Virus record (IMG/VR): IMGVR_UViG_3300034272_002197
Origin: an uncultured virus (IMG/VR IMGVR_UViG_3300034272_002197)
Lineage: Duplodnaviria; Heunggongvirae; Uroviricota; Caudoviricetes
Direction: 5' to 3' (one strand)
DNA length: 64,000 nucleotides
The translations under genes and the position numbers were made by a program. Under the pieces are notes generated by a model. The model did not search any database. It had not been told where the DNA came from and saw only the letters and a list, made by a program, of their open reading frames with translations. Of the stretch, positions 1-64,000 are shown in pieces (the first letter of the stretch is position 1; each line of letters begins with the position of its first letter).

Positions 1-23
1 CGGCTATTGATACTTCTAATCTA

Positions 24-335
24 TTGGAAGTTTACATAGAACTTCATGAGCACAACGATGCTGATTATGTATTCTTTATAAACGACAAACCTTTGTCGGC
101 TACTAGTGGTCTCTATAAGTTTGATCTGCTAACAGCAGTTAATCTAAAATGTGAAATAAAAACGGGTGCGGTAGAAGTTGTTAAAGTTTTAATTAACAAC
201 AAAGAAGTATTACCAATTTATCAGCACCTAGCAGATCCGGCTACAAATTGGATTACCCGCAATTGGGAACTCACTATTCCTGGACCATTTTATCCTTGGT
301 ATCACGAAATAACCGGACAAGGTTGGATCGCTTGA
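24..335 (+). CDS. hypothetical protein (may begin before the window)
   Basis: ORF track; ends at the -35 box of the next promoter. Confidence 0.5.
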   Translation: MEVYIELHEHNDADYVFFINDKPLSATSGLYKFDLLTAVNLKCEIKTGAVEVVKVLINNKEVLPIYQHLADPATNWITRNWELTIPGPFYPWYHEITGQGWIA

Positions 336-361
336 CACAAATCTAAATAAGCTGCTATAAT
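332..361 (+). promoter_or_regulatory. sigma70-type early promoter
   Basis: TTGACA-N18-TATAAT; ATG 5 nt downstream. Confidence 0.75.
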
Positions 362-366
362 GCAGT

Positions 367-597
367 ATGACAACCATAGTTCTTGACAGCCGTGAATGGA
401 ATAAAATCCGTCCAAAAATTGATGCGGACTATGGTAAAATTACGACCATGATATCTTGGCGACTTCGTGAAACATTAGGGTTCACTGTACGTCATCACCG
501 GGATCATAATCCAATCAATGGTCATTGGATCAATGACATACGGCTAGACTTTGTTGACGAAGATGCTGCTACTTTTTTCAGATTGAAATACCTATGA
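367..597 (+). CDS. small protein, C-terminal FxLxW/Y paralog family
   Basis: ends LDFVDEDAATFFRLKYL. Confidence 0.75.
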   Translation: MTTIVLDSREWNKIRPKIDADYGKITTMISWRLRETLGFTVRHHRDHNPINGHWINDIRLDFVDEDAATFFRLKYL

Positions 598-944
598 CAA
601 CCAATGCATATCTTGTTTACTGGTGTGAAGAAGGCCTAGAAAGTGTGGTTCCTATTACCGAATACGAACATTGGGATAGAGACAACACGTTCAGAGTATT
701 AAATAATCAAGAAACGGTCCGTAATCCACTTAATCAAATGATACAAAACATGATGCTTAGAGCTCGTGTTAATAGCCAAAGACATTATGAACTTTATGCT
801 ATTGATTGTGATAACAGCATCAACAAAACGGATATAGAACAAATGTTCGAAGACGATCCACAGACAGCAGCAGATTTGTTTAGAAGTCGCGGTCATCGAC
901 TGTACAGTGCTCGTGCCGAAAAGAATCGTGTAAAGATTACATGA
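594..944 (+). CDS. hypothetical phage protein
   Basis: ORF with ATGA overlaps on both sides. Confidence 0.75.
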   Translation: MTTNAYLVYWCEEGLESVVPITEYEHWDRDNTFRVLNNQETVRNPLNQMIQNMMLRARVNSQRHYELYAIDCDNSINKTDIEQMFEDDPQTAADLFRSRGHRLYSARAEKNRVKIT

Positions 945-1258
945 ACATAGAGGAGATTGTACTTGAGCAGGCAGCAAAAGCACTTCAGTTGTCGATCGAT
1001 CAAGAAATTTTTCGATCATTTTTTGATGACACATCAATGAAAATTGTTTGGGAAAGAGACACTAATAAACCGTTGATACTTTATGCTAGAATCGCATATG
1101 ACCACGGACCCGTTACGCAAACTGGATTGAGAGATCACGATCTAGATCCTGTGCAAGATTGGTGCGTACAAAATCGCTGTGGTAGAAGAACCAGTTTTGA
1201 ACAGTTTCGATTTCGCAATGAAGAAGAACTTACAATGTTTTTGTTGAAGTGGGGATAA
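941..1258 (+). CDS. small protein, FxLxW paralog family
   Basis: ends FRFRNEEELTMFLLKWG. Confidence 0.75.
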   Translation: MNIEEIVLEQAAKALQLSIDQEIFRSFFDDTSMKIVWERDTNKPLILYARIAYDHGPVTQTGLRDHDLDPVQDWCVQNRCGRRTSFEQFRFRNEEELTMFLLKWG

Positions 1259-1259
1259 C

Positions 1260-1511
1260 ATGCAATTCGCTTTTAGAGATGCACCCAAATGGTTTCATGA
1301 TCACGTTCTAAATTATTACACTGAAGAATTGCACAACATTCAAAAGGCAGCTAAAACTATTCCTAATTACGATGATCAAAAGTTTAAAGAAATAGCAGTA
1401 GACTATTTTAGAAATAAAGGTTTTGATGCATGGTTAGATCAAGAAAATCACTTATGGTTTGATGTGGATCCTGATAGTGTTAAATGGACGTTTGAATTAT
1501 TAAGGAATTGA
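1260..1511 (+). CDS. hypothetical protein
   Basis: tightly packed ORF. Confidence 0.7.
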   Translation: MQFAFRDAPKWFHDHVLNYYTEELHNIQKAAKTIPNYDDQKFKEIAVDYFRNKGFDAWLDQENHLWFDVDPDSVKWTFELLRN

Positions 1512-1512
1512 T

Positions 1513-1707
1513 ATGTTAGATTTGATGCCTTGGGTATTGGTTGTACAACTTTGGACCGATCCACCGCCCAAGATGAAGTTTATTTACAGTAAAGTATATC
1601 CCAATTACCAAGAGTGTATGGAAGCTAGAAAAGAGTGGGACGACAAAGGTCTTGTTGCTATTTGTTCAGTAAAGTCCGAACACAATAAAGATAGCAAAAA
1701 ACCATGA
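1513..1707 (+). CDS. small exported two-Cys protein
   Basis: hydrophobic N-terminus, YPNYQEC...C. Confidence 0.6.
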   Translation: MLDLMPWVLVVQLWTDPPPKMKFIYSKVYPNYQECMEARKEWDDKGLVAICSVKSEHNKDSKKP

Positions 1708-1940
1708 GCGTGGTGTTTCCGGATGAAAAGGGTAGATTCATAGCCACTGGACCGTTTGATGATGACATGCCTTACTATTATATTATTATCGCTGACTTTC
1801 GTTGGTGGACCAATAACGAACCGGAAATATACGCATGGATGGATGAATGTTTGCCCAATGGACGCCGGCATCAACAAGGTATGGTAGTGGTAATTGAAAA
1901 TGAATCAGATGCCAGTAATTTCTTACTCAGATGGCAGTAG
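1704..1940 (+). CDS. small protein, FxLxW paralog family
   Basis: ends IENESDASNFLLRWQ. Confidence 0.75.
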   Translation: MSVVFPDEKGRFIATGPFDDDMPYYYIIIADFRWWTNNEPEIYAWMDECLPNGRRHQQGMVVVIENESDASNFLLRWQ

Positions 1941-2125
1941 TTGAATTATTTGACATTGACGAAATAGAGATTTCAACTTGGGCAAGAAAAAATTGTCCAA
2001 GTTTTGTATCCTGGTTAGTATACGAAAGCACTGATTTTGATAGCCACTGGTTTATGAGGTACGAATTTGAATTTACCAACGAGCAAGATGCTATGTTGTT
2101 TCGATTAAAATGGGATGGACAATGA
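1931..2125 (+). CDS. small protein, FxLxW paralog family
   Basis: ends FEFTNEQDAMLFRLKWDGQ. Confidence 0.7.
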   Translation: MAVVELFDIDEIEISTWARKNCPSFVSWLVYESTDFDSHWFMRYEFEFTNEQDAMLFRLKWDGQ

Positions 2126-2517
2126 TGACAAATCTTGAACGAGATATGAAAGATGCAGCCTGGTTTGTACATAAAGTACGAGACAGCGATTCATATGCAC
2201 AAAACCTTTATGCAGCATTGTGCAATAATGCTTTTCAAAAATTAGAAGTTGTTCCTGTTCTCCAGGACGAAGTTTGGTCGTGTACTTGGCGTTATGCCGG
2301 GGGTGTTGTTGCAGATATTCGTTGCGAAGGTGATTATATGGATTGGTACTGTTCGGGCATACACGGTGATCCCAAAGAAATTGATTATGCTGCTGCCGAA
2401 GCCCAAGGGTTCAATCCGGCCAAATATGTGCCTGAAAGTATCATCACTGACGAAATCAGGCAGGACCTCAAACAACTTGGTTGGATAGTAGTAGAGGATT
2501 ATTATGACGAAACCTAA
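2122..2517 (+). CDS. hypothetical phage protein
   Basis: ORF 2110..2517, ATG at 2122 overlapping the upstream stop; YAQNLYAALCNN motif. Confidence 0.75.
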   Translation: MMTNLERDMKDAAWFVHKVRDSDSYAQNLYAALCNNAFQKLEVVPVLQDEVWSCTWRYAGGVVADIRCEGDYMDWYCSGIHGDPKEIDYAAAEAQGFNPAKYVPESIITDEIRQDLKQLGWIVVEDYYDET

Positions 2518-2785
2518 ACATCTAGAAGACATACCGCCACTAGTAGATCATCCCCGCGAGTGGGCATGGAATATTCATCCTACCAACCCAATGAGTATCG
2601 TGATATATCATTGGAGCCAACCAGTTATGAGTTTATTTTTGGGCGAGGCCATTGAATCGTCCAGCCGTAATGCAGTATTGCAACACATTGTTGAATGTGA
2701 TCGTACTCCCTGGCTGACTCGCTGGCAAGAAGAAAAACATGCATGCCTAATCAACTTGTTGTCAGCTGACTATGCAGACCTATAA
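2504..2785 (+). CDS. hypothetical protein
   Basis: packed ORF. Confidence 0.65.
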   Translation: MTKPKHLEDIPPLVDHPREWAWNIHPTNPMSIVIYHWSQPVMSLFLGEAIESSSRNAVLQHIVECDRTPWLTRWQEEKHACLINLLSADYADL

Positions 2786-2969
2786 CAAAAAGTACTGGCC
2801 ACATCAGTTTAGAATGTTGCCTGAACCAGATGCTTGGGAACAAGCAGAGCAATTAGAACGTTTCTGTTATGATCATTACCGAAGCGGAGACTGGCGCAAT
2901 AATGGACTTCTCTTTGCGTTCAAAAAAGAACAGGATGCCACACACTTCTTGTTAAGATGGGGCGGATGA
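2772..2969 (+). CDS. small protein, FxLxW paralog family
   Basis: ends FAFKKEQDATHFLLRWGG. Confidence 0.75.
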   Translation: MQTYNKKYWPHQFRMLPEPDAWEQAEQLERFCYDHYRSGDWRNNGLLFAFKKEQDATHFLLRWGG

Positions 2970-3229
2970 TGCCAGCAGAAATAAGAATAAAATATAACAA
3001 ATTGGATGGACGTCGCGATGATGTTGACCAGTGGCTACGCACCAATGCCGGAATAGGATCGGCTAGATTTGGTGGACGCGAAGGTACAATTAGACATTGG
3101 CTCAACGGAGATGATTGGTTATACTATTCGGAATTTGGACAAGAAGAAGATCAATTGGCAGAAACCGATGTGGTATTTCTTTTCAAAGACGACCGGATCG
3201 CTACCGAATTTGCCTTGAGGTTTGCATAA
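2966..3229 (+). CDS. small protein, FxLxW/F paralog family
   Basis: ends FLFKDDRIATEFALRFA. Confidence 0.7.
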   Translation: MMPAEIRIKYNKLDGRRDDVDQWLRTNAGIGSARFGGREGTIRHWLNGDDWLYYSEFGQEEDQLAETDVVFLFKDDRIATEFALRFA

Positions 3230-3265
3230 TTTGACAATAATAGAATTAACTGCTATTATTACATT

Positions 3266-3508
3266 ATGACTTTTGCACATCAAGACAAATTAGGTAGAGA
3301 TCTTGTAATTGGCGATGCAGTTGCATTTCCGGATCATAATGGATTGATGATTGGAAAAATTACCAAACTAAATCCCAAAATGATCAGTATTCAAAGCGTT
3401 GATACTCGTCGACGCAAATGGAATGATAGTGATTATCGTAAATATCCACACGAAACTGTGAGACTTGATGCAGTTGACTTAACCGTTTATATTCTAAGAA
3501 ACGCATGA
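3266..3508 (+). CDS. small SH3/KOW-like protein
   Basis: DKLGRDLVIGDAVAF...GKITKL pattern; promoter TTGACA(3231)-N17-TATTAT upstream. Confidence 0.65.
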   Translation: MTFAHQDKLGRDLVIGDAVAFPDHNGLMIGKITKLNPKMISIQSVDTRRRKWNDSDYRKYPHETVRLDAVDLTVYILRNA

Positions 3509-3774
3509 ACAAACAAATACAAGAATTTGCCGCACAAGCTAAAAATCTAGTTCCAGCAGGATTACCAGTTGACCAATGGATTGAAACTTACAATGAACTT
3601 CTCGCTCAACTCATTGTGGAAGAATGTGCTCGGTGCTGCGGATCACAAGCCGACATGCGAAACATCCGTAAAAGATTTGGCTTACCTGCGGAAAGTAATG
3701 TAAAATATCCCGGCCCAGAATCTCAAGCTCATCATTCACAATACGGCCGTAAATATAATATTCCGGAGAATTAA
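3505..3774 (+). CDS. hypothetical protein (AxLIVxEC family, paralog of 50972..51325)
   Basis: LAQLIVEEC motif. Confidence 0.65.
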   Translation: MNKQIQEFAAQAKNLVPAGLPVDQWIETYNELLAQLIVEECARCCGSQADMRNIRKRFGLPAESNVKYPGPESQAHHSQYGRKYNIPEN

Positions 3775-3775
3775 C

Positions 3776-4063
3776 ATGGAATGGACCAAAGATCTAGCAT
3801 TATTTTTATTCTTTCCTGCGTGTATAGCGTTGATTGCAATTCTAACTTATAGAGGTGCAGCTAACAATTATAAAATCGTTCGGGTTACAAATACACTAGG
3901 AGAAGAAAAATACGAAGTGTATTTCCAATATGAGAGTATGGATTGTGTGAGTCGTAATTGGAGGCTAGAAGAAACATTTGAAACTGTACAACAAGCAGAC
4001 GAATTTATAGCAAAACAATATCAAAAAAGAGAAACTGTTAGAGAAGGCAAACTTACTAAATGA
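3776..4063 (+). CDS. membrane-anchored hypothetical protein
   Basis: N-terminal hydrophobic helix. Confidence 0.65.
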   Translation: MEWTKDLALFLFFPACIALIAILTYRGAANNYKIVRVTNTLGEEKYEVYFQYESMDCVSRNWRLEETFETVQQADEFIAKQYQKRETVREGKLTK

Positions 4064-5088
4064 TCAAACGAATTGGCTTTGCTTGTAAATGGCTCAACGA
4101 CCCGTCGGAATGTAGCGGCATGAAAGTGAACGCTGTGGATCGTGATCTCAACGGTCGTAGCACTACCATGCGCTGGCTGCGCGAACATCCCGAACAGGCC
4201 GAGCAGCGTCAGTGGGATATCATGAATCACAATGCTTCGGCAGCAGTCAAGATGATTGAGCGGGTGGCTACACTGCCTGCAGAGCGCAGAATGGTTCGTC
4301 TTGGCAGCGAAATGCTACAAGGCTACACAGAAAAAGATTGGCAAGCTTGGTGGCAGCAGTCTGACGTGCAAAGACACCTAGAGAAAATATTTGCACCCAT
4401 TGGCGAAACTGCCAGACGCTTGGATGTTAGACTCAGTTTCCATCCCGGACAATTCTGTGTACTGGCATCCGAAAACGACAACATCGTAAATAGAAGTATA
4501 GAGGAGTTTGAATATCATGCAGATATGGCAAGATGGATGGGCTACGGCACTTCGTTCCAGGACTTTAAAATCAATGTCCACATCTCGGGCAAACGCGGTC
4601 CAGCCGGTATCCGCAGTGCGCTCCAGCGTCTCAGCTCCGAAGCAAGAAATTGCATCACCATCGAAAACGACGAAATGTCTTGGGGGCTCGAAGCCAGTCT
4701 CGAATTGGTCGACGACGTCGCTTTGGTGCTAGACCTACATCATCATTGGATTGCTACAGGAGAATATATTGACCATAGAGATGATCGTATCAAGAGGATC
4801 GTTGATAGTTGGCGCGGTGTGCGCCCTGTTGTTCATTTTAGCACTAGTCGTGAAGACGTTCTTGTGGGTCATGACTGTACCAATCGTCCACAGCTTGATT
4901 CACTTTTGGTAGAAGGTTATAAAAAACAAAAACTACGAGCACACAGTGATTTTGCATGGAATCGTGCCTGCAATGAGTGGGCATTAGAACATTGGTCTTG
5001 GGCAGACATCATGGTTGAAGCCAAAGGCAAGAATCTAGCTAGTCAACAATTATATGATCAGTGGTTAGAAACAAATCCAACTGTTTAA
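4060..5088 (+). CDS. uvsE: UV DNA damage endonuclease (UVDE)
   Basis: RIGFAC, RLSFHPGQFCVLAS, IENDE, LDLHHH, RAHSD, MVEAKGK motifs. Confidence 0.93.
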   Translation: MIKRIGFACKWLNDPSECSGMKVNAVDRDLNGRSTTMRWLREHPEQAEQRQWDIMNHNASAAVKMIERVATLPAERRMVRLGSEMLQGYTEKDWQAWWQQSDVQRHLEKIFAPIGETARRLDVRLSFHPGQFCVLASENDNIVNRSIEEFEYHADMARWMGYGTSFQDFKINVHISGKRGPAGIRSALQRLSSEARNCITIENDEMSWGLEASLELVDDVALVLDLHHHWIATGEYIDHRDDRIKRIVDSWRGVRPVVHFSTSREDVLVGHDCTNRPQLDSLLVEGYKKQKLRAHSDFAWNRACNEWALEHWSWADIMVEAKGKNLASQQLYDQWLETNPTV

Positions 5089-6166
5089 TAAAGTCCTGGG
5101 CCAGTTGACCGTACCAATCAGTTTCTAACATCGTGCGTTGATTGTGGTTGACAATATCAGCAATCTGATTTTGTATCTGGTCCGGGTCTTGAGAACAAAG
5201 AATTTCAAATTGATCTAATGCCATGGTCCAGCGTCGGACGTTGTCTTTTTCTTGATCATAACTTTCATCTATTATATTGTTGAAAGTTTTAAAACCAAGA
5301 CTGCGTAAAAATTCCAAATATCCTTGCCCAGCAATAGCAATAAAAAGTCTACCTGCCATTATTGGTTTGACAATTTTTTCAGTATAAAAGTTATAAGAAT
5401 TACTGAAATTGGTTTCTGCTACTAATGAATAATGAGTTTGGTTATACACTGATATAGGCACAACTTGACTCAATGACATACCTTTTCCGTAGTAAATCAC
5501 AGGATCAATGGTATGTTGATATGTTCTAGATTGTTCAAACTCCAACCCTTCTGTTTCGAATTGAAACGAAGTAGTTTTTAAATCTTGATTGGCCCAACGA
5601 TGATAGCTCATTAACACTTTGCTATCCAATTGACGTTCAATTATAGATGAATAAACAAAGTCTCTATGTGTGCGGGCGCATCCTAGCAGCACATCAAAAT
5701 GTTTTTCTTTGCTAGAATTTTTTAGTAATTTTTGATCTAGTAGATCAGGTTTTATGTTCTTGTAAAAATAACTGGTTGTGATAAACCAATCCATCCATTG
5801 ATATACTCGGGCATGTTGGAATTGATGTTTGATTCGGCCGCAAATGTAAAATGATACATTTGGTTTGTCCAGGTTTATAATTTGCTCTACAGTGGCTTCG
5901 TGTAGTTCTGAACAAAATATAAAGGTATGACTGACATGATTATAAATTTTTTCAAAACGAGAAAGCCATTCACCGTTTGCCGGAAACGGCACATGAAAAC
6001 TGGCCAGTTTTAAATTGGTTGTTGTGGATAAAAATTGATCTAGGTCATTGTATAGATCCTTGGGAGAGAATCTATATTTGTAATCATTGAGTTGATAAAA
6101 ATGCCACGAACTAATGCCGGTGTCAACGTATACACTGACATTAGTCAGTGGCAATATTTCTATCAT
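5039..6166 (-). CDS. putative glycosyltransferase-like enzyme
   Basis: SLVAET...FYTEKIVKPI...FI...G...LRSLGFKTF...IDESYD, GT10-like C-terminal pattern. Confidence 0.55.
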   Translation of the reverse strand: MIEILPLTNVSVYVDTGISSWHFYQLNDYKYRFSPKDLYNDLDQFLSTTTNLKLASFHVPFPANGEWLSRFEKIYNHVSHTFIFCSELHEATVEQIINLDKPNVSFYICGRIKHQFQHARVYQWMDWFITTSYFYKNIKPDLLDQKLLKNSSKEKHFDVLLGCARTHRDFVYSSIIERQLDSKVLMSYHRWANQDLKTTSFQFETEGLEFEQSRTYQHTIDPVIYYGKGMSLSQVVPISVYNQTHYSLVAETNFSNSYNFYTEKIVKPIMAGRLFIAIAGQGYLEFLRSLGFKTFNNIIDESYDQEKDNVRRWTMALDQFEILCSQDPDQIQNQIADIVNHNQRTMLETDWYGQLAQDFIKQLDLFLTTDHIIVD

Positions 6167-6468
6167 TTAGCTCTGGGTTTTTTTGCAGCGGGTTTTTTAA
6201 CAGCCGTTTTGGCTTTGGCTACAGTTTTCTTTGCAACTGTTTTGGCCTTGGTAGCAGTTTTCTTTGTTTTTTCAACAACTACTTCTGCTGCTGCTACTGC
6301 ATCTTTGATGTCTACTTTGCCATCCTTGTTTACATCCAATGCCTCGACTACAGCATTTTTGGTAGCACCGTCAAGTGGATGCGAGCCCGAATCATCAAAC
6401 TTTCGATCCTTCCACATAAACCACGTAAGTACAGCAACAATTGCAACAATAAGAATTATGAACTCCAT
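6163..6468 (-). CDS. membrane-anchored protein with DxNxDG loop and Lys/Ala-rich histone-like tail
   Basis: TM helix, LDVNKDGKVDIKD, KKTATKAK repeats; AAGGAG RBS on the minus strand. Confidence 0.75.
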   Translation of the reverse strand: MEFIILIVAIVAVLTWFMWKDRKFDDSGSHPLDGATKNAVVEALDVNKDGKVDIKDAVAAAEVVVEKTKKTATKAKTVAKKTVAKAKTAVKKPAAKKPRAK

Positions 6469-6608
6469 TTTTACATCTCCTTGAAAAATATGTAAAATAT
6501 TTAGTATTTAAAAATGGTGAAACAAAATCATTAACTGAGTACATTTAATGTTGCAACGCAGCATAAATTATAGTATAATCATTAAACATTAATTTAAGGA
6601 GAAATCAA

Positions 6609-6827
6609 ATGTTCACAGTAGATACCTTGGTTGACAATGCAGTCAAGACCACCAAATCAGTGTTGATCCATGTTCCAAATGAAGATGTACGTACCGGCCT
6701 AGAAACTTTGGTTGATGCAAATGCTGCTTTTACCAAGACCGTTTACAACACCAGTTTTGAACTGGCTAAAACTGTTGCTGATTCAGCAATTGCTTTTTTC
6801 CCAAAGCAACCTGTTAGCAAAAAGTAA
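6609..6827 (+). CDS. phasin-like small helical protein
   Basis: AAGGAG RBS, amphipathic helical sequence, TGC-N3-GCA box at 6553-6561. Confidence 0.5.
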   Translation: MFTVDTLVDNAVKTTKSVLIHVPNEDVRTGLETLVDANAAFTKTVYNTSFELAKTVADSAIAFFPKQPVSKK

Positions 6828-6852
6828 ACAATTGCTAAAATAGCAAGATTCT

Positions 6853-6890
6853 AAGCCCTGCTTGACAGGGCTTTTTCTTTATGCTATACT
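6853..6890 (+). terminator. intrinsic terminator overlapping a sigma70 promoter
   Basis: AAGCCCTG-CTTGA-CAGGGCTTTTT; TTGACA(6862)-N17-TATACT. Confidence 0.75.
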
Positions 6891-6922
6891 GTGTTTGTAA
6901 TTAACTAAAAATCTATACAGTT

Positions 6923-7207
6923 ATGAACAAACTACTTTTAAATTGTCGCCCAGGTACAGTATTTGATGCTACCAGCAAAGAGCATCGAAAAGCGTATCAT
7001 ACTTTTATTACCAATTCAAGTTGGGGACGAAGTCCATATCAATTCATTCTTGAACCTGGATTTGAAGATGTTCCTACCATGTGCCGACACAGACTCTGCG
7101 AATATTATGTAAACAGAGAATTTAATAATAAACGTAGGAATACGTCGTTGTCCAACAATAACAAATTGACCGTAGTCAAATTGAAACCAAAACAAACGGT
7201 TGACTAA
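6923..7207 (+). CDS. hypothetical phage protein
   Basis: ORF downstream of promoter. Confidence 0.7.
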   Translation: MNKLLLNCRPGTVFDATSKEHRKAYHTFITNSSWGRSPYQFILEPGFEDVPTMCRHRLCEYYVNREFNNKRRNTSLSNNNKLTVVKLKPKQTVD

Positions 7208-7257
7208 AAATACCAATTTTGCATATAATAGAAACTGTTAAATTAACTGAGTTTGAA

Positions 7258-7629
7258 ATGGGACTTGACATGTATGCCTACACAGCCGCCAAGGCTGGTC
7301 TTGATTGGGACGGTAAAAACCAACGTGAAATTGCCTACTGGCGAAAACATCCTAACCTGCATGGTTGGATGGAGCAACTGTGGCGTCGCAAAGGCGAAGC
7401 AGCTCCTAGCGACGATCCTATGTTCAATGGTATCGAACTAGAACTCACATGGGAAGATTTAGATGAGCTGGAGCAGGCCATCAAAAACAAAGATCTGCCG
7501 TCTACTAGAGGCTTCTTTTTTGGAGATGACAGCGACGAGTACTATCGCCTTCAAGATCTAGAATTTATCAAAAATGCACGAGCAGAAATTTTTAGTGGAC
7601 TCAAAGTTTTTTACAACTCATCCTGGTAA
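7258..7629 (+). CDS. conserved-type phage protein (MGLDMY...YWRKH)
   Basis: start reassigned to ATG 7258 downstream of promoter 7200-7229. Confidence 0.75.
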   Translation: MGLDMYAYTAAKAGLDWDGKNQREIAYWRKHPNLHGWMEQLWRRKGEAAPSDDPMFNGIELELTWEDLDELEQAIKNKDLPSTRGFFFGDDSDEYYRLQDLEFIKNARAEIFSGLKVFYNSSW

Positions 7630-7640
7630 GGAGTAATAGC

Positions 7641-7796
7641 ATGACCCAAGTAGAACGTTTTGCAAACGAAGCAGTTTTTATCCTGCAACTTAATTCTAGA
7701 GAAGCACAACGCTATACTCAACGCAATTCTGCGTGTTCAGAAAATACAGCACAAAATGCTGTCAAGCAGGTAATGACATGGTATCGCCAAAAGTAA
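7641..7796 (+). CDS. small hypothetical protein (51 aa, not in ORF track)
   Basis: AAGGAG RBS; MTQVERFANE...WYRQK*. Confidence 0.6.
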   Translation: MTQVERFANEAVFILQLNSREAQRYTQRNSACSENTAQNAVKQVMTWYRQK

Positions 7797-8050
7797 TTGC
7801 TATTGGCACTTTGATGCTTGGTGGGTGTTCGCTACTTCCGCCCACTGAACATCCATCGCCCAATCTGACTATCAATAGATGGCAAGTGAATTGTGCTAAT
7901 CTAAAAGCCGAACGTGGATTGTTGGAACGCAATCTGCGCTTGGTTGATAAGTCCAAGCTAGAGCATGATGCTGTGGCTAGAGAAAAGGTTGGTATTATTA
8001 ATCAGAAGATTCTAGACTCGGATGATCTATGCGGAACAAAATCACGATAA
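7778..8050 (+). CDS. putative lipoprotein
   Basis: signal peptide with lipobox LGGC. Confidence 0.65.
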   Translation: MVSPKVIAIGTLMLGGCSLLPPTEHPSPNLTINRWQVNCANLKAERGLLERNLRLVDKSKLEHDAVAREKVGIINQKILDSDDLCGTKSR

Positions 8051-8349
8051 TTATCTTGTTGCTGCTGACTGGCTGTTCGTCAATGACCACTGAAACTAGA
8101 CTTACAACACAAGATCTAAACCGTTATCAAATTGATTGTTCTGCTGAAGGACAAAAGCAATTTCTTGAAAGTCAACGAGTGAGTCAACGGGACGAAATTG
8201 TCAATGCATTGTTGATTCGCAGTTGGTTTGGGTTTATTTCATCGGTCAATGACGGAACTTATCAAGAACGTAGAAACATAGACGAAGGTCGTCGCAGTGC
8301 AGTACAGCGTATGGCCGAATACGACAGGCAAAAAACATGCAGAAATTAA
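8029..8349 (+). CDS. putative lipoprotein
   Basis: lipobox LTGC. Confidence 0.75.
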   Translation: MRNKITIIILLLLTGCSSMTTETRLTTQDLNRYQIDCSAEGQKQFLESQRVSQRDEIVNALLIRSWFGFISSVNDGTYQERRNIDEGRRSAVQRMAEYDRQKTCRN

Positions 8350-8936
8350 TTGTTGGTTTACTTCTAGCAACTGCAACAGCAGCCAATGCTGAATGCTATC
8401 AACGCAAAGAAATTTTAAGCGTGGGTGGCTTGCCCATCGATAGTCAACGAGAATCTTATGTTCAAGTAAAGCCCAATCACTATAAATGCACATACTCATT
8501 TAGAGTTTTGGTTGATCGTACCTGGACCTGGGCCGAAAAGTATGGCGAAGGTAATACTGCGGTTAGGGCCTGTATGGCTGCCAGAGATACTGCCAGCACT
8601 TGGCTAATGCTTAACACACCTGAACATGATATGAGTGTTCAGCAAAATATCGAAACTGTTTGTGATACTGCTAAAAAGAAACCCACTACGGTTAGAATTG
8701 GACAAGAAGTAAATCTCAGTGATCTAGTAATTGATCCAAAATTTGTCAATAACGATGGATCAATTCGTTTTGTTCGTCCAGTTGATGCACCTGAACTAAC
8801 CTGTAGTATCTTTCTAGAAACACAGATTCGTCCCGACGGTGTTGCCGTTCAAAACAAAGGTTATGTGTGTAGAACTGGACAGACTTGGACTGTTTGGAAG
8901 AAATGGGAAAACAGCCGGATTGACAATAAACCCTAA
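8337..8936 (+). CDS. secreted Cys-rich protein
   Basis: Sec signal ending ANA-E; six Cys. Confidence 0.7.
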   Translation: MQKLIVGLLLATATAANAECYQRKEILSVGGLPIDSQRESYVQVKPNHYKCTYSFRVLVDRTWTWAEKYGEGNTAVRACMAARDTASTWLMLNTPEHDMSVQQNIETVCDTAKKKPTTVRIGQEVNLSDLVIDPKFVNNDGSIRFVRPVDAPELTCSIFLETQIRPDGVAVQNKGYVCRTGQTWTVWKKWENSRIDNKP

Positions 8937-8981
8937 TTATATTATACTATAATCATGTTAAACAAAACACAAGAGATATAT

Positions 8982-9101
8982 ATGAAATCAGTTCTTTTTG
9001 CAGTGGTTGTAGCTCTAACAGGATGTGGTACTGTTGGTGGAGCAGTAAGTGGCGCTGGCACTGATTTACAAAAGGCCGGTGATTGGATTAAATCTAAATA
9101 A
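8982..9101 (+). CDS. entericidin-like small lipoprotein (39 aa, not in ORF track)
   Basis: MKSVLFAVVVALTGCGTVGGAVSGAGTDLQKAGDWIKSK; lipobox plus GxGxDxxxxG. Confidence 0.7.
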   Translation: MKSVLFAVVVALTGCGTVGGAVSGAGTDLQKAGDWIKSK

Positions 9102-9112
9102 AGAGGTAAACT

Positions 9113-9679
9113 ATGTATAAAGTAATTCCTGTAATTCTAGCGGTAATGCTGTCTGCTTGTAGTAGCACTAAAGACCCTAGTGTCAAAATGGCCGAAGAAG
9201 CTCGTGAACGTAGAGTAGATTCCGCCAAGACTGTTATCAAAAGTCAGCCCAAGTGGTACAAAGAAGGTTGCCCGGCTACTACTGAAATTGCCTGTGCTAT
9301 GTCTACAGAAACTTCAGACAACATGCAGTCCGCACTAGATACAGCCATTGAGTTTGCTAAAGGTCAAATTTGTGATACAGCTGGTGGACAAGTTGACAAA
9401 GTCAGCAAAACCTTCCGTACACAAGAAGGCAAAAACTCTAGCACTAATACAAAAACTGCAATTCGCAGCAAATGTCCTAGTGTAGATATTACTGGTGCTT
9501 ATCTAGCTGAACGAGAAGTGATTGCACTAAACGATGGCACATTCCAGGCTTATGTAAAAGTGGTTCTACCAATTGGTGAGAATCCGCTGAAAGATCGTAA
9601 AGATCGTCAGGCTCTGGCTCGTAGCAACGAAGTAGAAGGCGAGAAACTACTCAATGAGTTAGATACAAACAAGCGGTAA
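9113..9679 (+). CDS. lipoprotein (LPP20-like)
   Basis: lipobox LSAC, PKWY motif. Confidence 0.7.
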   Translation: MYKVIPVILAVMLSACSSTKDPSVKMAEEARERRVDSAKTVIKSQPKWYKEGCPATTEIACAMSTETSDNMQSALDTAIEFAKGQICDTAGGQVDKVSKTFRTQEGKNSSTNTKTAIRSKCPSVDITGAYLAEREVIALNDGTFQAYVKVVLPIGENPLKDRKDRQALARSNEVEGEKLLNELDTNKR

Positions 9680-9695
9680 AAACTGTTTAACAACG

Positions 9696-9723
9696 ATCCC
9701 CAGTTAAACTGGGGATTTTTTTT
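9696..9723 (+). terminator. intrinsic terminator
   Basis: ATCCCCAG-TTAAA-CTGGGGAT followed by a T run. Confidence 0.8.
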
Positions 9724-9762
9724 GACAAAAACTTCTTTAATTGATTTACCAATAAATACAAA

Positions 9763-10419
9763 ATGCGCTTATTTGAACTAGAACAACAACCCAACGGCCG
9801 TCCAGAAATATTCCTAGACATGGACGGCGTATTAGCAGATTTCTTCTCAGAATATGCTAAATTAGCCGGAGTACCTGCAGATGTAAAAAGCGGTAGATCG
9901 GATTATCGGAATATTCCACAGAATTTGCGTGAGCCTGTTATACAGCAAATGGTAGGTACAGATTTCTTTTATAGACTGCCCAAATTCGCTAGTGCGGATA
10001 GATTGGTGGCAATGGCAGTACAAGTGTTTGGCCACTACAACATTTGCTCAAGCCCCCTGCGTGGTGATCATGCAAATTCCGAAGCAATGAAACGTGCTTG
10101 GATTGCAGAAAACTTAAATCCACAACCTCGAGTTATTCGTATCACTGGTCGTAAAGGCAAATACGCAAAACAGCAGGACGGCACGCCGAATATCTTGGTA
10201 GATGATCGTAATACTGTGCTAACAGAATGGGAACAGTCGGGCGGTATTGGTATCAAATATCAAGCAGATGAAGATGGCCTAGATACAGTGGCCCGTGGAA
10301 TACGTCGAGCTTTTGAGATTGTAAAAGGCCAACGCGAACACGAACCACAAAACATACAAAGTAAAGATTACGGTAAGATGATTGCCGGCCCCGAGGACAA
10401 AGATAATGCGAGCAAGTGA
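9763..10419 (+). CDS. 5'(3')-deoxyribonucleotidase, HAD superfamily
   Basis: FLDMDGVLADF, K..W, ILVDDR motifs; late-promoter-like AATAAATA at 9751. Confidence 0.85.
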   Translation: MRLFELEQQPNGRPEIFLDMDGVLADFFSEYAKLAGVPADVKSGRSDYRNIPQNLREPVIQQMVGTDFFYRLPKFASADRLVAMAVQVFGHYNICSSPLRGDHANSEAMKRAWIAENLNPQPRVIRITGRKGKYAKQQDGTPNILVDDRNTVLTEWEQSGGIGIKYQADEDGLDTVARGIRRAFEIVKGQREHEPQNIQSKDYGKMIAGPEDKDNASK

Positions 10420-11164
10420 TTTTTTAACAGAATTTGCACCAACTCCTGACTTCGGAGATGGCAGAAGAGATGATGGCGAATATATGCCATTATCTGAATA
10501 TGCAGATATTATTGAACAATATTTAGGTATTGGATATACAAGAGAAGATAGACGAGGTGGTGCAAAACACTTACCACAAATAAGTGTTAAATTTGTCCCT
10601 AAAGATAAATCACAGAATGGTGCTATCCTATATAGTTTTATACATCCCAAACGCGGTGAGTTCGGAACACACAATACAATCATATTAAAGTACGATGAAC
10701 AAGGTGTAGGTCATGGTAAGAAAGGGCCAAGTGCTGTTCCTAAGACACAAAAGCAAGCACTAAGAATTGCCCAGTTAATTGCTGATCAAACTCTCAACGA
10801 GAGCACCTTTCGTGACCATGAAGAACAGTTGCGTGACTTTGTTCGGTGGTGTGTGCAAGAACTTGATATAAAACAAGCATTGCCTAAAATTCGTTTCCAA
10901 GATGCCAAGGAAGGACCAGATCAACATCGTACCGGATACTACGACGATGCCGAAGACACGATGTGGATTTACACTGGCAACAGAAACATGATTGATATCA
11001 TGCGTACTGTAGCACATGAATTGACACATCGCAAGCAACACGAAGACAACATGGTACACGGCGATCAAGCCTACCCAGGCTCGCCTATTGAACAACAGGC
11101 AGATGCTGCGGCTGGATATCTAATGAAGCTGTATGGAAAAATGCATCCGGAGATCATTGAATGA
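10406..11164 (+). CDS. zincin-like metallopeptidase-domain protein
   Basis: RTVAHELTHRKQ (HExxH) plus downstream E; start MRASDF. Confidence 0.75.
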   Translation: MRASDFLTEFAPTPDFGDGRRDDGEYMPLSEYADIIEQYLGIGYTREDRRGGAKHLPQISVKFVPKDKSQNGAILYSFIHPKRGEFGTHNTIILKYDEQGVGHGKKGPSAVPKTQKQALRIAQLIADQTLNESTFRDHEEQLRDFVRWCVQELDIKQALPKIRFQDAKEGPDQHRTGYYDDAEDTMWIYTGNRNMIDIMRTVAHELTHRKQHEDNMVHGDQAYPGSPIEQQADAAAGYLMKLYGKMHPEIIE

Positions 11165-11856
11165 GAGCTAAAGAATTCGTAAAAGAAGATAAGTGGAATA
11201 GTAACCAGTGGGGTATGAATGAGCCTTGGTTGGATGGAGGTGGAGGTGGCACAGGAAATAGTCTGTTTAGAGATCTTACCGGAGTAGATCTTCCGCCCGA
11301 TGACATCATTGCTGCTGCTATTGCCGCTCCAACCGGTCAACAAATGAACATGGCCGGATTGACCAAATATACCAAACCCTCGTTGGCAGACAGAACAGCC
11401 ACCAAGGTCAAAGACTTTGCCTATGATGTGGTTAATAAACCAAGTCCATTTAATCCGCTCACTGTCAAGGATCTAGGTACTGAACGAGCTACAGCCAGAT
11501 ATCATGCGGACCGAATATATCGCAAGGAGACCGGGCGGGAACCTCCTAAATCAACTGATATTGGAAACAGAGACATTGACCAGGTTCAGCTGAAAAAAGA
11601 TAGAAATAAATTATCCGATATTGAATCAGATCTTGCAAGAAGAGGATACCAGGGAGTCACTCCTAAGCTAGATTATGTCAAAATTGGATCTAACGTAAAC
11701 TCACCTGTACCGACAAAGATACCTTCTCGTGATCCAAAAGCAGACGTTAAAGCAATGGTTGATAAGCAATCTCTAAATGCCGCGAGAATGGGAGCAGCGA
11801 TAGCTCTGGACCAGACTCGTGATCAAAGAGAAAAAAGAAATAGAGAAGGCAAGTAG
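11161..11856 (+). CDS. hypothetical protein, MRxxEF N-terminus
   Basis: MRAKEFVKE. Confidence 0.7.
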   Translation: MRAKEFVKEDKWNSNQWGMNEPWLDGGGGGTGNSLFRDLTGVDLPPDDIIAAAIAAPTGQQMNMAGLTKYTKPSLADRTATKVKDFAYDVVNKPSPFNPLTVKDLGTERATARYHADRIYRKETGREPPKSTDIGNRDIDQVQLKKDRNKLSDIESDLARRGYQGVTPKLDYVKIGSNVNSPVPTKIPSRDPKADVKAMVDKQSLNAARMGAAIALDQTRDQREKRNREGK

Positions 11857-11857
11857 A

Positions 11858-12310
11858 ATGAGAGCCAGCGAATTTATAATTGAACGTGATGAATGGATAC
11901 ATATGGATCCACCAGAGATTGCACAATGGCGCGATCAAGCGCGAGTGCAAGATATAAAAAGTGGACCAGAATCAACTTTTGCTGCCAGTCAAACAACCAA
12001 AACAGGACCAAGATACACTGTACCAGATACACCATGGGCACCATCAAAGCCTGCCGTCGATACAAAAAAATCAATTGATCCCAAAAAAACATACACCAAT
12101 GCACCACGTGATGAATATTGGGCAGCAGCACCTAAGTCGCGAGGCGGTAAAGTTCCGATACGAGATTTGACAGGAATACCCACTAGAGATGTGGAACTAG
12201 ATGCTGAAAAAAGTAAAAATATCGATTGGTTTGAACCCAAGGAACAACCAACAAAAAATAAATCTAATCCATTGTTACCTAGCATTGAAAAAGAAAAATA
12301 TAGAACATGA
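11858..12310 (+). CDS. hypothetical protein, MRxxEF N-terminus
   Basis: MRASEFIIE at 11858. Confidence 0.7.
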   Translation: MRASEFIIERDEWIHMDPPEIAQWRDQARVQDIKSGPESTFAASQTTKTGPRYTVPDTPWAPSKPAVDTKKSIDPKKTYTNAPRDEYWAAAPKSRGGKVPIRDLTGIPTRDVELDAEKSKNIDWFEPKEQPTKNKSNPLLPSIEKEKYRT

Positions 12311-14820
12311 GATACCAAGAATTTAATCTAACCGAAGACGAATTGTTTGAGCTCAAAATGAGCCCAGGCAATCTCACCAAGATGGCAAAAAACATTGATG
12401 CTCGAGTGGGCATGGAATTTGAGCTAATAGTACCTGGTGTTGAGAATGAAGAGGAAGAATTTGATCCAGAACCCGACTATGAGGTTGATGAAAGTTTTCC
12501 TATTGGACCAGGCTGGACCAGAGATGTTATCAGTTTCTTCCGCGGCGGCGACATGGGCAACAGCACCAGCTATATCCAACGAGCAATCGACAGTCTAAAC
12601 GAAAACTTCTGGGGTTGGATGAGCGAACAAGAAGAAGACTGGATCAATTCCGACGAAGGCCAGGAACGGGCATTAGAAATTGCCACAGACAATGTTGACC
12701 CCAGCGACTACGATGAAGATTCAGAACAAGAACTGCAACAGGCTATCCGAGACTATCTCGAACACAACGAAGAGCGCATACGCGATGAATTAGCAGATGA
12801 ATTTAGAGACGACGCCGACAGTCATTTTGAAAGATATCTAGACGAAGAAGGCATAAACTCTATGAGCGACTTTGCTAACGAATACAATCTAGATTGGCCG
12901 TACTGGACCCAGCCGGAATATTATGGTGGCGGTGGAGCGGACATTGATACCGTGGCTGACGATTTTAGTCAAGCAATAGGTCGTCCGGTAAATGCTGCAT
13001 CTAGCTATCACGGTGGTCGTAGAGAAGCTGGGCACTATGTGGTAGAACCTGATGGAAGTCTAAGCGGCGACGAAGGCGAAACAGGCCTGGAGTTTGTTAG
13101 TCCTGTTCTGACTGTTCCTGAGATGTTAGCAGACATAGACAAGGTGGCCAAGTGGGCCAGTCAGTCCGGCGCTTATACCAACAGCAGTACTGGCTTGCAC
13201 ATGAATGTGAGTGTACCCGATCAGCAGAGTCTTGACTATGTTAAGTTGGCCATGTTCTTGGGCGACGAGTACATACTAAAACAATTTGGTCGTGAAGGCA
13301 ATAGTTATTGTAAATCTGCATTGAAGAAAATTAAATACAATGCCAAAACTGATCCTAGTCGTGTGGAAGAAATGATGCGTCAGTTTCAAGGCGGATTAAA
13401 CCAATTGGCCAGTAAATTGATTCATACTGGGTCAACAGAAAAATTTGTCAGTATTAACAATCGTGGTGATTGGATCGAATTCCGGAGTCCGGGCGGAGAC
13501 TGGTTGGGCGATGACCTTGGCCTTGTAAAGAACACATTATTACGAGCTGTAGTAGCACTGGATGTTGCTACCAAGCCCCAAGAGTTCAAGCAAGAATACT
13601 ACAAGAAGTTGTACAAAACACTGAGCCAAGATTCGTCAGATGACAGTATTCAATACTTCGCCCGGTACGCAGCAGGTGAATTACCTAAATCTGCAATGAT
13701 GAGTTTTGTAAGACAAATACAGCAAAAACGAGCAGCTGGTAAAAAAGGTCCTGTTGAAGAATTTGACCTTCCTTTTGTGTGGAAGGTCGTAGGTTCACCG
13801 GATTCGCCGTACCAAAGCCAAGGCACAGAAGTTATCGCTACCAGTGAGCGTCGAGCATTAGAAGCCGCGATCAAAAAATGGAATTTGAATATCTACCCCA
13901 AATCTGTCGAGGAGTTCACACAAGGATGGCGTGCAACTCCTATGCGTCCTGCATCAGATGCAGACCTCGGATCGGGCCAAGCATCGAGTCGCGACCAAGA
14001 GTTCAGTGGCATGTGGGAAGTTGTAAGTCGTACTACTGATGAAGTTGTGTACAGATTTAATGCCCAAGAAGCGGGCATGTCTGATCCAAGATCCGTAGCA
14101 CAAGCAGAAGATATTGCTGATAGATGGCGACAAGGAGCCGCTTTCACTGGAGCAGTATATGTTCGCCCACAGATGAGACCTATACAAGCTAGATCAGGAG
14201 AATCAGTGCCAGCTGGCGCTGTTTCGGGTAGTACACAAGATCTACAGCGTCAAAGATTGGCAGCACAAATGCCTGCACTGAATACTGCCGACGGCAACTG
14301 GGAAATTTACAGCATTGCCAGCAACAATACTGTGTATAGATTTACAGCCAACACCGAAGAACAAGCGGTGCAAGCATTTAGAATCTGGCAGGATGCTATT
14401 AGAGAACCCTCGTTGTCTAGAGAAGGATTTAATCTAAGAACAACACCAGGATCCGGTAATACAAGACAGCAACAATATCGTGTAACATATACCGGAAGAG
14501 ATGGAACTAATAGTGTAACTGTATCGGCACCAAATGCTGATGCAGCTATGGACCGTGTTCGTAGACAATTTTATGGATCTGATTTAACAAGCATCGAAGC
14601 TGAGCCTGTTGCCGGTGAGCAAGCTGCTGCTAGCGAAGCACCATACAGCCAGCGTTGGAGAATACTGGATCGCGATAATCAAGAAATATATTCGTTTATG
14701 AACACAAATGCACAAAGTGATGCTAATGCTGCTGCAATGCGTTGGCTAACAACCATGGCTACACCCGAAACCAGAGAGCGTGGACCTTTTGAAGTGGTAC
14801 CTACGATAACAAGACAATGA
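12307..14820 (+). CDS. putative amidoligase (COOH-NH2 ligase) with acidic insert and C-terminal repeats
   Basis: VGMEFE, EPDGSL, GLEFVSP, STGLHMNVS, IEFRSPGG motifs. Confidence 0.8.
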   Translation: MRYQEFNLTEDELFELKMSPGNLTKMAKNIDARVGMEFELIVPGVENEEEEFDPEPDYEVDESFPIGPGWTRDVISFFRGGDMGNSTSYIQRAIDSLNENFWGWMSEQEEDWINSDEGQERALEIATDNVDPSDYDEDSEQELQQAIRDYLEHNEERIRDELADEFRDDADSHFERYLDEEGINSMSDFANEYNLDWPYWTQPEYYGGGGADIDTVADDFSQAIGRPVNAASSYHGGRREAGHYVVEPDGSLSGDEGETGLEFVSPVLTVPEMLADIDKVAKWASQSGAYTNSSTGLHMNVSVPDQQSLDYVKLAMFLGDEYILKQFGREGNSYCKSALKKIKYNAKTDPSRVEEMMRQFQGGLNQLASKLIHTGSTEKFVSINNRGDWIEFRSPGGDWLGDDLGLVKNTLLRAVVALDVATKPQEFKQEYYKKLYKTLSQDSSDDSIQYFARYAAGELPKSAMMSFVRQIQQKRAAGKKGPVEEFDLPFVWKVVGSPDSPYQSQGTEVIATSERRALEAAIKKWNLNIYPKSVEEFTQGWRATPMRPASDADLGSGQASSRDQEFSGMWEVVSRTTDEVVYRFNAQEAGMSDPRSVAQAEDIADRWRQGAAFTGAVYVRPQMRPIQARSGESVPAGAVSGSTQDLQRQRLAAQMPALNTADGNWEIYSIASNNTVYRFTANTEEQAVQAFRIWQDAIREPSLSREGFNLRTTPGSGNTRQQQYRVTYTGRDGTNSVTVSAPNADAAMDRVRRQFYGSDLTSIEAEPVAGEQAAASEAPYSQRWRILDRDNQEIYSFMNTNAQSDANAAAMRWLTTMATPETRERGPFEVVPTITRQ

Positions 14821-15476
14821 GAGCTGTAGACTTTACCATAGAGATGGCCGGTGAAATACACGGCGGTGTTAGAAAAGCCTTAATGGCCAAAGGCTACAAA
14901 TACTTGGGCAGTGGCATTGACAAACAAGCATATCTAGAGCCAGGTACTGGGCAGGTGTTAATTGTATTTGGTTATCGTAAAGGCGTAGATGATTTTAGTC
15001 CTGATCAACGTATGTTCATTGATTGGATCACGTACTGCAATAAAAATTCTAACAATCCTCACTTACCACGATTTTCAGGATTTGAAAGTTTTCAATTTGG
15101 CGGTAAGAACTATATTCAGGCCAGAATGGAACCACTGCAAGAGCTCAGCGATGAAGTAGGATATCTGGTCGCTAATATAGACGAAGCAGTTATGAAACTG
15201 GGTAAGAATTTTGATCGTGCATTTAAAAAAATTGGTGATTTTGCAATACAATCAAGCAGTGAAGATGAAAACGCTTATTGGTACGAGATTGCAGATACTG
15301 TGAGACTGTTAGGTGGACCAGAACAGGCAAAGAATTTATTGCAAACAGTGTACCAAGTGAAACAATTTGCACGAAAACATGACTTCACCGTTGATTTGCA
15401 TCGCGGCAATTACATGGCCAGATTAGATGGTACTATTGTAGTTAACGATCCTTTTGTATTGTGGTTAAAATCATGA
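14817..15476 (+). CDS. protein-kinase-like fold protein
   Basis: LGSG loop, RMEPL, DLHRGNYM, VNDP. Confidence 0.7.
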   Translation: MRAVDFTIEMAGEIHGGVRKALMAKGYKYLGSGIDKQAYLEPGTGQVLIVFGYRKGVDDFSPDQRMFIDWITYCNKNSNNPHLPRFSGFESFQFGGKNYIQARMEPLQELSDEVGYLVANIDEAVMKLGKNFDRAFKKIGDFAIQSSSEDENAYWYEIADTVRLLGGPEQAKNLLQTVYQVKQFARKHDFTVDLHRGNYMARLDGTIVVNDPFVLWLKS

Positions 15477-16012
15477 GAGCACACGAATTTATTGTCAGTA
15501 AACAAACCGAAGACCGTCATCCTAATGATCGCCCTTATGGTCCAGAAACCAAACCCACCATGCCTGCAGGTACGGTACGTGTAGACGTAAGCGATGTTTA
15601 CGATTGGTACAAGCTGGGCATGCACATCAGTGATCTTGAAGGGCTGGGCAAGCATGATTTTGGCAAAGGACCTCCTAGCACTATTTTCTCATTTGGTAGC
15701 GAAGAGCAAGAACACGAGTACATAAAGAATTTGGCAAAAACCGGTCTTACTACAACTGATATTGATCCCAAAGATCCCAATCAACCTCCGGGCATGCCGC
15801 GTCAGAAAACAGATCCAACGTTCAATGTAGACGAAAACTTTGCCGACGGCAAAGTCAAAGGCAAAAGTCGTCCAGGCCGGGTAAAACGTGCAGGCGCCAG
15901 CTGCAACGGGTCAGTCACTGATCTACGTCAACGTGCAAAAAACGCATCAGGTGAGAAGGCCAAAATGTACCACTGGTGTGCAAATATGAAGAGTGGTAGA
16001 TCTAAAAAATAA
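15473..16012 (+). CDS. hypothetical protein, MRxxEF N-terminus, basic C-terminal domain
   Basis: MRAHEFIV; ENFADGK...HWCANMKSG. Confidence 0.7.
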   Translation: MRAHEFIVSKQTEDRHPNDRPYGPETKPTMPAGTVRVDVSDVYDWYKLGMHISDLEGLGKHDFGKGPPSTIFSFGSEEQEHEYIKNLAKTGLTTTDIDPKDPNQPPGMPRQKTDPTFNVDENFADGKVKGKSRPGRVKRAGASCNGSVTDLRQRAKNASGEKAKMYHWCANMKSGRSKK

Positions 16013-16020
16013 GTACAAGT

Positions 16021-16917
16021 ATGTCCGATACGCAATCTGTGTTTGATCTAATAGATCAATGTGAATTCTCTGTTGAAAACCCTTTTGAATTAACACAAGA
16101 TCTTTTCCCAATTTTAAATACTATAACCAGTCCGTCAATTACAAAATTGTTTGAGAAAAAATGTTATAACAGTTGGCTAATTTTTGGATTTGATGGCGAA
16201 AGCCAAGTTTCAGTGTTCTACGATTCTATTTTACAGAAGTTCCAAGACGGATCAATTGACAATTATTTTGGACATTTAACAACCAAAGAAAAAAAACAAA
16301 TTGCAGATAATTTTGTTGAAATAATCAATGATGAATTAAGACACAGAGACATTTTTTCCGCAATAATTTTAAAAACAAATTCAAACAGTCAAGATTACAA
16401 ACCAGACTACTACAATCCTGAATGCAAGGAATATGTAGACAGTCAATGGAAACTTTGGGATGATTATACTCTATTGGATCATTTATGCCCTATTGTAACA
16501 GGTGAGAGTTATCTTCTGGCAGCATTTGTGCTGTTTTACAAATACACAACAAATCCTTACAAGAAACAAATTTTTAAAGAATTCATACAAGAAGAATCTC
16601 GGCACATTGCACATTTTATGAATTTCATGAAAAAAGCAAAAGTTCAAGACCACGAACGCCCAAGATATCACCAGGCTTTTATTTCGCAAGTTGAACAAAA
16701 AATTAAATTTGAGCATGTAAAATTTTTAGCTTTCTTGGATACCATAATTAAAGATCCAAGTAAGAAACACGATATTATCAAAATGGCCTACAATACAGAA
16801 TTTCATCACACTTTCAGTAAGATATTTTTGAAAAAGTCTTGGCAATTTTACAATATCATATGCCCTATTGATCAGGACACTTACGAATCTTTACTGTTGC
16901 ATAAAAACAACAGTTGA
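16021..16917 (+). CDS. ferritin-like diiron protein
   Basis: DELRH and EESRH paired ExxH motifs. Confidence 0.65.
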   Translation: MSDTQSVFDLIDQCEFSVENPFELTQDLFPILNTITSPSITKLFEKKCYNSWLIFGFDGESQVSVFYDSILQKFQDGSIDNYFGHLTTKEKKQIADNFVEIINDELRHRDIFSAIILKTNSNSQDYKPDYYNPECKEYVDSQWKLWDDYTLLDHLCPIVTGESYLLAAFVLFYKYTTNPYKKQIFKEFIQEESRHIAHFMNFMKKAKVQDHERPRYHQAFISQVEQKIKFEHVKFLAFLDTIIKDPSKKHDIIKMAYNTEFHHTFSKIFLKKSWQFYNIICPIDQDTYESLLLHKNNS

Positions 16918-16942
16918 CCTAAATTCACCCATTTGCTATACT
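16895..16942 (+). promoter_or_regulatory. early promoter cassette with upstream palindrome
   Basis: TGTTGC-N6-ACAACA; TTGACC-N17-TATACT. Confidence 0.7.
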
Positions 16943-16972
16943 CTTAGAACAGTAATTAACTAGGAGTCGGCA

Positions 16973-17257
16973 ATGTCGCAACTTTCTATTCAGGATGTTA
17001 ATTCAGCAATCATGTTTGGCTCGTTTACAGACGAGCAATTGAGAAGCATTGGCGATGCTGTTCGCTATCGTCGTGCCCAAATTGTTAAAGAAACAAGACG
17101 AAGCATTATGATGGGCGATGTTGTTAGATTTACACACCCCAAGACCGGGCGCACCCATCAGGGTTCAGTTGTTAAAATCAACATCAAAAACGTCAAGGTC
17201 AAAGAAGGTTTTACCACCTGGAACGTGCCTGCTAACATGCTGACTGTTGCTGAATAA
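16973..17257 (+). CDS. small SH3/KOW-like protein
   Basis: GDVVRF...GSVVKIN...WNVPANML. Confidence 0.7.
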   Translation: MSQLSIQDVNSAIMFGSFTDEQLRSIGDAVRYRRAQIVKETRRSIMMGDVVRFTHPKTGRTHQGSVVKINIKNVKVKEGFTTWNVPANMLTVAE

Positions 17258-17330
17258 GCAACATTTTATTTTGGTTGTCCGTAATTCACTATTTCCGTAT
17301 AATATTGGTATAGTAAACAAACAGGAGCAA
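17245..17330 (+). promoter_or_regulatory. early promoter cassette
   Basis: TGTTGC-N7-GCAACA, TTGTCC-N17-TATAAT, ATTGGTATAGTAA, AGGAG. Confidence 0.75.
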
Positions 17331-17332
17331 CA

Positions 17333-17515
17333 ATGGGCCAATTTGGTACGGGTGCAGTTGTTAACAAAACTGCAACAGGTTACGCTGTAGAATACCAGGG
17401 ACAAATTGTTGCAGAATTTGCAATTAAAGATCTTGCAATCATGTTAGCACTTAATAGTGCAAAACTTGCAACTCTTTTGCAAACTAGCAATGTTTACATG
17501 CTCAAAGCAGCCTAA
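17333..17515 (+). CDS. hypothetical protein
   Basis: own promoter and RBS. Confidence 0.7.
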   Translation: MGQFGTGAVVNKTATGYAVEYQGQIVAEFAIKDLAIMLALNSAKLATLLQTSNVYMLKAA

Positions 17516-17582
17516 AAAAGGTTGTCCAAAAAGAGCCATTTTCATATAATATTGATATAGTAATTAATAAGGAGCGTACCAA

Positions 17583-17882
17583 ATGTCAAAGCTTACCGCA
17601 TACACTTTTGAGATCTACAAAACCGACAAGCGTATCAAACGAGACGAGCGTTATGGTCGCAACAAAGCAGGTCTGCGTTTTGTTGAAGTCAAAGACTTTG
17701 CGCCAGTCACCCGTGCCTACATCGAAACACTGGCCGACGACTTCCGCAAAGAAGGCTTGGTGGTGCATGTGTACGAAACTTTCGTAGCCCGCAAGAACAT
17801 GATGTCGGGTAAAGAGTATCAGGAACGTTATGATACTCCTTACTATTGCTCACCAAGTTCTGAAACTTATTGGAGTGCTTAA
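17583..17882 (+). CDS. hypothetical phage protein (TPYYCSPSSETYWS)
   Basis: promoter 17522-17550 and AAGGAG RBS. Confidence 0.75.
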   Translation: MSKLTAYTFEIYKTDKRIKRDERYGRNKAGLRFVEVKDFAPVTRAYIETLADDFRKEGLVVHVYETFVARKNMMSGKEYQERYDTPYYCSPSSETYWSA

Positions 17883-18032
17883 TATGACTAAATTTCTTAA
17901 CCGTGTTATTGATGCTATTCCTACTCCGACCCCAGAACAAGGGGATCGCGCAGTTAATTTGACACTGGCTTTTACAGCAGGGTTTATTTTTGCCATCCTG
18001 GTATTTGGATATTAATTAGAAAGGATACTGTC

Positions 18033-18374
18033 ATGGATTTTACTCAAGATCAAATCAACGATATCGTGCGTGAAGCTAGAGATGCTGCCTATGCGGCTGC
18101 TGATGAATTTTTCCGTGTCAAGCTGGGCGGTGTTGATCAATATGCCTGTGGCTTTGCGTGGACCAATATCTACAAGGTCAAAGGCAACACCAAACTAGGT
18201 CGTATGCTCAAGGCAGCAGGTGTACGTCAAGACTACACCAAAACTTTTCAGCTGTGGAATCCTGCAGGCTATCCAGTACAGAATATTGATACACTGGAAA
18301 CTGGTGCTAGAGCTGCGGCTGATGTATTCCGTCGATACGGTTTCGATGCATACGCAGGTAGCCGACTAGACTAA
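18033..18374 (+). CDS. hypothetical phage protein (CGFAW motif)
   Basis: RBS; CGFAW...SRLD. Confidence 0.75.
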   Translation: MDFTQDQINDIVREARDAAYAAADEFFRVKLGGVDQYACGFAWTNIYKVKGNTKLGRMLKAAGVRQDYTKTFQLWNPAGYPVQNIDTLETGARAAADVFRRYGFDAYAGSRLD

Positions 18375-18388
18375 TCCGGGAGACCGTC

Positions 18389-18598
18389 ATGATTTATGCC
18401 TTGCTACTGATCACTGCCACCGGTGCTCAACCTTTTGGTAACTATACAAATTTGTCCGAGTGCCAGGCGGCTGCTAGAGAATTTCAACGACAGGAAATCA
18501 AGGCCGGTTGTGTTCGGCAAGAATCACAAGAAGAGTCCGCGGCACGAGCTCAGAACATGATGAAGAGCTTGATGCAAATGATACCAGCACAGAAATAA
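18389..18598 (+). CDS. small exported two-Cys protein
   Basis: signal-like N-terminus; YTNLSEC...C. Confidence 0.65.
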   Translation: MIYALLLITATGAQPFGNYTNLSECQAAAREFQRQEIKAGCVRQESQEESAARAQNMMKSLMQMIPAQK

Positions 18599-18610
18599 CA
18601 GGAGACTGAA

Positions 18611-18814
18611 ATGGGATATGCTGTACTAGGTGAGCGTGATGTTCGTTGGCAACCACGCAAGGGTCTTGAAGGTCCGTTCTTCTTTGCCACTGGCCGTGTG
18701 CTCTACTATGATGTCAAGGAAGGTGAGTATTGGGATCCGTTAACTGATTTCTACGTGCCTGCTGATGAGGTTGCCATGCTGCATGAAGAATTGACTCGTA
18801 TGCTGTCTAGATAA
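18611..18814 (+). CDS. hypothetical phage protein
   Basis: GGAG RBS; GLEGPF...YYD..EG.YWDP. Confidence 0.75.
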   Translation: MGYAVLGERDVRWQPRKGLEGPFFFATGRVLYYDVKEGEYWDPLTDFYVPADEVAMLHEELTRMLSR

Positions 18815-19035
18815 TGGATCTACTGGAATCAGACTGGCGATATCATATCATAATCAATAATCCAGACTGGCCGTTAGCACAGGCCTGGTGCGAAGAAAAC
18901 ATAGGACCGTTTGGCGAAGAATGGTACAAGTTAGGTATTGATATACTGGGATGGTTAGATGGTCCCAAACATCAATCCGAATGGTACTTTAAACACGAGC
19001 AGGATGCTGTATTGTTTCAACTGAAGTGGGCATGA
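18814..19035 (+). CDS. small protein, FxLxW paralog family
   Basis: ends WYFKHEQDAVLFQLKWA. Confidence 0.75.
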   Translation: MDLLESDWRYHIIINNPDWPLAQAWCEENIGPFGEEWYKLGIDILGWLDGPKHQSEWYFKHEQDAVLFQLKWA

Positions 19036-19214
19036 ATAAATTTACCGTTGATCATCGCTATAATCATATTGGCTTTGATTACTCAATGTTATGGCAGCAG
19101 ATTGATGAGATAGAAGCGTGGTGTAATGAAAATGACAATTACGAAGTTTATTCCACTGGTATTGTGTACAGTTCTGAACAAGATTTATCAGCATTTTTAT
19201 TGAGGTGGTCGTGA
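19032..19214 (+). CDS. small protein, FxLxW paralog family
   Basis: ends SSEQDLSAFLLRWS. Confidence 0.7.
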   Translation: MNKFTVDHRYNHIGFDYSMLWQQIDEIEAWCNENDNYEVYSTGIVYSSEQDLSAFLLRWS

Positions 19215-19456
19215 ACAGCAGGCAGCGCAGACAAGATCGCAGAGAATGGCGATATAGTATAAACCTAGGGTCTAGACCCTATGATGACTATGCGGCCATG
19301 TTTGCCTGGCTCGGCGAACGACATGGTCGAAAGATAGCCAGATGCGGCTGGCGTAGCAATATAGAACCAAACAACAATACCGACGATGAGTATTTTTTGG
19401 TGTGGCAATTTTTACGTGAACAGGATGCCGCAGAATTCGCACTAAGGTGGGCATGA
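19205..19456 (+). CDS. small protein, FxLxW paralog family
   Basis: ends WQFLREQDAAEFALRWA. Confidence 0.7.
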   Translation: MVVNSRQRRQDRREWRYSINLGSRPYDDYAAMFAWLGERHGRKIARCGWRSNIEPNNNTDDEYFLVWQFLREQDAAEFALRWA

Positions 19457-19887
19457 TGACTTTTAATCTAAACAGATTTAGTAAAGACAAGCAAGAACAA
19501 CTAGAACAGTTCGTTGCCTACGCCCAGCTAATGGGCCTAAGTGGTCGCGACCTTGTGGCCATTGGTGGTAAGATTGATCGTGAGCAAGCCAAGCAGAAGA
19601 AACTGGCCAATATGGAAATTGTTCGCAGTTTCGATTGCATCTCCATTGGCGCCGATACCAAGTACGAGCTCAATAAACGTTTCAAGCTAAAGACTGACAG
19701 CGGCGCTTACAACTTTGAGGACGACGGATGGAACAGATGGGAAGTTGTGAGTCTTAAAACCAAAGTCAAGCAGGTTCATCATGTTGATACCTACGAGTAT
19801 GATCTGCCCAAGACTGATTATCGCACTCGTAGTCGTTATGCTATGTTACTAGATATCTATTTTGGTAAATTTACATTGAATTTCTAA
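19453..19887 (+). CDS. hypothetical protein
   Basis: ATGA overlap with the upstream gene. Confidence 0.7.
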   Translation: MMTFNLNRFSKDKQEQLEQFVAYAQLMGLSGRDLVAIGGKIDREQAKQKKLANMEIVRSFDCISIGADTKYELNKRFKLKTDSGAYNFEDDGWNRWEVVSLKTKVKQVHHVDTYEYDLPKTDYRTRSRYAMLLDIYFGKFTLNF

Positions 19888-19911
19888 AGCGGTTGTTTAA
19901 TTAACAACTTC

Positions 19912-19995
19912 TGTTGCTTTTTTGCAACATTTTATTTTGGTAGACCAAAAAGACCCATTTTGCTATACTATTGGTATAGTAAGTAAAAAGGAGTT
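19912..19995 (+). promoter_or_regulatory. early promoter cassette
   Basis: TGTTGC-N6-GCAACA, TAGACC-N17-TATACT, ATTGGTATAGTAA, AAGGAG. Confidence 0.75.
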
Positions 19996-19999
19996 TAAT

Positions 20000-20284
20000 A
20001 TGGAAAAAGGTGTTTGCCCTGTATGCAGTGGATTGTGTCGTGTTCCGGCTGGTGAAACTCGATACAAAAATGTTCTAGCCGGCTACGATGCCAAAACGGA
20101 TACACTGGAATGCCGTAATTGCGGTGGTCAATATATGTTTGGTCGTCCTACTGGACTAGTGAACATGGACTTTGGTGGACAGCCATGTGTGCATGAATAT
20201 ACCAGTCGAAACGTAGGTCGTTGCTTGACTGAATACACTTGTAAATTTTGCAACGATCGTTACCAGATTGATTCTGGTGATTAA
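20000..20284 (+). CDS. zinc-finger protein
   Basis: CPVC, CRNC, CKFC; start reassigned after RBS. Confidence 0.75.
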   Translation: MEKGVCPVCSGLCRVPAGETRYKNVLAGYDAKTDTLECRNCGGQYMFGRPTGLVNMDFGGQPCVHEYTSRNVGRCLTEYTCKFCNDRYQIDSGD

Positions 20285-20365
20285 TAAAAAAGCAACAAAT
20301 TTTTTGATTGACCAAAAATACTCATTTTGTTATAATTGTAGTATAGTAATTGATAAGGAGCAAAT

Positions 20366-20611
20366 ATGTTTGATTCAGTTTACAAAATAGAAACAAATGG
20401 TAAGACATACGAACAGAAACACGGCAATGCATTTGATCGTGGTTCAGCTGACAGCTACTATGGACGCGGACGTGATCCACACACCTGGCCTGAAGGTACA
20501 GGGCATGGTGTACGGGTAGAAGCCAAGGACATGACGCCTGCAGAGATTGAAGCGTATCACGCAGGCTACGACTATAACGAGCAGTATGGCGATAAAAAGA
20601 ATTGGGGTTAA
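20366..20611 (+). CDS. hypothetical phage protein
   Basis: promoter 20308-20336, RBS; HG..FDRG.ADSYY. Confidence 0.75.
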   Translation: MFDSVYKIETNGKTYEQKHGNAFDRGSADSYYGRGRDPHTWPEGTGHGVRVEAKDMTPAEIEAYHAGYDYNEQYGDKKNWG

Positions 20612-20613
20612 TC

Positions 20614-20811
20614 ATGGGATATTTTAAAGATTTAGAAATTGAAATCCGCGAAATGGATTTCAACGGCATGCCTTTGCAGGCTATTGCGGATCAGGTAGGT
20701 CTTAGTGTCAAACAAGTGTTAGAAATTCTGGATGCAGAATGCGATGAAGATCCGCAGGAGTATGCCGAAAACGCTGCCGATCTTGATGCAGATTACTATG
20801 GGAGAGCATAA
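20614..20811 (+). CDS. small HTH-like acidic protein
   Basis: GMPLQAIADQVGLSVKQV. Confidence 0.6.
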   Translation: MGYFKDLEIEIREMDFNGMPLQAIADQVGLSVKQVLEILDAECDEDPQEYAENAADLDADYYGRA

Positions 20812-20979
20812 TTGAACAAAGAAGATTACGAAAAGGCCATTGCAGAATTTCTTGCCAACGGTGGCGAGATTCAACAAATACCAGCTGGCAAGAGTTCACC
20901 GGATGCAGGCGCTAGTGCATGGGGCCGTCCGCAGGCCAAACCCAAAGATATCACCGATATTAACGTGGACGAACTATGA
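20812..20979 (+). CDS. SutA-like small protein (TTG start, not in ORF track)
   Basis: GGAG RBS; AIAEFLANGGEIQQIP motif. Confidence 0.55.
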   Translation: MNKEDYEKAIAEFLANGGEIQQIPAGKSSPDAGASAWGRPQAKPKDITDINVDEL

Positions 20980-21300
20980 ACAATATTGAAAAATTGGCAG
21001 CAGAGATTGCGTTTTTATCAAACAGCAGTCTACAGAAACTGGCACAAGAGTTGGTGGAGCATTATGCTACCAGAGCCGATGTACTAGAAACACAACTAGG
21101 TGCAGCATTTTTTTACAAAGATACGGAGATTGTAGAATGACAAACTTTCTAGTTTCAGTAGACCACGATTCGGTTTCAGGCGGCTACATGGCTTGTTTTG
21201 CTGAAGGTCAAGTGATTATATTGAATGCAACCACTTATCATGACGCGGTACTCGAAGCTGACATGCTCGAGCCCGAAGATTACGCAGTGGGTTATAACTA

Positions 21301-21531
21301 ATGCAACCGCAGCCTGTTGCTGGCAATCTTGAACCAAAACAGCAAGAAGCTGCTGTTGGACCTGACGGCCCCGACATGAAACAATTTGTGTGTACCGTGT
21401 GCGATCAACGCCATTATGATGTAGGTCATTATTTTCGCGGCGTAGATAGTACTCGGTGCATGTGGTGCTTGAAATACAACAAGAAACGTCCAGTGGTTAA
21501 ACCAGCGGAAACGGTTGACCCAAAATCCTAA
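21301..21531 (+). CDS. small zinc-binding protein
   Basis: CTVC...CMWC. Confidence 0.55.
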   Translation: MQPQPVAGNLEPKQQEAAVGPDGPDMKQFVCTVCDQRHYDVGHYFRGVDSTRCMWCLKYNKKRPVVKPAETVDPKS

Positions 21532-21549
21532 TTTTGCTATAATATTGGA

Positions 21550-21732
21550 ATGGTAAACGATATGCAACGAGATGACAAATTAGCAGAGGCAGTTATCCAG
21601 CTTCACGACATTGCCCGCATGATCGAATCCAAAATTGGACGAGGTCTGTTGAGTGATGATGTTCGAGACTGTGCTAACCGTTTACACATGATTACTCAAC
21701 CGATCAAACCTGCACAGGAGCAGTCAAAATGA
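21550..21732 (+). CDS. hypothetical protein
   Basis: promoter 21515-21543 upstream. Confidence 0.65.
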   Translation: MVNDMQRDDKLAEAVIQLHDIARMIESKIGRGLLSDDVRDCANRLHMITQPIKPAQEQSK

Positions 21733-21973
21733 GAAACTTTGTTTACGGAACCATTTTTGGTATCGTTGTAGCAACAATTGGCTTTACGGGTATTGCCCGT
21801 ATGCTGGACAAGGCTGTGGTTAAAACCAAAGAAACCGCAACTGAACTGAGTAAATGATTTTGGTTAAATTGCCGACCAAAAACAGGTTGACCTGTAATAT
21901 GAATGGCAATATAATAGTGGTATGGTTACAAACAGTAGCCTAAATTTTCAACTTTACTTGTGGAGAGTAACAA

Positions 21974-22303
21974 ATGACTGACAAAACTTTTATGGTAGGT
22001 GGTGTTTCTAAAACTAAGGGCCAGTACAAGGTTCGCTTTGCTGGTGACATGACTCGTGTCAAGATTCTTGCTAAGACTGACACTGATATCAATCTTGTTG
22101 AGTTGCCTTGTGCAATGACCAAGGGTGAGTTGGTTACCCATCTTAAGACTACGGATCTTTACAAGAATCCTGAGTTCGCTGCTGCTATTGATGCAGCGGA
22201 TGCCAAATACAATGCTGCTGGCACTGTTAAAGTTAAAGGCGCCAAGCCTAGCATGGATGCTATCAAGGCCCGTGCTAGCAAGAAAGATGCTGTCGAAGCT
22301 TAA
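21974..22303 (+). CDS. hypothetical phage protein, basic C-terminus
   Basis: promoter 21887-21915, GGAG RBS, terminator 22323-22346. Confidence 0.8.
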   Translation: MTDKTFMVGGVSKTKGQYKVRFAGDMTRVKILAKTDTDINLVELPCAMTKGELVTHLKTTDLYKNPEFAAAIDAADAKYNAAGTVKVKGAKPSMDAIKARASKKDAVEA

Positions 22304-22426
22304 TTAGTAAATAAGTAATTCAAAGGCGGGTTCGTCCCGCCTTTGTTTTTAACTAGTTCTGTCACACGTACACAGAACGGTTATACTAACTGGATGTATT
22401 GTACATCATTAACACAGGAGAAAAAA

Positions 22427-23479
22427 ATGGCCAAGCGCCTTGTACGCAAACTCACAGACGTGGCTGCAGAAGTAGAGCAGACTCTTAAAACCCATTTCAA
22501 CGTAACACAAGAACAACTTGACGCATGGTGCACTGCTGTCCATGCCAGTTCTCACACATTCCCTACCAGTAGCATGGTTGCAATTGAGGACCTGTACATT
22601 GACTACGAAGTACAGCGCGACGTGATCCACGACCATATCAAAAATATTATGAAAAAGTGGGATTCAAGAATTTGCTCGCCTGGCTCGGCTTGTCGTATTG
22701 TTGGTGGTGATGGTCGAATTTATTTGTACGATGCACAACATCGTACTATTGCCGCAACACTGCTAGGCTTTAAAGAAATCCCGTGTGCTATTGTTGAAAC
22801 TAATGACCCAAATTTTCCGTCGTTCGCATTCGAAATGCTTAACGACACTGGCGTTCGTAGACTTGGTCCAGGCGACCTACATCGTAACGCTCTTGTACGT
22901 TACAAGAACGGCAGTCTTGATATCAAAAACGTTCGTGCTCGAGTAATGCAGGACCAATTTGACATGCTTGGTATTGATCTAGAAGACAAGAACACTCGTA
23001 AAAGTCCTACACTACGTGGCGATAATGAGTATTTCTTTAGCCATTTTAAATATGCACAAAAAGGTATTGAACTAGACGAAAAAGGTCGAGTACTTAACGA
23101 TATACTTTCGTCTATTAAAAATACTTTTCAAATGCAAGGGGAAATTGACCAAGGTGTTTTTATTGGTCTGTACGAACTGTATCGACTGAGTAGTACTAAT
23201 GTACGCGATCGTCTTCCTGATGGTTGGATGAAAGAAGTTCTTACCTTGTGCAAGAAATCCTTTCGAGATTCACACCTGCTACACAGTAAAGCCAAAGTTC
23301 AATGGGAACACAGTCATCCCGGTGCCGGTTGGAATGCGCCGCTGGCAATGAGTAACTTCCTGCGAGAGTTGTATATTCGCAACGGTGGCAAAATTAACTT
23401 GCCCTATCACGGAGATGGTAGTAAAGTAGGCATTGACGCTGGCAACATTGCACCAGGTCTTTTTCCGGAGGAAGTGTAA
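22427..23479 (+). CDS. ParB/Srx-like (DGQHR-type) domain protein
   Basis: IDYEVQR and YLYDAQHRT motifs; AGGAG RBS at the reassigned start. Confidence 0.7.
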   Translation: MAKRLVRKLTDVAAEVEQTLKTHFNVTQEQLDAWCTAVHASSHTFPTSSMVAIEDLYIDYEVQRDVIHDHIKNIMKKWDSRICSPGSACRIVGGDGRIYLYDAQHRTIAATLLGFKEIPCAIVETNDPNFPSFAFEMLNDTGVRRLGPGDLHRNALVRYKNGSLDIKNVRARVMQDQFDMLGIDLEDKNTRKSPTLRGDNEYFFSHFKYAQKGIELDEKGRVLNDILSSIKNTFQMQGEIDQGVFIGLYELYRLSSTNVRDRLPDGWMKEVLTLCKKSFRDSHLLHSKAKVQWEHSHPGAGWNAPLAMSNFLRELYIRNGGKINLPYHGDGSKVGIDAGNIAPGLFPEEV

Positions 23480-24096
23480 TGAAAGATTACATCGAAGAGC
23501 GATTGGGACAATTGAGAAAACCGTTTATTATTGAAATGGACGGTTCGTCTCAAACACAACTTGACAATACTGGTAGGGTTGGTTTTTTTGTTGAACGAAT
23601 GTTTGGAATTCTACCCAACAACGACCGACGACCCGATTTAGGAAAATGGGAATTAAAAACTACAAGACCAGGAAAAAAGATCAGTATTGGTACCATGCCC
23701 GAGGCAGAACATCGACGTATTATGAATTCCGATGAGCATTCTTTTTTTGATAGCGAACCTTACAAGAAGATGAAGAACACTATCTTTGTTGTTTATGACA
23801 AACTATGTGATTATCCACAACCCGAATATGTTATGTTGGGTTGGGGTGCTTGTCAACTCGACTTGCTCTCAGACTACACAAAAAGAGAGTTAAACAGAGA
23901 TTATCGTTTTATATGTGATCACATTAAAAGGTATTCTACATCAAGAGACAACCTAACTTCGTATCTCAGACAATGCGGAACCATTTCTGGCGACTATTTA
24001 ACTTTGTCTTATAAGGGTAGCGGATATTGTGGCTATAACTACCCAGCCTGGAGTTTTAAAGGTAGCTTTATTAAACAAATTGTAAAACATGCTTAA
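23479..24096 (+). CDS. MutH/Sau3AI-like PD-(D/E)xK endonuclease
   Basis: G.VG..VE..FG...N....PDL...ELKT. Confidence 0.7.
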   Translation: MKDYIEERLGQLRKPFIIEMDGSSQTQLDNTGRVGFFVERMFGILPNNDRRPDLGKWELKTTRPGKKISIGTMPEAEHRRIMNSDEHSFFDSEPYKKMKNTIFVVYDKLCDYPQPEYVMLGWGACQLDLLSDYTKRELNRDYRFICDHIKRYSTSRDNLTSYLRQCGTISGDYLTLSYKGSGYCGYNYPAWSFKGSFIKQIVKHA

Positions 24097-24646
24097 AGAG
24101 TCGTTAGAAAATTTTACCACACCCAACTATGGTAAGACCCTGCGTACCCCTGCTACTTATCAAACGGTAGCAGGGCATTGTACTCGGCACATTACCAGAC
24201 TGGTTTCGGAATATCACGCTGTTGAAAACGATCAACAACTGTTGCGTGAAATTCGTAACGACATTGATTATTATCTACGTAGATATCACGAGTACTGCAT
24301 CAAACAGCGTGATGGTATGAAAGCCCACTATCATGAAGTTGGTGCCGATGAGGATTGTGACTTTGAACACTTGATCCCGGCTGCTAGGATTAGAGACTTG
24401 TTACTCGCTAATGTACTGACTGTTGAACAAGCATTAAATGCACCTACAGTTAGACTCAGCAGAGCAAAGCATATGCAATTAAAGGATGCAGGTTGGGCGT
24501 CACATACACCCAATATGTGGCTTCCGTTTAAACGATATAGTAATGTATTTGCAGCCAACTTTACTACATTTGACGGGACCGCAGTTGATCCAGATGCATG
24601 GACTTTAGAACAACATTTTGTCTATTTTAAGCATCTGGTACTATAA
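24089..24646 (+). CDS. hypothetical protein with HNH-like EHxxP motif
   Basis: DFEHLIP...H...RY. Confidence 0.55.
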   Translation: MLKESLENFTTPNYGKTLRTPATYQTVAGHCTRHITRLVSEYHAVENDQQLLREIRNDIDYYLRRYHEYCIKQRDGMKAHYHEVGADEDCDFEHLIPAARIRDLLLANVLTVEQALNAPTVRLSRAKHMQLKDAGWASHTPNMWLPFKRYSNVFAANFTTFDGTAVDPDAWTLEQHFVYFKHLVL

Positions 24647-24649
24647 ATA
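24642..24649 (+). promoter_or_regulatory. T4-type late promoter
   Basis: exact TATAAATA upstream of the tmRNA. Confidence 0.65.
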
Positions 24650-24669
24650 ACATGTGAATGAAATAAAAG

Positions 24670-24990
24670 AATTGTTGTATGAAGTTGAATGAAAGCGGTT
24701 CTGGACCCCGGTTCGACCCCGGGCAGGTCCACCATAAGGAGATTAATATGTATCAAGTTGGTGAAACACTAGTTTACAGTTTAGCAGCCATTGTGATTGC
24801 ATTTGCTATAATCCTCTTATGATGGGCCTGAATTTGGTTTCGACAGGGCAACAAGTAAGGATATGGACAACACGGTAGGCGATGACCGTAAATCAAGCAA
24901 AACCAATAACTGCAAACGCAGCTAATGATGAGGTTTTCGCTCTAGCAGCGTAATCTCCGGGGCAACTATGCCTTGTTACCAAAAATAGTA
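24670..24990 (+). ncRNA. ssrA: circularly permuted (two-piece) tmRNA
   Basis: T-arm and CAGGTCC-ACCA (ends 24734) precede the 5' strand GGGCCTG (24824) with G3.U70; tag ANAANDEVFALAA* at 24912-24953; outer ends approximate. Confidence 0.9.
24748..24822 (+). CDS. 24-aa hydrophobic peptide in the tmRNA intervening segment
   Basis: AAGGAG RBS; MYQVGETLVYSLAAIVIAFAIILL*. Confidence 0.5.
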   Translation: MYQVGETLVYSLAAIVIAFAIILL

Positions 24991-25015
24991 ATAGGCTCTT
25001 CGGAGCCTATTTTTT
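24990..25015 (+). terminator. intrinsic terminator after the tmRNA
   Basis: AATAGGCTC-TTCG-GAGCCTATTTTTT. Confidence 0.85.
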
Positions 25016-25061
25016 ACATATACATATTTAAAAATAAATATTGTGAAAATAGGAGATTGAA

Positions 25062-25448
25062 ATGAAATTTGTTTACTATGCACCCAGACATATTTTTCAG
25101 ACTGATTTTGGTTATGAATTAGGAACCGAACGAGACTATGGCAGAACATACTTAACCGGCGATGAATTAGAAGAATTCAATAATGATTTTGCAGAAGTTG
25201 ATGCATTTGAAGCCCCGTTATTCTCACAAGGAATTTTTACTAATGTTGAAAATCTTTACGACGAAGTTGTATTCGCTGATGGTACATGCAGTACGTATGA
25301 CACAATATCGGCATATAGAATCACATTCAATATTGATTCTGATAGTACCGAACTTCCAAAAAATTTAATACACCCTCACTATTCAAAATGGATTGAACGT
25401 ATAAAGGCAGATTCTAGAGTTACCTTTAGAGAAGCTTCGTGGTTATAA
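25062..25448 (+). CDS. hypothetical acidic protein
   Basis: AGGAG RBS, TAAATA upstream. Confidence 0.7.
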   Translation: MKFVYYAPRHIFQTDFGYELGTERDYGRTYLTGDELEEFNNDFAEVDAFEAPLFSQGIFTNVENLYDEVVFADGTCSTYDTISAYRITFNIDSDSTELPKNLIHPHYSKWIERIKADSRVTFREASWL

Positions 25449-25466
25449 TTACTCTCAAGGTGTAAA

Positions 25467-26558
25467 ATGGCAAGACTTGAAATTCCAATATCCTGCGAGG
25501 ATAGTGTTGGCTTAGAAATCTGTTTGAACAAAAAACCATTACAGTTTGAAATTTGCGATAATAAAATAATTTCTGAAATTGATTTCAGTGGGTTGGCAAT
25601 TCTCACAATCAAATTACTAACCCCGGGCAAAGTTAATTTTCAAAATGTTTATTTGGATAACGTAAACATACGACAGTTTTTGTTTTTGAGTTGGGGCGAA
25701 CTAAATTCGGAAAAGATTCAACCTTGTACAGATTTATGGGAAGTTGGACAAACTTGGGTACTACCAATTTCTAATCCTTTGAGTCTATTAATTTCTTTGG
25801 GCATTGATAAATTCAATTCTTGGGAGCTTGGTTCTAATCTTTTTGAAAAATACGATATATTTTTTCCGGAATCGATTGAAATCAAAGAATCGTTTCCTAA
25901 ATTAATTAAAGATTTTTTTCATTACGATTTTGATTTTTATGCACAAAAAAAAGTCAAAAAAGATGAGCTATATGGAAACAGCAAGATTCCTTTTTTTCAA
26001 TTTGATTATGAATACGATAAGGAATCTTTGTACAAAGAACTACATGACAATTATGAGTACTTGATTGGGCAAGAATTCTATAAACCATATCAGTTAGATT
26101 ATAACAAAGCAGACGAACAAAACAAATTTAATCCTGATTTAAATTGGCGCACAATTTATTCTTATCTTCCAAAAAAACAAAATTCAATCGATGAGTTTAC
26201 ACTAGATAAAAATCGATTGCCTCTCTTGTTTGATTTTTACAAGCAATTACCATTAAAAAATATCTATGTCAGTTTTATAGGAATTCTTCCCCCGGGTGGA
26301 TACATAGCTCCTCATAAAGATCAGCGTGAGGGTATACTTCCTCATGGTTGTACTCAACTTTATTTTGCACTTAATCCTTCGGAGGACCATTACTTTAAAT
26401 TGAATGGAGTAGGATCAATTCCGTTGGATGAAAAGACCACGGTAGTAAATAATCAAAATTACACCCACACTGTGATAAATCAAGGCACTGAGATGCGTTA
26501 TGCAATTGGTTTATTCTGTGATATTGATCCTGATTTTTTTGCCGGTGTTCAATACTAA
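25467..26558 (+). CDS. aspartyl/asparaginyl beta-hydroxylase-like 2OG-Fe(II) oxygenase
   Basis: PGGYIAPHKD...HTVIN...R. Confidence 0.7.
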   Translation: MARLEIPISCEDSVGLEICLNKKPLQFEICDNKIISEIDFSGLAILTIKLLTPGKVNFQNVYLDNVNIRQFLFLSWGELNSEKIQPCTDLWEVGQTWVLPISNPLSLLISLGIDKFNSWELGSNLFEKYDIFFPESIEIKESFPKLIKDFFHYDFDFYAQKKVKKDELYGNSKIPFFQFDYEYDKESLYKELHDNYEYLIGQEFYKPYQLDYNKADEQNKFNPDLNWRTIYSYLPKKQNSIDEFTLDKNRLPLLFDFYKQLPLKNIYVSFIGILPPGGYIAPHKDQREGILPHGCTQLYFALNPSEDHYFKLNGVGSIPLDEKTTVVNNQNYTHTVINQGTEMRYAIGLFCDIDPDFFAGVQY

Positions 26559-26615
26559 AATCTTGCTATTTAAACAACCATTGACATAAAATAACCATTT
26601 TGCTATAATAGTGGC

Positions 26616-27023
26616 ATGAATACACAATTCTCTATGCCAACAGCAGGTAGCAAAGTTGCTATTACTTTTGAATTTCCTAGCCATGTGCTAGTGGGACCAA
26701 GAGTTAACAAAACAACAATTTCTGGTGTTGTTGAAAAAGCAACCAAATTTACCCCCTCTAATTTTGTTAGAATCGTAACAGACTTTGACAGTCCGGTCCG
26801 TATTCGAGAAATACCATTGGATCGTATTACCAAATTGGAATACGCAGATGGACGACAGGCAAATCAACAAGAGGTCAAAAACGATACCAAGACTTGGACA
26901 GTCGAAGGTAGTAGGGGATCCAAATACACTGTTATTCGCAACAAAAGTTCTTGGACCTGTACTTGTCCAGGTTTCCAGTTTCGTAAATCTTGCCGTCATA
27001 TTCAGGAGCTCCAGAATGCTTAA
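26616..27023 (+). CDS. SWIM zinc-finger protein
   Basis: GS.G..Y.V...WTCTCPGFQFRKSCRH; promoter TTGACA(26581)-N17-TATAAT. Confidence 0.8.
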   Translation: MNTQFSMPTAGSKVAITFEFPSHVLVGPRVNKTTISGVVEKATKFTPSNFVRIVTDFDSPVRIREIPLDRITKLEYADGRQANQQEVKNDTKTWTVEGSRGSKYTVIRNKSSWTCTCPGFQFRKSCRHIQELQNA

Positions 27024-28332
27024 ACCGTGGCAACTCGTTGCATCACTTGAAGATACCAATAGCCGACTTGGCAAAGAAGCTATTGTTTGTGATGCTGCCA
27101 AACAAGGCAACGATGAATTTTTTGCTGGATGTCGACTTGCCTTAGACAGCATGACCACATTCGGTCTTAAACAAATACCGGAGAAAAAATATGCGGGTGG
27201 TACTGGTCTTGATTGGAATGATTTTGTTGCTGTTGTCGAGCGTTTGGTTGATCGTACACTCACCGGCAATGCAGCTAGAGATACCGTTGATGAGATGATG
27301 GCAGCGGCCACCCAGGAAGAATGGAACGGGTGGTATCGCCGCATTTTGATCAAGGACCTACGCTGCGGTACAAGCGAAAAGACCATTAACAAAGTAGTGG
27401 AGAAAATAAATGCAGATTACATTGTACCTACTTTCAGCTGCCAGCTTGCTCACGATAGTGCTAATCATGAAGGAAAGCTTGCAGGTAAAAAGCTCATTGA
27501 AGTCAAGTTGGATGGTGTGCGTGTTATTACTGTTGTTTGGCCAGATGGTCGTGTTCTTCAATTTAGCCGGAATGGCAAAGAGCTTGTAAATTTTGAACAT
27601 ATCAAACAAGAACTAGCACTCAATGCCAGCACGTTTGCAGAGCCTATGGTGCTAGATGGTGAAGTTATGAGTTCGAGTTTTCAGGACTTAATGAAACAGG
27701 TACATCGTAAAGACAATGTTGCAGCCAATGATGCAGTATTATGGTTGTTTGATGCGCTACCATTGAGTGCGTTCGAAACAGGTGTTTACCGTGTCAAACA
27801 ACGGACTCGCAGCGACTGGTTGCACAATTGGTATGACACGAAACTAACAAAGTCGATGGCCAATGTGCGATGCCTAGATCAAGCAGTTGTAGACTTGGAT
27901 ACCGAAGAAGGACAGAAGCTGTTCCGCATGTACAACAAGAGTGCTATCGAGAACGGCTATGAAGGTATTATGATCAAGGACCTGGATGCCCTTTACGAAT
28001 GTAAGCGTAGTGTAGCCTGGCTCAAACTCAAACCATTCATTGAAGTCAGTTTAGCTGTGGTTGATTTTGAAGAAGGTACTGGTCGCAATGCCAGCAGGCT
28101 AGGTGCTATTATATGTGAAGGCGAAGACGATGGTCGTAGAATACATGTTAATGTGGGTTCTGGTTTTAGTGATGCCGATCGTGATAGTTATTGGATGGAT
28201 AGGTCGACGATTATTGGACATGTGGCAGAAGTTAGAGCCGATGCTGTTACTCAGAATCAAGATGGTACTTATTCGCTCAGGTTTCCGCGTTTCCTTAGGT
28301 TTAGAGGATTTACGGCGGGCGAAAAAATCTAA
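27016..28332 (+). CDS. lig: ATP-dependent DNA ligase
   Basis: KLDGVR, LDGEV, EGIMIKD, WLKLKP, VGSGFSD, SLRFPRF; start reassigned to 27016. Confidence 0.95.
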   Translation: MLKPWQLVASLEDTNSRLGKEAIVCDAAKQGNDEFFAGCRLALDSMTTFGLKQIPEKKYAGGTGLDWNDFVAVVERLVDRTLTGNAARDTVDEMMAAATQEEWNGWYRRILIKDLRCGTSEKTINKVVEKINADYIVPTFSCQLAHDSANHEGKLAGKKLIEVKLDGVRVITVVWPDGRVLQFSRNGKELVNFEHIKQELALNASTFAEPMVLDGEVMSSSFQDLMKQVHRKDNVAANDAVLWLFDALPLSAFETGVYRVKQRTRSDWLHNWYDTKLTKSMANVRCLDQAVVDLDTEEGQKLFRMYNKSAIENGYEGIMIKDLDALYECKRSVAWLKLKPFIEVSLAVVDFEEGTGRNASRLGAIICEGEDDGRRIHVNVGSGFSDADRDSYWMDRSTIIGHVAEVRADAVTQNQDGTYSLRFPRFLRFRGFTAGEKI

Positions 28333-28342
28333 AGGATATCGA

Positions 28343-28579
28343 ATGGAAAAACAAGCAATCAAGGAACTAATGTACGGCGGCCTAAAAGAAATAATGAATA
28401 ACAATCGCTACTATTACAAGAGTAGTGTGGGCAAGAACTACAGCAGTTTTACTGAAAGTGGTAAACAAGTTATACAAGAATTTGTAATGGACCTGGCTGG
28501 ATACATCACCGAAGCAGAAAACGTCGAACTTGATCAACGAGCCAAGGACATGGTATTTAAAGAACTGAAAGGAAATTAA
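28343..28579 (+). CDS. hypothetical protein
   Basis: AAGGA RBS before MEKQAIKE. Confidence 0.7.
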   Translation: MEKQAIKELMYGGLKEIMNNNRYYYKSSVGKNYSSFTESGKQVIQEFVMDLAGYITEAENVELDQRAKDMVFKELKGN

Positions 28580-28580
28580 A

Positions 28581-28997
28581 ATGGCAGTTTGGAAAGTTAG
28601 TACCACACATAAGAAAATGTGCGAAGAGCGCGAACAGTGGTATCACGAAGAAAAAGGATGGAGCATTGTTCGCACCAATGGTTATCGTTGGGGTACGTTT
28701 ACTGTAGAAACCAACGACGATGAACCACCAGAGGATATTGATCCTGATAATCCAGACGGTATCAACATGTACGACTATTTCAGTGACAATGCTGAAAATG
28801 GTGCTGAACTGGACAGCATGGATGATGGATGCTACATGGACTGGGATTGGGACGAAGGCATGAACGAGGAAGATCGTGCAGAGGTTGAAGCACTATGGGA
28901 AGAAGATTCTTATTCAGGTCTAGAATCTAATGGTTGGACTAATACAGAAACAGAAGCATGGCTATTTGGACCACTTGAAATTACTAAGGAGAACTAA
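28581..28997 (+). CDS. acidic hypothetical protein
   Basis: RBS; Asp/Glu/Trp-rich. Confidence 0.75.
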   Translation: MAVWKVSTTHKKMCEEREQWYHEEKGWSIVRTNGYRWGTFTVETNDDEPPEDIDPDNPDGINMYDYFSDNAENGAELDSMDDGCYMDWDWDEGMNEEDRAEVEALWEEDSYSGLESNGWTNTETEAWLFGPLEITKEN

Positions 28998-28998
28998 A

Positions 28999-29166
28999 AT
29001 GGGATATGATCCACGTGCAGTACGAGTAAAAAAAGCAGAAAAAGCAATAGCAATTCTCACTTACAATAAAGATCGCGAGCGACATTTTATTCGCGAAATG
29101 GCACAAGCAGAAGCCAAAAACACCAGAACCAAGTCTGCAAAGAATCGCGGAGACAAAGAAGAATGA
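28999..29166 (+). CDS. small basic hypothetical protein
   Basis: AAGGAG RBS before MGYDPR. Confidence 0.65.
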   Translation: MGYDPRAVRVKKAEKAIAILTYNKDRERHFIREMAQAEAKNTRTKSAKNRGDKEE

Positions 29167-29585
29167 CCAGAGATGAAATAGTCTCAATGCTGGAACAAGG
29201 CATTTGTACAGTTACGTTCACGAAAGTAAACGGCGAACTGCGTCATATGCCTTGTACACTAAAGACTGACTTGTTGCCTGCTGTAGTTTCAGAATCCGGC
29301 ACTGACAAAAAGAAAAAAATCAATACGGATAACCTGAGTGTTTGGTGTACAGATAAAAATGAATGGCGCAGTTTTAAAGTCGCCAATGTGCAGGAAGTAA
29401 AACCATTAAACAAAACATACACCATTACCCTCGAAGAAGATCCCGATACTGGAGATCTTATATTGCCTTTTACTGACGAAATACTCAACGAAGTAGGTTG
29501 GAAAGAAGGAGATACTATAGAGTGGATTAAAAACGACAATGAGTCTTATAGTTTGGTAAAAAAAGACGAACAAACACAAAAATAA
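29163..29585 (+). CDS. WYL-like/SH3 domain fused to an AbrB-like domain
   Basis: VTFTKVNGELR.MPCTL...WRSF; DLILPF...GWKEGDTIEW. Confidence 0.7.
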   Translation: MTRDEIVSMLEQGICTVTFTKVNGELRHMPCTLKTDLLPAVVSESGTDKKKKINTDNLSVWCTDKNEWRSFKVANVQEVKPLNKTYTITLEEDPDTGDLILPFTDEILNEVGWKEGDTIEWIKNDNESYSLVKKDEQTQK

Positions 29586-29662
29586 TCGTTGCATTTTCCA
29601 AAACACTTAGCTATAATACTTGAATGCTGTCGTACAGCATATCTTAATTTAGGAGATATTAG

Positions 29663-29932
29663 ATGTTTGATTTAAACACAAAACAAGGTAAGTTATTCCG
29701 TGCTCTCGTCCTTGACGGTGAGTCCCTGACTGCTAGCCAGATTGCTAAACGTTTTAGCATCAAAAACCCAACGGCTACCATCAGCGAAATTCGTCATGCA
29801 GGTTTTCCTGTATACGCCAATACCCGTAAAGCAGGTAACGGTGTTCGCGTAACCGAGTACCGCCATGGTAAAGCCAGCCGTAAAATCGTTGCAGCCGGCT
29901 ACAAAGCCATTGCAATGGGTCTAGTTGACTAA
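29663..29932 (+). CDS. helix-turn-helix DNA-binding protein
   Basis: LTASQIAKRFSIKNPTATISEIR..G; RBS; terminator 29954-29978. Confidence 0.75.
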   Translation: MFDLNTKQGKLFRALVLDGESLTASQIAKRFSIKNPTATISEIRHAGFPVYANTRKAGNGVRVTEYRHGKASRKIVAAGYKAIAMGLVD

Positions 29933-30002
29933 TTCTAGTTCAACTCGGTAGTAAAGGCAGCGCAATGCTGCCTTTTTTCTTAAACAAAATTTTGGAGTAG
30001 AC

Positions 30003-30242
30003 ATGAACAAAGAATTTGACATTGACATTGAAATGACTGCAACCATCACCGATACTGTTGCTACCAACATTATTGTGGCTGCAATAGAACGTCAGACTGG
30101 TAAACAAGTGTCCGATATTCAAGTTAAATATGACGGAACAAAGTTTGCAGGATTCTATATTTCATTTGATTCAAAAATTAAAACTAAACAAACATTTAAG
30201 CCTACCAAAGAATTTGTTCTCATGAACTTTGACGAAAATTAA
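30003..30242 (+). CDS. hypothetical protein
   Basis: GGAG RBS. Confidence 0.7.
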   Translation: MNKEFDIDIEMTATITDTVATNIIVAAIERQTGKQVSDIQVKYDGTKFAGFYISFDSKIKTKQTFKPTKEFVLMNFDEN

Positions 30243-30396
30243 CAAAAGTTTTTGTTACACTCGTAAAATTTTAGATTTTTTCTATTAGATCAATAAAAAA
30301 ATATTCGGCAAAAATCTATTAGAAATGCTTTGACAATAGGTCCTACTAGGATATATAATATAATGCATTGCAACATTTTTTATTAAGGAGAAATCA

Positions 30397-30930
30397 ATGA
30401 AAACAGTAGGACACAAAATTGAGAAGTTTGCAGTAACCGGAGTTAATCCAGGTAAAGATGATTTCTTTACCATCACCGACGAATCATTTGCCGGTAAGTG
30501 GAAAGTAATTGTTTACTATCCAAAAGATTTTACATTCGTATGCCCAACAGAGATCGTGGCATATGATAAGTTATTCTCGGACTTTGCTGACCGTGACGCA
30601 GTGTTACTAACAGGTAGCACAGACAATGAGTTCTGTAAACTGGCATGGCAAGCCGCACACGAAGATCTTAAGAAGATCCGACACATTCAATTTGCAGATA
30701 CTGCTCGCGATGAGAATAGTCTAATCAATCAGTTGGGTGTATTCTATGCACCGGCAGGTGCCGCACTACGTGCCACCTTCATCGTTGATCCAGACAATGT
30801 TATCCAACACGTCACAGTCAACAACCTGAACGTTGGTCGTAGCCCAGAAGAAACATTGCGTGTATTGGATGCGCTACAAACTGGCGAGCTGTGTGCATGT
30901 AATCGTACAGTCGGCGGCGAAACACTTTAA
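30397..30930 (+). CDS. ahpC: peroxiredoxin (alkyl hydroperoxide reductase C)
   Basis: YYPKDFTFVCPTEI, LRATFIVDP, GRS..E.LR..DALQ. Confidence 0.95.
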   Translation: MKTVGHKIEKFAVTGVNPGKDDFFTITDESFAGKWKVIVYYPKDFTFVCPTEIVAYDKLFSDFADRDAVLLTGSTDNEFCKLAWQAAHEDLKKIRHIQFADTARDENSLINQLGVFYAPAGAALRATFIVDPDNVIQHVTVNNLNVGRSPEETLRVLDALQTGELCACNRTVGGETL

Positions 30931-30944
30931 TTAGGGAACTGTAA

Positions 30945-31349
30945 ATGCTTGAATGTCTAATTGTTGGAGATAGTATTGCTGTTGGTGTAAGTCAAGTTCG
31001 TCCTGAATGTCAGGCCATTGCAAAAAGCGGTATTAATTCCGGTGACTGGAACAAACGGCATTTGCATAAACTAAAACCAACCAAGACACTGATTATCAGT
31101 TTGGGTGCAAATGACCTAGGTGTTAACACAGAAGGTCATGTTAGATCGTTGAGAACTAATGCTCAAGCTGATAGAGTGTTTTGGTTGCTGCCTAGTCAAC
31201 GGCTGAAGCCACGCCAAGTTGAGGCAGTTAAACTAGTAGCAGCAGAGTTTGGAGATACTGTAATTCCACGGCCTGAAAGTAATATCAGCAGCGACGGAGT
31301 GCATCCTACATATAAAGGTTATAAGATTTTAGGAGATCAAACACGATGA
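30945..31349 (+). CDS. SGNH/GDSL hydrolase-like protein
   Basis: GDSI, SLGAND, DGVHP. Confidence 0.8.
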   Translation: MLECLIVGDSIAVGVSQVRPECQAIAKSGINSGDWNKRHLHKLKPTKTLIISLGANDLGVNTEGHVRSLRTNAQADRVFWLLPSQRLKPRQVEAVKLVAAEFGDTVIPRPESNISSDGVHPTYKGYKILGDQTR

Positions 31350-31546
31350 ACTTTAGAGAATTATTTGACTATTTAAAGAGCAATCACTGTCCTACTTGTA
31401 AGGACAACAAATGAGCAAAGGTTCTAATCCGCGCCCGTATAGTGTAGATCAAAAGACTTTCGATTCAAATTGGGACGCAATTTTTAACAAGAAATCAGAA
31501 CCAGTGGTAGAAGAAAACAAAGATCAAAAAGAAAAGGAAAACAAAA

Positions 31547-32059
31547 ATGAGTTGGGTTGAACAAATTAAAGAAGGTCTGCCAGAATATGCCAAAGACACA
31601 AAACTTAACCTTGATAGCGTTATCAATCGGTCTACTCTTGATCCTATCGAAGCTAATGCCTGTGCTCTCGCAGCAGCAATGGCCACTGGTAACGGTAAGT
31701 TGGTTACTTTTATACAATCAAACATTACAGATGAAGTTGAGCGTGATGCAGCACTAACAGCATCAAGTTTGATGGGCATGAACAACGTATGGTATCCATA
31801 TGTGGAAATGGCAGAAGATGCAAATCTTAAAGGACTGCCTGCACAACTACGCATGAATGCTATAAGTACTCATGGTGGTACCACAAAGGAACGTTTTGAG
31901 GCGTACAGTCTTTGTGCCAGTATTGTGGGCAAGTGTCATTTTTGTGTAAAAGCACACTACGACAATCTTAAAAAAATGGGATACACAGTGGAACAACTAA
32001 GAGATATTGGAAGGATAGCGGCAGTAATAACGTCGGTGGCCAAAGTACTCAATAGTTAA
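31547..32059 (+). CDS. ahpD: alkyl hydroperoxidase D
   Basis: PEYAKDTKLN, MGMNNVWY, CHFCVKAH. Confidence 0.92.
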   Translation: MSWVEQIKEGLPEYAKDTKLNLDSVINRSTLDPIEANACALAAAMATGNGKLVTFIQSNITDEVERDAALTASSLMGMNNVWYPYVEMAEDANLKGLPAQLRMNAISTHGGTTKERFEAYSLCASIVGKCHFCVKAHYDNLKKMGYTVEQLRDIGRIAAVITSVAKVLNS

Positions 32060-32062
32060 ACC

Positions 32063-32083
32063 AGCCCCGAAAGGGGCTTTTTT
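32063..32083 (+). terminator. intrinsic terminator
   Basis: AGCCCC-GAAA-GGGGCTTTTTT. Confidence 0.8.
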
Positions 32084-32096
32084 ATGGAGAGATCAA

Positions 32097-32270
32097 TTGA
32101 CAGAAACACATAAAAGAACCATAGCAAGAACAGTAGGTTGGAGAATAATAGCAACGCTAATTATAGCAATATGGACTGGATTGTCGGGTGCTATTATAAT
32201 CAACATTGTGTTAACTGTGCTACATTATGTATATGAACGAGCCTGGCTCAAGATTGACTGGGGTCGCTAG
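32097..32270 (+). CDS. DUF2061-like small membrane protein (TTG start, not in ORF track)
   Basis: ETHKRTIARTVGWRII...HYVYERAW..I.WG. Confidence 0.7.
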   Translation: MTETHKRTIARTVGWRIIATLIIAIWTGLSGAIIINIVLTVLHYVYERAWLKIDWGR

Positions 32271-32383
32271 TGAATTTCACTAGCCTAAAATCATGACTGT
32301 ATGGATACAAACGCACCGCAATATCGCGTAAAATAATGATACATACTGTTGCAGTATGTTAATTTTAATCAAGGAGAAATAAC

Positions 32384-32458
32384 ATGGCATGGACTACACC
32401 AGCAGCACAAGATATGCGTTTTGGTTTTGAAATCACAATGTACATCGCTAATCGTTAA
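32384..32458 (+). CDS. pqqA: PQQ precursor peptide (not in ORF track)
   Basis: AAGGAG RBS; MAWTTPAAQDMRFGFEITMYIANR with the ExxxY core. Confidence 0.92.
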   Translation: MAWTTPAAQDMRFGFEITMYIANR

Positions 32459-32477
32459 TTTTTAATAAAATTAACAA

Positions 32478-32509
32478 AATAAAAAGCCCGTAAAAGGGCT
32501 TTTTTATTG
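32478..32509 (+). terminator. intrinsic terminator after pqqA
   Basis: AAAAAGCCC-GTAAAA-GGGCTTTTTT. Confidence 0.8.
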
Positions 32510-32587
32510 GACTAAATATCACAATAAGCGATTTTGCTTTTGTCCCAAAGTATAAATAAAATTATACATCAATTCCCAGGAGAACTC

Positions 32588-33562
32588 ATGAACAACCCCC
32601 GCAAAGTACGCTGGCTTATTGCACATCAACCACAAGATCTATTTGTGCGTACGGCCAACGCTTTTAAAGAAGAACTTGTCAAGCAAGGTCTTGATTCCAT
32701 TGAATTAGAAATTCTTACATATCCAGAATATTGCGAAAAATACGCACCCATTAACGGTCTAGAATTAATGAACGACTACAACGGAGAAAATTTTGGAAAA
32801 GGTTTTGAATCGTTTTGGAAAGCACTAGAAGATGGCGCCATTGAAATGAGTCAAACTCAAGTTACTCGAATTGGCGATCGTTATAGCGATTTTGATGCAA
32901 TTGATTTACCGTTTATTTTTGACAATCACGATCATGTTAGCCGTGTACTTGAAGGCGAAATTGGGCATGAGCTCTGTGCAGAACTAGGACGTCGTACGCC
33001 AGTCACTGGGCTAGCATTTACTTACTCAGGCGGGTATCGAGTAATTGGGTCCAATGATCCAATTAACAGTATCGAAGACTTGCAAGGTTTAAAAATTATT
33101 GTTGATAAACCATCAACGCTGGGCACAACAATTGAAAGCATGGGCGGGGAAGCTGTGGCTATTCCTCCGTATCTGTGGAAAAAATATGATGTACTCAATA
33201 GCGATCTTGGAGACGCAGTTGAAACAACTTATCTAAGATTCGAAGGCAAGCACATTTTAAAAACAAATCATTCCATGTTTATGACCACAATCTTGATTGG
33301 TAATAAGTTCTGGGCTACGTTGACTGCAACTGAGCAAGAGATATTCCGTCGTGCAGCATTCGAAGCAGCTCGTAAAGAACGTCAGTGGTCAATTGAAGAT
33401 GCAGAAAAATTTGAAGCTGATGCAAAACAAAATGGAGTAAGCATTGTTGATATCAGTGACGAAGATCGTAAAATTTTAAAGCACAAGTCTCAAATTGCCT
33501 ATTCTAAATTCAAGTATCATTTTAGCGATGGATTGATACAACGAATTAGAACTTTGCATTAA
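32588..33562 (+). CDS. TRAP transporter solute-binding protein (DctP-like), no obvious signal peptide
   Basis: DLPFIFD..DH, FTYSGGYR, EDLQGLKI; TATAAATA at 32551; AGGAG RBS. Confidence 0.8.
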   Translation: MNNPRKVRWLIAHQPQDLFVRTANAFKEELVKQGLDSIELEILTYPEYCEKYAPINGLELMNDYNGENFGKGFESFWKALEDGAIEMSQTQVTRIGDRYSDFDAIDLPFIFDNHDHVSRVLEGEIGHELCAELGRRTPVTGLAFTYSGGYRVIGSNDPINSIEDLQGLKIIVDKPSTLGTTIESMGGEAVAIPPYLWKKYDVLNSDLGDAVETTYLRFEGKHILKTNHSMFMTTILIGNKFWATLTATEQEIFRRAAFEAARKERQWSIEDAEKFEADAKQNGVSIVDISDEDRKILKHKSQIAYSKFKYHFSDGLIQRIRTLH

Positions 33563-33622
33563 ATAAAAAAAACAGCAACTGAGGTTGCTGTTTTGTTATG
33601 TGTCCAGTATAATTAAATTACT

Positions 33623-34717
33623 ATGACTATTCGAAAACGTGCAGTTATCTGCGTTGATAACCCCTGGGACATAATTCCCACACTCGACGATTACAGCCTA
33701 ATGATTGTTAATCCAGACAGTACACCGGAACGAATCAAATATCTATTAGATCATGCTGACTGGAGTGTATTGATCAATCGCGAAGGCCACCATGTTAGAG
33801 ATGGCGGCTTGTATCCTGAAAAAGTATTTTGGTACACTAGCGGCACAACTGGGGATAGTAAATTTTGCAGTTTTACTGCCGATCAGGTCAGCAACATGGC
33901 CGAACGAATTGTACAAAGTTATAATATCACTGCGGCTGATCGATACGTTAGTATAATGCCACTGTGGCATGCACACGGGCAAGGTTTCTATTGGGCTACT
34001 AAGTTAGCTGGATGTCAGGTATCTTTTCTAAATATTAAAAAAATAAAAGAATTAGAATCACGTGACCCAACATTTATAACTGCCATACCTGATGTTTTAA
34101 AATTAATCGAAAACATGAATCTGCCTTTGTTACGATTTATACGATCTGCCAGTTCTGCTATGCCCGATGATTTGTATAATCGACTTAAAAACAAATTCAA
34201 TGTACCTGTTATTGAAGCGTTTGGAATGACAGAAGCATTGAGTCATTGTTTTACCAATCCATTAAACGGAATTCAAAAGGTAGGCACTGTTGGAAAACCT
34301 GATGGTGTTGAAGCAAAGATTGACGATGGTCGCTTGCTAATTCGTGGCTATACTGTTTGTGCAGAGGATTGGTATGATACTGGTGATTTAGCCGATGTAG
34401 ATGAAGATGGCTATTATCGTATTTTAGGTAGATCTCGCGAGCAAATCAATGTGAGAGGAATCAAGGTCAATCCGTTGAGTTTAGAAAAACAATTAACTTC
34501 TGCTGTAAACAACCTAGGGCAATGTGTTGTATTCGGCCAAGAACGTGTTCGAGTAATTTACACAGGCGATTGTGATGCAAAAACTATCACAGAATTTTTA
34601 ACATCTTTGGGCAGTCATTGCAGACCAGATTTTGTCAAGCAAGTTGACGCTATTCCATTGTCGCCGGCAAATAAAATATCTAGAACCTGGTTATTAAAAC
34701 ACTACTCTAACGGATAA
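33623..34717 (+). CDS. AMP-binding (acyl-CoA synthetase-like) enzyme
   Basis: YTSGTTG..K, EAFGMTE, WYDTGDL, GR..EQIN..G.K. Confidence 0.9.
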   Translation: MTIRKRAVICVDNPWDIIPTLDDYSLMIVNPDSTPERIKYLLDHADWSVLINREGHHVRDGGLYPEKVFWYTSGTTGDSKFCSFTADQVSNMAERIVQSYNITAADRYVSIMPLWHAHGQGFYWATKLAGCQVSFLNIKKIKELESRDPTFITAIPDVLKLIENMNLPLLRFIRSASSAMPDDLYNRLKNKFNVPVIEAFGMTEALSHCFTNPLNGIQKVGTVGKPDGVEAKIDDGRLLIRGYTVCAEDWYDTGDLADVDEDGYYRILGRSREQINVRGIKVNPLSLEKQLTSAVNNLGQCVVFGQERVRVIYTGDCDAKTITEFLTSLGSHCRPDFVKQVDAIPLSPANKISRTWLLKHYSNG

Positions 34718-35856
34718 CAAGTGCGACAACCTTTAATTCCTCGGGTGTAATCATTTACATCATTTAACCAGTATTCCCCGACTCGTTGTATCATTTCTTT
34801 AATTCCGTTGGCAGCATTTTTAACTGCTTCGTTGGTTTCGGGATTCTGTGACCAAAACCAATTGTCTCTTTCTGATAACAAGAGATTTTGTGGCTTTGGT
34901 GCAACAACTAGATCCGAACGCCAACCAGGATAAATCAAACTATGGTAGATATCATTTTTTAGATAAAGTCCGTTATCAGCTCGTGGTAAATGAGCTCCTG
35001 ATACGTCAGACAACAACCCAGGTACCGTCTGTGCGGCTTTCATTACATTCATTAAGAGATGACTTTGTTTGGCAACAATAGATGCAGTATCCGGCGCCCA
35101 AAAAAACCATTCATCAAAGTAGCCAACTTTATCCATGCTCTGTAGTCTGAGATTGGTTTCGCTAAACACGTCAATAAAACAAGTGTTCCATGCACCATCA
35201 ATTTTTAGCAGTCTTGGTTTTTCGGCGCCCCAAAGAAAACACATACGTTTTCCACTGTCAATGATGGCTTTGTATTCATCCACATACTCTCTAATGTAAG
35301 ACCTGGCCAAACTGTTTGCAGACATGATGCCTTTGATATTGTAGATATAATCAAATTTCACATCAGGCCTGGTATAAATATCAGAAATAATTGAGCTTAT
35401 ATCAACAACACGATGCTTGGTGTCTGGATACTGTTCTAAGATTTCGTTGATGTGTGGCAGTGCGTTATAAAAGATTTCTTCGTTTAATACACTGTGCCGA
35501 TTTTTATCTGCTTCATAACTGACAAAATTGGCCACTTCGTCAACTCTGATGTCATTGGAAATAAAAGCATCTAACATACAGCGACTATCAGCACCACCAC
35601 TATACCATAAAACAACGTAGTCGTACGAATCACGTATACGCTGGGCACGTTCGCGATATAATTCTTGCAATGTATTTGTTGGTTCTAGTTTCCAATTGTA
35701 ATTTTTATATATGTGTTCATTAAAATGCCATTCCAAATGCTGCCCAGTGCGTCGCATTTCTTCAATGGCCAAAAGTTTGCTGTATGTTTTAAAATTGGGA
35801 CCAACGGTATAGAAACCAAATTGATCACCGGAGTATGCTAACACAGGTGATGACAT
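34702..35856 (-). CDS. PP-loop (adenine nucleotide alpha-hydrolase) family protein
   Basis: VLWYSGGADS motif. Confidence 0.7.
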   Translation of the reverse strand: MSSPVLAYSGDQFGFYTVGPNFKTYSKLLAIEEMRRTGQHLEWHFNEHIYKNYNWKLEPTNTLQELYRERAQRIRDSYDYVVLWYSGGADSRCMLDAFISNDIRVDEVANFVSYEADKNRHSVLNEEIFYNALPHINEILEQYPDTKHRVVDISSIISDIYTRPDVKFDYIYNIKGIMSANSLARSYIREYVDEYKAIIDSGKRMCFLWGAEKPRLLKIDGAWNTCFIDVFSETNLRLQSMDKVGYFDEWFFWAPDTASIVAKQSHLLMNVMKAAQTVPGLLSDVSGAHLPRADNGLYLKNDIYHSLIYPGWRSDLVVAPKPQNLLLSERDNWFWSQNPETNEAVKNAANGIKEMIQRVGEYWLNDVNDYTRGIKGCRTCYPLE

Positions 35857-35918
35857 ATATTGACAGTAGTTGAGTTTTATAGTATAGTTTATAACACAGA
35901 AAGATGCGAGTATTTATT

Positions 35919-36665
35919 ATGAATTTTAAACCTATTAAAGATCTATCAGGACAAACTGCTGTAATTACAGGAGCCAATGGCGGAATTGGTAGAGCCATTT
36001 GTCAAAGCCTTGCTGCCAGTGGGGCACGTATTATTGGTCTTGTGCGAAACAATATTGACGATTTTGAAATCTTTTTAGATACACTGCCAGGTCATGGGCA
36101 TTATGCAATCAAAACTGATGTCACAAAAACGGAAGAATTAATTCGCGCAAGAGATTCTGTAGATCAATGTGATATTCTAATCACCTCAGCAGGACATTCT
36201 AAACCAATACCACATTCAAATGTAGAATTTATCGATGATGAATTTTTTGAAGAAATTTTTATTTCGAATCTTAGATCGGTTTTTTCAACTATTAGAACTT
36301 TCAAACCATTGTTAGATAAAAGCAATAATGCATTGATAGTCAATATCAGTTCGGCTAGTACTCAACGTCCCGGGCATGGTAGCAATATTGCGTATGTCTC
36401 ATCAAAGGCCGGAGTAGAGGCCATGACAAAAAATCTTGCTCTAACATGGGCTCCAAAAATAAGAGTAGTATCTGTTTGTCCTAGTTCGATTAATACTGGG
36501 TTTTTATCCCATGGTGAAGAATTTTACGATCGCATGGCATCGCTGACTCCTTTGCAGCGAGTAGGAACACCCGAAGATATTGGAGCAGCAGTAGAAGCAA
36601 TTGCCACACGATTGCGTTTTACCACAGGCAATACATTTGTAATTGATGGCGGGCGTACCTTATGA
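35919..36665 (+). CDS. short-chain dehydrogenase/reductase
   Basis: TGANGGIG, NISS, YVSSK, DGG. Confidence 0.9.
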   Translation: MNFKPIKDLSGQTAVITGANGGIGRAICQSLAASGARIIGLVRNNIDDFEIFLDTLPGHGHYAIKTDVTKTEELIRARDSVDQCDILITSAGHSKPIPHSNVEFIDDEFFEEIFISNLRSVFSTIRTFKPLLDKSNNALIVNISSASTQRPGHGSNIAYVSSKAGVEAMTKNLALTWAPKIRVVSVCPSSINTGFLSHGEEFYDRMASLTPLQRVGTPEDIGAAVEAIATRLRFTTGNTFVIDGGRTL

Positions 36666-37522
36666 AAACTATTTTAACCTGTGCTATAACTGGCGCACAT
36701 ACTACCAAGAAAAGCAATCCCAACTTGCCCGTTACTCCCAAGGAGATTTCAGACTCTGCATTAGAATCTGCAGAAGCCGGCGCCAGTATTGTACATCTAC
36801 ATGTGAGAGATCCTGAAACAGCAGGACCTAGTATGAAGTTCGAGTACTACCAAGAAGTGGTAGAACGTATAAGATCGCAAAATTCAGATTTACTCATTAA
36901 CTTGACAACAGGACCAGGTGCTTCTGGACCGGCCGCAGCAGTTCGTACCGGAAGTGAATCGTTTCTTAGTCCAGAAGAAAGAGTGCGTCATGTTGTTGTC
37001 CTTAAACCAGAGATCTGTAGTTTGGATTTCAATACCATGAATCGAGGACCAGATCACATCACTGTTAATAGCGTTCCTGTAATACGAGAAATGGCCAAAC
37101 TTATACATCAGGCCGGTGTTAAACCCGAACTAGAAATATTCGACAGTGGCGACATGATGATAGCCAAGGATCTAATAGACCGAGGTGAAATCAAAGATAC
37201 TCCAATGGTACAAATAGCAACTGGTGTCAAATGGGGTTGGCCTAGCTGCCCAGAGACGCTTCAATATGCTCGAAGCATTTTACCCAGCAATACTGTTTGG
37301 TATGCATTTGGTGTAGGACGATGGCAAATGCCTTATGTAGCATTAAGTACTATCAATGGCGGACATGCCAGAGTAGGACTAGAAGATAATATTTTTGTCA
37401 GTCCCAGAGTACTTGCCCGTAGCAATGCCGAACTGGTCACTAAAGCAAAACGTATCATCGAGGATATAGGTGGACAGTTAGCAAATCCGCAAGAAACAAG
37501 AAACATGCTTGGTATAAGTTAG
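36662..37522 (+). CDS. beta-keto acid cleavage enzyme (BKACE/Kce, DUF849)
   Basis: ILTCAITGA, PVTP.EI, GASIVHLHVRD, KPELEIFD, RVGLEDN. Confidence 0.9.
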   Translation: MKTILTCAITGAHTTKKSNPNLPVTPKEISDSALESAEAGASIVHLHVRDPETAGPSMKFEYYQEVVERIRSQNSDLLINLTTGPGASGPAAAVRTGSESFLSPEERVRHVVVLKPEICSLDFNTMNRGPDHITVNSVPVIREMAKLIHQAGVKPELEIFDSGDMMIAKDLIDRGEIKDTPMVQIATGVKWGWPSCPETLQYARSILPSNTVWYAFGVGRWQMPYVALSTINGGHARVGLEDNIFVSPRVLARSNAELVTKAKRIIEDIGGQLANPQETRNMLGIS

Positions 37523-37562
37523 TTGCTAAAAAAACAATTGGAAATCATAAATAAAATGCAGG

Positions 37563-37591
37563 TTGACAACAAAGATAAATAAACATACAAT
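37563..37591 (+). promoter_or_regulatory. sigma70 promoter of the leader/tRNA region
   Basis: TTGACA-N17-TACAAT with an overlapping GATAAATA late-like box. Confidence 0.8.
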
Positions 37592-37598
37592 AGATACT

Positions 37599-37721
37599 AT
37601 GATGAACTCCGCACTATTACATAAAGCGTTTATATCACAACCCGAATGTGGGCTAACAGCCTACTGGGGTATGATTACACGTGATATTAGTAATCGTGGC
37701 CTGGGGGATTATAGAACCTAA
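37599..37721 (+). CDS. 40-aa leader peptide of a putative attenuator (not in ORF track)
   Basis: ATG at the predicted TSS; MMNSALLHKAFISQPECGLTAYWGMITRDISNRGLGDYRT*; 19 amino acids, 32 distinct codons. Confidence 0.7.
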   Translation: MMNSALLHKAFISQPECGLTAYWGMITRDISNRGLGDYRT

Positions 37722-37780
37722 GTGTAGTACAACTAAATTCTATAAAACCCCAGGACTAAACACCCTGGGGTTTTTGTTTT
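37700..37780 (+). terminator. attenuator: antiterminator (37700-37716/37738-37754) versus intrinsic terminator (37744-37754/37764-37774 plus U tract)
   Basis: 15/17 bp antiterminator and 11 bp terminator share the CCCCAGG strand. Confidence 0.8.
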
Positions 37781-37792
37781 ATAAAGGAAGAA

Positions 37793-37960
37793 ATGACAAA
37801 CGAACAAGACATACTGTCGTTTCAAAAAAAGTTAGAAGAACGTAATTTTGTTTTTAACGATCGGTTACTTGAAGAGTTAGTTAAAAGTAAATTAGAACGA
37901 TTGCGCGAGCAATCTGAACAAGCAGAAAAATTGCGTCGTCTAACAAAACGACACAAGTAA
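37793..37960 (+). CDS. 55-aa helical hypothetical protein, first gene after the attenuator
   Basis: AAGGAAG RBS; MTNEQDILSFQKKLEE... Confidence 0.6.
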   Translation: MTNEQDILSFQKKLEERNFVFNDRLLEELVKSKLERLREQSEQAEKLRRLTKRHK

Positions 37961-38212
37961 CGAGTGTGTAGCGGAACGAGGCTGCGGCAACACTATAACT
38001 TGCCAAACGGGCGGAGTCCTGGATGAAACTGTCGGCGAAAACGCAGGAGTAAAATAGGAATGATAAAGCACATTCGAACACATAATGGCGCTCGAGGCCA
38101 TGGGTCTGGTCTTCACGGGCACCCAAGAATGTGTTTTATCATACACTTTGGATGAACATGGCCTATTCCTTCTGACGGGATAGTGCGTTGCCTTGCAACA
38201 ACCAGAGTGTCT
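37961..38212 (+). ncRNA. unidentified structured RNA(s)
   Basis: GC-rich non-coding sequence; stems 38060-38075/38127-38142 and ACACTTTGG/CCAGAGTGT. Confidence 0.5.
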
Positions 38213-38214
38213 AT

Positions 38215-38306
38215 CCCCCGGTAGTTTAATGGTAAAACAGCGGATTTATATCCCGTGTGCAACAGATAATTGGCCAATGTGGGTTCGACTCCCGCCTGGG
38301 GGACCA
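38215..38306 (+). tRNA. tRNA-Ile(TAT) with long variable region
   Basis: acceptor CCCCCGG/CTGGGGG, T-arm GTGGG-TTCGACT-CCCGC, CCA; loop TT-TAT-AT. Confidence 0.7.
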
Positions 38307-38524
38307 AGTTAAAGGAGAAACCATCATGGGGCTGTGAGCGTACTGATATTAGTGGTTCTTATGTTGTTCTGGGTTGACAAAAATTTCAAATAGTAGTATA
38401 TTACATTTTTTAAAGGAGATCCTGTTATGGATAGTGACAAGAAGGGCTTGCTACGATATGGTTGGACATATCAAAACAAGCATAAACTAGCAGCATTGAT
38501 GTTCCAACTATATGGAATTCGAAT

Positions 38525-38601
38525 GGGTGCGTAACTCAACTGGTTAGAGTAATCGGCTTTTAACCGATAAGTTGTGAGTTCGAGTCTCACCGCACCCACC
38601 A
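38525..38601 (+). tRNA. tRNA-Lys(TTT)
   Basis: cloverleaf, ATCGG-CTTTTAA-CCGAT, CCA. Confidence 0.95.
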
Positions 38602-38696
38602 TCTAAAAGCATACTGGTCAGCACTGTGAGAAGCGCAGATCGACAAGACTAGAACAAGGTTTGAATCCACACTAGTATGTTTCTATATGGTTCAAT

Positions 38697-38770
38697 TGGG
38701 GATTGGTGAAATGGTATCACACCGGATTTTGATTCCGAGGTCGTAAGTTCGATCCTTACATCCCCTGCCA
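38697..38770 (+). tRNA. tRNA-Gln(TTG)
   Basis: cloverleaf, loop TTTTGAT, CCA. Confidence 0.9.
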
Positions 38771-38772
38771 AT

Positions 38773-38846
38773 GGTGTTGCTGATGTAGTGGTTGCATAAC
38801 TGACTGTGAATCAGTTTGACAGGGTTCGATTCCCGGCTTCACCCCA
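38773..38846 (+). tRNA. tRNA-His(GTG)
   Basis: G-1:C73, ACTGA-CTGTGAA-TCAGT. Confidence 0.9.
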
Positions 38847-38885
38847 ATAATAAAAAGAACTTACAAGAGAGCAATAACTATAAAC

Positions 38886-40472
38886 ATGTACGATGCAATT
38901 TTTTTCACAGACGAAACAGATAACATAGCCAGTATGCCGCCAATTGGTGCATACAAATGTGCTCACGTGCTGAGAAAAAATGGATATCGTTGTTTGGTAG
39001 TAAATCATTTTTCTTCGTTTGACGAAGACGAATTAAAAAAATTAGCAGATTTAGTTATTACTAATCAAACTAAGCTAATTGCATTCAGTACCACTTTTTT
39101 TAAAAGTATCGAAGTCGATCGAACTGAAGGGAAATCGACTCCTCGATATACAGAGTTGCCCGTTAATCAAATTTTCCCCCACGGAAAAGAAATTGAAAAT
39201 AATATAATTGGCTACTTCAAGAATCTAAATTCTGATGTAAAAATTCTTGTGGGTGGTGCAAAAGCTCACCCTAACATGAATAATAAAAATATCAATTATG
39301 CTTGTATAGGATACAGTGAAGTCAGTATTGTTAACGTAATGAATCACATAAGTCGTGGCGAAAAACTTAATAACAGTACAAAAAATTTGTGGGGCTGTAT
39401 CATTGTTGATGATAGATTGGCCAAAGAATACGATTTTGTAAATTCTGACTTTGCGTGGTTACCAGAAGACATAGTTAATCATACTTCATTACCATTGGAA
39501 GTTGCTAGAGGATGTATTTTTCAGTGCAAGTTTTGTTCGTACCCAATGAATGGTAAACAAAATCTTGATTTTGTAAGATCCGAAAAACATCTTGCATACG
39601 AGTTAGAAAAAAATTACGAAGAGCATGGCATCAAAACATATTTGTTAGTGGATGACACGTTCAACGACCATGAAGCAAAATTACAAAGATTACACAGTAT
39701 AATTAAAAAATTACCTTTCCAACCAGAGTTTTGGGGATATCATAGATTAGATTTATTGGCAACAAGACCACACACAATAGACTTGCTGTATGATATTGGT
39801 GTACGATCTATGTTTTTTGGAATTGAGACACTTAATCCTGTAAGTGCAAAATTAATTGGTAAAGGTTATAATATTGCAAAACAAATCCAAACTCTAGAGT
39901 ATCTTAGAAAAAAATATGATAAGGATTTATCATTGCACGGAAGTTTTATAGCAGGATTGCCTGAAGATACCGAGGAATCAAATTTAAAGACGTTCGAAGC
40001 AATAATGAAACAGGATGTACCTCTTCATAGTTGGATTTTTAACGCCTTAAGAATATACAGGCAAGATTTAACAACATATTCCAGTGATATTGTAAAAAAT
40101 TATAAATCTTATGGATACTACGAGGACGAAGATGTAGATACTGTTGTACCTCATGTACAATATGCTATTAAAAAATTTGATAAAATAATGAATTGGAAAA
40201 ACAAAAACACAAGCTACGAGCGTGTTAGTAAATTATCCAATTTTATCATGAAAGAAAGTTTTCAATCGGATAAATTACACATCAATGGGCAATTTGCTAT
40301 AGCAGTAAGTTCAATGAATCATCCTAATTATTCGTTTGATTCTGTTCGTAATACCTTGTTTAAAGATTTTAATTTTTACGATATCGAAACTAACGTAAGA
40401 AAACAATTTGTTCAACAATACAAAGACAGTTTGTTTTTGATTTTAAAGAAAAATTTAATTACAGCCGACTAA
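38886..40472 (+). CDS. radical SAM enzyme (B12-binding/methylthiotransferase-like layout)
   Basis: EVARGCIFQCKFC (CxxxCxxC), DDTFND, FFGIETL, SFIAGLP. Confidence 0.85.
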   Translation: MYDAIFFTDETDNIASMPPIGAYKCAHVLRKNGYRCLVVNHFSSFDEDELKKLADLVITNQTKLIAFSTTFFKSIEVDRTEGKSTPRYTELPVNQIFPHGKEIENNIIGYFKNLNSDVKILVGGAKAHPNMNNKNINYACIGYSEVSIVNVMNHISRGEKLNNSTKNLWGCIIVDDRLAKEYDFVNSDFAWLPEDIVNHTSLPLEVARGCIFQCKFCSYPMNGKQNLDFVRSEKHLAYELEKNYEEHGIKTYLLVDDTFNDHEAKLQRLHSIIKKLPFQPEFWGYHRLDLLATRPHTIDLLYDIGVRSMFFGIETLNPVSAKLIGKGYNIAKQIQTLEYLRKKYDKDLSLHGSFIAGLPEDTEESNLKTFEAIMKQDVPLHSWIFNALRIYRQDLTTYSSDIVKNYKSYGYYEDEDVDTVVPHVQYAIKKFDKIMNWKNKNTSYERVSKLSNFIMKESFQSDKLHINGQFAIAVSSMNHPNYSFDSVRNTLFKDFNFYDIETNVRKQFVQQYKDSLFLILKKNLITAD

Positions 40473-40539
40473 GCTAACCTGGTGGAAGCGTGTGCCTGAA
40501 GAGCACGAGGGCTTGGTTCGAAACCAAGAGTCGGCACCA
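40464..40539 (+). tRNA. tRNA-Phe(GAA)
   Basis: cloverleaf; 5' end overlaps the radical SAM stop codon. Confidence 0.9.
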
Positions 40540-40540
40540 A

Positions 40541-40615
40541 CGGTCCTTAGCTCAGTGGAAGAGTGCTGGTCTTCGAAACCAGGCGTCGGGAGTTCGAATC
40601 TCTCAGGACCGGCCA
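40541..40615 (+). tRNA. tRNA-Arg(TCG)
   Basis: CTGGT-CTTCGAA-ACCAG. Confidence 0.92.
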
Positions 40616-40622
40616 GTTATAT

Positions 40623-40696
40623 GCCCTTGTAGCTTAAAGGTAGAGCATTCGCTTGATAAGCGAGAGACGAAGGATCGATACCTTCCAAGGGTACCA
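40623..40696 (+). tRNA. tRNA-Ile(GAT)
   Basis: TTCGC-TTGATAA-GCGAG; atypical T-loop ATCGATA. Confidence 0.85.
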
Positions 40697-40697
40697 C

Positions 40698-40773
40698 GGT
40701 AGAGTAGCATAGTGGCCAATGCAGTACCTTCATACGGTGCGTATCGTGAGTTCGAGTCTCACCTCTACTACCA
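40698..40773 (+). tRNA. tRNA-Met(CAT), probably elongator
   Basis: GTACC-TTCATAC-GGTGC; no initiator features. Confidence 0.8.
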
Positions 40774-40820
40774 GTTAACAAAATAGCAACTGTGTGGTAA
40801 AAATACAACAAAAATATCAG

Positions 40821-40884
40821 TAGACATAAAATGAACTAGTCGCTATAATAATGAAATAGTGCAGTAAACGTTCATTAACAATTT
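40821..40884 (+). promoter_or_regulatory. sigma70 promoter plus boxA-like element
   Basis: TAGACA-N17-TATAAT; CGTTCATTAACAATTT at 40869-40884. Confidence 0.6.
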
Positions 40885-40894
40885 AGCAACAAAT

Positions 40895-40978
40895 GCCCTG
40901 GTGGTGGAATGGTAGACACGCTGGTCTTAGAAGCCAGTGTCGCAAGGCGTGGGAGTTCGAGTCTCCCCTGGGGCACCA
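40895..40978 (+). tRNA. tRNA-Leu(TAG)
   Basis: cloverleaf with variable arm. Confidence 0.95.
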
Positions 40979-41071
40979 TATAGCAACACATTAACGGTAC
41001 CTTTCGCGTAAAGATTAGGCTAAGTTAATGTGATATAATCTGAAGCCAGGTTAGTGTGTTTCTATATGGTT

Positions 41072-41260
41072 TCCGGTTACTACTTTCCTTAAAGTGGCGT
41101 GTGGCGACGAGAATTGACCCGGTGGCAGGTAACCGTTAGCGAGGCGACCCCTCAGGCACTGCTAGGCAGAATCCCAACTGCACACAGACGCGAGAATAAA
41201 TGGGATGGACAGAGTAACCGCTCAGCTTGGGGGCTTGACTGGAAAACAAGTGGCCCAAGC
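41072..41260 (+). ncRNA. unidentified structured RNA, copy 1 (related to 47276-47468)
   Basis: shared 3' motif GGACAGRGYAAC..CTCAG plus a covarying hairpin. Confidence 0.6.
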
Positions 41261-41380
41261 AAGATTTAAAGTAAAACGATCGAGTGCGAATCGTCCCGCA
41301 AGGGTTCAGCAAGGGTTTGATGCATTGTTGTGACTTCGGCATCATGTAACAGTCAGTTCCTTGTTAGCATTAATTTTTAT

Positions 41381-41455
41381 GCACCGTTCGTCTATCGGTT
41401 AGGACACCCGCCTTTCACGCAGGTAAGAGGAGTTCGATTCTCCTACGGTGTACCA
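41381..41455 (+). tRNA. tRNA-Glu(TTC)
   Basis: cloverleaf, loop CTTTCAC. Confidence 0.92.
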
Positions 41456-41468
41456 TATAAATACGAGC

Positions 41469-41714
41469 ATGAAAGACCTACTAGAAAAGCTACCACAAAT
41501 TTTGGGCATGATGCCCCAACTTGTACAATTTCTAAAGTATATACCCGTACTAATGGTTCTTGCTGGTATAGGATTCGGAGTCTACTATTGGACTCAAAAT
41601 TACAAAGATCCATACATTTGCGTAAACAATCACGTTTTTGAACAGCTACGCATTGACAGTGACGTATATGTATTCAAAGGCGGCACTTGTGTGGATGTAA
41701 AAGACACAAAATAA
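41469..41714 (+). CDS. small membrane protein
   Basis: TATAAATA at 41456, TM helix. Confidence 0.7.
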   Translation: MKDLLEKLPQILGMMPQLVQFLKYIPVLMVLAGIGFGVYYWTQNYKDPYICVNNHVFEQLRIDSDVYVFKGGTCVDVKDTK

Positions 41715-41717
41715 TTT

Positions 41718-41793
41718 GGGGGTATAGCTCAGCTGGGAGAGCACCTGCTTTGCAAGCAGGGGGTCATCGGTTCGATCCCGTTTACCTCCACCA
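41718..41793 (+). tRNA. tRNA-Ala(TGC)
   Basis: canonical, G3.U70. Confidence 0.97.
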
Positions 41794-41802
41794 AAGTTAA
41801 AT

Positions 41803-41887
41803 GGGGATGCGGCTAAGTTAGAGAGTGGCGGCTGACTGTAAATCAGTTCTTTCGGGTGAGTAGGTGCGAATCCTTCCATCCCCACCA
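41803..41887 (+). tRNA. tRNA-Tyr(GTA)
   Basis: GCTGA-CTGTAAA-TCAGT, variable arm. Confidence 0.9.
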
Positions 41888-41900
41888 ATTAGGAGTAGTT

Positions 41901-42185
41901 ATGGTTATATATCGTGTACCGCATGCTTACCTAAACGACTATCAAATGATAGGTCAGCGTCTGCAGGTACTTATGGATATGAAACGCAAAGATATTGACC
42001 ATCATGAACAGCTAGAATTATCTAAGTTATTGGCCTTGCAAGAGGCGCATAGATTATTGCGAAATTATAACTATGATAAGGATACAGAATTTTTAAGGCA
42101 GTATGCCTATGGTGAAAGTATTCGTGAACAGCGTCTAGTGCAACGTGCCAGCGCCATAGGTATGAATATAGATAGATACATTTAA
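41901..42185 (+). CDS. hypothetical protein
   Basis: AGGAG RBS; start reassigned to after the tRNA. Confidence 0.7.
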   Translation: MVIYRVPHAYLNDYQMIGQRLQVLMDMKRKDIDHHEQLELSKLLALQEAHRLLRNYNYDKDTEFLRQYAYGESIREQRLVQRASAIGMNIDRYI

Positions 42186-42187
42186 TT

Positions 42188-42264
42188 GGGAGATTAGCTC
42201 AGCTGGTACGAGCGGCGCCCTTACAAGGCGAAGGTCGGCGGTTCGATCCCGTCATCTCCTACCA
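42188..42264 (+). tRNA. tRNA-Val(TAC)
   Basis: cloverleaf. Confidence 0.95.
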
Positions 42265-42272
42265 AGTTTTAT

Positions 42273-42347
42273 TCCGATGTAGCTCAGAGGCAGAGCAGAA
42301 GACTGTTAATCTTTTGGTCGGTGGTTCGATCCCACCCGTCGGAGCCA
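42273..42347 (+). tRNA. tRNA-Asn(GTT)
   Basis: cloverleaf. Confidence 0.95.
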
Positions 42348-42349
42348 AG

Positions 42350-42552
42350 AACGTTCCAGCGTCACTGGATACTCTGACCCGGAGGATGAGAAGTGCCTTG
42401 ACAAGCACGGGTGGTACACTTCAAACCGAAAGTGCGCTGGCAATGCGAGAACGGAACCTGTCGTGGAGAGGGTGGAGGCCGTGTGTGATGGTATCGGGAG
42501 TTCCTGGTGCTTGATGCGGTATAATTACCTCCGGGGTTCGCAGAGCATCAGA
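42350..42552 (+). ncRNA. unidentified ~200-nt structured RNA
   Basis: GC-rich spacer between tRNAs, closed by CTCTG/CAGAG and CCGGAGG/CCTCCGG. Confidence 0.55.
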
Positions 42553-42556
42553 TTCA

Positions 42557-42631
42557 GGTCCTATAGTATATCGGTAAGTATGGCGCCCTGTCACGGCGCA
42601 GAGACGGGTTCGACTCCCGTTGGGACCGCCA
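42557..42631 (+). tRNA. tRNA-Asp(GTC)
   Basis: cloverleaf. Confidence 0.95.
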
Positions 42632-42640
42632 AGTTTTAAT

Positions 42641-42715
42641 GCGGGTGTAACTCAGTGGTAGAGTGTCAGCCTTCCAAGCTGTTCGTCGCAGGTTCGATCC
42701 CTGTCACCCGCTCCA
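42641..42715 (+). tRNA. tRNA-Gly(TCC)
   Basis: cloverleaf. Confidence 0.95.
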
Positions 42716-42721
42716 CTAAAT

Positions 42722-42845
42722 TGTTGCTTTCGAGCAACATTGCTAAACCAGCAACTTGTGTTGCAATTTTAGCAACAAAATCTTTTGATAGACCATAAAG
42801 GCCCATTTTGCTACAATAGCAGTATAGTAATTAACAAGGAGACAA
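42722..42845 (+). promoter_or_regulatory. early promoter cassette with three tandem palindromes
   Basis: TGTTGC-N6/7-GCAACA at 42722 and 42759 plus a degenerate copy; TAGACC-N17-TACAAT; AAGGAG. Confidence 0.75.
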
Positions 42846-42847
42846 AA

Positions 42848-43051
42848 ATGGCATTTGAATCCCGGGTACTTGAACTAATCGCCCCAGTCCTCGATGAAGG
42901 CCGTGCTGAATTTTATTACGGTTCTTTGTTTCTTGAAGACGTAACTGAAAACACTGCCCGTCGTGTGTTTTCTACTTTGTGTCGCGAGTTTGACTTTAAA
43001 GTGCAGCCTAGTAAAGTCGGTGACAATTATGTGTACGATTTTATTGCTTAA
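42848..43051 (+). CDS. hypothetical protein
   Basis: start reassigned after RBS. Confidence 0.7.
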   Translation: MAFESRVLELIAPVLDEGRAEFYYGSLFLEDVTENTARRVFSTLCREFDFKVQPSKVGDNYVYDFIA

Positions 43052-43129
43052 ATAGCAACAAATATTTTGGTAGACCATAATTCACCATTTTGCTATAATA
43101 TTGGTATAGTAACTAATAAGGAGCCCAAA

Positions 43130-43441
43130 ATGAAGCTGCTAATCACTACCCAAGTTTACGAAAACTACGCCTGGCGCGAAGACGGTACCCTGGGTGTCGG
43201 CGACGATGCATATTGGAAAGCCAAAGGCGGTCGCGAATATGTAGTGAAGAATTTTCGCGGTGACGATACAATCGCAGTCATGGCCGTACGCGGTCAAATT
43301 GAGACTGAGAACGACGGCTATCGCGAACATATTGTTGATTGGGTGGTTGTTGCTGATGATTACCTTACCCAATTTGAGCGTGATCAATTAGAGTACGAAG
43401 GCCGGATCACTTTTCCTGCAACAGAGTTGGAAGTAGCCTAA
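43130..43441 (+). CDS. hypothetical phage protein (TQ..ENY...YWKAKGG)
   Basis: promoter 43071-43099, AAGGAG RBS. Confidence 0.75.
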   Translation: MKLLITTQVYENYAWREDGTLGVGDDAYWKAKGGREYVVKNFRGDDTIAVMAVRGQIETENDGYREHIVDWVVVADDYLTQFERDQLEYEGRITFPATELEVA

Positions 43442-43451
43442 GGAGACCGCA

Positions 43452-43607
43452 ATGTCTAGAAAACATTTTGAATCGTTGGCCAAATATGTTCGTGCTATCA
43501 TGGATCCGCATGCCAGATTGCAAGCCGCCTGTGCAGTAGCCAGTTCTTGTGCGGAAATGAATCCAAAATTTGATACACAGAAATTTTTTGAAGCTTGCGG
43601 AGTATAA
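43452..43607 (+). CDS. small hypothetical protein (not in ORF track)
   Basis: AAGGAG RBS; MSRKHFE...NPKFD..KF..ACG. Confidence 0.65.
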   Translation: MSRKHFESLAKYVRAIMDPHARLQAACAVASSCAEMNPKFDTQKFFEACGV

Positions 43608-43626
43608 TTAATATAAGGAGAGCAAA

Positions 43627-44229
43627 ATGCCAGCAGTGTTTTTAGTTAGTGACACGCATTTTGGTCACGCTGGCGTTTGCCGTTTTACTCGCAACGACGG
43701 TGTCACTAAACTGCGTCCTTGGGATAACCCCGAGGAAATGGATGAGTTCATGGTCGAAGCCTGGAACGAACGAGTTAGGCCCAACGACAAAGTCTATCAC
43801 TTAGGCGATGTTGTTATAAACAGACGAGCACTGAACACGCTCAGCCGCCTAAACGGGGATAAGGTTTTGATCCGTGGTAATCACGACATTTTTCGCGATG
43901 ACGAGTATCGCAAGTATTTTCGTGAACTACGTGCATACCATGTCATGAACGGAATGATACTAAGTCATATTCCTATTCATGAGGACAGTCTTGGTAGGTT
44001 TGGTGTTAATATTCACGGCCATTTGCATGCCAATCGTGTGATGAAGCGAGCTGGTTCTACCGCAGAGTTCATGGAGTGGGGTGTTCGGGAGAAAATTGAC
44101 CCTCGCTATCATTGTGTATGCGTGGAGCAAACAGACTTTGCGCCTATCTTGTTTGAGGATGTTATCAAACGTATCACAGCAGAAGGTGGTACGATAGGCT
44201 TCAAAAACGGCAACGGTCCTGTGATGTAA
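43627..44229 (+). CDS. calcineurin-like metallophosphoesterase
   Basis: SDTHFGH, YHLGD, GNHD, HGHLH. Confidence 0.92.
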   Translation: MPAVFLVSDTHFGHAGVCRFTRNDGVTKLRPWDNPEEMDEFMVEAWNERVRPNDKVYHLGDVVINRRALNTLSRLNGDKVLIRGNHDIFRDDEYRKYFRELRAYHVMNGMILSHIPIHEDSLGRFGVNIHGHLHANRVMKRAGSTAEFMEWGVREKIDPRYHCVCVEQTDFAPILFEDVIKRITAEGGTIGFKNGNGPVM

Positions 44230-44891
44230 TGAAGACCTTGTTATTTTGTGCCAGTTTTGCCGGTTCGCAAGGACTTTGGAACCACAGATGGAAGCGTTGG
44301 TTGGATTATCATACTGCTATAGGATTGGAGTTTGATCAGGTACTAATAGTTGATGACGGTTCGCCGACGCTGCCACTGGACATAGATTGTCAAGTAATTT
44401 ATGATTTGCCTGATGTACAACCTGACCATAATGTTGTGTTGTTTCATCACGCAGATAATCTTGGATCTCCGGCACCGTTTGAGTATCCGGGTCTGTATAG
44501 AAGTATGCAGACAGCAACAGATTATGCTGCAAAGTATAATTTTGATAAAATTGTAAACATCGAATCTGATGCATTTGTTTTAACCAAACGAATAGTAGAG
44601 TATATAAACGATATCAATGATGATTGGACAGCTTTGTGGGATCATCATTTTGCCATACCCGAACTTGGTATAAACATTGCAGCAGGTCGCGGATTGGAAT
44701 TGTGGTCATCAGTGTTTAATCAGGCTTATGATCGTTTTAGAGGAAAAATGTTAGAAGATGAGATGCCGTTTACTCGAGTTGAAAAAAATTTTACAGGAGC
44801 CAGATACGGAGAATTTGTAGACAGTGTTCCTGATGATGCCGATTATGCCAATCAAATTGATCAACTTTGGACAAGCATCTACAAAAAATAA
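44229..44891 (+). CDS. glycosyltransferase-A-like protein
   Basis: LIVDDGS, IESDAF. Confidence 0.55.
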   Translation: MKTLLFCASFAGSQGLWNHRWKRWLDYHTAIGLEFDQVLIVDDGSPTLPLDIDCQVIYDLPDVQPDHNVVLFHHADNLGSPAPFEYPGLYRSMQTATDYAAKYNFDKIVNIESDAFVLTKRIVEYINDINDDWTALWDHHFAIPELGINIAAGRGLELWSSVFNQAYDRFRGKMLEDEMPFTRVEKNFTGARYGEFVDSVPDDADYANQIDQLWTSIYKK

Positions 44892-44942
44892 TTGCTTGAA
44901 ATGAAGCAATGCTGTACAATGTACTTAACAAGTAAGATTAAT

Positions 44943-45034
44943 GGAGCGTTGGCCGAGTTGGTCGAAGGCACTTTCCTGCTAAGAAAGCATACCTCATAAG
45001 GGTATCATTGGTTCGAATCCAATACGCTCCGCCA
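44943..45034 (+). tRNA. tRNA-Ser(GCT)
   Basis: cloverleaf with long variable arm. Confidence 0.95.
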
Positions 45035-45040
45035 ATTTAA

Positions 45041-45114
45041 GCCCTTTTAGTTAAATGGTATAACAGTTGATTTGTAATCATCTATTGGCAGTTCGATTCT
45101 GTCAAAGGGCACCA
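45041..45114 (+). tRNA. tRNA-Thr(TGT)
   Basis: cloverleaf. Confidence 0.9.
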
Positions 45115-45126
45115 AAGGATTTTATT

Positions 45127-45354
45127 ATGCCACATCCAAGTGATTTAGCACAACGAGCAATAGAAAGAATGATGAACTTACAAGAGTTCACCGTTACTGT
45201 ACCTGTGGAAGACGGTTGGTTACCAAACGGCGTGGTTCCGTTTGATATTAAGATAAAAAACGGATTTGCTACAGTGTCCGTTCCGGCCTTGACAGAAGAC
45301 GAAGCTCGTAGTAAAATAATAGCTTATTTTAACAGCAGTGATGAAGAAGATTAA
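45127..45354 (+). CDS. hypothetical protein
   Basis: AAGGA RBS after the tRNA. Confidence 0.65.
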   Translation: MPHPSDLAQRAIERMMNLQEFTVTVPVEDGWLPNGVVPFDIKIKNGFATVSVPALTEDEARSKIIAYFNSSDEED

Positions 45355-45355
45355 T

Positions 45356-45433
45356 CCGGGTGTAGCTCAGCCAGGCTAGAGCACCTGCTTTGGGAGCAGG
45401 GGGTCGTAGGTTCGAATCCTGCTACCCGGACCA
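45356..45433 (+). tRNA. tRNA-Pro(TGG)
   Basis: cloverleaf. Confidence 0.95.
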
Positions 45434-45443
45434 AGTTTTAAAT

Positions 45444-45530
45444 GCCCGGATGGTGAAATAGGTAGACACAAGAGACTTAAAATCTCTCGCTGGAAACAGC
45501 GTGCCGGTTCGATTCCGGCTCCGGGCACCA
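45444..45530 (+). tRNA. tRNA-Leu(TAA)
   Basis: cloverleaf with variable arm. Confidence 0.95.
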
Positions 45531-45539
45531 AGTTTGTAT

Positions 45540-45617
<78 letters not shown>

Positions 45618-45637
45618 TTATTGTTTAGGAATATGTT

Positions 45638-45787
45638 ATGCCAATGTACGAAACAACTGTAAGAACACCGCAAGGTGATGTCAAAGATCGTGTATACGCC
45701 AAAGACCTAGCGGAAGCTAGAATGCTGTTTGAACAAAGGCATGGCCCAAGGAATGTACCGTATATTCCAAAAGTAATACCAAGTTAA
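45638..45787 (+). CDS. small hypothetical protein (not in ORF track)
   Basis: AGGA RBS; MPMYETTVRTPQG... Confidence 0.6.
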   Translation: MPMYETTVRTPQGDVKDRVYAKDLAEARMLFEQRHGPRNVPYIPKVIPS

Positions 45788-45788
45788 A

Positions 45789-45863
45789 CTGGCGTTCGTT
45801 CAACGGATAGGACAGGAGTCTTCTAAACTCTTAATGGGGGTTCGATTCCCTCACGCCGGACCA
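45789..45863 (+). tRNA. tRNA-Arg(TCT)
   Basis: cloverleaf. Confidence 0.92.
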
Positions 45864-45871
45864 AGTTTAGT

Positions 45872-45949
45872 GCAACGGTGGCAGAGAGGCCCAATGCAAG
45901 GGACTGCAAATCCCTAAAACCGTCAGTTCGAATCTGACCCGTTGCTCCA
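45872..45949 (+). tRNA. tRNA-Cys(GCA)
   Basis: cloverleaf, U73. Confidence 0.92.
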
Positions 45950-45960
45950 TAAATATCGGT

Positions 45961-46197
45961 ATGTTAGTGGACTGGCACAGATTCCCTTATCATGCAACCA
46001 TTCCGTGGCCCATATATGATTCCGATCAATATGATTGGGTAGAAAGTCTAATTACCGTAGAGGATTGGTTAAAACAATGCGTAGGAGCAAGATATGCAAC
46101 TTGGGCCTACAATGACTGCGATATTCTCTACAATATTGGTGTAGCATTTAAATGGGATCAAGATCGAACATTGTTTGTTATGACTTGGTCCAAATAA
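45961..46197 (+). CDS. small protein, FxLxW-like paralog family
   Basis: ends VAFKWDQDRTLFVMTWSK. Confidence 0.7.
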   Translation: MLVDWHRFPYHATIPWPIYDSDQYDWVESLITVEDWLKQCVGARYATWAYNDCDILYNIGVAFKWDQDRTLFVMTWSK

Positions 46198-46287
46198 GGA
46201 AGTGTGGCAGAGTCCGGTTTATTGCACCTGTCTTGAAAACAGACGATCCGCAAGGATCCGTGAGTTCGAATCTCACCGCTTCCGCCA
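46198..46287 (+). tRNA. tRNA-Ser(TGA)
   Basis: cloverleaf with long variable arm. Confidence 0.95.
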
Positions 46288-46356
46288 AAATAGTAGTTGA
46301 CAATAATACAAACCTCAAGTATAATATGAAGTACATTAACTAACTAGGAGTTGTAA

Positions 46357-46614
46357 ATGAATATCAAACTTCGTGCTGCTGCTCGTACCGCTGGTATGTT
46401 TGCTATTGCAACCGTAATTCCAGTCGTTTTGGTAGCACTATTCCGTCTGGATGCAGAAACACTTTTTAATCTATTTGTGTTGTCTTTTTTTATTGGTGGT
46501 ATCTGGGTTATATATTCTATCAATCTAAGCACATTAGAAAGCGAAGAATCCATTCGCCAGATGCAAGAGCGTAGAGAAACAATGTTGAGTAACGTAGTTA
46601 ATAAGCAAGAGTAA
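46357..46614 (+). CDS. two-TM membrane protein
   Basis: promoter near 46298, AGGAG RBS. Confidence 0.7.
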   Translation: MNIKLRAAARTAGMFAIATVIPVVLVALFRLDAETLFNLFVLSFFIGGIWVIYSINLSTLESEESIRQMQERRETMLSNVVNKQE

Positions 46615-46619
46615 TCTAT

Positions 46620-46693
46620 TCCGGTGTGGTGTAATGGCAGCGCCGCGGTCTCCAAAACCGCTAGTGGGGGTTCGATTCCCTCCACCGGAGCCA
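46620..46693 (+). tRNA. tRNA-Trp(CCA)
   Basis: GCGGT-CTCCAAA-ACCGC. Confidence 0.93.
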
Positions 46694-46716
46694 ACTTTAT
46701 TTTACAGGAGTTTGCA

Positions 46717-46902
46717 ATGATGAAATATTTTCGAGTAGGTTTGCCGTTTGTCATTCTTTTGTTTTGTGTGTTTAATGTCGTTGCAGCATATGGTGCCAGT
46801 AATACAATGGCTGTAAGTGGTTATTGGATGGCCTTTTGTGGTTGGGCGGCTGTAGCATTCGATGAATATCTGACTTATCGTAGAGAAAACAGGAGTGCGT
46901 AA
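46717..46902 (+). CDS. small membrane protein
   Basis: AGGAG RBS; hydrophobic. Confidence 0.65.
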   Translation: MMKYFRVGLPFVILLFCVFNVVAAYGASNTMAVSGYWMAFCGWAAVAFDEYLTYRRENRSA

Positions 46903-46989
46903 TGTTGAACATTCCGTTGCGTGAAATACCTTACTACATTAAATGGAAATTCAAACAACTGTTGAAACATTTTAAGTAAATAAAGAATA

Positions 46990-47190
46990 GTCCGGCCCTC
47001 TGTTGTTTCGGCAACGAGCAAAACGGTATAGCTGGAATTTACCAGTGAAGGACGCAGGACGCTGCGTTCAATCTACGGACATCCGGGAGGATAACTCCCA
47101 AATAATTTGATAGTGTACAGGCACTTTGTAAATCCTGTCTTTGTGTGGTACCGAACATCGCTCCTGCTTGGAAAAGCATCGGTGCAAAGA
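46990..47190 (+). ncRNA. unidentified structured RNA(s)
   Basis: series of hairpins after a GTAAATA box; no credible ORF. Confidence 0.45.
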
Positions 47191-47195
47191 ACAAT

Positions 47196-47272
47196 GGCGG
47201 AGGGGAGAAACGGTTTACTCGTCAGTCTCATAAGCTGAAGACATCAGGTTCGATTCCTGTTCTCCGCAACCA
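47196..47272 (+). tRNA. initiator-like tRNA-fMet(CAT)
   Basis: 1:72 mismatch, CCGCAACCA end; anticodon stem lacks the three G-C pairs. Confidence 0.8.
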
Positions 47273-47275
47273 AAC

Positions 47276-47468
47276 CTCGGGATCCCTACTCGTTAATAAT
47301 AGGGGGTGGTTGGCGTCACCAAAATGTCAGGGTGCATACGATCATAACCTCAGAACCCGCTTACATGGGTGCAAGAAAAATCGTAGGTTTAGCTGGCACA
47401 AGCCATAAGGACCGTCAGGGGACAGGGCAACAACTCAGTTGGGGGCTGATGAGGATCAGTAGCCCAAC
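47276..47468 (+). ncRNA. unidentified structured RNA, copy 2 (related to 41072-41260)
   Basis: shared 3' motif and hairpin. Confidence 0.6.
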
Positions 47469-47489
47469 ACCGATTACTAGGAGCCAGTG

Positions 47490-47651
47490 ATGCCTAATTC
47501 AAACTTTAAAAATTGGTTGAGACTTATCTGGTTAGAAAATTGTCGTGAACACGAAGACCATCGAGAGCTGCCTTACACATTAAAAGAATATTGGAATCGA
47601 TATCGATGGTGGTTGCGTAGAGAATACCGGCACCAACAAAAGAGCAAATAA
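47490..47651 (+). CDS. small Trp-rich hypothetical protein (not in ORF track)
   Basis: AGGAG RBS; followed by terminator AAACGGAC-TTGG-GTCCGTTTTT. Confidence 0.65.
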   Translation: MPNSNFKNWLRLIWLENCREHEDHRELPYTLKEYWNRYRWWLRREYRHQQKSK

Positions 47652-47721
47652 AACGGACTTGGGTCCGTTTTTTATTGACTGCACAATCTTTATTTGTTAA
47701 AATACAACACAAGGTGATATC

Positions 47722-47907
47722 ATGCGTAAGCCCGAAAAAATTTTTAAAGTTAAAAATCTTCGTACCGGGGAAGTATTTACTACCAGCACGGTTTACGAAA
47801 AGGACATCGACGGCGAGCAGTTCATTGGTGTTTGGCGTGAAGCTGATCCACATCGTAGAATAAACTGGATACGACGAAATAGCACAGTAAAACTATCAAA
47901 TAAATAG
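47722..47907 (+). CDS. hypothetical protein
   Basis: AAGGTG RBS. Confidence 0.65.
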   Translation: MRKPEKIFKVKNLRTGEVFTTSTVYEKDIDGEQFIGVWREADPHRRINWIRRNSTVKLSNK

Positions 47908-47925
47908 TAAAAAAGGTTTTACACT

Positions 47926-48876
47926 ATGAAAAAAATTCCTAAGATGTCCTTGGAACAATACAATGAATTGGCAGGAGCTGAGTGGCCATTGTTTTCTGAT
48001 TATATAAAAGGAAACATCACGTCAAAATTAATAAAACTAGAAATTTCGTATCACGAAAGACAGATATACAACGAAGATAAAAAAAATAGAATAAAATACG
48101 CAGATGAATACAATTCAAAATACAAATCCTTTAACAAAAGATTTTTTATAAAATATTTTTTACTAGTTTTATTCCCGGCGATTGTTGGTACAGGGCTTTA
48201 CTTTTATCTAGGTGGCACTTTAACAAAGTTTTTAATTCTGTTTTTGTGCTTTAGATTTCTTAACATTTTGTATACTCAAGTAATGCATAGATGGTTATGT
48301 CATCATATGTTTGAACCTAAAAAATGGGCTAGACCTTTTTTGTTATGGATAGTGGTTGCAGGATGTCACAGTCATACCGGTAATTGGATTAGAGGCCATT
48401 GGTCTCATCATCAAGATGACGGAACCGAACTAGATCCGTACCCTCCTTCGTGGGGACTATTAAAGTTGGCATTTATAGTACAACGTTATTGGAGACCGTA
48501 TCCGTTTGGTCGTTGGATGACTGCTCCTGATATCAAATTTGTATTCAGAAATATATGTTGGTTATGGTTAATTAATGCAGCAATATTTGCTTATATCGAT
48601 ATTGATATTTTCTTGCTTAGTTTTCTTTTTATACAAGTTTATGCAAACTTAGATGACGGGGTTTCTAATTTCTTACTTCATGATGGATTCCGTACTCAAC
48701 AACCAGTAAACTTTCCAGTTTTTGGATATTTTGTTAGTTTATTTGTTGCTATTGAATCTGTGCATATTGTACACACAACCAGGCCTTGGATTTTTAACCA
48801 GGCCAAAAACGTGCCTGGTGCAATAGATTTAGGATATTTGTTAATGAAACCTTTTGCAGCATCAGAAAGAGAATAA
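47926..48876 (+). CDS. membrane fatty acid desaturase-like protein
   Basis: His boxes HRWLCHH, HWSHH, HIVH; TM helices. Confidence 0.8.
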   Translation: MKKIPKMSLEQYNELAGAEWPLFSDYIKGNITSKLIKLEISYHERQIYNEDKKNRIKYADEYNSKYKSFNKRFFIKYFLLVLFPAIVGTGLYFYLGGTLTKFLILFLCFRFLNILYTQVMHRWLCHHMFEPKKWARPFLLWIVVAGCHSHTGNWIRGHWSHHQDDGTELDPYPPSWGLLKLAFIVQRYWRPYPFGRWMTAPDIKFVFRNICWLWLINAAIFAYIDIDIFLLSFLFIQVYANLDDGVSNFLLHDGFRTQQPVNFPVFGYFVSLFVAIESVHIVHTTRPWIFNQAKNVPGAIDLGYLLMKPFAASERE

Positions 48877-48884
48877 AATAATTT

Positions 48885-49247
48885 ATGAAGGCAACTATTC
48901 CAATCAAGCAGACCACTTCTACCAACATCAATATTGCTAACACTGGTTCTGGTGGTACTTCTTACACTTTCGACAACAATTGGACTTCTGCAGGCACTAC
49001 TGCTATACAAAGCGCACTCCGAGTAAACGGCGATGCCAACTTTGACGGTGATATCACAGTTAAAGGCCGTAGTATAACCCAAACATTGGAAAAGATCGAA
49101 GAGCGTTTGGCCATATTGCCACCGCCCAACCTAGAGCTTGAACGAGATTGGTCGGAATTGGCCAAACTTAGGCAGCAGTATGTAGAGCTGGAACGCGAGT
49201 TGCTAGAAAAGCAACGAGTATTTGATATACTCAAAAAGTCCTATTAG
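48885..49247 (+). CDS. hypothetical protein with C-terminal coiled coil
   Basis: ORF track. Confidence 0.7.
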   Translation: MKATIPIKQTTSTNINIANTGSGGTSYTFDNNWTSAGTTAIQSALRVNGDANFDGDITVKGRSITQTLEKIEERLAILPPPNLELERDWSELAKLRQQYVELERELLEKQRVFDILKKSY

Positions 49248-49428
49248 GTGTTAGATAATCTCTAAATTCACAGCTTCCAGACACCTTTGTGCCCTTTAAT
49301 TGCAGAGCCTGTACAGCAGTGGCAAGATCAGTTCTGCATTCGGATTCTGTGGTGTAGAAATTTTGTACCGATCCGCGGTGCTTGTGTGGCGGTTCAGAGC
49401 CTAAAACAATTATTAGCAACAACCACAT
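49231..49428 (-). CDS. small exported two-Cys protein
   Basis: MWLLLIIVL...YTTESEC...C; AAGGA RBS on the minus strand. Confidence 0.6.
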   Translation of the reverse strand: MWLLLIIVLGSEPPHKHRGSVQNFYTTESECRTDLATAVQALQLKGTKVSGSCEFRDYLTPNRTF

Positions 49429-49491
49429 ACCACGGTCCTTTTTGAATATTTACCAGTAGACCTAAAATAGTATTTCTGCTATAATAGCACT

Positions 49492-49656
49492 ATGTACAAA
49501 ATCTCTATACCCACTAAAAAAGCGTACGATGCTATTTGTTGGGCCAAAGGACAATTTAAACACTTTGGCGTCCAACATCAGTTTCCTGCCAATTGTTATG
49601 AATTTGAATTCAACAATCCTGAAGATGCTACATTTTTTGCACTGAGGTGGCAATGA
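49492..49656 (+). CDS. small protein, FxLxW paralog family (not in ORF track)
   Basis: promoter TAGACC(49457)-N17-TATAAT; ends FEFNNPEDATFFALRWQ. Confidence 0.75.
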   Translation: MYKISIPTKKAYDAICWAKGQFKHFGVQHQFPANCYEFEFNNPEDATFFALRWQ

Positions 49657-49850
49657 CTCGAATTCGTAGATATTGGCGGCCTAGTGAAGGATTCAGTATA
49701 TGGGAAGATATAACTGCCTGGTGCTTTGAACAATTTGGTCTCCCAGGTGAACGACAGGAAGAATGGAACTATGTTTCCGATGCAGGTTGGATGGATTTTT
49801 ATTTTCGCGATGAACAATCAGCGGAACTTTTTATATTGAAATGGATGTGA
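49653..49850 (+). CDS. small protein, FxLxW paralog family
   Basis: ends FYFRDEQSAELFILKWM. Confidence 0.75.
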   Translation: MTRIRRYWRPSEGFSIWEDITAWCFEQFGLPGERQEEWNYVSDAGWMDFYFRDEQSAELFILKWM

Positions 49851-49851
49851 T

Positions 49852-50748
49852 ATGAAAATTGCAGTATGTAGCGATCTCCACTTAGAGTTTGGAGACCTTG
49901 ATTTAACTAACGAAGACAGTGCCGATGTGTTAATTCTCGGCGGCGATATCTTTGTGGCCAATGATATTAAAAACTTTGATTATGTAGATGAACAGATTAT
50001 GGCGGCCACACCCAGCATGTTGGCCCGTGGCGAACGCTATTACAATTTTCTAAAGCGGTGCAGTGAGCGATTTCCGCAGGTGGTCTTGCTCATGGGCAAC
50101 CACGAACACTATCACGGCGACTATGCCGAAAGTGCTAATATAATTCGTACCTTAGTTGGCGAATTTAGTAATGTGCATTTCTTAGACAAAGAATGGCGTA
50201 TCATCAATGGCGTGTTGTTCTTTGGTGGCACACTGTGGACTAACATGAATGCAGAGGATCCTATAACTATGAGCCATATCTCTGGTGTAATGAATGACTA
50301 CAGAGGTGTAAAAAACTCTGCGAAAACTGTACAGTATCGTGTACCTACATATGACGAAAACAACCAAGAAAGCTGGACTTTTAAAGAAAGACCTGCTCAG
50401 TTTACACCCCAAGATAGCGTAGAAGATCATAAGGCTTTCTTAAAAGAACTTGATGCTGTGTTGGCGCTGCATCCAGGCATGCCCACTGTGGTTGTCGGGC
50501 ATCATGCACCCAGCAAGGCCAGTACACATCCTAGATACAAAAGCGAATTCATTATGAATGGCGCATACAGTACTGACCTAGATAACTGGATCTTGGATCG
50601 TAGACAAATTAAATTATGGACTCATGGCCATACTCACGAAGACTTTGACTACATGATTGGTACCACTAGAATTGTTTGCAATCCCAGAGGATATGATGGC
50701 TACGAAGCTAGAGCAGATAATTTTAAACTCAAATACGTGGAGGTATAA
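49852..50748 (+). CDS. calcineurin-like metallophosphoesterase
   Basis: SDLHLE, GGDI, GNHEHY, HHAP, HGHTH, NPRGY. Confidence 0.92.
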   Translation: MKIAVCSDLHLEFGDLDLTNEDSADVLILGGDIFVANDIKNFDYVDEQIMAATPSMLARGERYYNFLKRCSERFPQVVLLMGNHEHYHGDYAESANIIRTLVGEFSNVHFLDKEWRIINGVLFFGGTLWTNMNAEDPITMSHISGVMNDYRGVKNSAKTVQYRVPTYDENNQESWTFKERPAQFTPQDSVEDHKAFLKELDAVLALHPGMPTVVVGHHAPSKASTHPRYKSEFIMNGAYSTDLDNWILDRRQIKLWTHGHTHEDFDYMIGTTRIVCNPRGYDGYEARADNFKLKYVEV

Positions 50749-50969
50749 TGAAAACTTTTGATACATTTGAAGAAGTAGTTGGAATGATGCATTGCATGAA
50801 GAGGCCGATTGTGGTTCATGCCAAGAAGATGGATGTAGAATTTCGTGTTAATACCCTAGAAGGTAATTACAAACAAGGTAAGCCAGGTGATTATCTAATG
50901 CGTGGCATTGATGGTGAACTCTATATCTGTGATGGTCCTATTTTTGAAAAGACATATGATTGGGTATAA
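50748..50969 (+). CDS. PGDYG-like small protein
   Basis: TLEG...GKPGDYL..G..GELY.C...IF.KTY. Confidence 0.7.
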   Translation: MKTFDTFEEVVGMMHCMKRPIVVHAKKMDVEFRVNTLEGNYKQGKPGDYLMRGIDGELYICDGPIFEKTYDWV

Positions 50970-50971
50970 TT

Positions 50972-51325
50972 ATGAGCGACTTTCCTGAATTTGATGCACA
51001 ATATCGAACTGTACTAATCAAGGATAAAGAGGATAGGTTTGAGCAATTGGCCGCTGAAGCCAACTTCAATGTGTATCATTCTGATATCTGGAGAGGCACA
51101 GGACGTAAGTTTGCCGAGTTGATTGTGCAGGAATGTATAAAGGTAATGTATGACAATGCAATTGAAAGGCAAGTGCCACCGAACATTGAAAAAACTCCTA
51201 CACATTATGCTGTAGCAATACTAGAACATTTTAAAATTCAAGAAACTAAAAGGGAAAAGTTTGATCGAGCAATTAAAGAAACATTTGGATTTGGTGCCGA
51301 TCTTTCAGGAAAGGAAACACCATGA
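50972..51325 (+). CDS. hypothetical protein (FAELIVxEC family)
   Basis: KFAELIVQEC...EHF. Confidence 0.7.
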   Translation: MSDFPEFDAQYRTVLIKDKEDRFEQLAAEANFNVYHSDIWRGTGRKFAELIVQECIKVMYDNAIERQVPPNIEKTPTHYAVAILEHFKIQETKREKFDRAIKETFGFGADLSGKETP

Positions 51326-51516
51326 GCGACCAAATTCGTGCCATTGGCAGACTAAAATATCAAATTGATTGGGATTCTAGCGGTTGGTGGTACACCAATA
51401 ACGAACAAGAACGAATTAATATGAATCTGTTTGCTGGAACTGTAGACTTCGAAGGTACTAGACTGTATCAGTTTATCGTCGGGCCGTTAATGATCAGTTG
51501 GGGTTGGACGGATTAA
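51322..51516 (+). CDS. hypothetical protein
   Basis: packed ORF with RBS. Confidence 0.6.
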   Translation: MSDQIRAIGRLKYQIDWDSSGWWYTNNEQERINMNLFAGTVDFEGTRLYQFIVGPLMISWGWTD

Positions 51517-51538
51517 ATAACTTTTTAAAGGACCTATT

Positions 51539-51739
51539 ATGAGAAAGAAACTATTAGAAGCAGCACGAGCACATTTCGAAAGTCAAGTTCACAAGCATCG
51601 TATGAATGTGGAAATCATGCTGAACAATCCTATGGCCATTCATGATCATACAGATTGGATGGCGGCCATGGAAGCAGAAATTGCTATTATTGCTGAATAC
51701 GAAGACAAACTGGAAGTCTTAGACAAACATTTTAAATAA
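51539..51739 (+). CDS. hypothetical phage protein
   Basis: RBS; NVEI.L.NP..I.DH. Confidence 0.7.
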   Translation: MRKKLLEAARAHFESQVHKHRMNVEIMLNNPMAIHDHTDWMAAMEAEIAIIAEYEDKLEVLDKHFK

Positions 51740-51740
51740 T

Positions 51741-52007
51741 ATGAACTACAGAACAGGCAATCTTGAATTTAGACGTCTACGAGAAGGACGACCTGCCGAA
51801 ATCATACGTTGGGCCAAAAATGGTGATGGTACTGAGTACTGCTATACACTGCTTTGGTACAAGCGAGACAACGAAGGTTTCTACGTAGAGTTCGTAGGCC
51901 GGCGTCCGTTTGATGACGACTTGGAAGGTTTATGGGAACTAATGGAATATGGACAAGATACTCTTGATGCCGAGTTCAAATTAGAGGAAAAACTAAAATG
52001 GAAGTAG
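51741..52007 (+). CDS. hypothetical protein
   Basis: packed ORF. Confidence 0.65.
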   Translation: MNYRTGNLEFRRLREGRPAEIIRWAKNGDGTEYCYTLLWYKRDNEGFYVEFVGRRPFDDDLEGLWELMEYGQDTLDAEFKLEEKLKWK

Positions 52008-52342
52008 AAAGTCCAGCTGAGGGCATTTTAAAAACACATGATTGGGGTGACAGTAAGTTTTACATTGTTCCATGCAGTTGTGGATGCGGCTCGGACCACG
52101 AAGTAAATGTCGAAGCAGACAATACCGGAATCTGGGCACGAGTGTATGTCAAAACCAAAACCAATTGGTGGAGTCGGAATCGTTGGCAAAACGTTTGGAC
52201 TTTGTTAACTCGTGGATATATCGAAACTTACAGCGATATTCATATGTCCGAACAACAGGCTTTGAACTATGCAAAAACTCTCGAACGTGCTATAATTGAT
52301 GTAGAAACTTTTAGAAACAACAGAAAGAAACCCAATGCGTAA
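51998..52342 (+). CDS. hypothetical protein (CxCGC..H)
   Basis: packed ORF. Confidence 0.7.
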   Translation: MEVESPAEGILKTHDWGDSKFYIVPCSCGCGSDHEVNVEADNTGIWARVYVKTKTNWWSRNRWQNVWTLLTRGYIETYSDIHMSEQQALNYAKTLERAIIDVETFRNNRKKPNA

Positions 52343-53162
52343 TCATTATTGGACCACTGGAAAATTTGCAGACTGGCTTCGCGGTACTACTAGCCCGACG
52401 GCTCTTACCCATTCGGGCTGGAAAAAGTGGCGTCAAGAAGCAAAGGCAGCACACCCCGTTCGTTATTGGCTAGCCGATGATGGATTGGATTATCTACAAC
52501 AATTCGTTTTCTACATTCCGGATAAACTCTATGCGCTCAAATATTATATCAACAATCGATTCGTTACTCGAACCCACGCACTCACTGCTCACCCTAGTAA
52601 TATTGCCCCTGGTGATTGGTGCGATGTTGGCAATCGTTTTCTCCCATGTCTTTTTAACGAACTTAGAGATTTTGTTGAAATAGAACTGGCCTGGTGGCAC
52701 ATAGCCTGGGACAGCAACGACGAGCGAGAAAAGTATAATGCACCATTCTGGGCCACTGGTTGGTTCCGTTGGCGCACCTGGCGCAGTCGCCAAGCTGGTC
52801 TAGATAATTTGGCCTGGCAAATGAATCTAACAAATGATTGGTTAGACGATGATCATCCAGATCGCCACAAGCCCAGCTATCAGGCTGAACGGGCTCGAGA
52901 GATCCTGGCTTTGTACCGTTGGTGGACCGAAGTGTATCCTAATCGTCCAGATCCACACGATGCCGGAGGTTGGTCGGCCTACTGCGAACAGCGCAGAGCG
53001 AGTGGCGCGGATTTGCTGGACTTTGAAGATCGTAGTGAATCGGAACAGGAGCAAAGTCGCCGAGCACTAGATGCTACACAAGCGATTGAAGATAAGTACA
53101 ATCAAGAGGACGAAGAAATGATGATTCGTCTAATCAAAATTCGTCAATCACTTTGGACCTAA
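52335..53162 (+). CDS. Trp-rich hypothetical phage protein
   Basis: long ORF ending RLIKIRQSLWT. Confidence 0.8.
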   Translation: MRNHYWTTGKFADWLRGTTSPTALTHSGWKKWRQEAKAAHPVRYWLADDGLDYLQQFVFYIPDKLYALKYYINNRFVTRTHALTAHPSNIAPGDWCDVGNRFLPCLFNELRDFVEIELAWWHIAWDSNDEREKYNAPFWATGWFRWRTWRSRQAGLDNLAWQMNLTNDWLDDDHPDRHKPSYQAERAREILALYRWWTEVYPNRPDPHDAGGWSAYCEQRRASGADLLDFEDRSESEQEQSRRALDATQAIEDKYNQEDEEMMIRLIKIRQSLWT

Positions 53163-53164
53163 AT

Positions 53165-53524
53165 ATGGATATTGTTGAAATCATTGGTTGGGCATGTTTT
53201 TTCTATCTTGCATGGCAACTGCTAAAGTCTTGGATCTTCGTCCAAGGTCTCAAACATCGTATAGCCGAAGCCGTGGAAGAAGAAATTGCAGTCAAGGAAG
53301 CCGAGAAGCAAATTCTTGCTCTGCGTTTTGAACACGTTGAAGAAAACGGACATCAGGTTGTTCTAGCTTATGGTAAAAACAACAAATTCCTAGGTCAAGG
53401 TGCCACTGAAGAAGATGCTGCCAAAAACATTCAAGTTTATTATCCGCGACACAAAATAATAATTGTCAACGACAAATCAACTATTACCAAAATACTAGAT
53501 CCCGTTCAAACCACAAATGGATGA
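53165..53524 (+). CDS. membrane-anchored hypothetical protein
   Basis: N-terminal TM; FLGQG. Confidence 0.65.
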   Translation: MDIVEIIGWACFFYLAWQLLKSWIFVQGLKHRIAEAVEEEIAVKEAEKQILALRFEHVEENGHQVVLAYGKNNKFLGQGATEEDAAKNIQVYYPRHKIIIVNDKSTITKILDPVQTTNG

Positions 53525-54011
53525 GCAATCCGTTAGACTAAAACTCAATCAATGGCTTGTTGATTTTGTTGAAAAACCCAATCCTCTCTTAAACAATTGG
53601 CCTCCTTGTCCCTACGCAAGGCAAGCCCGCCTTAACAACAAAATACACATCGTATTTGATAGCCCATTAGAGATAGCTCAGTACATACCTGAATTAGATA
53701 CACACGATGTTGTAGTGCTGTGTTTCGATCATAATAAATTTTCTGCCAGTCAAATTGAACTGTTTACTCAACATATTAACAGTATCCTAATCTGGCGTGA
53801 TTGTGTGGTACTCGAAGATCATCCTGATTCTGTAGAGCTTGTTAATAATGTTCCGATGAATTTTGGAGAATGTGGTCTCATGATTTTGCAGCGACTAAGT
53901 AAGTTAAACACCGCAGCAGATCAACTCAAAGAAAAAGGATATTACACAACTTGGTCCCAAGAAAACTTGGATCAAGTGGTTACGTGGCGTTATGATTTAT
54001 GCAAGAATTAA
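53517..54011 (+). CDS. DUF1415-like protein
   Basis: W...FVE...PCPYA...DHP...LQR. Confidence 0.6.
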   Translation: MDEQSVRLKLNQWLVDFVEKPNPLLNNWPPCPYARQARLNNKIHIVFDSPLEIAQYIPELDTHDVVVLCFDHNKFSASQIELFTQHINSILIWRDCVVLEDHPDSVELVNNVPMNFGECGLMILQRLSKLNTAADQLKEKGYYTTWSQENLDQVVTWRYDLCKN

Positions 54012-54420
54012 TTTAGCGAAAACCAATTATACTGTCTTTCAATCTGATTGGGAATTCATACGCAATCCCGATATCAACGCACTAAACACAATCTATACTC
54101 AATATTGCCGATATAAAAAATTCCCTAGTGTGATGCCAATATTTGATAGAGAGTATCAAGATCCCGGAAATGATGTTATAGGATATTTTGATCAAGGCCA
54201 ACTGGTAGCCTTTAGTATTGTTAGAAAATACGATCACGACAATGTTGAAGCAATTCAATTTGCCTGGACTTATCACAACCCAAAGCAGAGTCTTGGAATT
54301 GCAAGTTTAAAGCACGAATGTGCCCTATACAAAAAGCTAGGGTACCGGTATTTGTATCTAGGCGGTGCAGACGAATATAAAAAAGAAATAGACGGATTTG
54401 AAATTTTAGGAGCAGCATAA
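53992..54420 (+). CDS. GNAT-fold protein resembling the C-terminal domain of aminoacyl-tRNA-protein transferases
   Basis: YF..GQLVAFS...SLG...HE...K.LGY.YLYLG...YK. Confidence 0.6.
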   Translation: MIYARINLAKTNYTVFQSDWEFIRNPDINALNTIYTQYCRYKKFPSVMPIFDREYQDPGNDVIGYFDQGQLVAFSIVRKYDHDNVEAIQFAWTYHNPKQSLGIASLKHECALYKKLGYRYLYLGGADEYKKEIDGFEILGAA

Positions 54421-55557
54421 ATGTATTCGGTTCATCAACATTGGGATCCACTAAAAGTTTGTGCAGTTGGTAAGTCGTACCCGCCGCAATTTTACGATTA
54501 CATAAAAAATAAAAAAGTTCGTAGTGTATTTTACAAAATAGCCGAAGAAACGGAAGAAGATTATCAAAAACTTATAGACAAGTTAGAATCTTTTAATATA
54601 AAAACACTAAGGCCTAGTGTTGTATCAAATTACAAAGATGCAACAATTTTGTCTAATGGAAAGATCAAAATGCCTCCTATGTATCCAAGAGATATTACGG
54701 CAATGATAGGAGATATCTTTTATGTTCCGGCGCCCGGTACTAAAAAAGATTTAAGAAAATTAATAGATCACGGAAAATTTGTTGATGCATCAGGAAAAAT
54801 TCCTGATTGGGGAAAAGATGTTTTACAAGGAAAATCTAACTTGTATTCATATTATCAAGAATTAGAACCAATAATTGACCTAGTGGAGAATCAGGGAAAT
54901 AAAGTTTTATACGATTATAAATCTATCAAATATACTCCAATTAACACAGCAATGATTTCAAGAATTGGTAAAGATCTTTACTTTGGTACAGAATTATGTG
55001 AAGACACTTTTGATTTTCAAACTTATAAAAATTCAATTGACAAAATATTTACTGATTACAGATGCCATATTGTGGATACCCAAGGACACTACGATTCTGT
55101 ATTTTGTCCGGTAGTTCCTGGCCTAATAGTTTCATTGAAAGAAGTAAAAAACTATTCGGAAACTTTTCCAGGTTGGGAAATAATTTATTTGCCCAATCAA
55201 AGTTTTGATTCTATACCTGAATTTACAAAATTAAAAGAAAAAAATGCTGGAAAATGGTGGGTGCCGGGTCAAGAGCTCAATGACGATTTTACAAATTATG
55301 TGGAAAAATGGATGCATCATTGGATGGGCTACGTCGAAGAAACAGTATTTGATGTCAACATGTTGGTAATAGACGAAAAAAATGTTCTGTGCAATGGATA
55401 CAATCAACAGGTATTTGATGCTTTTGCCAAGAGAGGAATAACTCCACATGTTGTTAATATGAGACATAGATACTTTTGGGACGGAGGAATCCATTGTATG
55501 ACATCCGACTTGCATAGGGAAGGGATCCAAAAAGATTACTTTCCAGAAAGAGCTTGA
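54421..55557 (+). CDS. amidinotransferase (glycine/inosamine-phosphate amidinotransferase-like)
   Basis: WDPLK, PRD, GHYD, VNMLV, GGIHCMT.D..R. Confidence 0.85.
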   Translation: MYSVHQHWDPLKVCAVGKSYPPQFYDYIKNKKVRSVFYKIAEETEEDYQKLIDKLESFNIKTLRPSVVSNYKDATILSNGKIKMPPMYPRDITAMIGDIFYVPAPGTKKDLRKLIDHGKFVDASGKIPDWGKDVLQGKSNLYSYYQELEPIIDLVENQGNKVLYDYKSIKYTPINTAMISRIGKDLYFGTELCEDTFDFQTYKNSIDKIFTDYRCHIVDTQGHYDSVFCPVVPGLIVSLKEVKNYSETFPGWEIIYLPNQSFDSIPEFTKLKEKNAGKWWVPGQELNDDFTNYVEKWMHHWMGYVEETVFDVNMLVIDEKNVLCNGYNQQVFDAFAKRGITPHVVNMRHRYFWDGGIHCMTSDLHREGIQKDYFPERA

Positions 55558-55614
55558 CAATAAATCCGTATAATGTTATACTATAATTCTGCTAACTTGT
55601 TTAGGAACATAATC

Positions 55615-55995
55615 ATGAGTATGCATATGGAAGGTCCGTGGCTGTCAATGACAGGCAAACGTCGGGGCAAGAAAAAGTGGGCAAGTGCTGAACAAAAACG
55701 CCAAGCTGAGATGCTCGATGCAGAGTGGCAAAAACTAAAGTCTAAATATGAACCGGATAATAATGTGTCTAAAAAATTGCAAAGAAAAGCATACCAACCG
55801 CCCACAGTGGTACGAAGAGACACAGGACCACGCATTCCAAGTCTTGACACCGGAGTAAAAGGCGCTGTTAATGTTCGCATGCCTATGCAGTACACCGGCG
55901 ACAAAATTGTAGGTATAGGTACCATGCACAAAAGTAATGCAGTTCCTATCTTTAGCGATCAAGAAGCCAAAGACATCAGTTTGATGCGTCGATAA
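55615..55995 (+). CDS. hypothetical phage protein (HKSNAVP)
   Basis: AGGA RBS, promoter near 55554. Confidence 0.75.
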   Translation: MSMHMEGPWLSMTGKRRGKKKWASAEQKRQAEMLDAEWQKLKSKYEPDNNVSKKLQRKAYQPPTVVRRDTGPRIPSLDTGVKGAVNVRMPMQYTGDKIVGIGTMHKSNAVPIFSDQEAKDISLMRR

Positions 55996-56019
55996 ATACG
56001 TACTTTATTAAGAGGATTT

Positions 56020-56238
56020 GTGAGTAAAGAAGATTTAATTAGAATGTCGGGCATTGTAGAAGAATTACTACCTAGTGCAATGTTTCGGGTCGTTTTAGAT
56101 AATAACCATCAAATTATTGCAACATTGGCAGGCAAGCTGCGTCAACACAATATACGTATATTGGCCGGAGATAGTGTAGAAGTCGAAATGAGTCCATATG
56201 ATCTGCATCGAGGACGCATAGTATATCGTACTAAATAG
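56020..56238 (+). CDS. infA: translation initiation factor IF-1
   Basis: G.V.E.LP.AMFRV.LDN...GK.R...IRIL.GD.V.VE.SPYDL.RGRI.YR. Confidence 0.95.
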
Positions 56239-56242
56239 AATT

Positions 56243-56794
56243 ATGCGCGATATTATTTCTTTAGTTGAAGATAAACAAAAACTAGAACTAAAAAAATTAC
56301 CTTATAGTTCTAGCTCATTGTCTCCTGTAATGAGCAAATCTACAATTGATAATCATTATGGCAAACTGGCCAAGGGCTATGTTGACCGCTACAACAAAGG
56401 TGAAGGCGATCCTACATTCAATGAAGCAGGCGCATACTTGCACAATATCTTCTTTCCGCAATTACGTGCACCAAAAAATGCTAACAGTCCTACTGGTGCA
56501 AGTTTGGCCTTGATCAATCGTCATTTTGGATCGTTTAACGATTTCAAAAAAGACTTTGAAGAAGAAGCAATGAAACTGCAAGGGTCAAATTGGATTTATT
56601 TGAGTCGCAATGGGCAGATCAAAACAATCAAAAATCATGCCAAACGCAATGATATTGCTTTGCTTGTTGATTGGTGGGAGCATGCTTGGGCACTGGATTA
56701 TGGCGCTGACAAAAAACGCTATCTCAAAAACATTTGGCGTATTATCAATTGGGAATATGTTAATAGGAGAATTTATGCTGGAGATCGTGCATGA
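56243..56794 (+). CDS. Fe/Mn superoxide dismutase-like protein
   Basis: LPY...L.P.MS, HYGK, LHN.FF, DWWEHA. Confidence 0.85.
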
Positions 56795-57117
56795 TTGATT
56801 TGCAAGAAAGTGCAGTACTTAAACTCAAAGAACTAATAGCAGAAGAAGGAAACCCTAATCTTAAACTACGCATATTTGTGCAGGGTGGTGGATGCTCGGG
56901 TATGCAATACGGATTTACTTTTGATGAAGAACAAAACGAAGACGATTTTGATCTAGAATTCAGCGGTGTTGGATTACTTGTAGATTCAATGAGCGCACAA
57001 TATCTACAAGGTGCCAAAATCAAATATACTGAAGATGCTATGGGCGCCAGCTTTGCTATAGAAAATCCACAGGCCCAAACCACTTGCGGCTGCGGTAGCA
57101 GTTTCAACCCTTACTAA
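56791..57117 (+). CDS. erpA: A-type Fe-S carrier protein
   Basis: [31 protein letters not shown]. Confidence 0.92.
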
Positions 57118-57175
57118 TCCTTCCAAAACTCTATTCCTAACAAAAGCCATAAATACCTAGTATATAGGAAGATTT

Positions 57176-60100
57176 ATGGCACAACAGTTAATTATTACCG
57201 GTAACGCAGCCAGCGATGGCGGTGGTGATCCGTTAAGAACAGCATTTACAAAGATCAACAACAATTTCACTGAACTTTACAGTGGTAATGTACAAATTAC
57301 TGCTGCCAATGTTTTGGTAAATTCAGTCAATGGGCAAATTGGCAATGTGTCTTTGACTGTGGTAGATATTCCCAATGCTGCAAGCAAGGGTTATGTTAAT
57401 AATGCTATTGCTGGTAATATTGCCGTTTTAAATTCTTCTTTTAGTTCTGTTAATGCAAATGTAGCTGCGGCCAATTCTGCAATTTCTAATCACACAGCTA
57501 GAATTTCTACTCTCGAATCTAATGCAGCCAGTCAAGGTACCACCTTGGCTAACTTGGTTGCAAGTAAAGCCTACATTTCTTATGTGGATTCTAGTATTGC
57601 TAACGCTCTAAGTAGCAATGCAATACTGGCCAACGTTGTTAGTGTAAATGCGAATGTGGCTGCTGCTAATGCCGCTATTCTAACCAAGGCCAATTTGTCT
57701 GGTGCTAACTTTACCGGCAATATCAGCACTGATCAGTATATTTTTGCGTCAGGAGCAAGAATAGGTAATGCAGACATTGATCTAGACAATGTCAATGGAA
57801 TTTTCAGTGTAGTTGATTCTAGACCTGGACCGTTTGGTATTACTGTCCAAAATCTAAACACCAGCGCAAACAGCATTGGTTTTGTGGCTGTATTAGCCGA
57901 CGACGGAACCCAAAACGAAAATTTGATTACAATTGGTGTCAATAATAGTAATTACAACGATCCAACCTATCCCGATGCCGAACCCCATGAGGCATTTGTT
58001 TTTGCCAATGGTGGTAATCTACGCATAATTTCCAACAATAATGGATTGGTATTTGCTGCTGGTACTTCAAGAATGTACCTGGATCCAGTGCGCGATCGTC
58101 TGGAATTGTTAAATGTAAATATCCAATTCCGAGACGGTACAGTACAATCAACAGCGTTTGGTGGTAATGTTAATACTGCTTCTATCGAAGCAAACGTGGC
58201 CGCTGCAAATGTAAGAATTGCAAGTTTACAAACTGCAACAACAATAAGCAATATTAATATTGCCAGTTTACAATCAAACACCGGAACCTTGGCCGCAAGT
58301 ATTAATACATTAACCGCTAATGCTGCCACACAAAGTATTTCTCTAGCAGCGATTAATGCAGCATTGACATTAGGTAATACCAATGCTGCCACACAAACCA
58401 CAGAAATAAATTCTTTACGAGCAAATATTACAGCCGCAAATTCCAATATAACAGTATTGCGAAGTAATATTACCAGCATCAGTCTTGATATCAATAACTT
58501 GTATTCCAATGCTGGTTTGCAATCTGCTACATTAAATAATTTGGTTTCTAATGCGGCCACACAGGCAACTACCTTGTCTGATCTGTATTCAAATGCAGCT
58601 ACTCAAAATGCAAGTTTACTTTCCCTTACTGCAAATTCTGCAACACAGGGCACACAAATCAATTTAATAAATTCCAATTTAACTTCGGCTAATACAAATA
58701 TCACAAGTTTGCAAAACGGATTGACTTTGGCAAATATCAGCATAGGAACGATACAAAGTAATCTTGGCGGATACATCTCTAACATAAGCACTATTAATGC
58801 CAATGTGTCGGCAGCAAACGTAGAAATTGTTAAACTACAAGCAAATATAACTGCGGCAAATGCAGTAATAAATTCAATTTTATCAAATTCTGCAGTCGGT
58901 GCAGGTGCAGTTATACAACTTCAAGCAAACAGTTCAGCCGCCAACGCTTCAATTGCTACCAAGGCAAATATTACAGGACAAGTGTTTACTGGCAATATTC
59001 AGGCGCCATTTGTGACAGCAAATACCACACTATACAGCCTGGGTAATTTGTCTGTTGGATCAAATACAGCATCAACATTTGCTAACGCAGGAGCAACATT
59101 TGTAGGAAATGTAAACAGTATCTACCAAGTTCTTGTACAAAATAAATCAACAGGAAACAATGCTATAAGTTCTTTAAAAATAGCATCAGACATTTCCACA
59201 GATACATCCACACATCTTTTAGCGGGTATCACAAGTAGTACCTATAGTGTCGGGCAATTTGACAATTTTGAAAACGTTAACACAGGCAATACTGCTTTTA
59301 TTTCAGCAATTGGTGCCAACCTAGTTATTAGTTCTAATGCAAACATTTGGTTAAATGCCAATGCTAGTGGTCTAGTCATGTTTTCCGACGGCGATGTTGC
59401 CCTGAGAAGTGCCAATCTAAGATTTAGAGACGGGAGTATTCAAACCACTGCGATCCAGGATGTAAATGGATTGTATGCAAATATCGGAACACTAAGCATA
59501 AATGTTGCTACGTTAACTACTACTGTTGGTACATTAACTGGTAATATAAGTACACTGACCGGCAATGCAGCTACACAAGCATCAGCATTGAATACATTGG
59601 ATGCTAATCTAGGCACAGTAACAACCAATATAACCAGTCTAACAAGTAATGCAGCCACACAAGCAACGGCAATCAATTTAATCAACGCTAACATTACTGC
59701 TGCTAATTTAAATATCAGTAATGTAAATTCCAATCTTGGTGCATATCAGACTTATGCCAATGCCAATGTGGTGGCAATACAGGCCAATCTTGGTGCATAT
59801 CAGACTTATGCCAATGCCAATGTGGTGGCAATACAGGCCAATCTTGGTGCATATCAGACTTATGCAAACGCCGAAGTAGCAACTACACAGGCCAATCTTG
59901 GTGCATATCAGACTTTTGCCAATGCAAACGTTAGCACACTACGAAACGAAGTAGACCTATTAAATTCCAATGCTGGCGTTCAAGCTGTATCGATTAATAC
60001 AATTAATGCCAACATTGGTTCTTATCAATTGTTTGCAAACGCCAATGTGTCAGTAATACAGGCCAATTTGGGTTCATTCCAAATATTTGCCAATGCCAAC

Positions 60101-60817
60101 GCTGCTGTACAAACAGGTCTTATTAATACAATAAATGCCAATGTTGCGGCCGCTAATGCAGCAATCGCAGCAATTGATTTTAGTTCGTTGACTGCCACCA
60201 ATGCCAATGTTGCAGCAGCCAATGTAGAAATAATTTCTTTACAAGCAAATGTCACTGCAATAAACTTGCAAATCGCAACAACCAGCATTAATGTGTTTGC
60301 CAATGCCGCTACTCAGCAAATTGAGATAGATGATCTACGTGCAAATATTACTGCTGGAAATGCTTTGGCAAATTTAAGAGCAATTACAAGCAATGTGGTT
60401 CCTAATGTAAATGTTGTTTACAGCCTAGGCGAAAATTCAAAACGCTGGGCCAATATATATGCTAACACAGCACTATATCTAGGTTTAAGCACAATTACAA
60501 CCAGTGGTGGTAATATCTACGTTGATGGAAATCCAGTTGGAGCAGGCACTTACGGTAATACACAAGTGGCGCAATATTTGCCATTTCACAATGCAAATAT
60601 TGCTGCAACCAATGTTAATGCATCTGCCAATATTGCAGCATCGTATATCAGTGCAACAGCAAATATTACTGCTCTTAACTTAAATGCTATCAGAGTTGTA
60701 ACTTCGAATGTGTCGTATACTCTTGCCAATGGAACGCATTGGTTATCTACAGTGTCTAATGTAGCTGCTGCGCTAGACCAAATTGCTGCAAGATTATACG
60801 CACTTGAGAACCCATAA
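57176..60817 (+). CDS. long Asn/Ala-rich virion fibre/structural protein
   Basis: N-terminal G...DG.GD.LR.AF.KIN.NF.ELY anchor motif, coiled-coil repeats; CATAAATA upstream. Confidence 0.8.
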   Translation: MAQQLIITGNAASDGGGDPLRTAFTKINNNFTELYSGNVQITAANVLVNSVNGQIGNVSLTVVDIPNAASKGYVNNAIAGNIAVLNSSFSSVNANVAAANSAISNHTARISTLESNAASQGTTLANLVASKAYISYVDSSIANALSSNAILANVVSVNANVAAANAAILTKANLSGANFTGNISTDQYIFASGARIGNADIDLDNVNGIFSVVDSRPGPFGITVQNLNTSANSIGFVAVLADDGTQNENLITIGVNNSNYNDPTYPDAEPHEAFVFANGGNLRIISNNNGLVFAAGTSRMYLDPVRDRLELLNVNIQFRDGTVQSTAFGGNVNTASIEANVAAANVRIASLQTATTISNINIASLQSNTGTLAASINTLTANAATQSISLAAINAALTLGNTNAATQTTEINSLRANITAANSNITVLRSNITSISLDINNLYSNAGLQSATLNNLVSNAATQATTLSDLYSNAATQNASLLSLTANSATQGTQINLINSNLTSANTNITSLQNGLTLANISIGTIQSNLGGYISNISTINANVSAANVEIVKLQANITAANAVINSILSNSAVGAGAVIQLQANSSAANASIATKANITGQVFTGNIQAPFVTANTTLYSLGNLSVGSNTASTFANAGATFVGNVNSIYQVLVQNKSTGNNAISSLKIASDISTDTSTHLLAGITSSTYSVGQFDNFENVNTGNTAFISAIGANLVISSNANIWLNANASGLVMFSDGDVALRSANLRFRDGSIQTTAIQDVNGLYANIGTLSINVATLTTTVGTLTGNISTLTGNAATQASALNTLDANLGTVTTNITSLTSNAATQATAINLINANITAANLNISNVNSNLGAYQTYANANVVAIQANLGAYQTYANANVVAIQANLGAYQTYANAEVATTQANLGAYQTFANANVSTLRNEVDLLNSNAGVQAVSINTINANIGSYQLFANANVSVIQANLGSFQIFANANAAVQTGLINTINANVAAANAAIAAIDFSSLTATNANVAAANVEIISLQANVTAINLQIATTSINVFANAATQQIEIDDLRANITAGNALANLRAITSNVVPNVNVVYSLGENSKRWANIYANTALYLGLSTITTSGGNIYVDGNPVGAGTYGNTQVAQYLPFHNANIAATNVNASANIAASYISATANITALNLNAIRVVTSNVSYTLANGTHWLSTVSNVAAALDQIAARLYALENP
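59732..59947 (+). repeat. 54-nt in-frame tandem repeat x4 (NLGAYQTYANANVVAIQA)
   Basis: units start at 59732, 59786, 59840, 59894; the first two are identical. Confidence 0.9.
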
Positions 60818-60848
60818 AATTGAGTAAATATAGAATAACGGAATAAAA

Positions 60849-63269
60849 ATGGCATATACAGCAATTAATATAGGTATTGAAGCAAACGACGGTACAGGTA
60901 GTCCGCTAAGAACGGCGTTTGATACGGTCAATGATAACTTTCAAATTATAAATGATGGATTGTACGCTGGCACAAGACAAACTATTATTAGTGCTCTAAG
61001 TACTCAAAGTGAATATTTTCTTTCAAACACTTATGTTTTGGCAAACACATATGTCAGTGCAGACAGTCTGATTGGTAATAGTGTTACCAGCAATGGCAAT
61101 TTATATGTTAGTCAAGGTGGTGCGTTTATCTATGGAAATGTCAACATTGTTGGTAATTTGACTGTAACCGGGTCGCAGCAATCTACGCAGACTTCAAGTG
61201 CAACTGCGCCTATTATTTTAATTCATGCCAACGCTTCCCCTTACACATCAAATGACAACAAAGACATTGGTTTAGAATGGCAATATTTTGATGGTGCAGA
61301 CAAATATGCCTTTATTGGAAGACAAAATACAACTGGTAGTTTAGTTTACTTAGATGACATCACCGAAACAGCAAACATAATTACCTCTGGATATTTTGGT
61401 AATGTACAGTTCGGACAACTTTTATTAAGTAATACCGAACAAGCTACTAGTAATGTAACCGGAGCTTTACAAGTTGCTGGCGGTGCTGGTATCCAAGGAA
61501 ATGTTTATGTACAAAGTAATGTGTTTGTTGGTAATACCGCAAATGTGGCCAATCTTACCGTAAGAGGATTTCATGTAGGCTCATTGAGATTTTCCGGAGC
61601 CGATACTGTTTTAATTAACGGTAGTCCAGTACAGACTGCTGCACAAGCATTCAATGGTGGTACTGTTGGTTTACAAACTGTTTTTGCTGATGTTACAAAT
61701 TCAACCGGATTAGGCACAGGTGCAGTAAGAATTGCAGGAGGATTTAGTGCTAACGGTAATGTATTTGTCAACAACTTACACACAATCGCTGGTGGTAATA
61801 TTAGATCAAACATTCTTGGTAATGTAATCACTAGCAATCAGCCGTTTATAACAACTCTAGGAACCCTATCAACTCTAAACGTTTCTGGACAAACATCAAC
61901 AGCAAATATTATACCCAACACAGATAATCAACGTTGGTTGGGTACTCCGGGTAGTAGATGGCAACAGGCACATATTTTTAATTTAACACCAGCTCAAATT
62001 ACCGGTGCAGTCAGTTTTAGTGGTGTTCCAAATTTTGGTTCAAATATTTTAGCAACCAGTGGCACAGACAGTGTAGACAAAACAACTGGCGCAATCGTAA
62101 TTACTGGATTTGGTGGGCTTGGTGTTGGCGGCACTATTCATGCCGGCGGTAATGTGTACATCGATAACATCAATGATGCATCTGGTTTAATTGCTTCAAC
62201 TACCAATGCATATGTATTCAACGAAGTGGCCAAAGAAATATATATTGGCCAAGCCGGTGTTACTAGATTTGGTAATACTACCAAAGCAACTGCACTGTCT
62301 ACCGGTGCAGTACAAGTTACATCAGGCGGTATGAGTATTAACTCGGGTAATTTATACATTGGAGGATCAGCTGGCAATGCTGTTATTGCTACTGGTAATA
62401 TCAGTGCTACTGGTAATTTGGTTACATTATCCAATGTATTTGCATCAGGTAATATTATAGGTGGTGTAGGTGTACGGGGATTCTTAGGAAATATATACGG
62501 ATCACAAACAACTGGCAACACTCATGTGGGATCACATTTCCGTCCTACTGCAAATGTTACATTGAATCTTGGTGAGTTTTTCTTAAGATACAACACTGTC
62601 TATGCTAATGTTGTAAACTCTTATTTTGTATCTGCAGCCAATGTCATTACATCAAATGTAGAAACACAAAATTTAACAACAGGTACTATCGTGGCCAGTG
62701 GCGGGGCATTTACAGGAGCAGTCACTGCACCAACAGCACCAAATGGTACAAATACCACACAAATTGCAACTACAGAATTTGTTTTCAATAATGCATTACC
62801 TGCAGGAGCATTGATGATGTGGGCAACTGGCTCGGCACCAACAGGGTGGTTGCTGTGTCAGGGTCAGGCCGTGTCTCGATCGACCTTCTCGACACTGTTT
62901 GCAGCGATTGGTACTACTTTTGGTAGCGGCGACGGCTCAAGCACATTTAATGTTCCGGATTACAGAGATAGAATGCCAGTGGGTGCTGGATCGTTGTATT
63001 CCTTGGGTTCTACTGGTGGTAGCAAAGATGCAATAGTTGTTGCACACAGTCATAGTTTGTCGGGTGGTGGCGTTAGTGGAACTTTTGTTACTGGTGTTTC
63101 TACTTCTAGTTCAAGTTTTAACACAGTAGGTTCGAGTGCAATTACCAGTGTATCAACAACAACCGGATCTCCAACTTACACCAACCCAACAGTACAATCC
63201 GCAGGATCTTCGGGAACAAATGCCAATATGCCACCATATCTAGGTATACAGTTTATTATTAAAACATAA
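60849..63269 (+). CDS. tail fibre protein with tail-collar domain
   Basis: same N-terminal anchor motif; PAG.LM.W....APTGWLLC.GQAVSR...LFAAIGT.FG.GDG..TF.VPD.R. Confidence 0.85.
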   Translation: MAYTAINIGIEANDGTGSPLRTAFDTVNDNFQIINDGLYAGTRQTIISALSTQSEYFLSNTYVLANTYVSADSLIGNSVTSNGNLYVSQGGAFIYGNVNIVGNLTVTGSQQSTQTSSATAPIILIHANASPYTSNDNKDIGLEWQYFDGADKYAFIGRQNTTGSLVYLDDITETANIITSGYFGNVQFGQLLLSNTEQATSNVTGALQVAGGAGIQGNVYVQSNVFVGNTANVANLTVRGFHVGSLRFSGADTVLINGSPVQTAAQAFNGGTVGLQTVFADVTNSTGLGTGAVRIAGGFSANGNVFVNNLHTIAGGNIRSNILGNVITSNQPFITTLGTLSTLNVSGQTSTANIIPNTDNQRWLGTPGSRWQQAHIFNLTPAQITGAVSFSGVPNFGSNILATSGTDSVDKTTGAIVITGFGGLGVGGTIHAGGNVYIDNINDASGLIASTTNAYVFNEVAKEIYIGQAGVTRFGNTTKATALSTGAVQVTSGGMSINSGNLYIGGSAGNAVIATGNISATGNLVTLSNVFASGNIIGGVGVRGFLGNIYGSQTTGNTHVGSHFRPTANVTLNLGEFFLRYNTVYANVVNSYFVSAANVITSNVETQNLTTGTIVASGGAFTGAVTAPTAPNGTNTTQIATTEFVFNNALPAGALMMWATGSAPTGWLLCQGQAVSRSTFSTLFAAIGTTFGSGDGSSTFNVPDYRDRMPVGAGSLYSLGSTGGSKDAIVVAHSHSLSGGGVSGTFVTGVSTSSSSFNTVGSSAITSVSTTTGSPTYTNPTVQSAGSSGTNANMPPYLGIQFIIKT

Positions 63270-64000
63270 TGAGTACAATCACATGGATTACAAAAAAAGG
63301 AGATTTGGGCACAGTTCCCGAATCTCAGTTTTTCTTACAGCAGTTCGAAGCTGTTGATAGTGATGCTCAACCTTTGTTTTACAGTTTTATTAGCGGTGAA
63401 TTGCCCGGGGGTATGTATATAACAAAATCAGGAGCATTGCGTGGAGTACCCACTATCCTGAGTTCTGTATCCCAAACTGCAATTTATGCATTTACAGTAA
63501 GAGCAACCAATCCACAAGGACGAGTTGCAGATCGATCTTTTTCAATAAGTGTTAGCAATATAGCGGGTCCTCAAATATTCCCTAGACCCAATCTTGTTGG
63601 AGCTTTTTTTGACGGTGAATATTTAGAATATCAATTTTCATCAATCAATGACAATCCAGCCGCTGTGCAGACATGGAATGTGCTAGCAGGGAATCTTCCT
63701 CCCGGGACTACTTTGTCAGCCGATGGTAAACTTTCTGGCTATCTTGAGGTTATTGCATCTAATACAGATTTACTGGGCTTTGAAGCTACAGGAATAGAAT
63801 CAGTTGTGTATGATGTTTTGCCCGAAAGTACTGATCGTAATTATAACTTTACAGTACAAGTCAGTGATGGTGTTAAATTTGATACTCTTAATGTCAGAGT
63901 TTTAGTTGTCAGTAAAGCAAACTTTACTGGTGACAACGATATTACATTAATTAATAATACATTCTTGACCATTGATCAAGATAATCGTTATCGTCCTATA
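63269..64000 (+). CDS. large structural protein with putative Ig-like repeats (truncated by window end)
   Basis: open to the window end; ISGELPGG...G.L.G.P and GNLPPG.TLS..G.LSG repeats. Confidence 0.75.
   Translation, partial: MSTITWITKKGDLGTVPESQFFLQQFEAVDSDAQPLFYSFISGELPGGMYITKSGALRGVPTILSSVSQTAIYAFTVRATNPQGRVADRSFSISVSNIAGPQIFPRPNLVGAFFDGEYLEYQFSSINDNPAAVQTWNVLAGNLPPGTTLSADGKLSGYLEVIASNTDLLGFEATGIESVVYDVLPESTDRNYNFTVQVSDGVKFDTLNVRVLVVSKANFTGDNDITLINNTFLTIDQDNRYRPI

Follow-up and report, generated by a model that had tools for sequence, protein, structure and literature searches.

Why phages carry tRNA genes, and how those genes are controlled, has been debated for decades. The locus described here poses the question in compact form: immediately upstream of the noncoding RNA and tRNA genes of an uncultured phage lies a 40-codon open reading frame (ORF) with its own promoter, whose last codons form one strand of a hairpin that competes with a terminator, and we ask what such an element might do there. 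Hypotheses for phage tRNAs include codon compensation and escape from tRNA-cleaving defences (PMC10264068, PMC11555353 and PMC11464382, in the portions of these papers that were available). The window, by which we mean the whole stretch of 64,000 nucleotides that was analysed, is phage DNA: it carries genes for an ATP-dependent DNA ligase, an endonuclease, and tail-fibre, tail-collar and minor head proteins. It also encodes a permuted tmRNA and 26 tRNA genes, the latter on the plus strand between 38215 and 47268, with 24 different anticodons that cover all 20 amino acids. Among cultured phages, blastn of positions 36600-39000 against 50,697 phage records returned tRNA matches only, tblastn with the leader's family peptide returned two records at E = 0.9 (not meaningful), and the closest match to the window's DNA ligase was 34% identical; by these comparisons, no isolated phage with the leader element was found.

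All features of the locus lie on the plus strand. A sigma-70-type promoter (37563..37591) consists of TTGACA at 37563-37568, a 17-nt spacer, and TACAAT at 37586-37591, and scores 11/12 in the promoter scan; both this TTGACA-N17-TACAAT promoter and the ATG at 37599 had been described in an earlier note on this DNA, and both are there. The spacer has a conserved sequence, GATAAATAAA, and the same promoter is found upstream of homologues. Within the spacer (37575-37583) is the second copy of a direct repeat, ATAAATAAA, whose upstream copy occupies 37547..37555; the same arrangement is seen in three related loci (L001, L041 and L035), and the repeat may serve as a UP-like element or as an operator. 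The ATG is placed 7 nt past the -10 hexamer, a spacing which would put the transcription start on the ATG itself or immediately beside it.

The ORF that opens there (37599..37721, with its TAA stop at 37719-37721) would thus be leaderless, and encodes the peptide MMNSALLHKAFISQPECGLTAYWGMITRDISNRGLGDYRT. Its 40 codons include 32 different ones and specify 19 amino acids, all but Val. If AUA and the split boxes of Leu, Ser and Arg are counted in addition to the 20 amino acids, there are 24 decoding classes, of which the ORF covers 23, the first 21 of them by codon 29; no codon is repeated between codons 2 and 18. A recount reproduced every one of the ORF statistics in the earlier note, from the 40 codons to the absence of Val. 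Taken alone, the amino acid count is only mildly unusual: among 40-residue windows of the window's long ORFs, 19 or more amino acids are reached with P = 0.049. Covering 23 or more of the 24 classes is less common (P = 0.0034), in line with the comparison that the earlier note had proposed for box coverage. Tuning of the leader codons to particular phage isoacceptors found no support: 18 of the 40 codons have a Watson-Crick match to a phage anticodon, compared with an expected mean of 17.8, so there is no enrichment. Because anticodon matching is no better than for ordinary phage codons, the leader looks like a maximally diverse sample of these codons rather than a mirror of the phage tRNA set. 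The element is present as a single copy, as a profile search detected no other leader in the window, and none of the other promoter-like sites in the window has a similar leader beside it.

The last codons of the ORF (37700..37716) form the left strand of a putative antiterminator, pairing at 15 of 17 positions with 37738..37754 in a hairpin of -23.5 kcal/mol. The 3' part of that right strand is also the left arm of an intrinsic terminator (37744..37780), which has an 11-bp stem (37744-37754/37764-37774), a U tract and a folding energy of -17.4 kcal/mol. Its conserved 9-nt loop, ACTAAACAC (37755-37763), exceeds the 8-nt limit of our terminator scan, which for this reason missed the terminator at 37744; TTTTTGTTTT follows the stem. 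Both the 15/17 pairing and the 11-bp terminator with its U tract are thus present as had been claimed, and when the two conformers were folded, as the earlier note had suggested, the antiterminator was the more stable. The 185-nt RNA as a whole folds at -59.7 kcal/mol (z = -4.8; none of 200 shuffles was as good), and in its minimum-energy (MFE) fold the antiterminator is formed and the terminator is not. The same fold contains a hairpin in the middle of the ORF, GTGGGCT-AAC-AGCCTAC (37648..37664), which overlaps conserved Ala-Tyr-Trp codons and may, on the strength of this model, act as a pause or synchronising hairpin. Hairpins that resemble it were noticed by eye in relatives.

Behind the terminator, the first gene is an ORF of 55 amino acids (37793..37960) with its own AAAGGAAG ribosome site; it has no Pfam or PHROG match. 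It is followed by a structured RNA, here called nc2 (37962..38214), which has the motifs AACGAGG, CACTATAA and AAACGGGCGGA and a covarying hairpin, and then by tRNA-Ile (38215..38306; anticodon UAU, 92 nt), the first of the 26 tRNA genes. A cmscan search (E <= 1) of window positions 36500-48500 and 16 related loci gave no Rfam match for nc2 and no Rfam leader or T-box family; the sole Rfam match at the leader was of the terminator to the SpF11 sRNA, at 28.3 bits (gathering score 54) and E = 0.61. The nc2 pattern was also sought in 185,579 species genomes, where its two matches, both in coding sequence and without tRNAs, are attributable to chance. In the promoter scan of the window, no promoter-like site was found between 37780 and 38374, so that the 55-residue ORF, nc2 and tRNA-Ile(UAU) appear to depend on read-through of the terminator. 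Promoter-like sites at 38374, 40821, 42789, 43071, 45289 and 46297 may drive most or the rest of the tRNA array independently of the switch; the earlier note had made this caveat for the first four, and it stands, with the last two added.

Relatives of the leader were gathered from IMG/VR contigs by three routes: BKACE synteny, the nc2 motif, and the promoter pattern. By BKACE synteny, one of nine loci (L001) was syntenic, and its leader shows near-total nucleotide conservation with that of the window; the nc2 motif search gave 42 viral loci, and the pattern of promoter plus conserved spacer gave 82. Eight loci found by Radical-SAM synteny included none with the leader (blastn). An iterated profile search of all six-frame ORFs of the loci and the window then defined a family of 50 distinct peptides of 38-52 residues; its members are related, and counts over these 50, or over the 48 with enough downstream DNA, are not counts of independent events. 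The setting of the leader recurs in the family: an ORF of 51-60 amino acids occupies the same place in 35 of 50 homologues, the nc2 motif lies downstream in 38/50, and one or more tRNA genes follow in the available DNA of 31/50, in agreement with the claim that the element stands upstream of a noncoding RNA and tRNA region. In nine relatives with enough downstream DNA the small ORF after the terminator is absent, and in eight of these nine the nc2 motif is found 88-135 nt past the stop.

The reading frame of the leader is conserved throughout. Frame 0 is open in 50/50 homologues, compared with 1/50 for frame +1 and 0/50 for frame +2, despite many length differences and indels. The pooled pN/pS is 0.51 (17 disjoint pairs), and differences by codon position number 93/107/131; this pattern is a weak coding signature, of the kind that would be expected of a peptide whose sequence is partly constrained. 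Trp is invariant, Gly and Arg are at least 90% conserved, and the conserved motif of the family comprises Gln-Pro, Gly, Ala-Tyr-Trp and Ser-Asp-Arg; the largest subgroup conserves Asp-Arg-Thr-Pro-Glu, while the window's own subgroup has no Thr-Pro-Glu. Spacing from Trp to the stop and from Trp to the conserved Arg varies across the family. As judged from the alignment, the pN/pS and the conserved positions together show that there is constraint on the peptide or the RNA beyond "one of each". Inspected by eye, the alignment also shows identical codons across homologues at the motifs (GCCTAYTGG, GATCG); a requirement for one of each amino acid does not account for them, and they may reflect a pause hairpin or a nascent-peptide effect. 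The leader peptide itself has no match in Pfam or PHROGs.

The start of the ORF is more variable than its frame. In 33 of 50 homologues the ATG is 6-11 nt past the -10 hexamer, which makes the start leaderless or almost so; a 5' UTR is present in the other 17, measuring 27-50 nt where the promoter lies within the 80 nt available upstream. Six of these 17 carry AGGA, GGAG or AAGG in the -18 to -5 window, and the rest are purine-rich before the ATG, as judged by eye. The exchange of a leaderless start for a ribosome-binding site within a lineage argues that translation is what is kept.

The two hairpins are kept as well. A terminator is present in 48/48 homologues with enough downstream DNA, 16-29 nt past the stop, with an A-rich loop of 8-11 nt conserved across all 48; the ORF and the terminator are therefore retained side by side, as had been predicted of relatives. 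In alignment A1, 97.7% of cells at the terminator stem are paired and 5 of 11 pairs show compensatory changes, a level reached by none of 500 shuffles, and controls slid along the alignment collapse. In each of the 48 a longer hairpin, the antiterminator, can be formed by the 3' end of the ORF with the terminator's left arm and the bases that precede it; its energies range from -15 to -31 kcal/mol, vs -11 to -17 for the terminator, and the stop codon lies within it in 48/48. Helix sequences vary from one subgroup to another. An antiterminator arm pairs with its cognate partner at -22.4 kcal/mol and with non-cognate ones at -15.5, the cognate partner being among the top five of 48 in 33 cases and the best in 13. 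Terminator and antiterminator arms thus both covary, which is what the earlier note had predicted for related phages. RNAalifold on the 48 full-length transcripts recovered the terminator alone, with no conserved 5' helix; MAFFT aligns the middle of these transcripts poorly. When folded individually as untranslated full-length transcripts, 40 of the 48 adopt the antiterminator form and eight the terminator form (MFE). The earlier note had assigned the leader a logic of the trp/his type, and the stop codon is indeed placed within the antiterminator in all 48. Details in which the family differs from the trp/his picture are that we detected no anti-antiterminator, with the untranslated RNA predicted to take the read-through form in 40/48, and that the codons are not tuned to the phage's own anticodons.

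What is most distinctive of the family is the amino acid content of its peptides. All 20 amino acids are present in 32 of the 50, 19 in 12, 18 in five and 17 in one (mean 19.5). Independent draws from the family composition give a mean of 17.03 and 1.3 complete peptides in 50; 40-residue windows of the window's proteins, a mean of 15.97 and P(20) = 0.006; 480 small ORFs outside the family at the same loci, a mean of 16.3 with all 20 in 2.7%; and uniform random peptides of 40 residues, a mean of 17.4. Shuffling residues within alignment columns (2000 times) yielded a mean of 18.19 (maximum 18.68) and 5.6 complete peptides (maximum 13) vs the 32 observed. That observed completeness is greater than in every column shuffle implies that the loss of an amino acid at one position is compensated elsewhere in the same peptide. 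Only seven alignment columns are at least 70% conserved, and every amino acid is under-dispersed in the family (variance/mean < 1); Cys, for example, is found in 39/50 peptides, exactly once in 38, across 17 alignment columns. By decoding class, all 24 are covered in 14/50 and at least 23 in 30/50 vs 1.0 expected, the usual gaps being AUA (missing in 24/50) and AGR (missing in 16/50). The stretch of the ORF in which a stalled ribosome would not disturb the hairpin holds a mean of 18.6 amino acids, compared with 19.5 for the full ORF, and in 20/48 homologues Glu comes from the tail only.

A second sample, independent of the promoter pattern, gave the same picture. A profile search of 1.84 billion cluster representatives (mutual identity < 50%) returned 176 proteins at E <= 0.001. 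Among the 150 matches listed of these 176, 148 are small proteins of 38-53 residues, after leaving out a 930-residue repeat protein and one match with no assignable start. Among these 148 from the listed matches, the complete set of 20 amino acids is found in 103, and 37 contain 19, six contain 18 and two contain 17; 111/148 among the matches listed have exactly one Cys, at 32 different positions. The profile missed a further 17 nc2 loci, and at 14 of them another small ORF ends about 50 nt before a similar terminator: five of these 14 ORFs (46-55 residues) contain all 20 amino acids, three contain 19, and six (32-33 residues) contain 16-18. Amino acid completeness therefore appears to be a property of the family, far beyond chance, and codon or amino acid diversity appears to be under selection. 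The codon diversity that the earlier note expected to be conserved in related phages is conserved, and its description of the leader as an inversion of leaders that repeat one amino acid fits peptides that have no runs and hold 19-20 amino acids, each of them under-dispersed.

The comparative evidence, that is, the observed anatomy, conservation, covariation and selection for completeness, supports the interpretation of the element as a ribosome attenuator. We consider it fairly probable that the leader attenuates transcription by way of the translating ribosome, and that its ORF is designed to include almost every amino acid or tRNA class a single time, with onward transcription probably occurring only when ribosomes decode slowly. 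From these features we infer that the ORF is translated, where its transcript starts, which way the switch works and what physiological signal it responds to, in the following scheme. RNA synthesis would begin at the ATG (37599) or close beside it, and the 5' end of the RNA would take up a ribosome. The last seven or so codons would supply the left strand of the antiterminator, and its right strand would include the terminator's left arm. If all 40 codons were decoded promptly, the ribosome at the stop would melt the antiterminator, the terminator would form, and the transcript would end at about 37780. If instead the ribosome were delayed anywhere ahead of the hairpin, at approximately codons 2-31, or never loaded, the more stable antiterminator would persist, and polymerase would continue into the 55-residue ORF, nc2, tRNA-Ile(UAU) and beyond. 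The simplest reading of the folding models is that read-through is the default state, and that a ribosome at the stop unwinds the left strand and so allows the terminator to form. Candidate signals would be starvation, host tRNA decay and anticodon nucleases.

Several other readings share parts of this evidence. The same hardware could report in general how well ribosomes load and keep pace with RNA polymerase, responding to ribosome availability, translation inhibitors or the stage of infection, with the diversity of the leader playing no role in sensing. Leaderless starts (33/50), a codon choice that is not tuned to the phage tRNAs, and a predicted default of read-through (40/48), such that any failure of translation would open the switch, all fit such a sensor, as does the description of the whiB7 upstream ORF as a general translation-stress sensor in the part of PMC10274678 that was available. 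What it leaves without explanation is that all 20 amino acids are kept within 38-53 residues; Cys moves among 17 columns (32 positions among the matches listed), and coverage exceeds that of every column shuffle, and we accordingly regard such a general sensor as rather unlikely. Completeness at shifting positions is likewise not predicted by a functional protein fold, which weighs against the idea that this is a stand-alone gene for a small protein, with its own promoter and terminator, a hairpin that stabilises the 3' end of the mRNA, and downstream genes transcribed from elsewhere. Its conserved peptide motif, the pN/pS of 0.51 and the 176 predicted-protein clusters are what one would look for in a gene of that kind. 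Yet the hairpin competes with the terminator's left arm and holds the stop codon in 48/48, the interval 37780-38374 has no promoter-like site from which downstream genes could be transcribed, the peptide belongs to no Pfam or PHROG family, and no small ORF follows the terminator in nine relatives with enough downstream DNA, nc2 coming next in eight of them; such a gene seems quite improbable to us.

Constraint on particular residues could also mean that the nascent peptide acts in the exit tunnel, perhaps in response to a small molecule; TnaC and SecM are the arrest peptides with which such an element would be compared. The invariant Trp, the nearly invariant Gly and Arg, and Asp-Arg-Thr-Pro-Glu in the largest subgroup agree with this. 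The lack of Thr-Pro-Glu in the window's subgroup and the variable spacing from Trp to the stop and to Arg do not, and motif codons that seem, by eye, to be fixed at synonymous sites too point to constraint at the RNA level; as amino acid completeness is again left without explanation, we find an arrest peptide very doubtful. RNA-level constraint taken to its limit would make the element a purely RNA-based switch, riboswitch or T-box-like, in which the open frame is incidental. Although the RNA is strongly structured (z = -4.8) and the leaders of the window and L001 are almost identical in nucleotide sequence, an incidental frame would hardly be open in 50/50 homologues, with the alternative frames open in 1/50 and 0/50 despite many indels, or have start codons placed at the 5' end of the RNA or behind ribosome sites; with no Rfam match, T-box included, such a switch is barely credible.

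Within the attenuator interpretation, a more ambitious reading is that the leader is a universal decoding sensor in a clade of uncultured tRNA-rich phages: its ORF would be selected to contain every amino acid, and often every codon-box class, about once, so that shortage or cleavage of any tRNA derepresses a module made up of the small protein, nc2 and the phage's complete tRNA set. We hold this reading to be evenly poised between right and wrong. Given that its tRNAs serve all 20 amino acids, the phage would use the circuit to obtain more from the tRNA region during slow decoding and to silence that region once supply is adequate. If true, this would be a feedback loop that makes the phage autonomous in decoding capacity, and an alarm against host defences that target tRNAs. 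A cis-acting sensor of the whole tRNA pool would link the hypotheses about phage tRNAs to testable regulation, would show how some 40 codons can extend the logic of attenuation from a single amino acid to all twenty, and would serve as a small natural reporter for decoding capacity. The proposed direction of the switch would also link nc2, a widespread structured RNA, to translation stress.

Several known systems share elements of this design. T-box riboswitches recognise a particular uncharged tRNA by direct binding, independently of translation. They have in common with the phage leader the coupling of tRNA charging to the choice between terminator and antiterminator; unlike them, the phage leader has a conserved ORF and no Rfam T-box match. 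Closer are the leader-peptide attenuators trpL, hisL and pheL and the multivalent thrL and ilvL, which repeat one to three regulatory amino acids in runs, and in which a pause or an anti-antiterminator segment terminates untranslated RNA. Codon runs of the trp/his kind stall ribosomes more strongly than single codons do. The phage leader resembles the trpL/hisL type in having a leader ORF, a mutually exclusive terminator and antiterminator, and a stop placed to favour termination. It differs in that it has no runs and contains all amino acids about once, in that it has no anti-antiterminator that we could find, with read-through predicted for the RNA when untranslated (40/48), and in that its targets are RNAs for decoding rather than biosynthetic enzymes. 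Leader attenuators of amino-acid operons are treated in the available portions of PMC3082878 and PMC1183508. Leaderless short ORFs are likewise found in mycobacteria, where polycysteine short ORFs are described, in the accessible part of bioRxiv 10.1101/834739, as amino-acid-responsive attenuators of downstream genes; those are Cys-rich, whereas the phage leader usually has one Cys.

The closest precedent, by analogy, appears to be the whiB7 upstream ORF (uORF) of mycobacteria. According to the sections of PMC10274678 that could be consulted, efficient translation of this uORF leads to a Rho-independent terminator and stalling to an antiterminator; it is a general translation-stress sensor, the amino acids that it senses are those present in the uORF, and it controls a bacterial transcription factor. 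The same sections report that the Mycobacterium smegmatis uORF contains every amino acid but Cys and that of M. tuberculosis is without several, and that the uORF is 25-40% alanine. When its only Trp codon was removed, Trp deprivation gave much weaker induction, and when its three His codons were all removed, His deprivation gave none (PMC10274678, same sections), which implies that a few codons, even one, can suffice. The phage leader shares with it a short upstream ORF, a Rho-independent terminator and a competing antiterminator, the direction of the phage switch being the proposed one, and no sequence similarity between the two leaders was found. In contrast to the alanine-rich uORF, whose missing amino acids vary in the text available to us, the phage leader has 5.3% Ala (pooled) and no enriched residue; it is 38-53 codons long, apparently selected for completeness and mostly leaderless, and it precedes not a transcription factor but a 55-residue ORF, nc2 and tRNAs. 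Full-text literature searches, in the portions of papers that they returned, gave no leader selected for all amino acids and no attenuator before phage tRNA genes. The hardware of the phage leader would thus be that of leader-peptide attenuation, which is known; what appears to be new is the sampling of all amino acids in front of phage tRNAs.

Between the switch (the candidate leader-ORF attenuator) and the first tRNA gene of the window lies a conserved structured RNA, termed nc2 (37962-38214), which is carried by 42 IMG/VR loci (L018-L059). It has a covarying hairpin whose loop is AACGAGG and another hairpin whose loop is GCGAWAAC; a CACTATAA loop is present as well, and AAACGGGCGGA is invariant. 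No match for nc2 was found in Rfam, and a comparison of its pattern with 185,579 species genomes returned only two matches, both attributable to chance. At nc2 loci missed by the family profile (50 leader peptides homologous to the ORF of the switch), other small ORFs are found upstream of nc2, each followed some 50 nt further on by a similar terminator (L022, L027, L034, L046, L054, L024, L050, L055 and six others). Five of these non-family ORFs (46-55 aa) contain all 20 amino acids, and the leader design may therefore reach beyond the recognisable family.

At the promoter of the switch, a direct repeat, ATAAATAAA, is located at 37547-37555 and 37575-37583, with one copy 5' of the -35 hexamer and the other within the promoter spacer. 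The related loci L001, L041 and L035 carry this repeat too, which may serve as an operator or UP-like element. Immediately 5' of the promoter (35904-37522) are metabolic genes of kinds uncommon in phage, one for a short-chain dehydrogenase and the other for a beta-keto acid cleavage enzyme (BKACE). Directly after the switch is a conserved ORF of 55 aa (37793-37960) with a high content of Glu, Lys, Leu and Arg, for which neither Pfam nor PHROG holds a family; 35 of the 50 relatives have a counterpart (51-60 aa). Beyond nc2 comes tRNA-Ile with anticodon UAU (38215-38306), whose length of 92 nt implies a long extra stretch, and a similar tRNA-Ile(UAU) of 91-95 nt is the first tRNA after nc2 in the relatives L030, L033 and L071. 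At the far end, the last tRNA-Met is followed by a G+C-rich non-coding stretch (47268-47480) that has no match in Rfam at E<=1.

Set among the tRNA genes is a radical-SAM protein of 528 aa (38886-40472) with a weak match to a B12-binding domain; relatives at 26-44% identity are encoded on other viral contigs, in regions with many tRNA genes. The window also contains a permuted tmRNA gene of the two-piece type (24642-25044; tag peptide ANAANDEVFALAA), which, together with the full tRNA set, points to a phage that invests heavily in translation.
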